Source: Macrostomum hystrix (taxonomy: Eukaryota; Animalia; Platyhelminthes). Taken from it: a DNA stretch of 64,000 nucleotides. Location: the NCBI GenBank assembly GCA_950097015.1, contig CATNEN010000007.1, positions 620,001 to 684,000 on the forward strand, in the 5' to 3' direction. The notes beneath the pieces were generated by a model that was not told the origin of the DNA, did no database searches, and was given only the letters and a program-made list of their open reading frames with translations. This document shows positions 1-64,000 of the stretch, one piece after another. The stretch's first letter is position 1. Every line of letters begins with the position of its first letter. The translations under genes and the position numbers were made by a program.

Positions 1-1453
1 CCGAAAATTTATCAATGCAGGCGCGTCACCGAACAATTCCGCGACCTGATGAAGAAGGCCAAGAATCTTCTTGGCGCCGATGGCAAGAAGTTCCACGACA
101 TCTGGTTGATGAACGAGGAGGAAGCCAAGCGCCTAGCCGAGCGTCTGCTAGCCGCAGACCGAGTGCTTCACGAGCAGCAGCTCGGCATTCCGTGGTCTGA
201 GCCCGAGTGCACCTTCCTAGACAACGTCGGTCCGGTCGTTAGCGCCGCCGACCGTGCCAAGAGTGTCCCAGTCGCGCAAGTTGTTCGCGACATGCTCAGC
301 CGCGAGGGCGGTGACGGTCCCGGCCTTGAACAGTTAAGCTCAGTGGATGAGGCCCGTGGCCTAGCCGCCCGTGAGCTCAACCCGTCCGTGGTGCGCTCTG
401 TGCTGGAGCTCGTCTGCGACGAGGCCGGCTTCCTCATCGAGAAGAAGCTGAAGACGTTGCTGGCTCCGTTAGACAAGGACGAGCGCAGCCTGATGCAGCT
501 GGACGCGGTGTTCTCCGCTCTCGGTATCACCTCAGAGGAGGAGATCGACCGGATGCTACCCTACTTTCTGCAGGACGGCGACGCCGAGGAGTCGCCAGAA
601 GACGATCCAGAAAAGGAGGGAGCTGTGGGCGGCGGCGGCGGCTCAGAGGCCGGCTCCGGGGAAGAAGAGATTCGGCGAATCGTGTCACCCACGGACGGCT
701 CCAAGGTGACCTTGATTCACCCCAATCGAGTGCGACGAGCTCTGCGAAGCTTCGTCCAGGTGAGATGGCATCGGGACATTAGCTTGTGCAGCCGGTCTAA
801 ACTGGTAACTTGGGTTCCAGAAGGTGTCGGAGTCTTGCACAGGCCATTTGTTATGTTGAGTTACTGAGTTAAAAAAGCGAATTTTAACCCTTCATTAATC
901 ACTGCGAAAGGTTATGCTTCGCTCATGTAGCCCCAGCCCGTATTGTTGGCTCAAGCTTAGTGTATGAGTACTACAGTTATGAAGGACGTCCTTGACTTGG
1001 CTTACCAGGAACTTCAGCGCAACCACCAACAGCGCCAGCGTCAGGGCCAGGGCGGCGGCCAACAGCAGTTCACGCTGAAGGACATCGAAGAGCGCGACGA
1101 CTCCGAGGACGCGGCCTATTGGGCCAGATTTGGCTCGCTGATCGACTCCGATAAGGAAGCATTGTGGGACGCCCTCCTGGCGGGCATGGAGAAGTACAGC
1201 GGCGTGCTGCAGAGCCGTGCCAGCCTGCTAAACGAGACGGACGCCCTGCGGCTGCAGAACGCCGAGCTGAGGCACCTGCTGCAGCAGTACGTCACCTCCA
1301 AGGTGGGTGAAACAGTCTTCATATGCAATTTACACACACGAGGGAATGCCGATTGAGTGCCTTAATTGACGCACATATCGAAAACCCTTTCAGGTGAACC
1401 AGGAGCTCGAGATTCCGCCCACACGAGTGATGCAGCTGGATCGATTGGGTTGA
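1..1453 (+). CDS. DRC1: Dynein regulatory complex subunit 1 (CCDC164), 3' part; exons <1-759, 1009-1302, 1394-1453
   Basis: Motifs FHDIWLMNEEEAK..ADRVLHEQQLGIPW and C-terminal YW..LWDALLAGMEKY..VLQSRASLLNETDALRLQNAELRHLLQQY..KVNQELEIPPT. Two phase-0 GT-AG introns join the ORFs in frame. AATAAA overlaps the TGA (1453-1458). Confidence 0.88.
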
Positions 1454-1458
1454 ATAAA
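1453..1458 (+). terminator. Polyadenylation signal AATAAA overlapping the DRC1 stop codon (second AATAAA near 1530)
   Basis: Sequence TGAATAAA at 1451-1458. Confidence 0.5.
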
Positions 1459-2136
1459 GCTTCATCGTGGCCTCATCAATGGATCCAGATTTTTTACCTT
1501 TCTAAATATTTTTTAATTTCGTGACATGAAATAAAACTTATTACTTTTCGCAAGCACTTGAATACAGAGACGTACTTTATAGATCAGAGTGAAGTTGTGC
1601 GGAAAATTCTTTCTTTTCTCTGTTTGTTATATAGCTCAGTGTGTGAAATAACTCGACTCTCTAACAGGTCTTTGTGATACCTTGATGCTCTACGCTTATA
1701 AATTTTCTATTATCTATTCTGGAAAAAAGTCCCTTAAAAAGAAAAAAAATAAATGCGACATTTTTTTATTACGAGGTACTTTAACAGAAAAATTAGCTCC
1801 TAAAAAGAATTTGTGTTACGATAATTTCTTTTTGCACTTTAGTTTCTTTTTTTCGCAGTTTTAGTGCGATCATAAAACTTAATTAAAAATTCAGGAAGGT
1901 AGACATTCCGCTTTTATGCGCTATAAATATTGCGATAATTTATCATCAAAGGTCTATGTCCGAAGGACATTTCAGATTGCATGAGTCATCAGTTTCGCTA
2001 ATCGTCGAAGGAAAAATTTGTGCCTGCTGCATTCTGAAATCTGCAGCCAACTTGGTGCTGCATTCGCCCCATCCAGCCAGTTGAAATCATATCTTGGCGA
2101 CACATCCTTAGTCCTTAGCCCCGTGCTCGTCGTCAA

Positions 2137-2790
2137 ATGACCACAGATAAGCAGCGAGTAGCCGAGAAGCTGAAAGTTAAACAGGCGAATGGCGAGCAGG
2201 CTGTTGTCTTTGTCACGGGCAACAAAGGCAAGCTGGAGGATTTCCAGTGGCTGTTGAAGGACTGTCAGCTGACCGATGCGTTCAAGATGACGGACCTCGA
2301 CCTTGTGGAGCTGCAGGGCACACATCAGGAGATCGCCGCGGAGAAGTGCCGCATGGCTGCCCAGCTGCTGGCTGGTCCGCCCGTGCTAATCGAGGACACT
2401 AGTCTGGAGCTGACGGCTCTGAATGGCCTGCCCGGGCCGTACATCAAGTGGTTCTGGAAGGAGTTGAAAAACGACCGTCTGCCCAGTCTGTTGGCGGCCT
2501 ACTCTGACAAGTCGGCCGTAGCAAAATCAATCGTGGCTTACTGTCCGGGGCCCGGGAAGCAGGTGAGCCTGTTTCACGGCGAGTGCCGGGGCCGCCTGCT
2601 GGCCGAGCCGCGCGGTCCTCCAGTGCACGGCTGGCTGCCGCTGTTCGTGCCGGACGGTCAGGACCGGAGCCTGGCCGAGATGGAGCCAGTCGAGCGGTAC
2701 CGTTATCACCACAGGGCGAAGGCATTTGCCAGCTTTTTCACCTTCTTTGCGAACAGTAAAGATGATGTGCAACGAAAGTGTCGCCAGTGA
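2137..2790 (+). CDS. ITPA: Inosine triphosphate pyrophosphatase (HAM1/ITPase family), intronless, divergent substrate pocket, 217 aa
   Basis: Motifs FVTGNKGKL, DLVELQG, EKC, VLIEDTSL, LNGLPGPYIKWF, FHGECRGRL. The usual FGWD and SHR motifs read HGWL and HHR. Confidence 0.9.
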   Translation: MTTDKQRVAEKLKVKQANGEQAVVFVTGNKGKLEDFQWLLKDCQLTDAFKMTDLDLVELQGTHQEIAAEKCRMAAQLLAGPPVLIEDTSLELTALNGLPGPYIKWFWKELKNDRLPSLLAAYSDKSAVAKSIVAYCPGPGKQVSLFHGECRGRLLAEPRGPPVHGWLPLFVPDGQDRSLAEMEPVERYRYHHRAKAFASFFTFFANSKDDVQRKCRQ

Positions 2791-5700
2791 TGTACATTGC
2801 ATTCAGAAACTTTCTGGCATAATTTGCGTTAAAAAATGATTTTGAACTCATCGCTACTACCTCTGCGAAAATTCATTTGAAGTAGATTAAAATTATCAGT
2901 CGCGGATTGGCCTTAGTCGTTGGAAATGCCCTTTGTATCAGCGGCGTATGGCTTAAGCCTGCATGCTTGCATGGGGGTGCGCGTGAAAGTCTCAAATTTC
3001 GGAGGATTCTGGTCAATACAGTGCAGTGGATGTGTCAGATCTATACCGTGAAAAAGACCAATACGCTTCATGAACTAGTGCAAAAAATTACAACATTTTG
3101 CCATTTAGAGAAAATTGATGTAATCGCTTATATCTTACTTTTAATTTGCCTAATTTCTTATTCCTTCTCGAATTTCGTTTTTTGTTTTTAGCCAAAAAAC
3201 AACTAATTGATGCTGCCGATTCACAAAAGTTCATGAATATCTAGATGTCGTTGCATGATAATTATGTTATAACAGCAACCTGTCTTGGCTTCGCCCAGCA
3301 GGAGACGCTGTAGTTTTTAGTTGAGTTTTATTAAACCACACAGCATTAAAATCACGATAAACACCGCAAGGCGCAAGCAACTTTAGAGATGTTTACCGTG
3401 CAGTAAATCTGATCGATAAAAAACTTTTGTCTTTATTTTACATCGAGAGCTTGCAAGTTTAAATTTTATCTAAATCCTAAGCAAAGAAAAAAGTTTGTTA
3501 GAAACACTAACCACATGATTCGTCGACGCAATCTTAAACATATACGCGAGAAAGTGCATGGACCTTGTTTACTTGAAGATTAAACTTATGCGTACTTTAC
3601 TTATATGCTCAAATTAAATCGCGCACGCATGTCAAACACTGAAGGTGTTTAATTATTTTAAGACTCGATTCTCTCTCGTATGTATTCCTAACAAATTCAT
3701 TGTAATGGTATGTTAGGTGTTAAAACTGGATTTACATGTTACTGGTAGAAATACCAGGATATCAACCTGATTTAAAAATCTAGTAACTAGGCCCTAGACC
3801 CAGTTTTTTGTCCAGTTTTGATGTGTTTCCAGATTTGTATAGACCCCCTATTTTTGGTTGAAATACTGGGATATTGCCTGTTTTCAATAGCAATCTATAT
3901 TTGTGTTTGTTGGAGGGCTCTTTCTTATTATTTAACTTCAGCAGTATTTAACCAGTATAACACAATTTTTCTTATTAGAGTATTTGTTATCTCTATTGTA
4001 GCATGTGAGTGTCTGAGCAGTAAGACACTTTCTATTTATTAATATGAATAACACCTAGGCCCTAGATGTATATTTTACTTCGTGCTGGTTATAATAGTGA
4101 CAGTCTTATTTAATTTCCAGTCCCAATGCTGATGCAGGGCTACCAATAGATCGGAGGGTATAAGTTACCCACACACTTACTAGGCCCTATGGAAATACTT
4201 GTTCTTTCCTCATCCTGTATAGGCTTGTTTATTTATTGCAATCCCTTTATAGGTTAGGCCTATGCCTTTATCACACCCTTTATAGGCTTATGCACACTTA
4301 TTTCAGATCCAACCCTTTTTCTTACTGTGTAATACAACTTCTGTTGTCTAAAGTTATAGCTTTCCAGCTTTATAAAGAATTAGCCTAATAAGGTTTTGAA
4401 ACTTTGTCTCTATGGAACTTTGAGAACATCCGTTCACACGTCTGCAAGTTGGGTTTTCTATTCCCAAAAATGGGTATATATATAATAGAGTGGATGGGTG
4501 GTTTCCCGGTGCATTATAACAATTGGTGCATTCAAACAAATATGCACCAAATATTAAATTACTTCTCTTGTTCGTGTAAATTTAAAAAAGAAAATTACAG
4601 TAGAATTATTTACCTAATGTATTACATGTTTATGATTTTTCAAGCTGGATAATTCCATGAGATAACAGTTGTTGTGTTGGTGTACGTAATAATCATTATT
4701 TGTACCAAAGACAAATGAACTTGAGACTTTGCATGTTCTATATTGATGGGCGTGACCTCTAGATGAAAAAAATATTTTTATTTACTGTGTTAATGTAGCA
4801 GACAGAAACTTTCAGTGATGGTCGTTTTTGGTGAAAGTTGACATTGTAGCTGACTTGCTAAAAATGTTGCTAGTTGAATTCAAGAGTCAGCAAAAGCTTG
4901 AGCTTGTTTATTTAGTTTTGTTGTGGGGTTACATTTAAGTCTTAATCGGGCAACTATACCTAATGATAACAAGGGTCATAGACAAATAAGCAGTGAGGGG
5001 GAAATAAAAGTACCATTTGAATCTTTAGATATTGAGAGTTAAAAGAAAGAAGTGAATTTACTGTTACAACATATTCACATTTTCAATGTAAGTTCAAGAT
5101 TCTTGCAAATCAGGCAAGTTTTTGTCTCAATCAGTCATTCATTGTAGTAAACAATATTAGCTAGATAAACAGTTATAAACAAATTTCACATGTTAGTAAC
5201 CAGTTTTAAGTGTGTTGCACATTTTTTCTTAGATGACGGTCATTGGACTGATGGTCATTTGTTTCAAAAAAGGACCATCATTTTTTACAACAGCATAAGG
5301 AATCTCTCTATTTTGGATAATATCTTGGTTTTAAGATTGTTTATAACTAATATTAGTTCCAATAAAAATATTTAATGCTTTTCTAACCATAGGGTAATGT
5401 ATCATCATTTTTAGCATTTGAAAGGGAGCATTTTTATCATATACCCTAATACTAAGTTTTTTTTCAGAATATGCTGTTTAATTTCTATAAACTGTTTACA
5501 GGCTTTGTACTTAATTTAATGAAGTTTATACTACCCTGGTCTTAACTATGCTACATTAGCCTTATCAGGGCAGATTTTTTCAATATCTGCTCATTGCAAA
5601 CTGTCTAGTTCTAAACATATTTGATCTTGACCTAGTTGAGTGCCATTATTTTGCAGAAGCATTGAAATGATAAGCTTGTGCTTGTACTTTCCTCATTTGT

Positions 5701-6424
5701 TATTATGTCAGTACTATTTTTTTGCTACAGCCACTATATTTACCTTTAAGTATCAGTGTAGTTTATAACTTATAATTAAAGTAACTTTAATACAGGCATG
5801 TGCTGCATGCATGACCCACTGCATGTTCTGTATAGAGTTTTTCTTAGACTGATTATAAAATAACATGGGTGTGTATGTTCTGCAATCTGGCACTTACTGT
5901 GAAACACAAGACTGCTTCAGCTCTCACTCCCTCTGCAGAATATCGAAAATTCCTTATCTGATTCTGTGTTAGCACTTAGCAGTATTCCTATTTATCTGCT
6001 GTCTCACACATTTCAGTTGTAGAGTAGGGAGTTGAGCTAATAATCACATTCCTGAAATATGATTATGCCGTAATACCTGACTGTATTATGGTAACGATTA
6101 TTAAATATGCTTTGCTAATCTAGGATCTGACCAAACCTGACTAATTCCAGTTCCCTGTGGTCATCAACTAAGTCCGGCCGGGCGCAGAACAGGACTAGTG
6201 TTAAAATAGAACAAAAGCAATTTTCTGCAGTACCAACACATCCTTCGCCCTTTCCTAGTTCTCAAAAGCTAACAAATCAGACTCTTGTTTCATCTACGAT
6301 TAGCGTTTTACAAATTTGACACTGCCACTACTTCTGAACTTCCAACGAAGTCTTTCCTGTCCACATTGCTGTAATTTCTTCCTCTACTCTCTAGAGCTTT
6401 AGTTAGAGAATACACTACTCAAGC

Positions 6425-9400
6425 ATGTCGCGTGGTGTCAGTGACGATCCTAACTTTATCAACGAGGATGACTTCGTTGACCAGCAGCTGGTTGATGAGG
6501 ATCCCATTGAAGATGTTGCTGGTGGTGGTGATGGCAGCGCACTGGTAAGCTCATTGTGCCTTGTCTAACAGTATGCGTGAGATTTTGAGACCTCATCTTG
6601 TTGAGTTGGGGTGAGATTTTGAGACCGTGTCTTTTTGAGTTGGGGTGAGATTTTGAGACCGTGTCGTTTTGAGTTGGGGTGAGATTTTAAGACCGTGTCT
6701 TTTTGAGTTGGGGTGAGATTTTGAGACCGTGTCTTTTTGAGTTGGGGTGAGATTTTGAGACCGTGTCGTTTTGAGTTGGGGTGAGATTTTAAGACCGTGT
6801 CTTTTTGAGTTGGGGTGAGATTTTGAGACCGTGTCTTTTTTGAGTTGGGGTGAGATATTGAGACCGTGTCTTTTTGAGTGGGGTGAGATTTTAAGACCGT
6901 GTCATTTTGAGTTGGGGTGAGATTTTAAGACCGTGTCTTTTTGAGTTGGGTGAGATTTTGAGACCGTTTCGTTTTGAGTTGGGGTGAGATTTTGAGACCG
7001 TGTCGTTTTGAGTTGGGGTGAGATTTTAAGACCGTGTCTTTTTGAGTTGGGGTGAGATTTTGAGACCGTGTCTTTTTGAGTTAGATGAGATTTTGAGACC
7101 GTGTCTTTTTTGAGTTGGGGTGAGATATTGAGACCGTGTCTTTTTTGAGTTGGGGTGAGATTTTGAGACGGGTCAACTATTGATTTCACTTCACATCACA
7201 TCATTGAAGTAGAACCTAAGCCTAGCTCGAGTCATCACCCCACATCTGATTCCTTGCCCAGGTGGCCGAAGACCCGCCCGAGTCCATGGCTCGCGAGTTG
7301 CGGGTTTTCAAGCGCGCCAAGCGGCATCATCGCGTGTCCTTCCCCGGCGCCATGGCAACCGTAGTTGGCTCCGGCGCCGGCCTGGCGCATAATTTCCATC
7401 CGCATCACCCGATCGGGGAGAACGGAACCGGTGTCGGCTCCTCCGAGATCGTCGCCTCGTCGTCCGGCGGTGCAGCAGCCGCGGCCGCGGCGGCCGCGCT
7501 CGGCAAGAACAGCCGCAAGAGCCGCACCGGCCTTCGCGGCCTGCCAAAGAAGGGCGGCGCCGGCGGCAAAGGAGTCTGGGGCCGGCCTGGCAGCGAGCTG
7601 GACGCCGTCGATGTGCTGGACGAGAACGACCCCAACTATGACTCGGACAATCCCGACGCTGTCCGACTGCAGCTGACGGTGCCGCAGCTGACGCTGGAGC
7701 AGTTCGAAGCCCAGTTTACCGCTCTGGTTAAGGAGTACTTTGAGCACGGCCAAGCTAAGGAGGTGAGTGTGGGAGAATGGTTGTACCTGTTAGACACCAT
7801 GGTTGTACCGTGTTAGACACCATGGTTGTACCTGTTAGACACCATGGTTGTACCTGTTAGACACCATGGTTGTACCTGTTAGACACCATGGTTGTACCTG
7901 TTAGACACCATGGTTGTACCTGTTAGACACCATGGTTGTACCTGTTAGACACCATGGTTGTACCTGTTAGACACCATGGTTGTACCTGTTAGACACCATG
8001 GTTGTACCTGTTAGACACCATGGTTGTACCTGTTAGACACCATGGTTGTACCTGTTAGACACCATGGTTGTACTTGTTAGACACCATGATTTTACGTGTT
8101 AGATACTATGGTTGTACCTGTTACATACTATGGTTGTATCTGTTACATACTATGGTTGTACGAGCGTACCTGTTAGACACCATGATTGTACGTGTTAGAT
8201 ACTATGGTTGTACCTGTTACATACTATGGTTGTACCTGTTACATACTATGGTTGTACCTGTTACATACTATGGTTGTACCTGTTACATACTATGGTTGTA
8301 CCTGTTACATACTATGGTTGTACCTGTTACATACTATGGTTGTACCTGTTAGATACTATGGTTGTACCTGTTAGATACTATGGTTGTACGAGCGTACCTG
8401 TTAGACACCATGATTGTACGTGTTAGATACTATGGTTGTACCTGTTACATACTATGGTTGTACCTGTTACATGCATACTATGGTTGTACCTGTTACATAC
8501 TATGGTTGTACCTGTTACATACTATGGTTGTACCTGTTAGATACTATGGTTGTACCTGTTAGATACTATGGTTGTACCTGTTAGATACTATGGTTTTACC
8601 TGTTAGATACTATGGTTGTACCTGTTAGATACTATGGTTGTACCTGTTACATACTATGGTTGTACCTGTTACATGCATACTATGGTTGTACCTGTTACAT
8701 ACTATGGTTGTACCTGTTACATACTATGGTTGTACCTGTAAGATACTATGGTTGTACCTGTTAGATACTATGGTTGTACCTGTTAGATACTATGGTTTTA
8801 CCTGTTAGATACTATGGTTGTACGTGCGTGTGTGCTCAGGAGTCAGTGAAATGGGCAGAATTGCCTCCTCACTGGCTGCGGGTCAAGTGTCACCAAATGA
8901 TATGCCATTGGCAGCAGCCCTCCTGCAATTATTATTATTGTTATTTGTGGTTGGTTGTACATGTTAGACACACGGCAGTTGAACATTTTAGATGGAAATT
9001 TTTGTTTCATGTTTTCCTTCAGCATGGGATCAAAGTTAATATTTTCCCCTAACGCTGTCCCCGCCGCCGCAGGTGATCTCGCAGCTGCGGGATCTTCGCA
9101 CCACCCCGCAGCACCGGGAGCGGATTCCCTACCTGGCTGTCAGCGCCAGCCTGCAGCGCAATGCCCTGCAGCGCGAGCTGACCTCCCAGCTGCTCGGCAG
9201 CATGGTTGGCCCGGCCGTGTCCAGCGAAGAGCTGGCCCGCGGCTTCGACATCGTCCTGAAGGAGGTGGACGATTTAACCATCGACCTGCCTGACGCTCCG
9301 GATATGATTGGCAAATTCATTGCCAGAGCCATTGCGGACGACCTGCTGCCTCCTAAATTTGTGGCCACTTACAAGGGCCGGGTTGACAGCGCCAATACTA

Positions 9401-10031
9401 TGAAGGCCCTAGCCAAGGCTGAGAATCTACTCACCATGACTCACAGCATGTACTGCCTGGATAAGGTGAGTCCTGATGAGCTTCTTTTTTTAATTAGATT
9501 GTTTTAACTTTCCCTGCAAACCTCACACAATGACCCACCGAAAATCAGGTCTGGGGCGTCTCGGGCCACGGCCTAGCCCGCCCAACCAAGCACCTGGTGA
9601 AGAAGATGAAGCTGCTGCTTGACGAGTATCTGTCTAGCAACGATGTGGACGAGGCCGCCCGCTGCGTCAAGGAGCTGGAGGCGCCGCACTTCAATCACGA
9701 GCTGGTGTACCAGGCGGTTGTCATGGTGATCGAGCGCAGCACCATGGAGGTCTGCCATCGCGTCTGCCGCCTGATCGCCGCCCTGTCCGAGTCCGTGCTG
9801 CTCACTGTCGATCAGCTCGAGAAGGGCCTCCGCCGAGTCTACGCCGACATTCCGGACATCCAGCTGGACGTGCCCAACGCCTACCTGCTGCTGGAGCGCT
9901 TCTGCCTGCAGGCCAGCAAGACCGGCTTCCTGACTGGCCGGCTGCAGCAGGAGATGCCGACGAAGGGTCGCAAGAGATTCGTTTCCGAGGGCGACGGAGG
10001 CCTGGTTAAGCCGCGCCTGCCGCCGCTCTGA
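6425..10031 (+). CDS. PDCD4: Programmed cell death 4 (two MA3 domains); exons 6425-6544, 7262-7762, 9073-9465, 9549-10031; ~498 aa
   Basis: Motifs GLPKKGGAGGKGVWG, DENDPNYD, KEYFEHG, PDAPDMIGKFIARAIADD, PHFNHELVYQA, DIQLDVPNAY and GRKRFVSEGDGG. Three phase-0 GT-AG introns keep the frame. Confidence 0.93.
6577..7170. repeat. Minisatellite, ~34-bp unit GAGTTGGGGTGAGATTTTGAGACCGTGTCTTTTT, in PDCD4 intron 1
   Basis: About 17 near-identical head-to-tail copies with no spacers. Confidence 0.95.
7777..8822. repeat. Minisatellite, 22-bp unit GGTTGTACCTGTTAGA(C/T)AC(C/T)AT, in PDCD4 intron 2
   Basis: Tandem copies start ~15 nt after the donor. Variant blocks (AGACACC, ACATACT, AGATACT) are visible. 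Confidence 0.95.
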
Positions 10032-12475
10032 GACTGTGCTCAGAGAGTGCTCAGCTGGGGGTTGGGACGCCCGTCAGCTGAGTGAGCCAGTTCCTAACTA
10101 TTCTTTTAATTTCCGTTTCTTCGCTTGGTTTCACCCATAGAAGTTAATAGATAGGTTTCCATGGCAACAGAGTTAGATGCCTGCGAGTTTTCAATGGTTT
10201 TAATAGCGGTGAGAAGATATTATGCTAGTTGTTAATTGTGTGAAATGAAAAAAACTCAATTCCCTCCCCTGCCCGATCATTGTCATACTTTCTTCCCCAC
10301 GGCTGTTGCCGTTGGCCATACTTTTTTAACTCATTTTATTTCTGTATTTGTGGTGTTCGCAACCTGCAGTTTTGTTAATACACTGTGGTTTCTGGCATCG
10401 CCCGTTCTCGTACAAGCTTATCAACCATTCTTGTTCCGAGTGTTTCCAGGGTCCTTTATCCACCTATTTTGCACCTATATATTCTCAGCCAGTCACTTTT
10501 CCTCCCCTACTTAGTAGGGTCTCACGCTCCCTGGTTCATGCGAGTCTGTCACCCCCTGCTGTCACATTTGTCATCCTGCGGTGTGGCTCAGTCTGCGCTA
10601 TCAACATTTATCTTGGTTTTGCCATCTGAAAGTCCTCCTAGTAGACTAGACTGATTTTGTTCTCATTATTTTTGTTGGCCTATATTTTTCTGATTCTGAG
10701 TCTGAGCAGCCCGGTAAGAGCAGAAGTTGAGCCTTTTTTCAAAGCAGAAAGCACCTGCCCAGCTTGAGTTGTTTGTTTTATTTGGAGTTAAAATTGCAAA
10801 AAATAAGCTAAATCCTGTTGAATCCATTGTAAATATCTGATAAATCATTAAACTATTATTATCGACTTTCTCCTTTACCAATAAATCTTTCGCTTTCGTT
10901 AAACTGCCCATCAACTTTTCTGTGTAATTATTATATTTAATAACGTTTAATATATATACTGTAATGCCCATAAATATGTAGTCTGTCCTAGACTTATCCA
11001 ATTTTGTCCTTGAAGAAACATGCAGCTGAGTCGGTTACGCACTGCATGTGAATTTCGGTTAATAAAGTTACTAGCAAAACTGATTTTTAATAAAATTAAG
11101 TTATTTAAGCCGTCTTTTTCGATCCATTATCGGTCGTTATTATAATGGTCGTTATCGACCATTATCGATATATATCGATCCATTATTCGATCCGTATGCA
11201 AAGCTTGTTAATTATTTTCATCCTCTCGGTATTCAGTACTGTTCTATAAGCAACCCAGTTAATTTAACCCATCTGCGTGTTCTGTCTCCTTCCCACCTTT
11301 CCCCCTCATATTGTGTCATTTGAATATGTTATAAAAATAGTCGAATATACTACTATCGCTACTGTGAGTAGAGTGAGTAGCTATTTTCTGTGCAAGCTGG
11401 CTGTTAAAGATCTGATTGAAGGAAAATTCATTGAAAACCGTGACAAAATACTCGGACTGTGTACCAGCTATTCGTGTTTAGACACGTTCAGTTATTTTTT
11501 AATATAAATCTCAGATTTATTTATTAAGGAAAATAAAAACATTGTTTATCAGCACAGAGCATGCAATGCCTTATGTACATCCGAGCACACAAATATGCTA
11601 AATGGGTCGTTACCATCGTCAATAGTGAAAGTAAGTTGCTTATAAAAGATTTTAGTTAAGGCAGGATCGAATGAGGGAAGGCAAGGCAATACTGTTTTCA
11701 GGAAGTAGAAACTTTAGAAAAATACATAACATATGCCTATCTGCATATAACACAATATTGAGAACACTTAAAAACAAGGCCGGTACTACTAGAACAGTAG
11801 TAATTTGTGCATATCGAGCAGGTGAAAGCAATGTGACTGAAAATGAAATATGTTTTTTACTATTTGTTTACCTTGTATGTATTTATAGGCATGGGTACTG
11901 ATTGGATCTATAAAGGTTCGTTTAAAACTGTTGAACAATTTTCCGTTTGAAACAGTCACAGAAATACAGTCAGCAGACTACAGGTAAAAAGCAACAAGCA
12001 GAAAATAAGAAAATTGTTATATTTGGATCCCTGCGAAATGACTGCTAAAGGTACTCTGATAATACCCTGTATTAGTTGTTAGTTAAGCACACATGTAAAA
12101 AATATTTAAAACTGAACAAGGCAGCAGTTGAGATACAGCAAACGTTAGCCAATTTGTTCTTGACTTGCAACAGAGGAAAAAAGCACGAAAAAACGCTGAG
12201 ATAATGGAAGACTAAGCTAGCACAAGCGAAGAAAATGTAAGCAAATGGGGAAGACTAATAGAGAAAGTTTGATATGCAACAGCAGATCTGACTGGTGAAA
12301 TAAAAGCTGGCTCGCGTGTGCTCTGTATTGATCTGGCCTCAACTAAACATTTATGTAGCGCTAAAAACATTGCCGAACAGAACTAGCTCCAGCAGAAAAA
12401 TAAAATCCTTAGGGATATGACAGAGAGAGGAGGCAGCGGCAGACGGGAAGAGAAGGCAGGGGGAGAGACGCGGAA

Positions 12476-12670
12476 AACGCGGAGGCAGGGGAAGAAGGGA
12501 GGCATGGTGAGAGGAGGCAGGGGAAGAAGGGAGGCATGGTGAGAGGAGGCAGGGGAAGAAGGGAGGCATGGTGAGAGGAGGCAGGGGAAGAAGGGAGGCA
12601 TGGTGAGAGGAGGCAGGGGAAGAAGGGAGGCATGGTGAGAGGAGGCAGGGGAAGAAGGGAGGCATGGTTA
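12476..12670. repeat. Purine-rich minisatellite, 32-bp unit GAGGCAGGGGAAGAAGGGAGGCATGGTGAGAG
   Basis: About 6 tandem copies. Confidence 0.9.
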
Positions 12671-13081
12671 GAAGAGCAGGGGGAGTAGGCAGGGGAGACG
12701 AGGCGGGGAGGACTATTAGAAGTAGCAACCATAGAGAAGAGAAATGAAAGTATATATTGTTCGGCTGCTTAATACAAATAAATAAATGAGAACTCTACGC
12801 TTAATTTCTTACTGACTCATAGAGTGAACCTGAACGGACGTGACAATGAAATAAAACATTAAAACAAATCACATAAATTAAGAAAAATAAGGACTGCCAA
12901 AATAAAAACATAGAAATTTCCAGCATCGCCAGTTATTAATAACTAAAGATAATGTCACAAAGTCTGACATATAAACCAGAGCCAGATATTCAGGATTAAA
13001 AGCAAATACGAAATCGTGCGACGCGTTAATTGTTTAGTAAAATAAACCATTCACAGCTGAAAGTGTGAGAAAAACGCGCGA

Positions 13082-13173
13082 AGTTGCAGGGTTGTTGCAG
13101 GGTTGTTGCAGGGTTGTTGCAGGGTTGTTGCAGGGTTGTTGCAGGGTTGTTGCAGGGTTGTTGCAGGGTTGTT
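13082..13173. repeat. 11-bp tandem repeat GCAGGGTTGTT
   Basis: About 8 copies. Confidence 0.9.
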
Positions 13174-13357
13174 GAAGCGACAAAGGTAGACTCAGCTGCT
13201 GGCACAGGTGATAATTTGAGGAAGCATTTGCTGATTGTGGATATAAAACCCAATGACTTCAGCTTGAGATCGCAATGATGCAGAAGAAATAAAATTACTG
13301 AATAAAATAATTACTGAATATGCGATAAAAGACAAGGGTTCTCACCTGGTCTCAAAT

Positions 13358-13583
13358 GGGTTTAGTTAGGGGTTTGAACAGGTCTCTAATAGGTTTCGTT
13401 AGGGGTTTGAACAGGTCTCTAATAGGTTTAGTTAGGGTTTTGAACAGGTCTCTAATAGGTTTAGTTAGGGTTTTGAACAGGTCTCTAATAGGTTTAGTTA
13501 GGGTTTTGAACAGGTCTCTAATAGGTTTAGTTAGGGTTTTGAACAGGTCTCTAATAGGTTTCGTTAGGGATTTGAACAGGTCT
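13358..13583. repeat. 33-bp tandem repeat GGGTTTTGAACAGGTCTCTAATAGGTTTAGTTA
   Basis: About 7 copies, just downstream of the SPECC1-like stop codon. Confidence 0.9.
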
Positions 13584-13692
13584 GTAACGCACGGGTTTGG
13601 CAAGAGTGAAGCAGTTAGGTGATCCGCAGCAAGATACGAGTGTATAAAAAGGTCCAATCAGACTGATCCGTGCAGTCAACAATAGCCCAGGG

Positions 13693-16600
13693 CTAGGACG
13701 CCTGGTTCTCGAATCGCACATAGATGCTGGCCACGTATGACATGACGGAATTCCAGTCAGGCCTCTCCACTGACACCATGTCCTCCAGGCTCAGCGTGGT
13801 TGGAATATTGGCGGACTCGGCCGCCTTGAAGGCCACCTGGAAATTTCGTCGCTTGTCCTCCGGCGTGAGCTGGTCGTATGGCACCAGATGAGGCAGGTAG
13901 CAGTGCAACAAGCCGCACATGGCCATGCCGTCATTCCAGGAAGTGGAGAAGTTGGTCACATCAATGTGCGGATAGCCGGCAAGGCGGTTCTGGCACCAGC
14001 GCAGCAGGCCGTTCCTTTTCGAGCCGCCGTGTCGCTTGGCCAGCTCGGTCAGCGGATCTGCGGGAGCCGACGATGACACGGGAGCGACAGGGCCGGCAGC
14101 TGCAGATGAAGCTGTAGGAGCCGGGGATGGCCGCAGCTGCGGCTGCTGCTGCTGCTGTTGAAGCAAAAGCGGCGCCGACGGAGGCGGCGGGGTGGAGTCG
14201 TGCGACGACAAAGACGGAGTGACCTCGTCGAGAATGGACTCCATGGCGGCGGTGGACATGTTGGGGTAGGAGCAGCGAATCAGGGCCGACTGGGCCAGCG
14301 AGTGACCGCGGGACAGGGGGTGGCGCAGCTGCTGCTGCTGTTGCTCTGACTGACCCTGCTGCGGCTGCTGCTGCTGTTGCTGTTCTAGCTGTTGCTGCTC
14401 CAACGGTACGGTGGGCACGCTGGTGCGACGGGTTTTCACCTGCAGGAATGTTTTTCTTTATATTTACTAATTGTAAAACTAATCGAATCACGACTCAACT
14501 GATCCTCAATCATGACCTAAAAACGATTCTAAACCATGACCTAAAACTGATCCTTAATCATGACCTAAAACTGATCCTTAATCATGACCTAAAACTGATC
14601 CTTAATCATGACCTAAAACTGATCCTTGATCATGACCTAAAACTGATCCTTAATCATGACCTAAAACTGATCCTTAATCATGACCTAAAACTGATCCTAA
14701 TTCATGACCTAAAACTGATCCTTAATCATGACCTAAAACTGATCCTAATTCATGACCTAAAACTGATCCTTAATCATGACCTAAAACCGATCCTAATTCA
14801 TGACCTAAAAATGTTTCTAAACCATGACCTAAAACTGATCCTTAATCATGACCTAAAACTGATCCTCAATCGTGATCTAAAACTGATCCTAAATGACACC
14901 TAACCAGATTGAACCAGATGTAGCAGCTATTGCACAAAGACTATGTACAGCTGTTTAGTCCATGGACTTGGGTAGCCGCCGTACCCACCCAAATTTTCAC
15001 CAATTCTTCAGCTTGATGAACTCAAGCCATTGGGGAAACCAGTATCATGCTCAAGCTCTTAAATCTCGTCCTTAGGCTGGGAATCGAACTCCTGACCCCT
15101 GTTAAAGCTTAAACACCTAAAAATGGATTCTAAATCGCAACCTAAAGACAGGCATCGCGGTGCACTGACCGTTTCGGCCACAGGAATGCCTGCAGCTGGC
15201 GGGCTGTCCGGACTGGGGCCCCGCTTCACAGTCTCCTCAATGGACTGGATCAGCGATTTGACGTGAGTGGAGGCTGCGGGCCTCTGCTCTAGCCGGCGCA
15301 TCGCCCTCATGTTGGCCAGCTCCTTGTCAACTGTGCTGGCCAACTCTCTGCTAGGAAATTCGCGCTGATGCTGCTGTTGTTGTTGCTGGTGCTGCTGCTG
15401 TTGCTGCTGTTGCAATTGCAGCTGTAACTGGTGCAGCTGGGAGCGAAGGCTCTCGGCCTCGCGCTTGGCGGCTGACAGCTCAACAGCATGACGCCTGGCC
15501 TCGTCCGTGAGCTGGCTGCGCTCCCGGCTCCAGTCGTTTAGCAGCCGCTCCGCTTCTTGCTTCACATCGTCGGCCACCTGCACAGTGCGCAGCAGGTCCT
15601 GCTCGTAGGACCGCCACTCTTCCAGCTCCTGTGCCGCCCGCTGCTCCAAGTCCTGGGGAGCGGCGAGAGTTGTTTGATAATCGACAATGAGCGGTGACCG
15701 ATTATCAATGAGCGATGACCGATTATCAATGAGCGATGACCGATTATCAATGAGCGATGAACGATGATCAATGAGCGATGACTGATTATCAATGAGAGAT
15801 GACCGATTATCAATGAGACATGACTGATTATCAATGAGACATGACTGATTATCAATGAGACATGACTGATTATCAATGAGACATGACTGATTATCAATGA
15901 GAGATGACCGATGATCAATGAGCGATGACCGATTATCAATTAGCAATGACCGATTATCAATGAGCGATGACTGATTATCAATGAGCGATGACCGATTATC
16001 AATGAGCGATGACCGATTATCAATGAGCGATGATCTGTTATCAATGAGAGGTGAAGCGTAATGACCAAACGAAATTCAAGTAGTAAGATAATGACAAAGG
16101 GAAAGTGTAGGAGTGGGGCAATGACCAACTTGAAGACCTAGGAGTGGGGCAATGACCAACTTGAAGACCTTGGAGTGGAGCGATGACCAACTCGAAGAAA
16201 TGCCAGGTAGGCAACTCACAGCCAGCCGAGCCCGCAGACTTTCGCAGGCCGCCTCAGCCGAAGCCAGCTCTGTCTCCAGCTGTCTGGCTCTGTCCGCCTC
16301 GGCCTCGGCAGCCGCCCTGGCGTCAGCGGTGGCAGTCTTCTGGCTGGCGAGTGACTCCGCCAGGCTCTGCCGCTGGCTTAGCACCAGCTCCAGCTCCTGG
16401 GCCTGCCGGGCGAGCTGCTCTTTGAGGCAAGTGGCGGTCTTCTCTGCTGATAGGCGAAGGTCCTGCAGCTGGCCAGTGAGCTGCAAGTTGGCCTCGTCAA
16501 GTCTGCTCAGCTCCTCCTGTGGAATTCAGAAGAGGAGAGGAGAAGATAAGTGAGGATAGGAGAGGACAAATGCGGATTAGTGAGGATAGGAGAGGACAAA

Positions 16601-19600
16601 TGCGGATTAGTGAGGATAGGAGAGGACAAATGAGGATAAGTGAGGATAGGAGAGGAAAAATGAGGAATAGTGAGGATAAGAGAGACAAATGAGGATAAAT
16701 GAGGATAGGAGAGGACAAATGCGGATTAGTGAGGATAGGAGAGGACAAATGAGGATAAGTGAAGACAGGAGAGTATAAATGAGGATTAGTGAGGATAGGG
16801 AATATAAATATGCATAAAATAGTTCAAGATAGGATGGGAGAGGATGAAATACATGCCATTGAGCCGGCAGCCAAGGTGGGAGTCGAGCAGAGCACTCACC
16901 TGAGCCCTGGACAGCTCGCAGGCCAGCTTCTCCTTCTGCTCGAGCATCGACTGCATCTCGCTAGCCGTGCTGACCGCATCGTCGCTATTTAACTCCTTCA
17001 TTCGCTCGAAGTCGGCCTTGGAGCTCTCGTACAGCTGTTTGAAGCGGGCCACCTCGCGCCGCAGGGAATTGCAGCGACCTTCCAGCTCGATGACCAGCCG
17101 GTCCCGCTTCAGACGGTCGATTTCGTCAGACTTGGCCTGGAGGACAGCGGCGGTCATTGTAGGGAGAGGCGCTAGTAAAAGCTACCTACGGCTGTTCAGT
17201 CCATGGACAGGGGAGACGCCACACCGACAGTCAGTTACCACAGCTTATACCCATTTAACAAAATTAAACAAGTCTTGCTAAAGGACGCAAATTATTCCAG
17301 TGGAGTCAAGAATCGAACCCCCGACGACGCTCTGACCAGCCAGTGGTAAAGGCGAACCTCTAAAGGTTGTGTACAACAGTTCAGTCCGCGGACTGGGGAG
17401 CAGCAGCTGTTGCTGGTACGCATTTACTAGTTGGGCAAACTCAAGTACAAGGAAGGTAAAGTGTCTCGCGCATGGACACAAATGCTCCCCTATAGATTCC
17501 TTGATTCCAAAGGTCAAGATTCGAATTCCCGACCTCATGGTAAGACGATTGGACGGGTTTTTACCAAGATAAATATTCGATAAATAAACAAATTACTGTA
17601 CTTAATGACACAATTTGAATCAGGAGATCTCACGATGAAAACTCAATCGTGACCTAAACCCGATCCCAAATAAACTAATACTCAAACAGATCCTAAATCA
17701 TGACCTAAAACTGATCTTAAATCATGACCTAAAACTGATCTTAAATCATGACCTAAAACAGATCCTAAATCATGACCTAAAACTGATCTTAAATCATGAC
17801 CTAAAACTGATCCTAAAACATGACCTAAAACTGATTCAAGCTGCAATCATTAGACGAAAAGCTACAAAGTTTAGGAATTGGGAATATAACTTTGGGCTTA
17901 AGGAACATTGGGTTGCACCCGCCTGACTGTGGTAATCCGGTTTTTATCCGGCTTCGTCCGGTTTCATCCGTTTTTAGGGGGTTTTCCGGATCAAATAGTT
18001 GTTTCACCCGGTTTTGATCCGGTTTCAGTTTCGGGCCAATATTCGGAGTAAAACCGGATCAAACAGTTCTGTCTCGTCACTTTTATCCGGTTTTCATCCG
18101 CTTTTTAATCCGGTTACATAGCCGACTAAATTTGGACAAAAACCGGGATTAAAAACCGGATTAAGATCGGATCAAATAGGTTTTAGGTCCAGATTCTGTC
18201 CGGTTTTTATTCCGTACATTGGACCGTCCAAAAGCGGATGAAATACGGAGCACAAAGCGGAGTATTTAATTGTGAGTGCATGCTTAATTGTAATTGCATA
18301 GAAATAAAATGCTACGGATGACGTCGCTGCTCGGCACTGAGATCTTTGAAGTATCCTAGCGTTCTTCTTTCTCAATTTATGTCTTCTAAATTTGGCTGCT
18401 GAGTGATTATTCGTCAAGAAATGGCCGCTGAAAATGTTTCCGCTTATATCCGCTCATTTGGCCGCTCATTTCAGCGCTCACCATCGAGTGTGATTTGGCC
18501 GCTCACTTTCAAGATTCTAATTAGCTGCTCTCATTAGCTGGCGGCTTCGGATTCGGCTAGCGGCAAATGCGTCCATGACCAAATTTTGGTAATCAATATT
18601 TGCCAACTTATTTAGGCACACCTGCAGATCAGTCCAGTATTTCGAACTCCGATCGTCGCCTGTGGCAGGGTACCTAAATATTTAAATTTCAAATTCTCTA
18701 GCATCATACACGAGTACATCCGCCTCGTGATGAGCATAATCCTGCTGCTCCTGGGACTCAGGCTCCGGCTCCGCTGCATCAACATTAAGAGTAGTCTGAG
18801 TTTTCACTTTTCTAAATCTATAGCATCACAAACTAGTTATTCCTCACGGTCCTCCACCTTCACACACAGGTATATACATACACAGGGGACTCACAGTCCT
18901 CCACCTTCACACACAGGTATTGCCTATTGCCTGCAGCACGCAGGACTGCAACCCCGCCGCCTCGCCGCCATCGCGAACTCTGCCAAATTCATGCGGCAGT
19001 AGCACAGCTCAACGGTACACGTTGGATGACTACAACAGGCTGCCCGATGAGGCCCCTCCATCTTACACGTCATGCCGCCGTTACGATAGACAACGACTAC
19101 CTGCCCAGTGCTGCTCCGATTGTGCAGCCTGGTATGCGGCTCTGCCTGCTGAGGAGCGAGAGAAGCGGCTACAGGCCAACGGACGGCACCGTCATCGCCC
19201 AGTAGTGCAGGCTGCGGAACTTTTTTGTAATCGAAATGCCGTCGAGCCCGCCGCCTGCTCCACTGGAGCACATGAAAGTGGGGAAGCGCAGACGACGACC
19301 GCTGCGAGATCTTTCCGTTTTGTCAGATCGCAATGACGCCCCCGAGAAGTGCGCGTCTACTCTGACGAAGGACCGTTAGAATACCTGATAATAGAACATA
19401 ACATAACATACCTGACCGGGATTCCAATCCAAGAGTGGGAAGTTTCTACTGTACTTCAGTAATCATTAGTTTGATTGCGGATCTCACTATCCTCACTAAT
19501 CCGCATTTGTCCTCTCCTATCCTCATTTATCCTCATTTATCCTCATTTGTCCTCTCTTATCCTCACTAATCCTCATTTGTCCTCTCCTATCCTCACTTAT

Positions 19601-22600
19601 CCTCATTTGTCCTCTCCTATCCTCACTAATCCGCATTTGATTCATTAGTTTCGGGTTAACTGCTGTTAGGTTTGTACTGCTGTTAGGGTTGTACTGCTGC
19701 TAGGGTTGTACTGCTGTTAGGGTTGTACTGCTGTTAGGGTTGTACTGCTGTTAGGGTTGTACTGCTGTTAGGGTTGTACTGCTGTTAGGGTTGTACTGCT
19801 GTTAGGGTTGTACTGCTGTTAGGGTTGTACTGCTGTTAGGGTTGTACTGCTGTTAGGGTTGTACTGCTGTTAGCCTCTGGAAGTCTGAAGATCCACCAGT
19901 TCGAACCGCCAGTCTGGCAGTTCCGCTGAAGCGATTGACAGCTAAGGACGACAATCGTCCGCCTGTGGAGATGCTACCCTACAAAGTGGAGACCGTCATA
20001 CGATACTTTCTGTTTCAGTACGACGAGTTCCACGAAAAGCCGCAGGTGTTGTACACCGGCGTGACGACATCAGCGGCCATTATTGTCGGCGTTTCTCGTG
20101 GGTCCCCTACGCCCGTTTAACTGGGCAGCCACGTCTCGATAGTAACAGCTAAAACCAACAAGTCAAGTGCGAAGCGCTATTTTGGCAAGCTGGTGCGTCG
20201 GCCATTCGGCACTAAAGCAGAGGCTTCAGGGGCCGCGAACCTCACCAATGTGCACGCTCCGACCGTCGAGCTGCCACGAGGTTGCGCTTCGTGCAAGGGC
20301 CTATTGTTGGAGTTGCAACGGTCTAAGACCCTCAGTGACGCTCAAGGTGAGTATGCAGAGTCTTCCCCGCGGATCGAACTTACGTTCTTCGCGTTTAGTA
20401 ATATTTGGGATGCACGTGCTTCTATGGTTCGATTCCCTCACCAAAATTTTGCAGGCTCCGATCTTCGATCCGCCCGGTCCACGGAAGCCCAGCTGCGTGA
20501 GGAGGTTAGGGCACTTCAGCAGAAGCTTCTTGTGTCCCAAAAGATGGAGGTGAGACTCATGCGCCAGTTAGAGGTCGAGCAGGCAAAGTCCTGCAACCTG
20601 GAGCGCAACGCTAAGGCAGCGAATGCGTTGCTAGTACGGGCATGTGACTTCCTAGTAGTAGGCGCTGCAGTGACCTCAGCTGCTTCGGGGGCAGATAGCT
20701 CGACAGAAGACGAACGGGTATCGAATCCCGACGTCGAAGACGCCAGCATACCGGAAAACTGCGAATTGTCAGCGTCGCAGACTCGGCAGCTGCTGAATGC
20801 CTGTACAGCACCAAAGCAGGGTCCATCGTCTGCTGGCTCTCTGTCAGTGGGCCTCGTGCCGCTGTCCGACAAGCAAGTGTACATGAAAACTTCGACGCAG
20901 CTCCGAGCTCAACTGGAGAGCCGACTACGGGACTACGAGTACGTCAAAGTGATGCAGGAGCCCGTTGACCTTGGCGAAGTTGACGAAGCTGGACTCGCCA
21001 AGATGCGCCGATCGGCCAGACTCGCAACGATTAGGGCCCTATTCCGGTCCGTTTTTACGGACGGCGAGTTAGCCAATAGTAGCCTGTCGGGCCGGTGGGC
21101 CTCTGGCTATGTGTCGCTGCCCGCAAATGCCGGCAAGCTGGCAGCAGCCAAGCAGTGGCTTGCTAACGCCAGTATTAAGTACAGTGAACTCGAGCTGCAG
21201 CGCGCGTTCACACGATGCGGTGAAACTGCACGACATCGACTGGGGCTGCCAAAACGCATAAGGAGCAAGGCACAGTCGAGTGGCGAAGCTGCCAAGCCAC
21301 GTCGCGATATGGGCGGGGCAGATAGTACTATTCGTATTCGGCTTCGTGCTGGGCCTTCGGCTGTGCTGCCGGCTGCCAAGCAAGTAACAGGTTCACGCAT
21401 CGTCAACGAAGATTCCTCCGAGTCGGACGGCTCCCCCGAAAGTGTCGCGTTCCGCGAAGCCAGGCAGGTGGGTAATTATACTTGTTACTTAAGCATTGAA
21501 ATACTAGGTAACAAGTAATGCATTTATAATTATATTTAAATTTAAATCAGGCCGAGACCGCACAGCCCAGGACGGATAATTCTGTACGAAATATCGACGA
21601 TCTGGAGATCGCTCCAGACATGCTCCTCGCCGTACTGCATGAGTAGGTGGAACTTCATAAAATCATGTAATTGATCGGGCCTGTCATAAAAAGGCGTCGC
21701 CCTAGACTTTGTCAGTCAACAGTAAAACGCAGTGAAAAGGATTTTCTGTGGTTTCCATTGCGGAACGATTGCGGATCGAGTATGACAAATGGAATTTCAG
21801 TTGCAAATATTTGTCTAAATATATTTATTGGAGCTTGGGTTGATCGTTTTGAGATTGGGGTAGAGAGGTTGAGATTGAGATCGAGATTATGGGGATGAGA
21901 TTGGGGATACCGAAGGCATTGCCTTACCTTAAGTAACGTACGATACCTTGAACGCATTTTTCTTTTCGAATTAATTAATAATTCACACGTACCGGGTGCT
22001 ACATATAATTGCTGCCACAAAACGTGTTGCCACATTTTTCTTACCATTCTATATATCCTTTTTGCAACCCATTTTTTGCACCTCAATTAAACGTCGTAAA
22101 CAACATTTTTTAAATACAATGGCCATATATTCTGTTTCTGGCGAGTTGACGCCGTCACTTTTTTGTTATGGGACCAGCCACTTTCGGCACAATCTGCAGT
22201 ATAAACTGTCCAATGCTGTCTCCTGTATTTATTTTCAATTTATTTACTGTCAATACGGTAGCACTGCCTTTGATGCACAGTTTTGTTGCAGGGTCCAAAA
22301 TTTAGGACAGCATACTTCGGCAAATGCTTCATATTTGCATTTATCTGCAGTTGTGAATGGGCGTCGGCTTAATTATACTTGTTACTTAAGTATTGAAATA
22401 CTAGGTAACAAGTAATGCATTTATAATTATATTTAAATTTAAATTATACACTTAAGTTTAACTTTGAATTGATGCACACTATGCACTACGTATATCCGGA
22501 TTTTCATCCGCTTTCTCGTCCGGTTAAAGTGTACGAACATGTCATCCGTTTAGATCCGGAATTTCATCCGCTTTCTCGTCCGGTTAAAGTGTACGTACAT

Positions 22601-25120
22601 TTAATCCGGTTTTAGTCCGGAAATTGCTCCGCCTCGTCATCCGGCCTACTCCGGATGGCAACCGGGTGAGATTCCGGAGAAACCCCGGATTCTCTTCCGG
22701 ATGAAGGGGTCATATTATGAAGCTTTGGTCCGGTTTGTAAACTTCTCATCCGGCATTCATCCGGATTTTTACATGTAAACATGTGCACCGGATGAAACTT
22801 CGGATGATGGACCGGTTAACCGGATTACCACAGCCAGGCGGGCAGCTGTTTCAGTAGGCAAAAATTTCTATCTTAGGTCTAATCTGGCACCTGCTGCTTG
22901 AGATCGGATAGCTGAGCATGCTGCTGCTGCAGCTGCTCTCTCAGCCCGCTGTTGACCGCCTCGAACTGCCTCTCGGACTCAAGGCGAGCGTTGGCGGCCT
23001 CGGCTTTCTCAGCGCTGGCCAGGTCCAGCAGCTCTAGCAGCTGGCGCTCCCGATCGGCCAGAATGCCACCGCCTGGGCGGCGTCGAACATCCGAGGTCAG
23101 CAGCGACTTCAGCGACTCCACGGTGCGACGGCTGCGATCGAGGCTCTCGGTCTGGTGGTAGAGGGACTCCAGGAGCACCTGGGAGGAGGGAGGAAATGGT
23201 TGGAGGAATAATTTAAACCTGAAGCTTTGAGGGGAAATCTGTGCATTAACAAGACAAAGACCAATTTTTATTTTTCTGCATCTCCCAAAATTTCCGCTAA
23301 TCCCCATGAAAATCCGGAACACGGGCAGTCTCTAACTAGAATGTTGCAATCGTTAACTAGAATGTTGCAATCTCTAACTAGAATGCTGCAGTCTCTAACT
23401 AGAATGTTGCAATCTCTAACTAGAATGCTGCAGTCTCTAACTAGAATGCTGCAGTCTCAAACTAGAATGTTGCAATCTCTAACTAGAATGCTGCAGTCTC
23501 TAACTAGAATGTTGCAATCTCTAACTAGAATGTTGCAATCTCTAACTAGAATGTTGCAATCTCTAACTAGAATGTTGCAATCTCTAACTAGAATGTTGCA
23601 ATCTTTAACTAGAATGTTGCAGTCTCTAACTAGAATGTTACAATCTCTAACTAGAATGTTGCAATCTCTAACTAGAATGTTGCAATCTCTAACTAGAATG
23701 TTGCAATCTTTAATTAGAATGTTGTAATCTTTAACTAGAATGTTGCAATTTCTAACTATAATTATAGAATGCTGCAGTCTCTAACTAGAATGTTGCAGTC
23801 TCTAACTAGAATGCTGCAGTCTCTAACTAGAATGTTACAATCTCTAACTAGAATGTTGCAATCTCTAACTAGAATGTTGCAATCTCTAACTAGAATGTTG
23901 CAATCTTTAATTAGAATGTTGTAATATTTAACTAGAATGTTGCAATTTCTAACTGTAATTATAGAATGCTGCAGTCTCTAACTAGAATGTTGCAGTCTCG
24001 AACTAGAATGCTGCAGTCTCGAACTAGAATGCTGCAGTCTCTAACTAGAATGCTGCAGTCTCTAACTAGAATGCTGCAGTCTCGAACTAGAATGCTGCAG
24101 TCAAGGACCATTATTAAAGCAAGCGCCCCTCACCTGCTTCTCGCCCATGAGGTTCTCGTTCTCGTCAGTGAGGTGGGTGTTCCTCAGCTGCAGCTCGGCC
24201 AGCTCCAGGAGGGTCGCCTGCAGCTCCTCCGTGGCGCTGAAATTGGCCTCCTCCATCTGGGCCAGCCGCTGCCGCATCTGCTGCTCGGCTGTCTCAACGG
24301 CTCCATCGTCGTTGGACGTTACAGCCGACGTTGCCGCCGCGGCTGCCGCAGCTGCAGCTGCTCGTCGAAGCCGCTGGCACTCGGACTCCAGCTGAGCTAG
24401 CCGAACCTCCTTTGTAGCCGCCTCGGTTCTGGACGCCTCTAGCTCCATCCTCAGCCGCTCGGCCTCGGCCTTCCTGCCGGCCGCGCCGCCAGCGGCTCTG
24501 CCGATGCTCTTGTCTCGCTCCAGGCTGCAGGCAGGCGGCTCCGGCGTGGAGGCCGCGATGGCTCCGTCGGAGGCGGCCACGGCGTCACCGGCCACGACCG
24601 ATTCGGAATTGCCGCTGACAATGACGGAGCCGATGGTGACCGCAGGCTGGCCGCCCGCAGAGTTGGTGGAAGGCAGGGAGACCCCGCTAGCCAGCAGTGC
24701 CAGCGACATGGCAGGCGCGATGCCCTGAGTAGAGGAGGACTTCTTCATCTGATGGCCGCCGTTACCACCGCGGCCGCTGTTAGACGCGGACCTGGCGCTG
24801 CCAGTCTGCCTGACGCCCAGATTTTCTTGGCTTCGCGACACCGGCGCCGCGGGCGACTCCGCATTGGCGTCGGCAGCGGCTACGACTGGATCCGAAGCGG
24901 TTGGCAGGGTGGCTCGCTTCTGGCGACCACCGCCCTGGTGACGCTGCTGCTGCTGCTGCTGCTGAGGGCCAGTTGAGGCAGACGGAACAGAAGCTGATGA
25001 CGGATCACTGGGCGTCTTGGCGTGACTGTTGGCGTTGCTGTTGGCCGAGGCCAGGGGAGTTCGCTGGACGGCCTCGGCCTTGCGACCGCCGCTGCCGTTG
25101 AGCTTCTTGTCCTCCCGCAT
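13693..25120 (-). CDS. SPECC1L: Cytospin (SPECC1/SPECC1L-like) coiled-coil protein with C-terminal type-3 CH domain; exons 25120-24134, 23178-22891, 17136-16900, 16516-16220, 15652-15170, 14439-13693; ~1010 aa
   Basis: C-terminal GGSKRNGLLRWCQ..IDVTNFSTSWNDGMAMCGLLH..DKRRNFQVAFKAAES..ERPDWNSVMSYVASIY; EENFSATEELQATL-type coiled-coil (EEANFSATEELQATLLEL). Five phase-0 GT-AG introns. The start ATG (25120) follows a splice acceptor at 25132-25131. Confidence 0.88.
14500..14895. repeat. 24-bp minisatellite CATGACCTAAAACTGATCCTTAAT (SPECC1 intron 5); same family at 17685-17836
   Basis: About 15 tandem copies abutting the acceptor region. Confidence 0.92.
14925..15110 (-). mobile_element. tRNA-derived SINE family B, diverged copy
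   Basis: Reverse B-box (GGGAATCGAAC) and shared body AGTCCATGGACT...ACAGCTGTAC matching 29004-29310. Confidence 0.65.
15690..16035. repeat. 21-bp minisatellite TCAATGAGCGATGACCGATTA (SPECC1 intron 4)
   Basis: About 16 tandem copies. Confidence 0.93.
16530..16800. repeat. 30-bp minisatellite GAGGATAGGAGAGGACAAATGCGGATTAGT (SPECC1 intron 3)
   Basis: About 9 copies. An inverted copy of the same unit lies at 19482-19637. Confidence 0.9.
17175..17535 (-). mobile_element. Two tandem diverged copies of SINE family B (~17175-17360 and ~17375-17535)
   Basis: Each has the CAGTCC(AT/GC)GGAC palindrome, a GTCT(T/C)GC..GGAC(A/G)C core and a reverse B-box-like motif (AATCGAACCC / TTCGAATTCCC). Confidence 0.65.
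18937..19226 (+). CDS. Exon encoding a CtIP/Sae2 C-terminal-like (CxxC-RHR) module inside the transposon; ORF otherwise runs to a stop at 19336
   Basis: RQRLPAQCCSDCAAWYAALPAEEREKRLQANGRHRHR aligns without gaps to recalled human CtIP [37 protein letters not shown]. Acceptor CTGCAG ends at 18936; candidate donor GTAATC at 19227. Confidence 0.75.
19482..19872. repeat. Two arrays inside the transposon: ~30-bp CCTCACTAATCCGCATTTGTCCTCTCCTAT (19482-19637) and 17-bp GGGTTGTACTGCTGTTA (19660-19872)
   Basis: Direct tandem copies, located in the predicted intron between the CtIP-like and BEN-like exons. Confidence 0.9.
19942..21646 (+). CDS. Transposon-encoded coiled-coil + BEN-like DNA-binding protein; exons 19942-20097, 20149-20346, 20455-21467, 21551-21646
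   Basis: Coiled coil (EAQLREEVRALQQKLL...ERNAK) and BEN-like segment TIRALFRSVFTDGELANSSLSGR..G..LP...KLAAAKQWL...ELQRAFTRCGETARHR. GT-AG introns of phase 1, 1, 0 keep one frame. Confidence 0.7.
23325..24100. repeat. 21-bp minisatellite ACTAGAATG(T/C)TGCA(A/G)TCTCTA (SPECC1 intron 1)
   Basis: About 35 tandem copies filling most of the intron. Confidence 0.95.
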
Positions 25121-25221
25121 GCCCGCACCGCTGCGGATAAATGGCATTGCATTAGTGGCATTTCGCAGCGAGAGTCAGGATTTCTGTCAGCTGAATAACC
25201 ATCTGCGTATACCTAATGAGA

Positions 25222-27138
25222 GCTGGGAGGTGATTTCCGAATCTGTGATAATCTAGGAGATGATTTCCGAATCTGTGATGATCTGGGAGATGATTTCCGA
25301 ATCTGTGATGATCTGGTAGATGATTTCCGAATCTGTGATGATCTGGTAGATGATTTCCGAATCTGTGATGATCTGGGAGGTGATTTCCGAATCTGTGATG
25401 TACTGGGAGATGATTTCCGAATCTGTGAGGATCTGGGAGGTGATTTCCGAATCTGTGATGATCTGGGAGATGATTTCCGAATCTGTGAGGATCTGGGAGA
25501 TGATTTCCGAATCGGTGATGATCTGGGAGATGATTTCCGAATCTGTGAGGATCTGGGAGATGATTTCCGAATCTGTTATGATCTGGGAGATGATTGCCGA
25601 ATCTGTGATAATCTGGGAGATGATTTCCGAATCTGTGATGATCTGGGAGATGATTTCCGAATCTGTGATGATCTGGGAGATGATTTCCGAATCTGTGATG
25701 ATCTGGGAGATGATTTCCGAATCTGTCATGATCTGGGAGATGATTGCCGAATCTGTGATAATCTGGGAGATGATTTCCGAATCTGTGAGGATCTGGGAGG
25801 TGATTTCCGAATTTGTGATGATCTGAGAGATGATTTCCGAATCTGTGAGGATCTGGGAGGTGATTTCCGAATCTGTGATGATCTGGGAGATGATTTCCGA
25901 ATCTGTGATGATCTGGTAGGTGATTTCCGAATCTGTGATAATCTGGGAGATGATTTCCGAATCTGTGATGATCTGGGAGATGATTTCTGAATCTGTGATG
26001 ATCTGGGAGATGATTGTCGAATCTGTGATGATCTTGGAGATGATTGCCGAATCTGTGATAATCTGGGAGATGATTTCCGAATCTGTGATGATCTGGTAGA
26101 TGATTTCCGAATCTGTGATGATCTGGGAGGTGATTTCCGAATCTGTGATGATCTGGGAGATGATTGCCGAATCTGTGATGATCTGGGAGATGATTTCCGA
26201 ATCTGTGATTATCTGGGAGATGATTTCCGAATCTGTGATCATCTGGGAGATGATTTCCGAATCTGTGAGGATCTGGGAGGTGATTTCCGAATTTGTGATG
26301 ATCTGAGAGATGATTTCCGAATCTGTGAGGATCTGGGAGGTGATTTCCGAATCTGTGATGATCTGGGAGATGATTTCCGAATCTGTGATGATCTGGGAGA
26401 TGATTGTCGAATCTGTGATGATCTGGGAGATGATTGCCGAATCTGTGATGATCTGGGAGGTGATTTCCGAATCTGTGATGATCTGGGAGATGATTGCCGA
26501 ATCTGTGATGATCTGGGAGATGATTTCCGAATCTGTGATGATCTGGGAGATGATTTCCGAATCTGTGATCATCTGGGAGATGATTTCCGAATCTGTGAAG
26601 ATCTGGGAGGTGATTTCCGAATCTGTGAAGATCTGAGAGATGATTTCCGAATCTGTGAGGATCTGGGAGGTGATTTCCGAATCTGTGATGATCTGGGAGA
26701 TGATTTCCGAATCTGTGATGATCTGGTAGGTGATTTCCGAATCTGTGATAATCTGGGAGATGATTTCCGAATCTGTGATGATCTGGGAGATGATTTCCGA
26801 ATCTGTGATGATCTGGGAGATGATTGTCGAATCTGTGATGATCTGGGAGATGATTGCCGAATCTGTGATAATCTGGGAGATGATTTCCGAATCTGTGATG
26901 ATCTGGTAGATGATTTCCGAATCTGTGATGATCTGGGAGGTGATTTCCGAATCTGTGATGATCTGGGAGATGATTGCCGAATCTGTGATAATCTGGGAGA
27001 TGATTTCCGAATCTGTGCTGATCTGGGAGATGATTGCCGAATCTGTGATAATCTGGGAGATGATTTCCGAATCTGTGCTGATCTGGAGATGATTGCCGAA
27101 TCTGTGATAATCTGGGAGATGATTTCCGAATCTGTGCT
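25222..27138. repeat. 30-bp minisatellite GATGATTTCCGAATCTGTGATGATCTGGGA, with higher-order variant blocks
   Basis: About 64 copies. The 439-aa 'ITDSEIISQI' ORF is a by-product of the array. Confidence 0.97.
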
Positions 27139-27705
27139 AGAGTGACGACAACTTTTTCGTTGCAGTTGCTAAAGCTGTAACATTTTTTTAAATGGTGAAC
27201 CTAGAAGTTAAATCGCTAAAGGAAGGAAGTTATAAGTCAATAGCTGTCTTTGCGAACGGGCAAAACTAAGTGAAGTTATATTTCAAAAACAAAAATACCC
27301 TTGGGTACCCTTATGGTCGGAAAAACACCATTCTTTTGAAAAATATCAGTGAACAACAAAACAGATGCTGCACTACTTAGTATACTTCTTAAGTAGTATA
27401 ATTAGACTTGTGTTTTCCGAATAAGTAAAGATTCCGAAATTTTGGAAGAAGAAAATATGTATACATAATAAACCAAAATACGGAAATGGAAAAGGCCTTC
27501 GATTTGGCCCTCGAGAAAAATAAATACTGACTAACAATGCAATCAAACGGCTTAAACCAACAAGGATGAGTATAAATAATGTGTCATCTAAGAAAGCTGT
27601 TAAGCATTAAGCAAAGCATTAAAATAAATTTAAAGAGGAGAAAGCTTGCTTAACCTAAATATCTAAATATCTGACCTAAACATTATTCTCTCTAAAATGA
27701 AAGAT

Positions 27706-28473
27706 TCATGACCGAAATTGACAGATTCATGACCTAAACTCACAGATTTATGACCTATGTTGACAGATTCATGACCTAAACTGACGATTCGATTTATGAC
27801 CTAAATTTACAGATTCATGACCTAAATTTACAGATTTATGACCTAAACTGACAGATTTATGACCTAAGTTGACATATTTATGACCTAAGTTGACATATTC
27901 ATGACCTAAACTAACAGATTTATGACCTAAGTTGACATATTCATGACCTTAACTGACAGATTTATGACCTAAACTGACAGATTTATGACCTAAGTTGACA
28001 TATTCATGACCTAAATTGACAGATTCATGACCTTAACTGACAGATTCATGACCTAAATTTACTGATTTATGACCTAAACTGACAGATTTATGACCTAAAT
28101 TGACAGATTTATGACCTAAATTGACAGATTTATGACCTTAACTGACAGATTCGATTCATGACCTAAATTGACAGATTCATGACCTAAACTGACAGATTTA
28201 TGACCTATGTTGACAGATTCATGACCTTAACTGACAGATTTATGACCTATGTTGACATATTTATGACCTAAGTTGACATATTTATGACCTAAGTTGACAT
28301 ATTCATGACCTAAACTAACAGATTTATGACCTAAGTTGACATATTCATGACCTTAACTGACAGATTTATGACCTAAACTGACAGATTTATGACCTAAGTT
28401 GACATATTCATGACCTAAACTGACAGATTTATGACCTAAATTGACAGATTCATGACCTAAACTGACAGATTTA
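27706..28473. repeat. 21-bp minisatellite (C/T)ATGACCTAAACTGACAGATT, related to the 24-bp CATGACCTAAAACTGA family
   Basis: About 36 copies sharing the CATGACCTAAACTGA core with 14500-14895 and 17685-17836. Confidence 0.93.
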
Positions 28474-28600
28474 CGTTTACACAGCAATTCACTGTGTAAA
28501 CGAACGAGCTTTCATTCAGAGTAAAAAACTTGCGCAGCAATGTAAGCATTTTTAAGTCTCCAAAGTCACAGAAGCTAGAGCACATCTTAGATACCCCAGC

Positions 28601-31600
28601 TCAGTCCTTTCTAATCTTCGGATCCGGGCTGGCCTTGCCGATGACAAACGCTCGCAGGCCGAAGTGGTCCAACATTTGGGCCACAACGCAGCAGCCGTAG
28701 TGAATGTGGGCGGCGACACTCGCAAAGGCCAGGCAGCCGAGGCAGGCGGCCTCAATGCGCAGCGAGGGCTGGCCTAGCAACAGGGCGGCAACCGTCAATG
28801 TGTACAGGCCGGTCAGTTTATTGAACAGCTGGCATCGAGTCTGGCTCATCTGGCTGACGATGAGGCGGCACTGTCAATGAGTGTTTAGCAAGAGCTGTCA
28901 CTGTTTGATTGATATATGACACCTGACCCATTGTAGCACATTGAAGTGCTGTGTATAGTAAATAGATTCCGCATGGTCAGAAAGCATCTTTACAGCGTCT
29001 TCCGGGGAGGTTGTAGCCTAGTTGGGTAGAGCGTCGGACTCAAGGTCGGGGGTTCGATTCCCGACTCCCTGGAACAATATGTCCTTAGCGAGACACATAA
29101 CTCTGCATTGCGTCAATTCACCCAGCTGTTAAATGAGTGCCAGTATTAGCTGCGATAATTCACGGTGGGTGTGGCGCCCCCTCCCCAGTCCATGGACTGA
29201 ACAGCTGTACGCAGCCTTCAGATACGCCGCGCAATAGCTGTCACTGTGCTATCGGCTGCACATTTGGTCCAATTAAGACAGGTGTAATCAACTATTATTA
29301 CTAACTATTAATTAATAGCCTTAGTGATTCTTCTTTGGTCTTCTAAGCGAGAGGTTGGGAGTTCGAATCTCTTTGCATAACAGTTATAAGTTCGAAACTT
29401 ATAACAAAAAAGCACTGACCAGCATCATATACGTATACAGCAAATATATCTGTTTGGTCGCCCGGTCACCTGACAAAATCAACGTGCCTGCAGTAAGGAC
29501 ACTCACTGTACTGACTTTGCTATAAAAAAGTAAAATGCATCTAAAAAATCCATATACGACCATTGCACAGAGAGAGGGAAGATCGAGGGGACGACATTTT
29601 AAACACGGAAGCACATGCATAGCAAAAAAAATTTGGCAACGCTGGAGGTATGACGCTTTGAACAGTAAAAACATTTGGCTCTTCTGCTTTCTTGGTGTTT
29701 GTGTGTGCACAGAAGGTTAAATATTTCCACTTGTGCTGTGAAAGCTCGGGTGTATATAGATATACGATATATGCTTCAGCTTATCGTATGTATAGATTTG
29801 TAAAACAAATTGCCTTGACTGCGGCGCAGAAACAGCTGCGTGTTGAGGAACGACTCGTAATTATAGAACGGCTAGTGAGCTTGACACCATTGCAAGTTGG
29901 AATTTCCTAAATCTGGAGCACAAGTAACCAACAAGCAAACTGGACTAGTTAGAAATTGAAAACTTATCCGCGATACTGATTGGCTTACAGCAATAAGTAC
30001 TTTAAGGAGGAAGATTACAAAGTTAGTAGATAGTGTCAAATCTAACAGTCTAGACAAGATTTTACTTTGGGTAGATAAGACTCTAATCTGGGTAGATAAG
30101 ACTCTAATCTGAGTAGATAAGACTCTAATCTGGGAAGATAAGACTCAAATCTGGGTAGATAAGACTCTAATCTGGGAAGATAAGACTCAAATCTGGGTAG
30201 ATAAGGCTCTAATCTGGGAAGATAAGACTCAAATCTGGGTAGACAAGACTCAAATCTGGGTAGACAAGACTCAAATCTGGGTAGATAAGACTCTAATCTG
30301 GGTAGATAAGACTCTAATCTGGGTAGACAAGACTCAAATCTGGGTAGACAAGACTCAAATCTGGGTAGATAATACTCTAATCTGGGTAGATAAGACTCTA
30401 ATCTGGGTAGATAAGACTCTAATCTGGGTAGATAAGACTCTAATCTGGGTAGATAAGACTCTAATCTGGGTAGATAAGACTCTAATCTGGGTAGACAAGA
30501 CTGAATCCTGGAAGATAACACTGAAATCTGAGTAAGACTTTAACCAAATCAGAATAGATAAGACCCACTGTGAATACAAAGTCTCAAATCTGAGTAGACC
30601 AGACTCACAGTGACATTGCTGAACACAGTGCCCAATGCCGTGTAGAACAGTCTCGGACAGGTATTCATCACGGCATTAGGCGACAGGTGAGCCCATGCGG
30701 CCGAGGCAGCCAATAGCAGCAGAGCGGGTGCCAGGGGTTCGAGAGCTCGCAGAACGTTGGCATGGCGACAATTGCCAGCCTTGACTGCGACTATTACATT
30801 GTAGATGGTCAGCGGCAAGCACAGAATCCAGAATCCAGCTGCGTGAAGAGACATTGTACGTATTGTAGTTACTTGATAATAATTACTCATCACTAGACCC
30901 TAGACACTAGTGGTGACACTAGAACCGCAGACAGCGAGGAGGCAACTCTCGCTAACTCCTGACCGTACACGCACACAGACACTGTACGCAGGTACACACT
31001 CAAACAGGTGTGTACATCTTCCCTGACTTTCTCATCGCCAGACAGTGCACACTCTCACTGTGCCTTGGAGGTCGGCTCTCAATGGCGTAAATTGCACGAC
31101 AAGCCCCCAAGCCTTCTCTCCGCGGCTGCGCCCCAAATGAATGTGGCCTCGCCGCGGAATCGAACCCACGGACCTTGGTGTGAGAGTCAACCGCTCTGCC
31201 ACTCACCCTCTTGCTGTACAGGTTACATAATGATATGCGGATAAACTCCCATATGCTAAGTAGGTGACGAGGAATTCTTGCTACACAAACTCAAGATATA
31301 GCTACTCGCGCCGTTTACCCTGCACTTCAATAGGAAATCCGATAGTTATTTTTTAGAATCTAAAAATAAAAATCAAGTCGGCTCACAATAGACCACGGCC
31401 ACTGCGAGGTCCGGATAGGTCCAATCGGCGAATGCGAAGCCCTGCCAGAATTCTGTGCCTAGAGCATAGGTGGCCAGGTAGAGAAGCACTAGACCAACCT
31501 GAGGACCAGGCGGTATCCGTGTGAGGTGAGGAATTTGGTTAGGGTAGAATGACAAGAACAGACAGAAAACCTGTAAGGCTGACTGGCACACAAAATAGAC

Positions 31601-33584
31601 AAACAGTAACCTAAGTCTAGTCAGATACCTAAGACAGAACACCTAAGACGGACAAATTCAACAGAAAGAAGAATACTAATGACAGACATAGACAACCAAA
31701 ATAGACAGACACCTAAGAGTTTAAGACAGACAACTTAAGACAGATAGACAGACAAACAGTAGGACAGACAGACACCAATGACATACTGACTGACATTTAA
31801 GACAGACAGACAAGACAGCAGCCTGGAGACACCCCACACGCACTCACCTGGCTGAGATCGTAGCCCCAGGGCAGGAACAGCACCCCGGTGACGTACTTCT
31901 CCCAGTGGGACAGAAAGAACTGTCCCATCACGGCCAGATAGACGTAGTACAGTTGCTGGGGATTCACGCCGAATCTGCCGCGGCCAAACACGGAGTGGGC
32001 CACCATTGGGAACAGCAGCGTGGACCAGGAGTCGAGGCCATGATCGAATAGTTCCCCTATTGGCGAACTGCTGCCAGTGCGACGTGCCTGCTTGCCATCC
32101 AAGCCGTCTGCAGCGGATGTTCGTTGGTCCATTGGCTATCCTTCCGTCTTGGATAATCGATCTTTCCCAGTATCTCTTAAATATCCCTTAGACCCTCTCT
32201 CACGAATCTCTCACGGCACCCCTAAAATCTCACTCAGACTCTCACATATCTATCCCAGTATCTTTCGAATCTCACCCACACTCGCTCAAATTGATTCACT
32301 CCCTTCTGTCTCTCAACTTTCGCTCAGACTCATACGAATATATCCCAGAATCTTTAGGTGTCTGGAATATTTTTCTATTTTCAATCTGATTAACTTTTAA
32401 TTCCCCCACACAGTCTCCAAGACACAAAATATTGTATTGCACCAATTAGTAAATAACTCCATCTTTTTCAATTACCTAGTGTGTGGGATAGAAATCCCAG
32501 TAAAGCACTGGCCAACCACAGACCAGCTGGCGCAGCAGGGAACTGGGAATAATCCACAGATGAGGCGTACATCTCAGGATCATAGTACGCAACCAATAGG
32601 GCATTGATCACTAGGCAGAGAAAGCCAGACAGTGTCATTAGATTTGGGGCTAGCCAGCGAGGCATGTACTAAAAAGTTATTTGTAACAAACAAATATGTA
32701 CTATTATTCTTAGAGAAAAAGGTGAAAGAGGTTTTCCCAAAGACTTACCTGGACAAGCCAGTTCCAGAATGGGTGCATTACATAATTCGAGAATGGACTT
32801 GTATCCTGCGATGAGTACTAAATGTAAATGGAAAGTGGATTGCAGTTGTTAAAGTCATTTCATTTAGTTTTTGGAGGGTATCTAAGAAATTATACTCAAA
32901 TGCTTTAGGTACTTGTCTTGAAGCAAATTTCTTTTTTTGTATTTTTGATCACCTTTTTTAATTATTTCATTAAATTTTTTTGGCTTACATAATGTAGAAT
33001 ACTGCATTATCATAAGATAACTATAGTATATGCCTTATTGATAGAATACCCCAGATGTGTACAAAAGATAAAAGAATGCTAAATATTTTATTAGCAATTT
33101 TTACAACAATTAAAGTGTCTAGCAAAAGATTTGTGAATCTATATAATTAGAATTCCTTTAAACAAATTTGATGCACACAAATATCTGCTTTGTGTGCATT
33201 GATAACAAAGTTCAGTCTAAAAAAATATTGCCTGCAAACTAAAATAGGCCTAGATAGGCCAAACTAGTATAGTCTATATAACAATTTTCTTATTCTTAAT
33301 AGCTAACCCCATACTTAAAATATATCAATAAGCTTCTTAAAATAATACAAAAACTCAACAAAAACATTTTCACTCTACTATAATTGTAGAGTAGGCCTAT
33401 AGTTACGCATGAAATGGTATAGGCTAGGCCTGGCTAAGCTACATTGTCATTAATTTTGTCTAGTAAATCATTATTAATGTACATAGCTATTTATGTTGTA
33501 AAAAATAATGCTTTTCTTTACCTTGTATGAATCAAAGCCATGAATAACGTCGCCATTTAAATACTTGTAATACAATAGACCCAT
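28601..33584 (-). CDS. SELENOI: Ethanolaminephosphotransferase 1 (EPT1/SELENOI-like, CDP-alcohol phosphotransferase); exons 33584-33522, 32817-32749, 32668-32476, 32107-31848, 31498-31387, 30838-30609, 28870-28601; 398 aa
   Basis: Motifs [59 protein letters not shown] (CDP-alcohol motif), [25 protein letters not shown] and [13 protein letters not shown]. All junctions are GT-AG and in frame. Confidence 0.9.
29004..29310 (+). mobile_element. tRNA-derived SINE family B, near-full-length copy
   Basis: A-box-like TAGCCTAGTTGG and B-box GGTTCGATTCCC. Central TGTCCTTAGCGAGACACATAACTC..CACCCAGCTGTTAAATGAGT resembles CORE/Meta-type SINE domains. TTA-rich tail. Confidence 0.75.
30055..30505. repeat. 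21-bp minisatellite GGTAGATAAGACTCTAATCTG (EPT1 intron 6)
   Basis: About 21 tandem copies. Confidence 0.95.
30905..31208 (-). mobile_element. tRNA-derived SINE family A, near-full-length copy
   Basis: Reverse strand begins GGGTGAGTGGCAGAGCGG (A-box) ... GGGTTCGATTCC (B-box). The body is shared with 41757-41975, 42024-42208, 52141-52345, 8822-8910 and 59597-59660. Confidence 0.78.
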
Positions 33585-36056
33585 TGTTGTTTTCAAATAT
33601 ATTTATTAGGCTGCTTTTGCTTTCGTGCCTTCAGAAGTTGTATCCTAAGCAAAGCTTGGTACAGTTTAACTTTTAAGAAATCTGCGGAGTAAAATTAAAA
33701 TATTAGCTGAATAACTACTATAGAGCTATATTTTATCATTGAGGTCCGAAATCCGAATGAAGTGAACGGCAAGTCGTTTAATTTGACTACTTTAATCGAT
33801 AAAGAATAGAAACTAAACACATCGATGTTACAGTTGTTGGAATGATATTATGGTGATAGCTTTGCAGGTTTTTCTACTGCAGGGAGTGGCAATGAATCAG
33901 CAATGAGCTATTTATTTATGAGCAAGCTGTATACGTTCAGTTAAAATCGTAATTTGCTAAGAAGACAACAGTCCGGTTACTGATTTTAAATTAGGCGGAT
34001 TTCTATGAAAGCGTTAATGAATGTGACGTGACTGTCATTGAATTTCAGATTCCACAGCACCAGGTAATGTAAAAAATATTGTCATTAATAAACTTTATGG
34101 TGCACGGCAGACTGTACTGACTTTTCTGACTGAGAAAAAGTCACTCAAAATTAGATTATTTTAAACACGCATTCCAGTTGTTTTTTTTCATTTTCTTTTT
34201 GAAGTCAGCTACAATCAATTGTCGAACTTCTCATTATGGCAAAATGAAGCGCCCTTAATTGGTTCGCTTAATCTTACATAAAAAATTGCAAAAACATGTC
34301 CTATTCTCAGGCCAACCTGATTCCATGTGATCATATGCACGTGATAAACTCATCATCGTTATCAACAAAGATGCACTTTTTTCAAAGTTTACATGTTCCA
34401 TGTTAATTAAGCCCACATTAATTTGTATGTTCTCCTAGCTCAGCAGGGCATAGCAACTTTATAGCAACTGCTAGTCAAGCAAGTAGCTCTGAAAACACTT
34501 CAGGTGTTCTGAACACTCTAAAATACCGGTGTAGGCTACCGTCAATAGTGTGATGTTGCTCTGTTGAGAAAGTTCCCGCGACTTCGACCGCGAATGGGTT
34601 CCGTATTACCGCAGAGTGCCACGGTCCTGAGTCAAGACGATTGTCCTAAGCTGTAGTTTCTATATAGATCTGTTCGATGTGGCTCATCGCGGTGGTGTCC
34701 AAACGTCAGGCTTGATGATGATCGAAAGCCACTTTTCGACAGATTTTCCGACGTCGCTCACGACGTTGAATGGAAATGGAAACTTTATTTCTCGCTTCGA
34801 GCTGATTCTGCGTCGTTAATTTTTTTTCTTCGGTTTTCTTATGTTTCATGCGTTTTTTGTTTTCTCTGTAAAGTCAGTCGACGTCGGATTGCAGTTGTAG
34901 GGGCAGCTTTTTACTTCATTTCGAACAGCTCGCTTCCGTAACCAAACGGGCACAGCGCCTATGACTTGGCAAGCACCTGGCTGTTAATGCGAATTAGGCC
35001 GTCCGAGACTGTATATAGCTCTGCAAGAATGGCAGACTCTTCGACAAGCACGAAGCTGCATACAGACTAAGTCGAAGGCAGTGAGTAGGCCTCTCATCGC
35101 TTTCCAACTGCTCAATAAGTGGCTATTAGTATAGGCCAGCTGGAGCTTAATTGGCTGCTAGCAGTTGGTGGCGTTACTTCTAAAAAGTTGCTAACTCGTA
35201 CGCACACTTTTATGTTACCTTATTGTGCTTGTCTAGAGGTAAGATGAGGCTATGATATATTTTGAGGAATTTAACAAATATTCCGAAGCGTTTGGAAGAA
35301 TTATATGCAGAAACGGTAAACAGATTTACCTAAAATTACTATTAACCGGTAGTTGCTAATCCTTAGTTAGATATCCAATCTAGTAAACTATCTCCCCAAT
35401 AATTTGGTAAACTGTGCTCAATGCAACTCAAAAAGAATATTGTACGATTGTGTCACAGTTGAGTCTGATTGCTTACGGTGCACTACGAAAGTTTTTAGCC
35501 ACGTCTAAACGGAAACAGCTATGAAGCTGGAATTTTCACAGCTTCTCAAAGTTTTCTCCACCAGCCTGGATGCAGCGCCTCATCCTCTCAAACCAGTTGA
35601 CGAAGCAGTGGTGCCACTCAGAAGTCGACAGCCCTTCCACCATCTCGTAGAATGCATCAGCAGCCTCCTCTGCAGTCGAAAATCGGCGACCACGTAGCGA
35701 GTCTTTGACTTTAGGGAACAAAAAAAGTCACACGGTGCCAGATCAGGCGAGTATGGCGGGTGACTGGTCAGCTGCAGTCCCTGAGTCTGCAGGAACTGCC
35801 GTGTTGCCTGAGCCGTGTGAGCGCTCGCGTTGTCCTGATGCAGCGTGAGGCCTCGGACACTGACTTCGGACGCATCCTGCTCAGGCTGTGAATGACCTGC
35901 GGCAAGCAGACGCTGGTATAACAGGCCGCAGTCACCGTGCGCTGGTCCGGCAGCCGCACAGTCGCCACGTGACCTGAGCGACGGAAAAAAGTCGCGACCA
36001 TTTGCTTGCCGGTGCTCCTGCCCCGCACGACCTTCGTTGGCGGCACCTCGTCCGGA

Positions 36057-39000
36057 CCCGCACAGCAAAGGGACGTATCATTTAGGTGACATATACGTAT
36101 CACCGGAAACGTTCGGAAAAAATGACCTTTTTGTCCAATGTTTTATTTTCAAAGCTGGCTTTTGCTTTACCCTGATTTGAAAAATTAAAGGAAGTCGAAA
36201 ATATTATTTTTAGACCATTTTGAGCAGGCAGCAAAAGTCACTTATACGTATCAATACGTATCGCTAAAACCTTCGATGTTATGCCGTATGGACAAAAATA
36301 TTTTGACTTATATAAATGTATACTATTTACTAATAAGAATTATCCGACAGGCTTGACTTTTTAATGCATGCCTTAGCAATGTGTTTATGTACGCAATTTA
36401 AATTAGTTTAAATTAGTACTATAAATTATTTTTTTGAATGCCAAAACGCGCGTGTACAGAGCGCTCTTTCTACATTAATGCTAAACCACCTTGCATTGCA
36501 CTCACCACTCGCAATCAACCAAAATCTTTGAACTTTTACATAAGACATATATAACTTGTAAATTGTAATTATAAAGAAGTCTTTTGTCTTAAATTAAGTA
36601 AACAAAAAAGAGGAAAGACACTAAATTATGTTAGTGTAGTGTATTATCAAACTGAACAATAATTTAAGATTTGTTTCAAATTAAAAAAACTGCTATGAAA
36701 AATGGCATAACATTGTTTCTTTCAAAAGGAAATTGTATATAATAGTTCTTTTTTTCAAAAAAGTGTGACTTTAAATAAATAGATTATTAAAAATGCTATG
36801 ACAATTTAATCATCAAAACAAACATTGATTTTGGTATTGTTAGACCAAAAATAGAAATCTGTTGTCAAGTTTTCAACTTCAAACAGTCATAATAAAAGTT
36901 ATTAGAGATCTAAAGTAAAACAATTTCAAAAGAAAATAGTTTAATGTTTCCTATAGAAAAATGTTTATACAAAAACAATAAAGGACCATTTCTTACTTTT
37001 AACTATAAAAATGGCTGTCTTAGATTTTATAATTTTGTCTTAGATTCTCCACAGATAATCTTTTGCACTTATATTTGGTCAATGAAGTCTTCTTTCTAAA
37101 GAGCCTTCACCTAAGAAAATATTTTAACAAGACTAATCTCATGTTTGGTTTTGATAATATGCTATTTAGTTTCATGATACATTACTCTAGTATAAAATAA
37201 CAATTAAATATATATTCTAGTAGACTATTGAATTGCTAACATACCATAACATAGTATTTGGCTCATTTATAAAGTGGACAACTAATAAAAAATACTCTTT
37301 AACTTTTCCAGCTCATGAGCAAACATAAAAAATCAGCTGCAAGGCTAATGAAAATTAGTCACTGTTTAGTAGATAGTATTAATGACTCAGGATCTACTGA
37401 ACTATATTTAGAACCATCTACTAAATTTCATCATCCAACCAACTAATAGTAGTTCTGATGATTCTCAACTATTTGAACAGTAATCTGAAGCTTGTGTAGA
37501 ACAGTTTCTGAAAAGAAGTTGGAAATGTATAACCCAGAAAGTGAAAAGAGCTCCAGTTCAACTATTTCTGATGACCAGTCTAGTGAGATGTCTAGTGATA
37601 GTGATGAGTTTTGGAAGTCATCATTAAGTGGCAATAGCAGCAAAGAGCCGACAAGCCTCCAAGGTCTTCCAGTGCGCTCTCTTGATGCACTGAAGCAATT
37701 TGTCAAGCAGGTGGATGAGGTTCCTACTGTGAAGGCAGCCTTCGTAAGTTTTAAAATGCTGGCCTCAAATCTGTGAAACTTCAAGTTAATTTATTTTTTT
37801 TGTACTTATAACAGCTCCAGCAGTTAGCTCTGTGGATAGAGACCCACCCGAAGCTGACTGACGCAATTACAATGATGCTGCTCTGTACCTTGGCCACCCC
37901 GACAGTGCTTCAGCACCTCAGTATGGAAGGCCGAAAGGGCAAGCAAAGATTGCCACCTGCAGTGGCCGAGAGCATTGTTCGTGAGTATTCCAGTTTGAAA
38001 TAATCTATTTGAATGCAGCTTTCTGGAATCTGGACTAAGGATTCACATTTGGGCTTTATGTAAAAAAACTTTTCAGATATTCTTGTTGGATCTAAAGTTT
38101 ACCGCCGACAGTTGGGTAACAATAAACCGCGTAGCTGCATTGGTGAAGTCCTCAAGAGAATGAAGAGGCGGGCTGCTGGGGAGGTTCAGGAAGAGGCAAG
38201 CGGTCGTGAGGAGACAAGCGATCGAGAGGCAAGTGATCAGGAGACAAGCGATCGGGAGGCGAGCGATCGGGTGGCAAGCGATCGAGAGGCGAGCGATCGA
38301 GAGGCGAGCGATCGAGAGGCGAGCGATCGAGAGGCGAGCGATCGGGAGGCGAGCGATTGGGAGGAGGGTAGCGATTATTGATTGTTCCTTCTCGATTATG
38401 CAATCATGTCAGCGATTACCCCCCTATTGGACTCCTAACCTGTTGCTGTGTTGTGCAACTATTGTTCTTAACACTATTCTGTCCACTATTTCGTAACCGC
38501 ATACCAGGAGGCCATGATTAACAGCCTCCCCTGAGCGAAACTACCGGCTACCCCCCCTCCGAACCCTCATTTTTCTTTTATCATGCGCTTCTCACATTCT
38601 CGATGTCGGTTTCGGACACAGTGTCGAATCAGAGAGCGAGAGAGTGGCCTCAATGACCTCAATTTGCGACTCTTTTAAATAGAATATTTTATATCGCGCC
38701 TTAAACTCTTGACTCACTTGACGCCTGCCGATTGCGACCATGGATTTCTCCCATGCTTTTATCTTGCCCCGGGACTGTACTGGAAGACTCATCCCCTTTC
38801 GTGATTGTCCTGCCCGGCAACCGTACTGGCCAAAAGAGAACTGTCCCGACCCTGCCCGCCGGCACTGCTCTAGAGGCCAGCACGACAGCAGCAATCCCCA
38901 ACTTTCGTTGTCTACCACTCTCTCAATTTGTCACTGGTCCCCTGTCATTGCTAAGCTCCGCTACCTGTCATTGCTTATTTCGTAAGCCTTACTTCCACTC

Positions 39001-39567
39001 CTTGTTTAAAATATGCACTTAATCAATAATGCCCTTATCAATGCAACACTTGTTTTTTATTCAAAATTTATTTCTTTTTTTAGTTGATTTAAAAGACATT
39101 TATCCTGTACGCATTTAAGTACTTTAATGTATATAAGAATAAAAAACATTACATAAATATAACGATACCCTTTAACACCAAAAGTAGCAAAAAAGTTAAA
39201 GTTTATCTCATTTACTCATTATATTCAGTATAAAAAATATTTTATTAAGACTATCTTATTAATGTTTATTTTTCTATTGGGTGCTGCTATATAATTATGA
39301 TCTAAAAATTATATTTTTACGATCCACGGAGCGTCTTGAAATTGTTGCAAACGCAAATGCAGTTGGTAATTTTCATCACAAAAATTTCTGCTATATATCC
39401 TGCACATTTGACGCCAAATGCGACGTATCTGTTACGTATCTTGGGAACGTTTCAGAAACGAGATAGATACGTAACTGCAACCACGAAAAACACGTATCCC
39501 ATACGTTGCATGGATACCTAAAACTAACGTTGTACTTACGTATCCATACGTATCTTTGTTGTGCGGG
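36057..39567 (+). mobile_element. 3.5-kb TIR element with CCC...GGG termini, GGA duplication and TACGTATC subterminal repeats; EnSpm/CMC-like, non-autonomous
   Basis: Left CCCGCACAGCAAAG versus right CTTTGTTGTGCGGG. GGA flanks both ends (36054-36056, 39568-39570). Removing the element restores mariner ...WAFPDEVPPTK in frame. Confidence 0.88.
37525..38381 (+). CDS. Transposon-encoded BEN/DUF4806-like protein with an SDREA acidic repeat tail; exons 37525-37743, 37815-37980, 38077-38381 (5' end uncertain)
   Basis: In-frame GT-AG splicing gives AITMMLLCTLATPTVLQHLSMEGRKGKQRLPPAVAESIVHILVG...CIGEVLKRMKRR. A 15-bp repeat encodes (SDREA)n. Confidence 0.6.
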
Positions 39568-40549
39568 GGAAACGCCCACGCCTGCGACTGGCACTTGCGC
39601 TCTGGCTCGTAGCAGTAAACCCAAGTCTCGTCGCTTGTCACGATGTCGGCGACCGCCTTAGACGCTCCATCGCTGTACTTCTGCAGCATCTGGCGGCACT
39701 AGTCGACCCTGGCCTGCTTTTGCTCAGGCTTCAGCAGGTGGGGCACCCAACGGCTGGTCAGCTTGCGCAAGCCGATGTGGTCGTGGAGGATTTTGGCGAT
39801 GGCCGGCGAATGAATACCCAGGGATGCCTCGATCTCCTTGTAGGTTATCCGCTGGTCAGCTTCTACCAGCTGGCGGACACGAGCCACTGTTTCTGGTGTC
39901 GTGGCAGTGGAAGGTCGACCCGTCCGCTCCTCATCTTCCAACGAGTCTCGGCCACGACGAAACTCGCGGAACCAGTTGCTGACGGTCGCAAGTGATGGAG
40001 CAGCTTCTGGGAAAGCCGCTGACAACCTTTCGTGGCACTGGCGGCAATCAAGGCCGCTGCGATAGTCATAGAAGATCATGGCACGAAAGTGCTCGCGATT
40101 CAGTTCCATGAGCTCAGCTGGAAAGCGGCTAAATGCTGCGAGATATTTACGTGAAATTTTATTCATCATGGTCATATATATTGTCATGTAAGCCTGTGAA
40201 AAATTAATCTGATAGGACAAACAGCTGAGGTCTAGCTAAAACTTTCGTAGTGCCCCTCGTATTCAGAATTAAAAATATACCGCGCGTGATCTTTCATGTC
40301 AGACAATAGGTGGAACTGCAGTGCGTGTGTGCTATGCCGAGAATTACAGCAATGGTTTCATGTGTGGTTGAGAATTTCACTCTGTGTACATTTGTGTACA
40401 TCTCAACGCGACCGATTTTTTCTCATTGGTTGAAGATAATGGACACTTTAAGTGTACTATTGTCTATCGCCAAATTGAACTAGTTTAAATAGTCAGCGAA
40501 CAGTTCTGTGCAAATAGCATCGTGCAAGGATAATATACTGCAGCCAATC

Positions 40550-41586
40550 ATGACTCATTCCGGTAGGGCCTGCAGCTACGTCCGTTACTTGGATCCTTTG
40601 TCAATTCTAGGCTACTTTTCTAACAAAACTGTGTCGATTACTGATCCTAGCAGCAAGAAATTACTGGAGAACAGTCCTGATGAAGAGCTAGGATCAACTC
40701 GAATTGGAGTTTTTGAAGCTGGACGTCAGCAGAATGAGGTGAGTATTGTGCGCCACTTTAGTACTGCAGGATTGGGTAGGGTGACGTTAGATCTACTGCA
40801 GGATTGGGTAAGGTGACGTTAGATTTACTGCAGGATTGGGTAGGGTGACGATAGATCTACTGCAGGATTGGGTAGGGTGACGATAGATCTACTTCAGGAT
40901 TGGGTAAGGTGACGATAGATCTACTGCAGGATTTGGTAAGGTGACGATAGATCTACTGCAGGATTGGGTAGGGTGACGATAGATCTACTGCGGGATTGGG
41001 TAGTGTGATGATAGACTAGGTCCAGCAAATGACTCCAGTGTCGTCACCTCACACCGCGCAGGATGCCAGTCCGAAAATCGAGACAGTCACCTGGAGTGAT
41101 CTGCTTTCATCGATGAGCTGTCAGAAGATACTCGACATCGCCATCGCGACAACAATCCTGCCCTGTTCTATCTCCCTGATCACAATGTCCTTGGTATACA
41201 TGAGTTTCGACGAATCCAGTGAGGCTGATCAGCTGATAAAGTACATCATGGCCGTATCCGGTTTCTTCCTTCTGATGTCATACACCTGCTGGCTGGCGAG
41301 AACCTTGTGCTCCAGCTCCGCTGGTCGCAAGGATGTCGACGTTGATGTCAACGGTTTGATGACGATGGACAGCGAGCTGAAACGACTGCAGCGTCAGCAG
41401 AGTTGGAATCTGCAGGAGAGGCGACAGCAGCGGCTGGAGACCCGGTGCCGACAGTTGCGGCGGCAGCGCCGGCTGATGGAGCGGAGCTGTGAGCAGCTGC
41501 TGCAGCGCAAGAAGCAGATCAGAGATCAGTGCAAGCGGATGTCCAATTGGAAGAATATGATGGAGTTTATGCAGTACTACACTTGA
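40550..41586 (+). CDS. Orphan 2-TM membrane protein with C-terminal coiled coil; exons 40550-40738 and 41020 (or 41026)-41586
   Basis: Two hydrophobic segments (ILDIAIATTILPCSISLITMSLVY; LIKYIMAVSGFFLLMSYTCWLA). Phase-0 intron filled by a 32-bp array. Paralogous to 42603-44040. Confidence 0.65.
40762..41010. repeat. 32-bp minisatellite TACTGCAGGATTGGGTAGGGTGACGATAGATC
   Basis: About 8 copies filling the intron. Confidence 0.92.
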
Positions 41587-41756
41587 CTCAACTGTACTGT
41601 AGTTTTTTAAGCGCCCCTATTTATACTGCACCGAATTTATTACTGAATTAAGTTTAATATCCAAAATTTCGTTTAAAAGTACTTTTTCGCAAATAGAAAT
41701 GCACTTCGCATATTCTGTAAAAAAATTGCGTTGAAAAAGTTTTGTGTTTACATCAG

Positions 41757-42208
41757 GGGTGAGTGGCAGTGCGGTCTATCACGTTTGCCTCTCGTGCCAA
41801 GGTCCTGAGCTCGATTCTGCGGCGAGGCCACATTCATTTTGAGGCGCTTATGGGCCCTGTCGCTAAATTTGAGGACCATTGAGGGCCAACCTCCTAGGCA
41901 CAGCGAAGTGTACACTGACCGACGATGAGAAAGTCAAGGCAGATGTACACACCTGTGTGAGCGTGTGCCTACGTAAGGTAAATATTGCAGCCCTCCTACA
42001 GTTATTAATATATACTATCTTCCTCGTGCATCGTCAGGCAGTGTACACTCTTACTGTGCCTGCCTTGGAGGTTAGACCTCAAGGGCGTAAATTTCATGAC
42101 AAGCCCCCAAACTAAGCTCATGAAAATGAATTTGGCCACACCGTGGAATCGAGCTCAGGGACCTTGGTATGAGAGGCCGACACGTTAAACTGTTCTCCCA
42201 CTTACCCC
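41757..42208. mobile_element. Inverted (tail-to-tail) pair of SINE family A copies: 41757-41975 (+) and 42024-42208 (-)
   Basis: Both carry the GGG(T/G)(G/A)AGTGG head, the CCAAGGTCC..TCGATTC B-box region and the shared body. Confidence 0.75.
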
Positions 42209-42602
42209 AGAATCAACAAAGTGAATGTTCGGCTTAACGCGCTGAAGTTTTTTTATCGATAATTGATTAAAGCGTTAAAAATCATTGCTATAGTTTCAAG
42301 TAAGTACACGTAATTTTCTTGAAGAAAAAAAACTAAATTTTGTTTGACTAACGAATCCAATTTATTCTTGGCGCCAATTTAAATTGAAAAAATCATTATA
42401 ATTAGGAAGTTAGCTTTTTAGGAAGTTAAAAAACGGCGGTAAACATAATAAAAGTTTTAAAGGCTAACAAAAATGTCAGAAACCATGGCAAGTAAATTCT
42501 GAGTTCAAATACGAACGCGAATTCATGAGTTCGCACTAATTCCAGGCGGGTTTCGAATTGGCGCGAAACATACCGGAGATTTCAATTGACAGACTGCGGG
42601 AA

Positions 42603-44040
42603 TCAGACCTGCTCAACGGCTGAGCTGGCTGTTTTTTGTCTTTCCCCAGTTGGCGGTATGACGACAATGTCTATGGGTGCTGCTGGAGTCGCGTCCTCCG
42701 CAATGAGATTGTGCTCAATGTCGTCGGAGTCGCCAGAGAAGCCGTCACTGTCAGCATGGTGGTGGACGACGTTGTCGAACGCACAAAACGCGTCACCGTC
42801 GGTGGCGTGGGCGCACCTGTTGAACTCGGTGCGTTTTCGTTTGGCGGCCTTGCGGTAGACGCAAACCGCGGTGGCCAGCCAGGCCAAGTACAGGATGAGG
42901 AGCAGGCAGCCGAAGGCCGCCACAATGTACTTTAGCCAGGGATAAGGCTCGCTGAGACTCGGCTGGCTGTTGATGTAGCCGAATGAGAGCACGATGACGA
43001 CTATGGATCCGGGCAGCAGGGTGGCGGCGCACAGCAGGTCGGCAATCATGCGGTAGCGAAGACCCTGAATGGTCTCGATGCGCCAGCAGCAGGCGCCCTG
43101 GGCGCGGATGGTAGAAGGCGATGGGATCAGAGGGTGGGTATTTTGGGCTGAGATGAAGGGCTGAACGGGAGAGAGTTTGGGATTAAAAAGTAAATGTAAG
43201 AAGCTGGGTGTTGGGGAATATGGAAATTTAGGGAGGAAAATGTGGAGATAAAAAATGGACGTAGAGGAGTGATTGAAGAAGAATGAAGGAAACGAAAGCG
43301 GTGGAGGAAAATAGGGAAAGATGGAATTAATGTGAGACAGGGGGGAGATAAGCATGCAGAGGGAAATGGGGAGAAGCAAGGGAGAGAGCCTGGCGGAAAC
43401 TGGCAGAGAGAAATGAGGGGAGAGGTAAACGGGAGAGGGGATATGGAGGGAAACAGCGAGAAGGAAATGAAACGACGGGGGAGAGCTGGAAACGAGCTGG
43501 AAGGGATCGGGGTAGAGGGAAGTTGAGAAGTAAAAAACAGTTGGAATGGAAGCTGGGGTAATGTGGAAAAGGTGTAGAGGAAAACAGGGGAAGGGAAATA
43601 AGAGAGATAAACGGGGAAATGGAGGGAAACGGGAAAGAGGAAAATTGAGGGAGGATGGAAACGGGGGAGGGAAATTGGGATAGGTAAACGGGGGAGGGGA
43701 AGGGGAGATAATTGGGGGAGGTAAATGGGGGGAAGTTAAACTAGGGGAGGAGACGTGAGAGAGAGAAGCAGGGATAAGGAAACGAGGTGAGGGAAACGGA
43801 GGGGGGAAAGGGGAAGAGAAAGAAGGTGGAAGTGACAGAAGGTTGAACGCTGGTCACCTGGTTCTCCAGTCGTGCGTCTCTCCGCTGCTCCCTCGTTCGC
43901 AGCTTCTCCTGCTGCTGCTGATTCAGTTTGGACGGCGGCGGCACGTAGACGAAGCTGAGGCCCAGCACGGAGTTGCGCATGCCTTCCCGAACGGTGACAT
44001 CCCTGTTTATCTGGGTGGTGTTCAGATAGGTCATCTCCAT
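42603..44040 (-). CDS. Orphan 2-TM membrane protein; exons 44040-43858, 43097-42603; 225 aa
   Basis: Hydrophobic segments MIADLLCAATLLPGSIVVIVLSFGY and WLKYIVAAFGCLLLILYLAWLA. Phase-0 GT-AG intron filled with purine-rich degenerate repeat. Confidence 0.68.
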
Positions 44041-46389
44041 CTTTGATGGGGCGATGGTAAAATAGGCAAACACTGCAGATGAATACTGTGGCAGACAATT
44101 TACTAAACTAAAGCAAGGCTAGACTAAGCGCGATAAACTAGCCCATTTAATTCAGCGAGCCAAGTCTTGAGAGCGGCCAATCTATCTTTGGCGCGTGTAC
44201 ATTCGCGTGCGCTGGCAGTCTGATAGGGAATGTACATCGGCAGATTTCGTCCCTCTGATATAACAGCCAGCCAATCAGAGATCAGTTTGGATTTGACTAG
44301 GGCTGAATGTACATTAAATTACTCGAGGCCAGAAAACAATTGTACATTTTATGACTGCATTTATTTGAACATTAGATAAATGAGCGCCGAAAAGAGTGCG
44401 TAATTTGATGGTACTGTGAACGAGTCTTTGAATATTAAATTAGTGAAGCAAGAAACAGTGCTCATGAATCTACTTATTTCTGTTTGAGATATTTTTCTCG
44501 TATTTGATAATACGTAAACGTAAATAACGTTAAAAACTCGGATTTTTCTGATATTAAATTGACTTTCTGATAGCTACTTTACATGTAGCAAGAGAAATAG
44601 CTCAGGATTGCACGTGAAATGTGTAGCACCGTGATCTGGTGTAAGCTTAAACGCTGCACGCTATTAACGAAAATAAGTCAGTAAAGAAACTCTGAGAGAA
44701 AGACTCTATTTTTGCCTTCAAATTGCAACGCAATGCAAAACTGGACAGCCCGTGTGGCTGCCTAGCAGATATTGCCTTTATTTCGTAAGATTTGATTAGA
44801 GGAAAGCCACGTTTTATATTTATTTTTTGTTATTGATGTTACAGATATTTTTTATTTAACTTTCTTATCTTCGTCACACAGCAACCCAGGAGGCAGTGCT
44901 ATGGGGCGCAACTTTTCAAATCAAATATTAACTAGACAGTAGTTAGATAAATTAATATAACAATTACTGGGACAGGAAAGCGCAAAGATAACAATAACCT
45001 TTACACTGCTGGTGAGTCGCACCAATTTTTTTTATTTAATAAGCCCGCCACAGAGCTCAATCGGCTGCGAGACTAATTTGGGAAGAATTGTGAGATGGAG
45101 AGTGGAAAATTATGATACGATGGTAGATGAGAAGATGGACTAGAAAGATAGATAGTGGTGAGGGGACCATCCCTTACAGGCCAGCAGCAACAACTAGGCG
45201 CAAGGAAAATGCAGGCAAAACCATATATTTCGGGCGGGCACTGCTTCAGATAAGATGGGCATGGCACTCTCTGCGAAAGATAGGCAAATACTCGCAATGT
45301 TATACAGTGAATGCACGGATAATTCACTAAACAAACAACAGAAAACAATGCCTGAAAGAAAGAATAGAGAAAAACAAACAACGTTGTCTAAGCATATTAA
45401 TGCAAAGTAGAGGAAAGCAACTTTGATGGCGAAACAATAAACACAAAGAGCAAACAGAACAAGTCTTCCACCGATTAAATTAGAGGGCCGATATGGAATA
45501 GGACGAGCAATCGAATGGGCGAGAGAGCAGTAATTTTAGGATCTAGCTTCAAGCAAGCACTTTTCGCTTTGAAAGAGAAAATTCAATGATTGCCAAGACG
45601 ATTGGCACTGGTGCTTCGTGCACACTACTGACTAAAGATTTGAGTAAGTAGCATATTGAGAGCATTAGCAGAAAATTGTCACAGACATTCTCAGAAATTC
45701 GTTTGCAATTCTTAATGTACTTGCAGTTGATTTATTGCTAGATAAACTCATAATGGAATAACACTGAGGGCTGAGACAAGCTGACAGAGTAGATATGGGG
45801 ACATAAAGTTAATGTGATCAGATGCTCTTGAATAAGCATGTTTGATTGCCTGTTTTTAAAAAATGACTTAACCGAAGGAAAGGAAAAACACGCCAAATGT
45901 TAACGCTTTGCTGATCTTTAGCTAAAATCAATGGGAGAAAAAATAGACACAATATTTTTCGGATTTTGGGACTTTGTGACTGGTTTGCAACATTGTTATG
46001 CGCCCTTAGAATATATACGTGGGAATTTTGTTTGCTTGACGGATTTTAACTACACTTTCTTAAGTCGGAAAAGTGGGAATTTTTCCATAAACAGGGAAAA
46101 TTTAGGGAAAATTGCCCACTTTTTGGAAGTTTATTTAGGAAAAAAGCGCAGTTCTATTTACTCTCCCAGTTGGTAAGATTTTAGGAATTTGTCTTCAACA
46201 GACAGCGCTGCAATCCAGTGACCCGTTAGTGTTTTCAATGATCGGAATTAGAAACGCATAACGAAGGATAAGTTTAAAAGCGCAAGAGAGACTTTGGGAA
46301 AAAGCAGAAATGAAGTGTGCTCTAAATTTCAAGAAATTTATGAGTTAGCTAATTTTATCAGATTAAGAAAGGACAGCGGATTCACAGTT

Positions 46390-49300
46390 CTACAGCTCAT
46401 CGTCTGGCTCGTGGCTGCCGCGGTCGCGTCGGCGACTGTCGTCGTCGCCATCCCGTTGAGCCGAGGCGGAGGCTGAGGACTCCTCATCGTTGGTCTCCAC
46501 TTCCTCGTCGGAGGCCCGGCTAGGCGGAGGCGGAGGGGTTGTTGGCGGTGGGGGCATCGAGTCCACGTCCTCCGCTACTGGCGGCTTTTCTGTGGAGCCC
46601 GACTGCTGCTGCTTCTGCTGCTCCTGATCATTGGTGGTCGATTCTGAATCGGCCTTCTTATCACCTTCGGCACCTAAAATAATATTAGTAGAGCCCACAT
46701 GTTTTCACATTGTTTCACTTCAGTTATCCCATGCCTGTCTAATCCCTAATTCCCAATCCCATGCCTGTCAATTCCCTGATTCCCTATCCATGCCTGTCAA
46801 TTCCCTGATTCCCTATCCATGCCTGTCTAATCCATAATTCCCAATCCCATGCCTGTCAATTCTCTGATTCCATACCCATGCCTGTCTTCTCCTTAATTCC
46901 CAATCCCATGCCTGTCTTCTCCTTAATTCCCAATCCCATGCCTGTCTTCTCCCTAATTCCCAATCGCATGCCTGTCAATTCCCTGATTCCCTATCCATGC
47001 CTGTCTTAATTAATTCCCAATCCCATGCTTGTCAATTCTCTGATTCCCTATCCATGCCTGTCTTCTCCCTCATTCCCAATCCCATGCCTGTCTTATCTCT
47101 AATTCCCAATCCCATGCCTGTCTTCTCCCTGATTCCAAATCCCAAGACTGCCTTCATAAAGTTTCCAAAATCCCATGCCTACCTTCTGCCTAACTCACAA
47201 TCCCAAGACTGCCTTCTCCACACCTCGAAAGTTCATATCCCCACTGCTTCCTCTTATTCATATAAAAAGTAAAATCCCAAAAAGAGTGGAATGCACTAAA
47301 AATAAAAAATAAAAGAATAAACCCAGGCCTTGAATTGAAATCGAATGAAAATAATAATTAATCTCAAGACGAAAAATTCGGCGTTCAATACGCACAACAG
47401 CCAACTAGCCTACTATAAGTAGGCAGAGCTGCGATTAAAACCACCCGTTCAAAAATAATTATCCACCCAAATGTCAAATCCGACAAGAAAAAGAGAAAGA
47501 AAAACCTTTTCATATAGGAAACACAAAGGAATGAAGAGAGGACAATGGCAGCATTCGGGAAGCTGATTAAGGGAGTTGGGGGTACAGCACACCCGTTCTT
47601 CCAGCTGACAGCTCTCGCATGATGGCGGCTCGCAGCATCATCTCGCGCAGTCGGCGCCTGTCCCTGGCACCCAGCCGGTAGCTGCCGTCGGCGCCGGCGC
47701 GGATAAATCTGCCTCGGCGCCTACGACTGGCCTCGGCCTTAGCCCTAGCCTTGGCCTTGTCAGCCCTAGCCCTAGCCTTAGCCTCGGCTTTGGCGCGCGC
47801 CTCGGTTTCAAGCTTGAGCTTGGCGTCTGCGGCCTCCCGCCTCTGCTTCTCCAGCTCGGCGGCGCGAGCCAGCTTGTCTCGGAGCAGCTGGCCTAGGCGA
47901 GCCTTCAAGCCTTCGCCGCGTAGAGAGATCTCTGCCGCGGTGACTGTTGGCGGCTCGTGTGCCGGTCTTTCAGCCAGCAACCGCTCCGATTGGTTCACCC
48001 ACAACTGAGCCGGGGGAGCAGAGAGCAAAAGAGAGGAGGAGCGAGATTGTGAAATAAGAGCAGAGAAAATTTTAATTGAAAAACTTTAATTGAAAACAGA
48101 AAAAAGGGTGTAAAAATAATTCCGGAAAATATACGATCATATTTTTTCGCGAAAATTTAAGAAGCAACAGACAGGGCCATAAATCCTAAGAATCGAGTAG
48201 CGAAACCGTTCGACCGTTCGTCCCGACATTCCAGCTGTTCAGTCAGCCACGCTGGTGCTGCTGCTGAAATGCGCAACTCACCGTCTTCAGTCTTTGGCGA
48301 CTTGGGCGGAGGCGGCGGCGTTTTAGGCGTGGGCGGCACGTAGTACTTGATCTTGCCCAGGAGGTAGCTGATCTCGCGTTCCAGTGCGGACATTTTCAGT
48401 TTCAAATCTTCAACCCGAACCAGCGGCTTCTTGGTGAGGTCCTGACTGTCCACCTCAGTCTGCCTGGCTATGCGCCAGTCCTTTTGTTATTAGTTTTTAT
48501 TCGATTTTTAGTTGTTTAAAATTGTAATACATGTATTTCTTAGGAAATGTAAGGAACTTAAACAAACAACCAGCCGCTCGTGGCAAGTAAAATTCGCACT
48601 AGACTTAAGTAAAATTTACCTCAGTCTCGTTGATGAGGTTGCCTAGAGTAGTGTACTCAGCCTGGGTGAAGACATTGCCTTCCCCAGTCATATTCTGCAT
48701 TGTGTCCCAGAAGGTGCGAGTGTGATTCAGCATATCCTTCAGCATTTTGAACGCTTTTGGACGTTCGATCATCTCGCGGACTCGCAGGTTGAGGTCGGAC
48801 AGCATGGTCTTGAGCTCGTTAGTCTTGGCTGTGAATTGCTCTTTCGTAGTGTCCATGCCCTGCTCATCGTACCAGTCCTGTAAAGGTGGAGTGAGTGTGC
48901 ATGCTAGTGTACAATTAGAGCAGGGTTTGGTATAGAGCGAGTAGTACATTGAGGGCAGGGTTTGGTATAGAGCGAGTAGTACATTGAAGGCAGGGTTTGG
49001 TATAGAGCGAGTGTACATTGAGGGCAGAGTTTGGTATAGAGCGAGTGTACATTGAGGGCAGGGTTTGGTATAGAGCGAGTGTACATTGAGGGCAGGGTTT
49101 GGTATAGAGCGAGTACACATTGAGGGCAGGGTTTGGTCTTGAGGGAGTGTACATCGGGCCGATAAACCAACCTGCGCAGCCGAAAGCTTCTCAACGTAGC
49201 CCTGCCGTTCGGCCTCAGTTGAGCACTTCTCATAGTCCGGCAGATTCAGCCTATCCTTGTACTCAAAGATGAGCGCTTCTAATTCGTTGCGAGCCTTCTC

Positions 49301-52300
49301 CAGCAGACGCTTGGCCTCTTCGCGTTGGCGCAACTCTTGAATGCTGCGCGAAATGGACGACATGTGTCTTTGTTATGGTCTTAGTTACAACCTCGCACAG
49401 GATTCCACCGAACTGTTTCGTTGCTACACCAAACTTCGAGTATTATCTGTCCATCACAATATAATTATAACACCTACCAACCACTGCCTGTCACACCTAT
49501 CAACCACTGCCTGTCACACCTATCAACCACTGCCTGTCACACCAGCCTACCACTGCCTGTCACACCAGCCTACCACTGCCTGTCACACCAGCCTACCACT
49601 GTCTGTCACACCAGCCTACCACTGCCTGTCACACCAGCCTACACTGCCTGTCACATCAGCCTACCACTGCCTGTCACACCAGCCTACCACTGCCTGTCAC
49701 ACCAGCCTACACTGCCTGTCACATCAGCCTACCACTGCCTGTCACACCAGCCTACCACTGTCTGTCACACCAGCCTACCACTGCCTGTCACACCAGCCTA
49801 CCACTGCCTGTCACACCAGCCTACCACTGTCTGTCACACCAGCTTACCACTGCCTGTCACACCAGCCTACTACTGCATCTAAACATAAACCTGTCTCTCG
49901 CACTAAAGAGCATATCCTTTGTGTCACGAAAAATAATCTTGCTTACACGCTGCGCGATTTCTGCTGGCTGGCGTCGGACGGGTGAACCAGGGTCTTGTCG
50001 GCCACCACGAATTCGATTGGTTCGCGTCGCAGTTCGGCTTTGGGCTGAACGGAATCGGCAGTCTTGTTCGGTGCGGCCTTGTCGGCGGTGGAGGCATTGG
50101 TTGAGCTGTCGGGCGACTTCTAATGAATGTTTTTCGTTTGCAGAAAGTTAAATTTCTTAAGACTATATTTTCCAGGTTTTCTTATTTATCCTGTTAGTCA
50201 CATCACCAGCTCTCACACCATTCTTCTCATTCCCATCCCTTTCCTTTAATTCTCGCCTCCTTTTCTCTCACTCTCTCTTCATTTCCTCTCACTCACTCTC
50301 CATTTCCTCTCACTCTCTCTCTCCATTTCCTCTCACTCTCTCTCCATTTTCTCTCACTCACTCTCTATTTCCCGTCACTCTCTCTCCATTTCCCTCACTC
50401 TCTATCCTCTCCCATTTCAAGGCCAGACCCACCTGTCCGCCAGCACTATCCTCGGTCTTGGCTTTCTCATCGGCCGATTTTGTCTTTTCCTCGGCAGATT
50501 TGTCCGCCGAGCCATCGCTGCTAGACTCGTCAGTTTTCTGAAATGGCGTTATAATGATTCGAATTCTAAGAAATTGCAGCAGTTTGTAAAACTTCCGGCT
50601 TTTTAGACGTGTTTTTTGGTATTTAGCGTAAATACTCGGTCTTTAAACAGACAATTTCCAAAGTTCTTACACAGTTTTCCTTGCCAATGTAAACGAAAGA
50701 ATCGCAATTACGGTAATAAAGCCTTTAAAAAGTTTAGGCGAGTTGCTAAGCAGCGAATTTCACTCACCTTATCTGAACTGCCAGATCCAAACAGATTACC
50801 AAGCGACTCTCCAATCTCTGTGAAAATGGTTCGAGTAATTGAATTAAACAAAATGAAATGAAACAATATCTCAGAAAGTAAGCGAGAAAAACACCCCCCA
50901 CTCACTGGCAAAGGCCGATCCGTCCTTCTTTTCAGCACCTTCGGCTTCGGCAGCATCGGCTGCTGTTGGCAGTACCTCGAATTGGGCTTCGGTGCGATCC
51001 AGATGCACTATGCCGCTATCGTCCATACGGAAGTGGGCCTTCACGCCTTTGCTAGTGGCTCCTGGTTGGCCATCATACTTGCCAACAGCCTGGGCTACTC
51101 CCTTCAGGTTGAATTTGTACAGCAGCGGATTGCCCAGCGCTCTGCAATCGATGATGATAACTCGTTTATCCAAATGGCTACGTACAGCTTTTCAGTCCAT
51201 GGACTGGGGAGCGTGGAATCGCAACTATTAATAAAAGTGTTGACAACAACTCACTTCTGTTGAAACTCGTTCAAATGATTCAGACTAGTGTAGCTAACGG
51301 AGAAATCGAAATCCTGCGTGTGCTTATTGAAGGTCATGACCTTGCGCTGTGGATAGTGATTGCCCAGATTGAATAGCAGTCGCTTTACATCCTTGCCATC
51401 CTCGGCCGTTTTAAAGTCAACCTGTTATTGGGGAAAGATTTAGAAATTATCGATCGGCTCACATAATGGTGAGAATCGAACTCGTGACCGATTTAGGTTG
51501 GATTTCGATGCATCTAATTAGCGAAATGATTTTACAGCTTATGAAGATTTTCACTGCATCTTACAATAAGAAGAATAAGAAGTGCGTTACAAGTAAACTA
51601 GAAACTCACAGCCAAGGGAAACAGAGTGGCGTCCTTGACAACGAATCGTTTAACTCGAAAACCCGGACTCAGGTGGGCGGCTTGGTAAACGGCGCCCAAT
51701 GCTGCGGCCTCGTCAGTGTTGATTGATTTGCCCAGTTCGCTTCTGGAAGCAGAAAAGAGCAAAATAGTTAAATTTAGCTTCAGTAAGGTAAACTGCTTTT
51801 TGAAGTGTTTTTTTTCTAACCTTCCGGTAGCCTTAAGCAGTGCCGCTTGCACCCGGGGGCTCCTGGTGCCGCCGCCCATCAATAGGACCTCCTTGATCAG
51901 ATCCATTGAGATCTGGGCCATGTTCAGGGCGCTCTCAATCGGCCTAGTGACGCGTTCGAACAGATCCGAGCAGATAACCTCCAGATCATCGCGAGTCACC
52001 TTGATCTTGAAGTCTTTGTCGTCGAAAACGCTTTCAATCTGATGGTGTTGAATTTTTTTATAAAGAAAAGTGATGACTGATTGTTAATATTTAATTGTTC
52101 TGCCCATGATGTCCAATCGGCTGATTGTTTCTCAAATCAGGGGATGGCTTGGGGGCTTGTCGTGCAATTTACACCCTTGAGGGCCAACCTCTAAGGCAAA
52201 GTGAGAGTGTAGACTGCGTGACGATGAGAATGTCAGGGCAGATGTATACACCTGTGTGAGCGCGTGCCTGGATACAGTATCTGTGTGCGTGTGTGCTCTG

Positions 52301-54349
52301 GAGTCAGCAAAATGGGCAGAATTGCCTCCTCGTGGCCGTGGGCCTGGTGTCACTTAATGATGTGCCTTATTATTTTCAATCAGCTGATTGCAACTAGCTA
52401 TTCAGTTTGCATATTATCATCTCTCACCTGAGCATAAGCTTCCTTGTTGGCGCTGAGCACTCGATAAACTCGTCCGGCCTCTTTAAAAAGCTTCGCCATG
52501 GCTCTGGCGTCACCTGAGATATCGCGCTTGCTCAACTTTTTAGCGTTGAACTCCTTGGCCAGGTGGTCCCTGAGGCGCAGGATGAACGCGCTGGCGCCAA
52601 GAGTTTCGTCGTAGCCGACGCCGAGCACCTGCAGCTGCGGATGCTCTTCGGCGATGCCGTGCTCCCGCACCCTGGCTACTTGGTAGGCTGCGGGTAATTA
52701 AGGAAATTGTTTACAATTGATAATCACTTTTTTATTACAGCTGACCTAATTGGGCCAGATGTGCAGCCGACAGGACAGCAGCAGCTAAGTGTCTTGCTAA
52801 AAGACACAAATTATTTTAAGGTGGTGTCGGGAATCGAACCCCCGGCCATCACATCATAATTGAGTCCGGTGCTCTTACCAGTATGCTAAAACCCTCGCAA
52901 ATATATTTAATTAAGTGATAACAATTGATAACTGCACAGACCTAAGTTCGAATCCGCAATAGTGTGCAACGAACAACTTTCTCACACAACCCCAGCCTTA
53001 ATATTTTAAGCTGACGAGAAACATGTAAAAACTGTCAGTGCTCATCATACTCCTGCTGAGACTCGAAGATCAACACCATCGTCACAGATGCGGTCTGGAT
53101 AATTGCGTTTTACTTTAGACCAAAAATGTATTTTCGATACATATCGCCTCTCACTTACAAACAATGGTGGCAATTGTCGACGAAGAGCCCATATCGTAGA
53201 ACATATAGTACTGGGCAGTCTTGTTGAAACTCTTAGACCGGAAGATGCCAAAGTTTAGTGCGACTGAAAAATAAAGTTAAATAAAATTCAGAACATCATA
53301 TTTCGAGTGTGCTACTAGCAGTAGGTCAGTTAGCATGTAGGCTATAATTACCAGCCGCATTAGAGTTCATGAGCTGCAGCACGGTGATGCCGGCATAGCT
53401 AGCAGCGCGCAGCACTGCCAAGCGCTCAGCCTGGCTAAAATAGGGCGGCACCGTGATTACGGCGTCCTTGATTGGCTGGTCGGCGAATTTCTGAGCAGTC
53501 TCCTGAGCATTCTCCAGAAGCATGGCCAGAATCTCTTCAACAGTTAGCTTCTTGTTGCTGAAAGTTATTTTCGACAGGAGAAAAACTTATACTTAAAAAA
53601 GTCACACGCAATGGAGACTGAATCATCAGCAAGAGGACAAGTCACTCACTCGACTGTGGTAAACAACAGGACGCCCTCGCTGTCCTCGGACAGCTGATAG
53701 TACGGAAATCGCTCCTGGAACAGCTTAACAGCGGGACTGTTTAATGACTGGCCAATCAGAGTCGGTATGAAGATGAAAGCATTTTGCGGGAATTTCACAG
53801 CCTGAAATTGTTGTTTTGGGTTCATATTCTTAGAGACCAGGAATAGCCAAAGCGTAGCAACAGCATACAAGCAATGGAATACTTACCATAGACAGTGCCG
53901 GGTCGCCAACTAGTCTTTCATCATTGCGCATGCTGACAACAACTGGTGTTTTGCGCTGCGATTCCCTGCAATTAATTAGATAAGGACTCTTGGACTATGC
54001 TCTAATTAGATGTAATAGTAAATATATATCTTTTTTAAGTAGACTTACCTATTCAATGCCACCTCCATGGGAACACCAGGCTAAAAAAAGATAAGCATTG
54101 TCTACATTAGCACTTATATTATACTTTATCTCAACAAAAGAATATTTCTTACCTTCACAATTGCAACCTTTATAAATTCTGAGCCTAGGTCAATAGCCAT
54201 TGTAGCTATGGCATCTAAAATCATTCAACATACATTTCTATATAAAGAAGCACATGATATAAAAAGTGGCAAAATACTTTACAGTGTCCTTATTTACCAG
54301 TTCCATAAATAATAGTAGCCAGCAAGCAGAAAACAATGACAAGCTTCAT
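46390..54349 (-). CDS. HYOU1: Hypoxia up-regulated 1 (GRP170/ORP150), ER Hsp70-family nucleotide exchange factor; 19 exons: 54349-54298, 54214-54153, 54080-54049, 53965-53887, 53801-53650, 53557-53352, 53263-53159, 52687-52428, 52038-51821, 51742-51610, 51421-51255, 51177-50906, 50817-50768, 50537-50433, 50119-49947, 49343-49172, 48877-48620, 48480-48282, 46673-46390; ~992 aa
   Basis: Signal peptide [16 protein letters not shown]; motifs [85 protein letters not shown]; C-terminal DDEL. All junctions were checked and are in frame. Confidence 0.95.
46728..47215. repeat. Degenerate ~27-29-bp minisatellite CCCATGCCTGTC...TAATTCCCAAT (HYOU1 last intron)
   Basis: Recurrent CCATGCCTGTC core, about 17 copies. 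Confidence 0.85.
47567..48004 (-). CDS. Putative alternative terminal exon of HYOU1 (duplicate of exon 18 plus a novel basic tail)
   Basis: Pyrimidine-rich acceptor ...CTCCCCCCGGCTCAG then [44 protein letters not shown] in phase 0, matching the phase-0 end of exon 17. Similar to exon 18 ([43 protein letters not shown]). Confidence 0.6.
   Translation of the reverse strand: MWVNQSERLLAERPAHEPPTVTAAEISLRGEGLKARLGQLLRDKLARAAELEKQRREAADAKLKLETEARAKAEAKARARADKAKARAKAEASRRRRGRFIRAGADGSYRLGARDRRRLREMMLRAAIMRELSAGRTGVLYPQLP
48915..49137. repeat. 34-35-bp minisatellite AGGGCAGGGTTTGGTATAGAGCGAGTGTACATTG (HYOU1 intron 16)
   Basis: About 6 copies. Confidence 0.9.
49476..49872. repeat. 23-bp minisatellite CCACTGCCTGTCACACCAGCCTA (HYOU1 intron 15)
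   Basis: About 17 copies. Confidence 0.93.
52141..52345 (+). mobile_element. 5'-truncated SINE family A copy (HYOU1 intron 8)
   Basis: Body GGCTTGGGGGCTTGTCGTGCAATTTAC...GATGAGAATGTCAGGG...GCAGAATTGCCTCCTC matches 30905-31208 and 8822-8910. Confidence 0.72.
52730..52900 (-). mobile_element. Internally deleted SINE family B copy (HYOU1 intron 7)
   Basis: Reverse B-box GGGAATCGAACCC; the tail matches 29240-29295. Confidence 0.65.
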
Positions 54350-55314
54350 TTCTTGCAATCTGCAAAATGAGAGACAGGTTAGAGTTAGTGTCATATGTTA
54401 GCATAACAATACACATGTAAAATTTGAAAAGAGGACTAGAGACAAAAGTATAGTACATATTATGATAAATATTACAATGACAACTAGCATTATTTATACT
54501 ATTATAAAAGCATATACTTCTTACTTCTTTATTTACTATATATTATGCTAAACATAAAATATGGACATTAATGAGAATTAAATTGGTTTTTAATTTGTTG
54601 ATACAATGTATATATGACAGTGTTTAAATTTAAATTTATTTTTTAAAGGAGGCCTTGTACTTCTATCATAACAGAAGTTTTAACAAACAATACCATACTA
54701 AAAGTTTACTAAAAACCACAACAAGTACAAGTTGAAAAACTGAATGATAGCGAACTAGCAGAGAGACTAGAGACTGTATCTCTGATACAGGCAGAGAGAC
54801 ATATATATATGTTGTTCTCTGTGCCGAATGCCTAATGCCGAATTATAAACAGTTAAAAATATATCAAGCAGTTAAAAACTATAAAAAGGATTTCACTAAG
54901 TGATTTTTGTGAGAAGTATTCCTTAGCGCTTGGCGGTTGACAGGTCTTATGAGTGATGCAAACTAGGCAACTGGACTTTACTATACGTGTAATAAACGAA
55001 GTTAAATACGCGCTGTATGTGAATTAAACGTGTAGGGTATATATAAACAAAATAAGTTTTACTTAATTTCTTGAATGACCATTGCACTGTAGAAGAAAGA
55101 AACTCAATGAGTAAAAAAGTTTTAGAAAAGACATAAAACTACTTACGCTATTTTATCTATGTATGTTATCAGCTGTTTGATGAGTGGGTCTTTCACCGCA
55201 TTGTTTTCCGCATGGTTTTCCGCACGGTTTTTTTTTTCGTGTAAAAATTAAAAAAAATTTGTATGGTGTAAAAATTACTGTGAAACTGTAATTCAATTTA
55301 ATGGATGGTATGAT

Positions 55315-55520
55315 ATGACCTGGTATAGTATTAATCTTGTATGATGAAGTAGTCTATATGTTAGCATATGACATGATCTGGTATGATATGGTATGATATG
55401 GCATAATCTGGTATGATATGGCATGATTTTGTATTATATGGCATGATATGGTATAATATGGCATGTTATGGTATGATATGGCATGATCTGGTAAGATATG
55501 ACCTAGTATCATATAATCTT
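55315..55520. repeat. Degenerate 10-bp repeat ATATGG(C/T)ATG
   Basis: Visible tandem periodicity. Confidence 0.75.
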
Positions 55521-55959
55521 GTATGATAAAGTTGTTAGAATCTCTTTCATATGTTTGCCAAAAATGTTACCAAGGATTATTGCAGCACATGAGTGCTTTA
55601 TTCAAGTCAGCATGATGCAAAAATACAGGAAAAAAAACCATGCGGTGAAAGATTTATACGTCGTTCAACACTAAACACTTTAGGTACTCGTACAACTCAC
55701 GCTGCAGTTTGAACATGTTATGCTGAGTGTTTGTTGTGTCCCTCACTTTATAACGCTGTTTTGGTTTTCTATCTGATTTGCAAACGGGAGAAACTTTCTC
55801 AGAAAGTCGATTATTTCACTTTCCATGCAGCTTACAGTAACTGCACCTGGAAACATTAAGTAGATAACTGTGAATTAGTTTTTAGTCTCTTTTCCTATCA
55901 AAAAGTTCAGAATTTTATGCGAATAAATTGCACTAAACAGGTAGACTTTAATGTTCCAA

Positions 55960-57572
55960 AGTACTGGAACATAAACGCCCTGGAGGCAACCCATTGGTCT
56001 TCGGGACAACCACCCACTATTTCGACGTGCCGACAAGCTGATCCGTGTGCGCGACTGTTTTAACAGAAACGCTAACCGCCGCCTTCGAGGCATCCTGTGC
56101 CTTAAAAGCCTACAAAGGGAAAAATCTGCGCCGTGGTGGAACCCTGAGCTCGGCAACTTGCGTCGCAGAGCGAAGAAATTACACCGTAGAGCAAGCAAAA
56201 CTAATTAAAGAGCCATGCGGATCAGACCTCCTATTTTGAAGCCATTCATGAGTTTAAGAGGGAGATCAGGACTGCTAAGGCCCAGAAGTGGCATCAATAC
56301 TGCGAAGATCTAGAAGGCTCACACACCACCTCCAGGATTGTCAAAGCACTTACGCTAAACAAAATGTCCAAGCTCTCCTCGGTGAATCGAAGCGACGGTA
56401 CGTCAACTGACAACCCAGAAGAAATGCTAGAGGTCATGCTCTCTGCTTTCTTTCCCCAACGAGCCAGCCAATCCGACCACCCCAGATCACACTGAGGGAG
56501 GCCATATGCTTGCTGCCTCTATCATCACGGAGGACCGCATCGTCAAAGCGGCCACCTCCTTAGAGAGGCGTTTAAATGCCCAGGTTTCCTGCGCATTCTT
56601 TGCAGCCTCTATCGAGCCTATATCACGCTCGGGTACGTCCCGCAGGCATGGACCGAGGCGAAGGTGATTTTTATCCCGAAGCCAGGCCGCCCGGACTACC
56701 AGTCCATTAAATCCTTCAGACCATCTGCCTTTTTATTGGTCTGAAGGTGCAGGTTAACCACCTTAACTTATCCATCAGGTTATCCATCAGGTTATCAGCT
56801 TATCCATCAGGTTAAGCTGATGGAGAGACTAGACTAGTGCTTCTCTCAGTGGAATTGAAGAACACGCCGCTCAGCGACAACCAGCATGCTTTTTGGGCGG
56901 GTCGCTCCACTGAAAGCGCGTTGCACGTTCTGATTGACAATTCTGGAGAAAGCTGTGCTTGGCAACAGCTTCGCTCGAAGTGTCTTCCTGGACATTGATG
57001 GTGCCTTTGACAACGTCCTCTTTGACGCGTTCCGCAAAGTCCTATGTAAGAGACACACTCACTCGAACCTGACCAGATGGATCATGCATATGATCAGTCA
57101 TCGCATGGGCACCGCCAGCCTGCTGGGCCACCAACGGACGGTCCCATTCCGCAAAGAAAGCCCGCAGGGAGGGGTCTCTCCTATTCTCTGGATCGAACAT
57201 TGGAACGCCCTGGAGAACGCAAGGGCGCGCATGTCGCATGTCCATGAGTGCCCCTCCGTCTGCTCCTTACGACGGCCTCAATGCCTTCATCGACGTTCCC
57301 CCGTTGGACATTTTTGCCCGCATGGAAGCCGCTAAAACAGCGCATCGGCTCATTGATGCCGGCGTCCGCTTCACGCCGCAAAGAGCCATAGCAAAGCGCA
57401 AGCTTCTGCCTTACGCCGACCTGTACCTTAGAGATTTGAAAGACAGCGGCGGACTCCACGTCTTATCTGACGGCGAACCACGCACTCTCAATCTCACCCA
57501 GCGCTACAAAAACACCACCCACCACCCAGAACCACCAGGAGGTCCACTGCTATACGGACGGATCCCTTAAAG
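55960..57572 (+). pseudogene. Decayed non-LTR retrotransposon (RT + RNase H; LOA/R1/Lian-like), frameshifted and internally deleted
   Basis: Fragments across frames: PWWNPELGNLRRR, QAWTEAKVIFIPKPGRPDY..KSFRP, SVFLDIDGAFDNV, PQGGV, GLYVPPLD-like LNAFIDVPPLDIF and terminal CYTDGS (start of RNase H). Confidence 0.82.
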
Positions 57573-58601
57573 ACGACATAATAATCGGAACGAATCGTGG
57601 GAATCATGGTCTTCAATGTTCATAGGTTCTAGGTAGGTAAGCCCGATACACAAAGCTACCCTTTACAATTACAGCACTCATTATAATTTTTTGCTTATTT
57701 GTTGATCATTTTTTTTAATTCATGCACAACCTATTTCCTTCGATGCTTGATGAAAACTTATTGTCGTAAGTATATTTATTGACAGAATTGACAGACTAGG
57801 GTAAAAACTATGAAATAAATGAAAAAAGATTGCAAATTTCACTTGTAATTCATACTTAAATATATAACGATGAATGGTAGTTTTTAAAACATCGTATTTC
57901 TCAGCGTCAATTACATAAAAGGAACCACTTTGTCATCGTAGAAAGTATAGAAAAAAGCGATATTTAAGGCGATGTTAGCCATTGTGCAAGAATGCAAACC
58001 CCCGAGATCATTTAAGTCAATCCATTAAGTGCAATACAAAATTGGCCAGTTTATGTTCGCATGGAAGCTATAGCATGCAATAAAAAGTGGCAAAAGACAT
58101 GAATGACACAGAGTTGTTCTACTGCTTACACAATCACCGCCTTGCTACTCCAAATTCCGGGCGCCTTGGCCAATTTACCTACTCCAGCGTGCTTTCAACT
58201 AAGATGGGTATTGGTGCTTGAGTCCGCCAGCTGAAGCCGGTGACGACCAATCTCCACAGCGCAGCGGCACAAAATTAGTATCGGGGGCTCGATTCCAAGG
58301 GCTTAGTTAAGGCGCACGTGGGACTAAGAAAGCGGAATGCTTCTGTGCCAGAGCAACTGTTATTGCTTAGAGTAGCTGGACACAGTTGCGCCCACAGTCG
58401 CGACATCTGCGGAACTGAATTCAAAGACTGCAGAGTCCTCTGCAGTTGATGCGGCGGCTGCAACTGCTGTTGTTGTTGTTGCTGTTGTTGTTGCTGCTGC
58501 TGCTGTTGTTGCTTCTGCTGTTGCTGCTAATTAATCTGCTGTTGCCGCTTCTGGTGCTGCTGGTGCTGCTGCTGGTGCTGCTGCTGGTGCTACTGCTGGT
58601 G

Positions 58602-59330
58602 CTACTGCTTTGGCCACAGAGTGATGTATAGCTGCCGCTGCTGCTGCTGCCGCTGCCGCTGCCGCTTCAGCTGCTGCTGCCGCCGCCGCTCCTGCTGCAG
58701 CTGCTGCTGCTGCTGCAGCTGCTTCTGAAGTTGCTGCTGCTGCTGCTGCTTCTGAAGTTGCTGCTGCTGCTGCTGCTGCTTCTGCAGTTGTAGCTTGTAT
58801 TGCTTCTGCTGCTTTAATAGCACTTGCTGCTGCTCTTCCTGCCTAAATAGTTGTTGCTGCTGTTGTTCCTGTTCTTGCTTATGTAGTTGCTCCTGCTCTT
58901 GTTGGTGTTGCTTTTTGTATGATTGCAGCTGCTGCTGTTGCTTGTATAGTTGATGGTGATGGTGTTGCATATTATTTTCCTGTTGCTGTTGCTGGTGTGG
59001 CTGCTGTTGAATGTAAAGTTGCTTCTGCTGCAGTGGCGGCAACTTCTGATAAAATGTCGTGCCTCTTGCCGTCATCAAGATAGGCTTGTTTGCCACGAGT
59101 AGATTATAATTGCTAGTAGAACTCAAACCATTGCTCACGTTATCACGCTTCTTCCAGCCGTCCTGAATAACCGTGTCACAGATGACTTGCCAGAGCTCGC
59201 GATGGTAGTGCAGCTTGGCTTGCACGATTTTGTCTCGCAACGGCTGCAGGTCCACGCCTAGATCGATCACTGAGCCAAAAGTTGCACATCTTGGAACGCA
59301 GATTAACATGTTGCCTATGTCGGCTTCCAT
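58602..59330 (-). CDS. Unknown ORF with unique N-terminus and long polyQ tract; the frame continues past TAG codons to 58275
   Basis: 242-aa ATG-initiated ORF, with ~100 aa of non-repetitive sequence followed by CAG/CAA repeats. No recognisable domain. Confidence 0.35.
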   Translation of the reverse strand: MEADIGNMLICVPRCATFGSVIDLGVDLQPLRDKIVQAKLHYHRELWQVICDTVIQDGWKKRDNVSNGLSSTSNYNLLVANKPILMTARGTTFYQKLPPLQQKQLYIQQQPHQQQQQENNMQHHHHQLYKQQQQLQSYKKQHQQEQEQLHKQEQEQQQQQLFRQEEQQQVLLKQQKQYKLQLQKQQQQQQQLQKQQQQQQLQKQLQQQQQLQQERRRQQQLKRQRQRQQQQRQLYITLWPKQ

Positions 59331-60251
59331 TGAAACTATTCAGTGTATTTCTCCAGAACATTAGAAAACATTAGAAATTCCTTTTCAGTTTTCGACCGCA
59401 TATTTTCTGCCGTTAACAACAAGGCGGCTGGATCGATGTACTATGGGCCATAGACAATCCTATAATTCTATAATTCGCATTGATATTATTGATATTCATA
59501 TTATAGTCGATCCATAGCCACTGTTTCATTCTATCGAAGGAGGGCTGTGGGCCCTGGCACAACAGTTAAGGGGCCATTTTGTCTATTCCGCTGATTACTG
59601 AGCACACGCACACGCAGATACTGTACACAGGCACACACTCACACAGGGTGTACAACTGTTGTGGCTTCATTGTTTGGCTGCAGTACATATTCTCACCGTC
59701 CTTTGGTATATTCCTATAAGGGGCTATAGTCCTATACATCTGTTTTATAGCCAAGCCCACCCATTAAGCATTGCCCCGAGGTGGATCTTACCAACCTTAA
59801 GGGATCTTCATGGTGCGGGGATAGCTGGCTGTGTATTAGTTTATCCCCTGACACTTAAATCAGCACGCACTGCTATTGGTCCACCTCATGTTGGACCAAT
59901 AGATTGCGAGCCGTAGAGATGGCAAATATAAATATAGCTGATTTTGAACAGGACAGAAATAGCATTGATGTACGGGCACTGATAGCAGAGGGAGATTTTA
60001 AAAGGTTCTTCTTTTACTGAGCCCTGCAACTAGAGAAGATTTCGCACTCGCTGAGTTTCCTTTCTCCCATCAGCTATCGACTATCATCTTTTCCTAGCCC
60101 AACCTTCCCAGAGCAGGAAAAGGATAGAAAGAGAGACTGCGATTCGAATACTTCGTTAGAAATAATATAAAGAGGACAATTGCATCCTCGCCAAGATCCC
60201 TAGCCATAAGCAACACGCATCGCGGCAGCAGCAGCAGCAGCAGCAGCAGCA

Positions 60252-61954
60252 ATGTTCTCAACACTGTCTGCAGGTCGCAGGTATCCTGGCTCCATAGCAC
60301 ACAGGCACAAGGACATCACGTTTGGCAAGATCGCTGTTGGCGTGGCCAAAGGCACCGCCATGATAGGTAAGCTGCCTATAGGAGACTGCTGTGATTTTGA
60401 CACTTCTCACAAATGTGAGAGGATGTGGGACGGAAATGAGATAAAGGAGAGAGGATGTGGAAGAGAGATGGGATAAACGAAAGAGGATTTGGGAGAGAAA
60501 TAGGATAAAGGTGAATGGATGTGGGACGGAGATGGGATAAAGGAGAGAGGATGTGGGAGGGAGATGGGTGGGATAAAGGAAAGAGGATGTGGGACGGAGA
60601 TGGGATAAAGGAGAGAGGATGTGGGATGGAGATGGGATAAAGGAGAGAGGATCTGGGAGAGAAATGGGAGAAAGGTGAAATGATGTGCGAGACAGAGAGG
60701 ATAAAGAATAGAGAATGTATGGGAGAAACGGGATAAAAATGAGAGGATGTTGAGGGAGACGGGAAAGGGTGAGAAAAGGGATTGTGATGTGAGAGAGAGG
60801 AAAATAGAACAGAAGTGATAAGGGAATCGGTTATAAAGGTAGTGAGAGTGGAAGGAACATTGAAAGAAGTAAGCAGATGTCTGTAGATTGTCAGGCATTT
60901 GATTAGCAGCTTGCAGATATGGGAATATGGAAATTCAGAGTAAAGTTTAAGTACAGTTAAATCAGTATTTAAAACCAGATTTGCGATACCCTGGCCTGTT
61001 CAATTCAGTGACAAGTCTAATAATAGAAGCAGGCCGCAGTGTTGGAAAGCCTAGACACATAGACGACCCAACCCAACAGAAATAACGTTGAGCAAATTTT
61101 TTCGGCAAACTCAATTTCACTGAGTGTGTGCCCAGGATCAAAATAGGCTCAATCTGCCCAGATCAATGGACAGAAATTTTATTCCCTTCCTAAACACCTT
61201 CCCCCTTATTGAAGACTGAAGCATTGTTATAGTATTGTGTTGTAGCGAGCCAGAACCAGAACTTGCTGAGTCTTTGGAGGACTTTGGAAGGAAAAAAAGT
61301 GGACTTTTGAAGGCTAGATGCGGGGAAACTGGGAAGAATAGATGGGATGGGATCGCGATGAAGACTTCCTAGCCCCTAGCCTATTGAGAGAGGGAGAGAG
61401 AGAGTAATAGAAGACTGGTAAGAAACCAGTACCATCATCATCTCTAAGGCCTCAACGTTAGCAGGTCATTAGTCCTGCAGCCAGGGGTCTCCGTGGAATT
61501 CTGAATAGTTGCGAGTTTAGAATTGGCCAGAGCGCGGTGACAGTTATAATTCTGCTCTGTGTGTACTTTCTAATTCTAGCAAAACCAATGTTAAAGTTTT
61601 GTAACTATCCACGCTTTCTTTACTTTCTATATATAGATATAAGCTTGTAAAACTGTAAACTGTAAACAGTAAACAGTAAACTGTAAGCTGTAATTTCCGC
61701 AGTGATCGGTGTGCCAGTCTGCACCATAGCAGCTGGACTAGGAGCCACAGCCATTGTGGCCTACGGCCTAGCCAGCCCATTTTACTACGGCGGCCGAAAG
61801 CTTGTTCGAAAAATTCGGCGGCATCGCATTCAGCGTCGCGAGGAGCTACTGGCTGCCGATGGCAACGCGGCGGCGGCTGCGACTGCGGCTGCTGATCGCC
61901 TCACAAGAGAAGATATTCTCATCTGGTTGGAGAACTGCGACGATTCGGACTCTT
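60252..61954 (+). CDS. Partial membrane-anchored protein; exons 60252 (or 60274)-60366 and 61703-61954; ends uncertain; weakly resembles the C-terminal TM tail of RNF217/RNF144-type RBR ligases
   Basis: Phase-1 GT-AG junction gives FGKIAVGVAKGTAMIVIGVPVCTIAAGLGATAIVAYGLASPFYYGGRKLVRKIRRHR (hydrophobic helix plus basic flank). Confidence 0.45.
60420..60800. repeat. Purine-rich degenerate repeat (GGGATAAAGGAGAGAGGATGT), intronic
   Basis: Recurrent units. Similar purine/pyrimidine tracts occur at 43110-43830 and 50225-50420. Confidence 0.8.
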
Positions 61955-61989
61955 GTGAGCGAAAATATCCCTACTACTCACTTCTCTTT

Positions 61990-62560
61990 CGTCTCCCCTT
62001 ACTTCTCTTCCCTCCCCCTCTCCCCTTTCCACTCTTCCCTTTCCTCTCTCCCCTTTACCCTCTTCCCTTCCCCTCTCCCCTTTCCTCACTTCCCTTCCCC
62101 TCTCCCCTTTCCTCTCTTCCCTTTCCTCTCTTCCCTTCCCCTCTCCCCTTTCCTCTCTTCCCTTTCCTCTCTCCCCTTTACCCTCTCCCCTTTCCTCTCT
62201 TCCCTTTCCTCTCTTCCCTTTCCTCTCTTCCCTTCCCCTCTCCCCTTTCCTCTCTTCCCTTCCCCTCTCCCCTTTCCTCTCTTCCCTTTCCTCTCTCCCT
62301 TTCCTCTCTTCCCTTCCCCTCTCCCTTTCCTCTCTTCCCTTTACCTTTTCCCCTTTCCTCTCTTCCTTCCCCTCTGCCCTTCATTTCCTATCTCTCCACC
62401 CTCTCTTCCCCTTCCACTCTCCCCTTTTCTCTCTTCACCTTCCTCTCTCCATTTCCTCTTCTTCTTCCTCTCCCGTTTAGTCTCTTCAGATTTCCCCTCT
62501 ACCCTTCCTCTTCCCTTTTTACTCCACTATCCTCCCCCTATTCTTTTCCTTTTTTATATT
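61990..62560. repeat. Polypyrimidine (CT-rich) low-complexity tract
   Basis: Repeats of TTCCCTTCCCCTCTCCCCTTTCCTCTC. The overlapping long ORFs are by-products. Confidence 0.9.
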
Positions 62561-63237
62561 GCCACCTTTTTTATATTACGGACAAGAATTGCCTCTGCGT
62601 TGATTTTTATTATTTGGTTTAATTTTTTTCGCAGCGAATTTCGCAGTTAAACCCCACAATAGGAGCACAGCTCGCAAATCAGTTGAAAACAAAGATAAAA
62701 AAGATTTCCCGTCATCAATTGTTGAACTGCTTCGCTCTTTCCGGCAATTTTTTGACGTCGGCTTAAAAAGTCCAAAGAGGACAATAAATTAATTTATACA
62801 TTTCTCTACCGGTATATGCCTTCAAAAAGTATGTTTCTGTATTACACCCTCCCCTTACTAACACAGATAGGAAAAATGAAACTGGTTAGCAGAAGCAGCT
62901 GCAAGTGCGTCGCACTAGTATCTTATCTGTACATCCAAAATGCTTTCTTCTCTGGTGTGTTTCGTGGAGGTCAACATTTTTATTCATGACTTGGCTTATT
63001 AATTTTGACATTTTTCTTTGCGGAAAAGTTCCCTATTTTGGTCAAATCCTCATCCTGACCTATCTCTCATTCTTCCCACTCGTCGGGGACACTTGCTACG
63101 TGTGAGGATTTAAATAGAAGCTTGATTCGGAATTTTTGTTTTCTACTGCGTTCAAACTTTCGTCGATGATTGCTGAATCGATATCATGTAAAAATTCTGA
63201 TAGATAGACAAACGGCTATACAATAGGACAAACATAT

Positions 63238-64000
63238 CCCTGAATCTCATTCTTCAGATCTTTATAGATCCCTGAGTCTCGTTCTTCAGATCTTTATAGA
63301 TCCCTGAATCTCATTCTTCAGATCTTTATAGATCCCTGAATCTCATTCTTCAGATCTTTATAGATCCCTGAATCTCATTCTTCAGATCTTTGTAGATCCC
63401 AGAATCTCATTCTTCAGATCTTTATAGATCCCAGAATCTCATTCTTCAGATCTTTATAGATCCCTAAATCTCATTCTTCAGATCTTTATAGATCCCTAAA
63501 TCTCATTCTTCAGATCTTTATAGATCCCTGAATCTCATTCTTCAGATCTTTATAGATCCCAGAGTCTCGTTCTTCAGATCTTTATAGATCCCTAAATCTC
63601 ATTCTTCAGATCTTTATAGATCCCTGAATCTCATTCTTCAGATCTTTATACATCCCTGAGTCTCGTTCTTCAGATCTTTATAGATCCCTAAATCTCATTC
63701 TTCAGATCTTTATAGATCCCTAAATCTCATTCTTCAGATCTTTATAGATCCCTGAATCTCATTCTTCAGATCTTTATAGATCCCTAAATCTCATTCTTCA
63801 GATCTTTATAGATCCCTGAATCTCATTCTTCAGATTTTTATAGATCCCTGAGTCTCATTCTTCAGATCTTTATAGATCCCTGAATCTCATTCTTCAGATC
63901 TATATAGACCCCTGAATCTCATTCTTCAGATCTTTATAGATCCCTGAATCTCATTCTTCAGATCATTTATAGATCCCTGAATCTCATTCTTCAGATCATT
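63238..64000. repeat. 32-bp minisatellite TCTCATTCTTCAGATCTTTATAGATCCCTGAA, runs off the window end
   Basis: About 24 copies. Confidence 0.96.

Follow-up and report, generated by a model that had tools for sequence, protein, structure and literature searches.

A non-autonomous DNA transposon copy in Macrostomum hystrix carries a frameshifted CtIP/Sae2-like tail gene and a separate second gene

We analyzed a window of 64,000 nucleotides from Macrostomum hystrix, in which an element of approximately 4.9 kb (17918-22842) contains a relative of the C-terminal tail of CtIP/Sae2. The original prediction treated this tail as the first exon of a protein continuing into a downstream coiled-coil/BEN reading frame. 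Our comparison with homologous proteins instead indicates that the tail is the end of its own gene (gene 1), separate from the downstream gene (gene 2). Overall, we consider it probable that the locus is a non-autonomous copy with two separate cargo genes, of which gene 1 is frameshifted, and that it was mobilised in trans.

Results

Structure of the element

Terminal inverted repeats (TIRs) of 25 nt delimit the element and are complementary at 24 of 25 positions (96%). The TIR occurs at only these two sites within the window, and 100 shuffles gave no match. The dinucleotide CA lies directly outside both TIRs as a putative target-site duplication (TSD); identity of 2 bp has a chance probability of 1/16 and counts as weak evidence. 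Hexamers of the ATCCGG/CCGGAT type are concentrated in the two ends, which hold 21 of the 28 copies in the window, and the middle of the element has none. Both the TIR/TSD boundaries and the ATCCGG subterminal repeats had been described in the original prediction. The palindrome ATCCGGAT is located at 22494 and 22759, within the right subterminal region. The coordinates of all features are summarized in Table 1.

Elements of the CACTA/En-Spm group and the wider CMC (CACTA-Mirage-Chapaev) superfamily have short TIRs, a TSD of 2-3 bp, and subterminal repeats in both orientations over several hundred bases per end. The TIRs, 2-bp TSD and subterminal repeats found here conform to this CMC structure. 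The termini read CCCGCC...GGCGGG and not CACTA; CCC termini are known from other branches of the CMC superfamily. No transposase was found in 17918-22842, and no ORF of the element contained a Pfam family. Genes 1 and 2 occupy 18937-21646 and leave no room for a CMC-type DDE transposase. As judged from its sequence, 17918-22842 is a single cut-and-paste DNA transposon copy of the non-autonomous kind, whose putative mobility and superfamily are read from the end structure.

The element is inserted in antisense orientation in an intron of a minus-strand, cytospin-like host gene that encodes coiled coils and a CH domain (Pfam, E 1e-21, minus strand). Minus-strand coiled-coil ORFs lie on either side of it.

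Table 1 Features of the element and its two genes.
Feature	Position	Strand	Remarks
Left TSD copy (CA)	17916-17917		direct reading; equals CA at 22843-22844
Left TIR CCCGCCTGACTGTGGTAATCCGGTT	17918-17942	+	inverted pair, 25 nt, 96% complementary
Left subterminal repeats, ATCCGG/CCGGAT-type, direct and inverted	17918-18260		8 hexamers; several direct/inverted families
CtIP/Sae2-tail exon, frame A (gene 1)	18937-19214	+	acceptor ctgcag/C, CxxC, RHR
1-nt frameshift site, between QA (frame A) and NFF (frame B)	19212-19218	+	tblastn splits into frames +2/+3
CtIP tail continuation, frame B (NFFVIEMPSSPPPAPLEHMKVGKRRRRPLRDLS...)	19218-19379	+	stop codon 19377-19379
10/30-nt minisatellite, spacer between the two genes	19482-19639		second, inverted occurrence outside the element at 16545-16799
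17-nt minisatellite, 12.6 copies	19659-19873		
Gene 2 exon 1 (predicted)	19942-20097	+	acceptor 19941/19942; first in-frame ATG 19971; frame open to 19857 without ATG
Gene 2 exon 2 (predicted)	20149-20346	+	AG/GT borders, in frame
Gene 2 main exon, 337 open codons	20455-21467	+	helical/coiled-coil stretch, acidic linker, C-terminal helical domain
BEN-like helical domain (putative)	20973-21260	+	AF2 single-sequence model, pLDDT 80.6, pTM 0.70
Gene 2 proposed last exon (uncertain)	21551-21646	+	predicted splice
Right subterminal repeats	22480-22842		13 hexamers; includes right TIR 22818-22842
Right TSD copy (CA)	22843-22844		direct reading

Homology of the CtIP tail

The peptide RQRLPAQCCSDCAAWYAALPAEEREKRLQANGRHRHR is encoded at the position given by the original prediction, and its likeness to the CtIP C-terminus, with CxxC and RHR, was borne out by phmmer. 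In searches of 1.84 billion proteins, the ORF at 18920-19333 matched, with library-wide E values, a CtIP-like protein of Macrostomum lignano (P0001; E 1.3e-9) and a canonical CtIP tail of 106 aa (P0002; E 3.8e-5). Pairwise BLASTP with P0002 gave E 2e-13, and the two tails are colinear with 33 of 97 residues identical. The profile check on the window peptide was negative, as neither the frame-A ORF nor the frame-B piece matched Pfam SAE2 (PF08573) at E ≤ 10. On the same profile P0002 scored 28.2 bits, above the cutoff of 19.8, and the host relative P0001 remained below it (14.3 bits). Since the window ORF matches both P0001 and the SAE2-passing P0002, the CtIP assignment holds, and the tail is a genuine relative of the CtIP/Sae2 C-terminus by transitive homology.

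The features shared with the CtIP/Sae2/Ctp1 domain are CxxC, an acidic LPAEE-EK-L segment, RHR, and a C-terminal NF(F/W)-x3-(F/M)P. In frame A, CSDC is followed by GRHRHR; the counterparts are CFSC and SRHR in P0002, and CPDC and GRHR in P0001. The TP (CDK) site is absent before NFF, the window having PVVQA and P0001 PPVQAP(NFF), whereas canonical P0002 has PSTPEHFW. The loss of the CDK site was thus correctly noted in the original prediction, but the host protein lacks it as well, so that no element-specific uncoupling from the cell cycle follows. Unlike full CtIP/Sae2/Ctp1 proteins, the element tail comprises about 120 residues, has no N-terminal coiled-coil/tetramerisation region and no TP site, falls below detection by the Pfam model, is frameshifted, and is encoded by a transposon. 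The N-terminal coiled-coil/oligomerisation region of CtIP was not found in the window, where tblastn of P0001 detected the tail only.

Reading frame and end of gene 1

We compared the window with P0001 across the whole tail. The segment 19010-19228 aligns to residues 280-358 of P0001 with 49% identity. P0001 follows frame A to about 19213 and then the +1 frame (frame B) from 19218, and the alignment is colinear across the break once an X is inserted. In frame B, 19218-19316 matches residues 355-387 of P0001 at 22 of 33 positions (67%; pairwise E 6e-13), and the stop codon is reached 20 codons past the last aligned block. The counterpart of the FW motif, NFFVIEMP, is encoded in frame B and not in the frame of RHR. 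The loss of the FW motif, described originally as AAELF replacing NTPENFW, is therefore an artefact of reading on in frame A.

The original prediction proposed a single spliced mRNA (18938-19226 and 19942-21646) for a CtIP/coiled-coil/BEN fusion, by which an activator of MRN, or a mimic of one, would be tethered to the repeats of the element. Its five-exon model is indeed open over 1752 nt (583 aa) with GT/AG at all borders, the join is in frame, and the two parts lie on one strand with 715 nt between them. The model has no start codon, as exon 1 contains no ATG in frame A, which is open back to 18824. Both the phase-1 donor at 19227 and its alternative at 19278 lie within conserved tail coding sequence. 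The alignment with P0001 continues colinearly across the proposed donor, which makes 19227-19379 conserved coding sequence of the C-terminus and not intron. The two minisatellites described for the 715-nt interval are present, and the spacer that contains them is intergenic. The in-frame join to 19942 arises only through the 1-nt shift specific to this copy, and in the conserved frame the donor at 19227 is in phase 0. The GTAATC donor is poorer than the gtgagt/gtgggt donors of the other introns, and chance would be expected to yield an in-frame pair where several candidate donors are available. Moreover, P0001, P0002 and a further M. lignano protein, P0004, all carry the CtIP tail at the C-terminus, and gene 2 is unrelated to P0004. 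We consider the fusion highly improbable.

Gene 1 in the present copy is probably dead, being disabled by the 1-nt frameshift. Taken alone, this single locus is a decayed copy. The shift might also be an assembly error, in which case gene 1 would be intact, yet still apart from gene 2. A reading in which an assembly or sequencing error hides an intact, stand-alone gene 1, starting in a small upstream exon, with both accessory proteins expressed, is unlikely. Except at this one shift, the two frames stay open and follow the host protein colinearly as far as a comparable stop, and a 67-nt intron (donor 18869/18870, acceptor 18936/18937) could connect an upstream ATG at 18730 in frame. However, the shift is situated at GCGG/AAC without a long homopolymer, and the peptide of the upstream exon is of low complexity and has no homologue.

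A host CtIP gene in Macrostomum lignano and past selection on the tail

A likely authentic host CtIP, for which the original prediction had advised a search, was found in M. lignano. P0001 and P0004 belong to one host gene, which has at least three exons and encodes an N-terminal coiled coil, and BOX15_Mlig004387g1/g2 (PAA88737.1, PAA54340.1) is likely the host CtIP orthologue. The gene is flanked by acetyl-CoA synthetase and EMP24 with synteny conserved on two contigs, and neither TIRs nor ATCCGG clusters were found near it. The element tail is about 55% identical to its product over 110-111 aligned residues. Both have the lineage-specific motifs YTL-DYN-LP, NFF-IEMP and MK-GKRR-RPLR, and both lack TP. 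The element tail has LPAEEREK as in the canonical tail; the M. lignano host protein has LSPESRRQ instead.

Across 110 codons, pS between the element tail and the host gene was 0.79 (saturated) and pN was 0.31, a low dN/dS that is due in part to selection acting along the host branch and not on the element. The ORF is broken only once and still has CxxC, RHR, NFF-IEMP and the KRR-RPLR box. Neutral decay of the tail is unlikely, because such divergence would have destroyed the ORF and motifs. The tail appears to have been under past selection, having stayed open at saturated synonymous divergence.

These data also bear on a functionless transduplication of the Pack-CACTA/Pack-MULE type, by which a fragment of the last exon of host CtIP and another gene would have been taken up by chance and never been of use to the element. 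Pack-CACTA and Pack-MULE elements are TIR-bounded, lack a transposase and carry a piece of a host gene, and the copy here has no transposase, only the CtIP tail without an ATG, and one frameshift. In contrast to such elements, this copy has captured a complete functional module, which is open despite the saturated pS; blastn of the element against the M. lignano host locus gave no match, and gene 2 retains its 337-codon open exon. Functionless transduplication is decidedly unlikely.

Gene 2 and its helical domain

Gene 2 (19942-21646, ATG 19971, about 477 aa) is separate and apparently intact, with exon borders, start and last exon as predicted models. The acceptor at 19941/19942 may be a trans-splice site. 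The intron before 21551 consists almost entirely of a 75-nt repeat, which is found again at 22370-22444; if the transcript were unspliced there, the protein would stop at 21516-21518. No homologue of gene 2 was detectable in 5.8 billion proteins (lengths 83-590 aa), and the main exon matched no Pfam family except for a sub-threshold match to Mis12.

The BEN domain of the original prediction was evaluated by profile, sequence and structure searches. Pfam BEN (PF10523) was silent at E ≤ 10 for both the 337-aa exon and the 96-aa domain, and a PDB sequence search gave no match. For the trimmed model, TM scores were highest with BEN structures (0.43-0.53), at Foldseek E > 1 and with none ≤ 0.001. 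BEN chains of five proteins gave Z 4.8-5.9 and made up 7 of the 11 top rows among the Foldseek candidates. In a wide structure search, cullin WHB, ENT and FF domains tied with BEN (Z 5-6). The BEN proteins Insv, Bsg25A, BANP, BEND6 and NACC1 are 17-25% identical to the modelled domain, and the non-BEN domains reach an equal Z. A BEN identity is a plausible candidate assignment.

Discussion

How this copy was mobilised and what its proteins do can be inferred as follows. Genes 1 and 2 are two separate cargo units in the same orientation, and the present copy would have been moved in trans by the transposase of autonomous relatives that recognizes the TIR and subterminal repeats. The tail would, where relatives are intact, act on the MRE11-RAD50-dependent processing of excision ends. 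In CACTA/En-Spm elements, a second, non-transposase protein, TNPA, binds the subterminal repeats, and non-autonomous deletion derivatives are common. Gene 2 may have a TNPA-like role, with a product that oligomerises, binds DNA and so holds the repeat-rich ends. Encoding a CtIP tail in one case and a coiled-coil/BEN-like protein in the other, the accessory genes of the element differ from those known in plant CACTA/En-Spm.

A more specific scenario is that the family keeps its own CtIP tail under selection to steer MRE11-RAD50 at excision ends and hairpins, along with a coiled-coil BEN-like protein binding ATCCGG(AT) repeats as TNPA does, and that the present copy retains both genes for mobilisation in trans or its control. 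We regard this full scenario as unlikely. The tethering to ATCCGG repeats in the original prediction is likewise purely conjectural.

We found no paper describing a transposon with CtIP-tail cargo. If intact relatives express the tail, a mobile element would supply its own piece of the host DNA-end-resection machinery. This would bear on the repair of excision breaks and hairpins, and would provide a natural experiment on a CtIP tail without the oligomerisation domain and without the CDK site. The present copy shows the tail and the downstream gene as separate units and points to a likely host source gene in M. lignano. It also suggests that deletion derivatives keep both accessory genes though the transposase is lost.

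Homology of the element peptide to the CtIP/Sae2 tail

The original prediction placed a CtIP-like peptide inside the transposon, and this peptide is encoded at the reported place. A phmmer search run exhaustively against 1.84 billion representative proteins returned three matches to it. P0001, a 395-aa protein of Macrostomum lignano, matched with an E-value of 1.3e-9 and 48% identity, and P0002, a protein of 106 aa, matched at 3.8e-5. The third, P0003, is a tandem-repeat protein and was discounted as spurious. P0002 is a textbook CtIP tail (CCFSCEKYY...LPAEELEKKL...SRHR...PSTPEHFWELDFP) and scored 28.2 bits against Pfam SAE2, above the cutoff of 19.8. P0001 scored only 14.3 bits, below the cutoff, indicating that the whole Macrostomum lineage is divergent in SAE2.

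The Pfam SAE2 search of the window peptide itself gave no match at E<=10 with either the 138-aa ORF or the +1-frame piece, an outcome that the original prediction had counted against itself. Among all exons and both tail frames, Pfam gave only one sub-threshold match, to Mis12, and a PDB sequence search with the CtIP tail returned nothing useful. The likeness is borne out transitively: by its sequence links to P0001 and the Pfam-passing P0002, the element peptide is classed as a genuine though distant member of the CtIP/Sae2-tail family.

P0002 is a stand-alone ORF on Logan contig ERR14042398_77860 (L003:111-1801). The start of a RING-finger ORF overlaps with its stop, and a second, paralogous RING ORF comes next, a compact, intron-less arrangement like that of large DNA viruses or other dense genomes. 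Since P0002 is free-standing in this compact contig, free CtIP tails may exist outside flatworm transposons too.

Frameshift in the CtIP tail

The tail (gene 1) was predicted to be spliced to four downstream exons (gene 2). The five exons do form an open frame of 1752 nt (583 codons) with canonical borders, but the fusion fails, as both proposed donors fall in conserved C-terminal coding sequence. Residues 280-358 of P0001 align in the predicted frame (frame A), and residues 355-387 (NFFAIEMPPTPEPAPTQCMKFGKRRHRPLRMLA) align in the +1 frame (NFFVIEMPSSPPPAPLEHMKVGKRRRRPLRDLS) with 22 of 33 identical, after which the +1 frame continues to a stop. Once the break is bridged by an X, the window tail is colinear with both relatives (61/111 identical with P0001, 33/97 with P0002). 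The change of frame indicates a 1-nt frameshift in the element copy, and the alignment through the +1 frame places the donors at 19227 and 19278 inside the conserved region. The 19227 site is phase 0 in the conserved frame and the acceptor at 19941 is phase 1; their in-frame join exists only because of the frameshift. Homology running to a stop contradicts the splice, and the headline CtIP-BEN fusion does not hold. The tail is the protein end in every relative, and it therefore forms the final exon of a gene of its own, which in this copy is broken and without a start; the first exon contains no ATG in frame A, which is open back only to 18824.

Because the alignment is colinear across the two frames, NFF-IEMP is the counterpart of CtIP NFW-x3-FP. 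The FW motif reported as lost is thus present, and 'AAELF' was a wrong-frame reading. The TP CDK site is absent as predicted, but the host protein P0001 (PPVQAPNFF) also lacks it, so its loss is not element-specific.

A 47-nt tandem duplication directly upstream of the tail exon doubles a donor-like CACACAG/GTAT site. An upstream ATG can be joined in frame via the first such site to the acceptor before the tail exon; the peptide of this upstream exon is low-complexity and has no homologue.

Positions of the features in the window
Feature	Coordinates	Remark
Host gene	13693-25147	minus strand
30-nt minisatellite, host intron	16545-16799	outside element
Element	17918-22842	
Terminal inverted repeats (TIRs)	17918-17942, 22818-22842	25 nt, 24/25 complementary
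Upstream ATG; acceptor	18730; 18936/18937	
47-nt tandem duplication	18843-18936	
Gene 1, frame A	from 18937	19010-19228 aligns to P0001 280-358
Frameshift	near 19212-19218	1 nt
Gene 1, +1 frame	19218-19316	aligns to P0001 355-387
Gene 1 stop	19377-19379	+1 frame
30-nt minisatellite, inverted	19482-19639	between genes 1 and 2
Gene 2 exons	19942-20097, 20149-20346, 20455-21467, 21551-21646	open, good splice sites
Gene 2 first in-frame ATG	19971	30 nt past acceptor 19941
Trimmed C-terminal model	20973-21260	96 aa
75-nt units	21473-21547, 22370-22444	
Gene 2 stop, unspliced end	21516-21518	

Probable host CtIP gene and selection on the tail

P0001 and the longer M. lignano protein P0004 are identical over 388 aligned residues and thus represent one gene on two contigs, flanked on both by acetyl-CoA synthetase and EMP24. 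P0004 contains an N-terminal coiled coil. That P0001 is a further element-borne copy was considered and rejected: its neighbours are constant on the two contigs, and no TIRs, ATCCGG clusters or gene-2 relative occur near the gene. We take the gene to be the CtIP orthologue of the host itself. Its loci are annotated as the 'hypothetical proteins' BOX15_Mlig004387g2 and g1 (GCA_002269645.1, L001:10001-13072 and L002:10001-13315), which appear to encode the CtIP orthologue of M. lignano. Their tail is a divergent Sae2/CtIP (13-14 bits, under the Pfam cutoff) with no TP CDK site ahead of the NFF motif. A homologue search with the P0001 tail as query returned only P0001 itself.

Between the element tail and this M. 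lignano gene, pS was 0.79 (saturated) and pN was 0.31 over 110 codons, and the two loci have no nucleotide-level match. The tail ORF is broken only once and retains all diagnostic motifs. Neutral decay over such a distance would have erased the tail, so selection kept it for most of its separate history; this selection could have acted within the lineage of the element or, before capture, in a different host. In the element the tail reads LPAEEREK, as in the canonical tail, whereas the M. lignano host gene reads LSPESRRQ; the element tail was therefore not copied recently from the M. lignano gene.

Gene 2 and its C-terminal domain

Read from its first in-frame ATG, gene 2 encodes about 477 aa. 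Spliced-leader trans-splicing is used by Macrostomum, and the acceptor at 19941 may serve it. The last exon is uncertain, as the intron preceding it is nearly all 75-nt repeat; the unspliced reading ends at an in-frame stop. No homologues of the 337-codon exon (candidates of 185-590 aa) or the 150-aa C-terminal part (83-262 aa) were found in 5.8 billion proteins, and the exon matched no Pfam family. Gene 2 as the N-terminal half of CtIP was rejected, as it has no similarity to P0004. A PDB sequence search with the BEN-like part returned nothing useful.

The C-terminal part was helical in single-sequence AlphaFold models. Trimming from 150 to 96 aa raised the pLDDT from 69 to 81 (80.6; pTM 0.70), yet no BEN match was significant, and Foldseek at E<=0.001 gave no match to the models. 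BEN domains had the top Foldseek probabilities for the 150-aa model (0.47-0.75) and the top TM scores for the trimmed model (0.43-0.53, identity 17-25%). The proteins matched were Bsg25A, Insv and NACC1, with BEND6 for the trimmed model only. In a second-look alignment, BEN chains of five proteins took 7 of the 11 top places (Z 4.8-5.9), and a search independent of Foldseek placed BEN level with cullin WHB, ENT, FF and other small helical domains. From these models, BEN is a fair guess for the domain.

Structure of the element and its host gene

The window is eukaryotic and contains many minisatellites and short introns with GT/AG borders, and M. lignano is the closest outside match for the element region. 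A 23-nt pattern derived from the TIR occurred at only two sites in the window and gave no match in 100 shuffles. CA adjoins each end as a 2-bp target duplication, and the empty site before insertion would read ...GGGTTGCAGCTGTTTC... ATCCGG/CCGGAT hexamers cluster at the two ends, whose outer ~350 nt hold 21 of the 28 in the 64-kb window, and the 4.2 kb of internal sequence holds none. Both orientations are represented, and the right end contains two copies of the palindrome ATCCGGAT.

No ORF inside the element matched a Pfam family, and genes 1 and 2 occupy the space, leaving none for a transposase. The element has the anatomy of a non-autonomous cut-and-paste transposon without transposase and carries two separate cargo genes, a frameshifted CtIP tail and an intact gene 2; the locus is a decayed deletion derivative. 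A non-TA 2-bp duplication and long repeat-rich subtermini characterize the CACTA-Mirage-Chapaev group, to which the element may belong. No further copy was found in the window by tblastn, blastn or the TIR pattern; only the 30-nt minisatellite recurs.

Minus-strand coiled-coil exons of the host gene lie on both sides of the element, and the C-terminal end of this gene is a calponin-homology domain (Pfam CH, E 1e-21). The element therefore lies in an intron of a cytospin-like gene and is antisense to it. The whole host gene encodes a long cytospin/SPECC1L-like coiled-coil protein with the CH domain at its end, and its introns are crowded with minisatellites that create long spurious ORFs.

Possible roles of the cargo genes

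MRE11 endonuclease activity on ends that are blocked or closed by a hairpin is stimulated by the CtIP/Sae2 tail, and yeast needs Mre11 and Sae2 to repair the hairpins that Ac/Ds excision produces. Intact relatives would use the tail to modulate how MRE11-RAD50 processes their excision ends. The present copy would move, if at all, by transposase from autonomous relatives. TNPA of En/Spm binds subterminal repeats, and gene 2 would act as its analogue, combining a helical region for oligomerisation with a domain of DNA-binding type. In the literature, we found no paper on a transposon with a CtIP/Sae2 tail or on BEN-type cargo in such elements.

Repeats in and around the element

The 30-nt minisatellite (GATTAGTGAGGATAGGAGAGGACAAATGAG family) lies in a host intron and, inverted, between genes 1 and 2, with 85-98% identity; it is an independent dispersed repeat. 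Two AT-rich units of 75 nt, each with an internal 10-bp hairpin (TACTTGTTAC...GTAACAAGTA), are 99% identical and lie 897 nt apart. One copy makes up nearly the whole proposed last intron of gene 2, and the other directly precedes the right subterminal repeats. The intervening 822 nt, including the proposed last exon of gene 2, may have been inserted or duplicated later.

What the first reader, a model, noticed from the sequence alone, without database searches (positions are those of the whole stretch)
47567..48480. HYOU1/GRP170 has a duplicated, alternative terminal exon that drops the ER-retention signal
Seen: downstream of canonical exon 18 lies a GC-rich 145-codon exon with a good acceptor in phase 0. 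It is compatible with exon 17, but not with the phase-1 end of exon 18. Its first ~45 aa parallel exon 18 and the recalled human segment (W...A..P..E.P.+...I......L...+..LL.K). It then continues into an Ala/Lys/Arg-rich helix and RRRRGR, ending VLYPQLP rather than DDEL. Established: KDEL-like tails retain GRP170 in the ER. Inference: mutually exclusive splicing yields a secreted or relocalised, highly basic GRP170 isoform.
Basis: partly seen in the sequence, partly recalled or inferred. Interest (0 to 1): 0.7.

Follow-up and report, generated by a model that had tools for sequence, protein, structure and literature searches.

The report
Swappable exon pair in flatworm GRP170
A Macrostomum flatworm's ER chaperone gene HYOU1/GRP170 has two versions of one exon, used one at a time; the rarer one replaces the last helix of the tail domain with a long, very basic helix, but both keep the ER-retention signal, so the proposed secreted form is not supported.

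Summary
The ORF is real, and spliced RNA contigs from four samples of one study show that it is expressed. The exon runs 48004-47593 (412 nt, phase 0 to 1) and ends at a CGG|GTGTGC donor. The last 8 codons and the stop at 47567 are intronic.

Contigs join exon 17 (48620) to 48004. The letters after 47593 are the start of the PDDEL exon (46673), the same as after canonical exon 18 (48480-48282). So 18a and 18b are mutually exclusive exons. Both have a length of 1 mod 3, so using both or neither breaks the frame. Both isoforms end in PDDEL.

18b is the minor form, about 7-13% by contig word depth. Its first ~40 residues match, in register, a profile of the same segment from HYOU1 orthologues, although 18a and 18b no longer match each other by BLASTP.

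All three Macrostomum lignano gene copies carry an intact, unannotated 18b exon in the same intron. Omega is about 0.1 and the introns cannot be aligned.

By modelling, the exon encodes the third helix of a GRP170-specific C-terminal three-helix bundle. 18b extends it into an ~84-residue charged helix followed by a conserved basic helix.

This is a new member of a known kind. The secreted-isoform claim is not supported.

The parts
48620..48880 (-). It ends in phase 0 with ...INETE and a GAG|GTAAAT donor, which serves both alternative acceptors.
   Evidence: Contig pieces and joints. The upstream loose letters map to 49175-49204. 87% aa identity to M. lignano P0151 residues 747-833.
48282..48480 (-). 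Exon 18a, the major form: 199 nt, phase 0 to 1, donor GACG|GTGAGT. It encodes the end of the second helix, a loop, the third helix of the C-terminal bundle (the [15 protein letters not shown] motif) and a Pro/Lys-rich linker.
   Evidence: Joint 48620>48480 in all 4 runs, word depth 57-77. 50.6 bits against the orthologue HMM. Position in the AF2 model of P0151:600-900.
47593..48004 (-). Exon 18b, the minor form: 412 nt, phase 0 to 1, acceptor ...CCCCGGCTCAG|TTG, donor AACGG|GTGTGC. It encodes a diverged copy of the same segment. That runs on into an ~84-residue Ala/Lys/Arg/Glu helix, an RRRRG motif and a conserved basic helix ([16 protein letters not shown]).
   Evidence: Joint 48620>48004 (X1, X2). 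Loose end after 47593 equals the exon 19 start (X1-X3). Profile homology. Conserved in three M. lignano loci. Omega about 0.1. AF2 helices 23-106 and 113-133.
47567..47592 (-). The ORF continues past the donor for 8 codons plus TAA. This is intron, not part of the observed mRNA.
   Evidence: No contig coverage beyond the three letters shared with exon 19. Conservation with M. lignano stops exactly at the G|GT.
48005..48281 (-). Intron between 18a and 18b, 277 nt, so too long for steric exclusion. It carries the CT-rich tract in front of 18b.
   Evidence: Not alignable with M. lignano. In run X3 one contig (47977-48141) reads from 18b into this intron.
46674..47592 (-). Intron between 18b and the last coding exon. 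It holds a ~30-nt minisatellite at about 46750-47250.
   Evidence: repetitive ORFs. Skipped in the contigs.
46390..46673 (-). Last coding exon, entered in phase 1. It encodes an acidic, Pro-rich tail ending PDDEL and TAG. It is shared by both isoforms.
   Evidence: Sequence. The 26 loose letters after both 18a and 18b map uniquely to 46645-46670. The end is 97% identical in DNA to M. lignano.

Best explanation
Exons 18a (48480-48282) and 18b (48004-47593) of a Macrostomum HYOU1/GRP170 gene are a tandem-duplicated, mutually exclusive pair.

Shown:
- Each is spliced between the same exon 17 donor (48620) and the same acceptor of the last coding exon (46673).
- Both start in phase 0 and end in phase 1.
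- Both isoforms therefore read through to the C-terminal PDDEL ER-retrieval signal.

Follows from the sequence: both lengths (199 and 412 nt) are 1 mod 3. Including both gives a stop 11 codons into 18b. Skipping both shifts the frame of the last exon. Only one-at-a-time products are productive, so exclusivity is enforced by the reading frame and probably by NMD.

Shown by contig depth, roughly: 18b is the minor form, about a tenth of transcripts in whole-sample RNA.

Shown by comparison: 18b is an old, selected coding exon. It is intact in all three M. lignano gene copies, nonsynonymous change is about a tenth of synonymous change, and the introns have diverged beyond alignment.

Inferred from AF2 models:
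- The exon encodes the end of helix 2, the loop and helix 3 of a three-helix bundle that GRP170 carries beyond the Hsp70/Hsp110 lid.
- 18a ends that helix after ~23 residues and continues into a Pro/Lys-rich linker.
- 18b keeps the helix start but extends it into an ~84-residue rigid charged helix of variable length, followed by a strongly conserved basic amphipathic helix.

Inferred function: an ER-lumenal GRP170 variant whose C-terminal (client-holding or partner-binding) module is remodelled. The basic module is held away from the chaperone body and sits next to the acidic tail. This changes client or partner specificity, not localisation.
For: -: spliced contigs in 4 runs of one study. Joint 48620>48004 in X1 and X2 (471-nt contig, word depth 8.3 and 8.7). 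Joint 48620>48480 in all four (depth 57-77). Identical 26-letter loose ends after 47593 (X1-X3) and after 48282 (X1-X4).
- those letters occur once in the window, at 46645-46670, the exon 19 start. The 18b share is 0.07-0.13. There is no poly(A) signal after the ORF stop.
- coordinates, phases, lengths mod 3, and the consequences of including both exons or neither.
- 18b residues 2-41 are homologous, in register, to the segment encoded by 18a in 27-42 orthologues.
- M. lignano P0151, P0174 and P0176 are all annotated as the 18a form ending PDDEL. Each locus has an intact 18b ORF about 1 kb downstream of 18a, with in-frame indels only in the Ala/Lys repeat.
- window against L001 for 18b gives pS 0.69, pN 0.165, omega about 0.1. 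For comparison, 18a gives 0.15 and exon 17 gives 0.03.
- DNA similarity between the two species is confined to exons 17, 18a, 18b and the end of exon 19.
- helix predictions. Lid matches (BiP Z 12.3, Sse1 Z 9.7) cover only model residues 79-191, and residues 175-281 form a further three-helix bundle whose last helix is encoded by 18a.
Against: - All RNA evidence is from assembled contigs of one study. Contigs cannot show absence of rare forms such as read-through, both-exon or skipped products, and depth is a poor measure of isoform ratio.
- In run X3 the 5' end of 18b is joined to intron sequence (contig 47977-48141), not to exon 17. Some 18b-containing RNA is therefore unspliced or differently processed.
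- In X4 only the exon interior is covered.
- Use of 18b in M. lignano is not shown by RNA, and its candidate donor (CTG|GTTGCT) is weak.
- 18a and 18b show no direct pairwise similarity. Duplication rests on profile matches of modest strength (18 bits; hhalign probability 32%) plus position and phase.
- The function is inferred only. The structural mapping uses the M. lignano 18a protein and an isolated 18b peptide, not a full-length isoform b.
Confidence: 0.85

Rival explanations
1. 18b is an alternative terminal exon. Transcripts read through to the TAA at 47567 and are polyadenylated, giving a GRP170 without DDEL that is secreted or relocalised.
For: The ORF does stay open for 8 codons past the donor to a stop. 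Contigs cannot exclude a rare read-through form (notes).
Against: - In three runs the 18b contig continues without a branch into exon 19. There is zero contig depth over 47290-47559.
- No AATAAA or ATTAAA lies within 660 nt of the stop.
- Protein and DNA conservation with M. lignano ends exactly at the G|GT donor. In M. lignano the frame stays open for at least the 22 further codons read, with unrelated residues and no stop.
Confidence: 0.03
2. 18b is a relic of an exon duplication that is spliced in as noise. The isoform has no function of its own.
For: It is the minor form, about 10% by depth. No hit in Pfam, PDB or the word search. Half of it is low-complexity Ala/Lys repeat that varies in length between copies.
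Against: - The ORF is intact and the phase kept in four loci of two lineages that are near saturation at synonymous sites (pS 0.69), with pN 0.165.
- The last 44 residues are about 90% identical.
- Introns are not alignable, while 18b is 70-80% identical in DNA.
- Codon GC3 equals that of the constitutive exons.
Confidence: 0.07
3. The 18b ORF belongs to an independent transcript nested in the HYOU1 intron, for example one with its own promoter or a trans-spliced unit. It is not part of HYOU1 mRNA.
For: The X3 contig 47977-48141 links 18b to upstream intron sequence and not to exon 17. Trans-splicing is common in Macrostomum (papers listed; not read in detail).
Against: - X1 and X2 contigs join 30 letters of exon 17 directly to 18b, and 18b to exon 19.
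- No spliced-leader-like loose end was reported at 48004.
- The frame upstream of 48028 is closed, and 18b has no in-frame ATG before its last 20 codons.
Confidence: 0.03

Closest known systems
HYOU1 / GRP170 / ORP150 (the large ER-lumenal Hsp70-like chaperone and BiP nucleotide-exchange factor) of other animals
   Same: - The window's exons match HYOU1 proteins along their length. M. lignano P0151 matches at 74-91% per exon over most of the gene.
- The NBD exon matches HYOU1 of molluscs, nemerteans, lancelets and insects.
- The protein ends in PDDEL, like the xDEL/xTEL tails of the orthologues.
- 18a carries the family's conserved last-helix motif (LdREvkYLxNKaK).
   Different: - None of the annotated isoform pairs I compared (Lineus, Branchiostoma, Orussus, Mytilus, Haliotis) differ at this exon.
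- From my own knowledge, not checked here: the alternative mammalian HYOU1 forms arise at the 5' end.
- The full-text searches found nothing on mutually exclusive exons in HYOU1 or in Macrostomum. The Macrostomum search had no hits. The GRP170 isoform search gave one GRP78 paper. The ten listed of 45 HYOU1 hits looked unrelated by title and were not opened.
- Some orthologues (ostracod P0023, isopod P0044, Strongyloides P0148) carry an Ala/Lys/Glu-rich helix after this motif constitutively. In Macrostomum it is an optional exon.
Mutually exclusive exon pairs from tandem exon duplication, enforced by reading frame (the general class; textbook examples from my own knowledge are the paired exons of tropomyosin and pyruvate kinase M)
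   Same: Two neighbouring exons in one intron with the same flanking splice partners and the same phases. They are homologous, with lengths not divisible by three, so including both or neither destroys the frame.
   Different: - The two exons differ twofold in length (199 and 412 nt) and have lost direct pairwise similarity.
- The extra length is a charged-helix insertion plus a new conserved basic helix.
- No competing RNA-pairing signal was found, only AT-rich inverted matches. The motif I checked is absent just upstream of the M. lignano 18a acceptor.
Hsp110 / Sse1 and the Hsp70 SBD-alpha lid
   Same: The region upstream of the exon superposes on the lid: BiP 6asy Z 12.3, rmsd 1.6 over 99 residues; Sse1 2qxl Z 9.7, rmsd 1.5 over 112 residues.
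   Different: The swapped segment lies beyond the part that aligns to these lids (model residues 79-191). It sits in an additional three-helix bundle (model residues 175-281) that matches only generic three-helix bundles.

Membership tests
HYOU1/GRP170 gene | Hsp70-type nucleotide-binding domain | tested here: met
   The window exon 52685-52428 matches the NBDs of Hsp105, Sse1 and BiP in the PDB. Its best database relatives are named hypoxia up-regulated protein 1. Pfam HSP70 covers residues 27-624 of the M. lignano orthologue P0151, E 9e-89.
HYOU1/GRP170 gene | C-terminal helical region specific to HYOU1 (Pfam HYOU1_C, PF27508) | tested here: inconclusive
   PF27508 is listed in the precomputed hits for P0151 and all relatives. 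It is not in the Pfam copy I could scan. Exon 17 and 18a do align to the orthologues over this region.
HYOU1/GRP170 gene | ER-retrieval tetrapeptide (K/H/x-DEL type) at the C-terminus | tested here: met
   The last coding exon ends ...HEPDDEL, TAG at 46390-46392. The same tail is found in M. lignano.
HYOU1/GRP170 gene | N-terminal signal peptide | not tested
   P0151 starts with a hydrophobic stretch, but the window's first exon was not delimited.
Mutually exclusive exon pair | Each exon is joined in RNA to the same upstream and downstream exons | tested here: met
   Joints 48620>48480 and 48620>48004. Identical exon 19 letters follow 48282 and 47593.
Mutually exclusive exon pair | The exons are homologous (tandem duplication) with the same phases | tested here: met
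   Phase 0 to 1 for both. 18b is in register with the orthologue profile of the 18a segment: 18.1 bits with 0 of 2000 shuffles reaching it, and hhalign E 4.9e-4. Direct BLASTP is negative.
Mutually exclusive exon pair | Mature mRNAs never hold both exons or neither | tested here: inconclusive
   No 48282>48004 joint and no exon-17-to-exon-19 loose end was reported. Contigs drop rare variants. Both forms would be out of frame.
   Contigs leave at 47593 for exon 19. Depth is 0 over 47290-47559. No poly(A) hexamer. No conservation after the donor.

The most novel reading that the evidence does not exclude
Isoform b could still end up outside the ER, by proteolysis and not by splicing. A conserved polybasic site (RRRR-G in the window, KRRR-G in all three M. 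lignano copies) lies between the charged stalk and the last conserved helix, upstream of the acidic DDEL tail. If a proprotein convertase cuts there, the chaperone body would be freed from its retrieval signal. That would give a regulated secreted GRP170. A less radical version: the stalk plus basic helix tethers a subpopulation of GRP170 to the ER membrane or to acidic lumenal partners.
Probability: 0.06. Interest if true: 0.65.

Novelty: new member of a known kind. Interest (0 to 1): 0.35.

Why it matters
GRP170 is the main large chaperone and BiP exchange factor of the ER. The role of its C-terminal helical region and tail is poorly defined.

A naturally selected isoform switch, conserved in at least two Macrostomum lineages, swaps one helix of the GRP170-specific C-terminal bundle. 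It adds a rigid charged stalk and a basic helix. That gives a ready-made pair of variants for asking what this region does.

The finding also adds an unannotated coding exon to three M. lignano gene models.

It corrects the more striking claim of a secreted, retention-signal-free isoform: both forms keep PDDEL.

Tried and rejected
- BLASTP of 18a against 18b: no alignment. MAFFT of the two exons' DNA was not meaningful.
- Pfam on 18a, 18b and exon 17: nothing near the cut-offs, and the same for the M. lignano 18b.
- PDB sequence search with exon 17, 18a and 18b: only chance coiled-coil hits.
- Word-index protein search with 18b (candidates of 75-240 aa only): no hit. This says nothing about full-length proteins.
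- Competing RNA pairing (docking/selector) as the exclusivity mechanism:
  - Only AT-rich inverted matches were found, between the 18a acceptor region and the intron after 18b.
  - Such pairing would loop out both exons.
  - The motif is absent just upstream of the M. lignano 18a acceptor, and no intron sequence is conserved. Rejected.
- Steric exclusion: rejected, because the intervening intron is 277 nt.
- A third exon copy in the window: none by tblastn.
- The bacterial promoter/terminator scan is irrelevant to a eukaryotic gene.
- Literature searches for Macrostomum plus mutually exclusive exons, GRP170 isoforms plus KDEL, and HYOU1 plus mutually exclusive gave nothing pertinent. A review opened for GRP170's C-terminal domain held nothing usable.
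- Foldseek of the C-terminal model against the PDB gave no E<=0.001 hit. The VIA re-alignment was used instead.
No full-length isoform-b sequence was searched, folded or looked up.
Full report
**What is there**

The minus strand of the window carries a HYOU1/GRP170 gene from about 54300 down to 46390.
- tblastn of the M. lignano protein P0151 finds its exons at 74-91% identity over most of the gene.
- A nucleotide-binding-domain exon (52685-52428) matches Hsp105, Sse1 and BiP in the PDB.
- Its nearest database relatives are named hypoxia up-regulated protein 1.

The 3' part of the gene has these pieces:

| Piece | Coordinates | Notes |
|---|---|---|
| Exon 18, here 18a | 48480-48282 | 199 nt, phase 0 to 1 |
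| Last coding exon | 46673-46390 | entered in phase 1, ends PDDEL-TAG |

**Organism**

- Earlier notes of this scan call the genome a Macrostomum flatworm.
- I confirmed that its closest named relative is M. lignano.
- The window is only 87% identical in protein to M. lignano over exon 17, and synonymous sites are near saturation.
- Only one M. lignano HYOU1 cluster turned up.
- So the window is most likely from another Macrostomum species, or less likely an old paralogue.

**RNA evidence**

One search for runs holding 47450-48004 gave four runs of one study, with coded ids and library type not recorded. Their contigs lie on exons only and skip introns with GT..AG ends, so they are RNA-derived.

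*Junctions at the 5' end of 18b*
- In X1 and X2 a 471-nt contig holds 30 letters of exon 17, then 48004-47590, then 26 further letters.

*Junctions at the 3' end of 18b*
- The 26 letters are identical to those that follow 18a at 48282 in all four runs.
- They occur once in the window, at 46645-46670. That is bases 4-29 of the last coding exon.
- The first three bases, GTG, are the same in the intron after both donors. This is why the aligner ran on to 47590 and 48279.
- So 18b ends at 47593, at a CGG|GTGTGC donor, and is spliced to 46673 in phase 1, as 18a is. X3 shows the same 3' junction.

*What these contigs are*
- These short contigs are the two arms of a graph bubble: exon 17, then 18a or 18b, then exon 19.
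- Junction-spanning 31-mers must exist in the reads for such contigs to form, so they are not assembly chimeras.

*Read-through and abundance*
- Nothing covers 47567-47589 or 47290-47559, and no poly(A) hexamer follows the ORF's stop.
- Word depth is 6-8.7 for 18b and 57-77 for 18a, a share of 7-13%. This is a rough figure.

**Why the exons are mutually exclusive**

- Both lengths are 1 mod 3.
- Reading 18a into 18b gives ...[15 protein letters not shown]-stop, well upstream of the last junction. That is a likely NMD target.
- Skipping both shifts the last exon's frame.
- No joint for either form was reported, though contigs cannot show absence.
- The 277-nt intron rules out steric exclusion.
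- I found no credible competing RNA pairing.
- Frame-enforced exclusivity is therefore the most likely mechanism. This is an inference.

**Is 18b a duplicate of 18a?**

- Directly, no similarity is left.
- Weak BLASTP hits of 18b to HYOU1 of Capsaspora (P0096), P0059 and P0046 are all colinear with the exon 17 match at zero offset.
- An HMM of the 52 residues after the exon-17 equivalent was built from 27 orthologues, without the window's sequences. It scores 18a at 50.6 bits and the 18b N-terminus at 18.1 bits, with residues 2-34 on profile positions 2-34. None of 2000 shuffles exceeds 7.5 bits.
- hhalign of a four-sequence 18b profile against a 42-sequence C-terminal alignment gives a single hit. 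It places 18b residues 2-41 on the 18a-coded columns, E 4.9e-4.
- Together with the identical phases, identical neighbours and a G|GTG donor in both, tandem duplication is the best reading.
- 18b keeps an N-glycosylation sequon near its start (NQS; NRS in M. lignano), as many orthologues do. 18a has none.

**Conservation**

- M. lignano (GCA_002269645.1) has three gene copies: PAA74658.1, PAA53296.1 and PAA82630.1. All are annotated as 1000-residue proteins of the 18a form ending PDDEL.
- Each locus (L001-L003) holds an intact 18b ORF about 1 kb after 18a, behind an AG. Indels are in frame and lie only inside the Ala/Lys repeat. A G|GT sits at the aligned exon end, and similarity stops after it.
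- Window against L001:

| Exon | pS | pN | omega |
|---|---|---|---|
| 18b | 0.69 | 0.165 | about 0.10 |
| 18a | 0.53 | 0.13 | 0.15 |
| 17 | 0.71 | 0.065 | 0.03 |

  dS is near saturation, so omega is rough.
- At the DNA level only exons 17, 18a, 18b and the end of exon 19 align. The introns do not.
- The last ~44 residues of 18b ([37 protein letters not shown]) are about 90% identical.
- 18b is thus a selected coding exon, and it is missing from the three M. lignano protein records.
Its candidate donor, CTG|GTTGCT, is weak.

**Where it sits in the protein (model-based)**

- AF2 of P0151:600-900 with 42 orthologues has mean pLDDT 80, and 93-98 over most of the helices.
- Re-alignment to PDB chains puts the Hsp70/Hsp110 lid on model residues 79-191: BiP 6asy Z 12.3, Sse1 2qxl Z 9.7.
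- Residues 175-281 form a further antiparallel three-helix bundle that matches only generic bundles.
- 18a, at model residues 235-294, encodes the end of the second helix, the loop, the third helix (257-279) and the start of the disordered Pro/Lys linker.
- AF2 of the 18b peptide alone (pLDDT 83) predicts a short helix, one unbroken helix over residues 23-106, and a second helix over 113-133.
- So isoform b keeps the bundle's third helix in diverged form. It prolongs that helix by about 60 residues of Ala/Lys/Arg/Glu helix, whose length varies between copies, and adds a conserved basic helix.
- The net charge of the segment is about +18 (pI 11.5), directly before the acidic tail (pI 4.1).
- Some arthropod and nematode HYOU1 proteins have a similar Ala/Lys/Glu helix after this motif constitutively.

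**Verdict**

- The exon is internal, both isoforms keep PDDEL, and the secreted or relocalised isoform is not supported.
- The best explanation is a conserved, frame-enforced mutually exclusive exon pair that remodels the GRP170-specific C-terminal bundle. Its function is inferred only.
- I found no description of it in the searchable literature, nor in the isoform sets of five other animals.

**Limits**

- All RNA evidence is contigs from one study.
- In X3 a contig (47977-48141) joins 18b to the upstream intron and not to exon 17. This is unexplained, and is probably unspliced precursor.
No search, look-up or fold of a full-length isoform b was made.

Noticed in passing
window 47977-48141 (run X3): A 165-nt contig at depth 6 runs from inside 18b across the 48004 acceptor into the upstream intron. 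X3 shows no 48620>48004 junction contig. It could be unspliced precursor, intron retention or another 5' end. The frame upstream of 48028 is closed, so it would not extend the protein.
   Followed up: partly
window 48429: Run X3 reads C where the window has T on the + strand. That changes codon 18 of exon 18a from AAG (Lys) to GAG (Glu). Glu is the residue M. lignano has at this position, so this is a nonsynonymous polymorphism or a strain difference.
   Followed up: partly
window 46750-47250, 48900-49170 and 49400-49900; L001 15950-16330 and 17300-18800: The introns flanking these exons are filled with minisatellites (units of about 22-30 nt) that create long spurious ORFs on both strands. 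The repeat units differ between the window and M. lignano, although they lie in the corresponding introns.
   Followed up: no
L001 16619-17111, L002 from 11603, L003 from 21092 (M. lignano GCA_002269645.1): All three M. lignano HYOU1 copies hold an intact 18b exon. Their annotated proteins (PAA74658.1, PAA53296.1, PAA82630.1) do not include it. The Ala/Lys repeat length differs between the copies by 17-21 codons.
   Followed up: yes
P0162 against P0165 (Mytilus edulis HYOU1 isoforms X1 and X4): The predicted isoform X1 ends ...ILETLTGNL where the other mussel forms end ...KHDPGEL. This is an NCBI prediction only and was not checked against RNA.
   Followed up: no
window 55900-57600: ORFs on both strands include one (56934-57335, + strand) with an FLDIDGAFDNV motif typical of non-LTR retrotransposon reverse transcriptases. 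It is probably a decayed retroelement upstream of, or within the 5' part of, the HYOU1 locus.
   Followed up: no
window 58602-59330 (- strand): A 242-aa ORF whose C-terminal two thirds are almost pure Gln-rich low-complexity sequence. Its nature is unknown.
   Followed up: no
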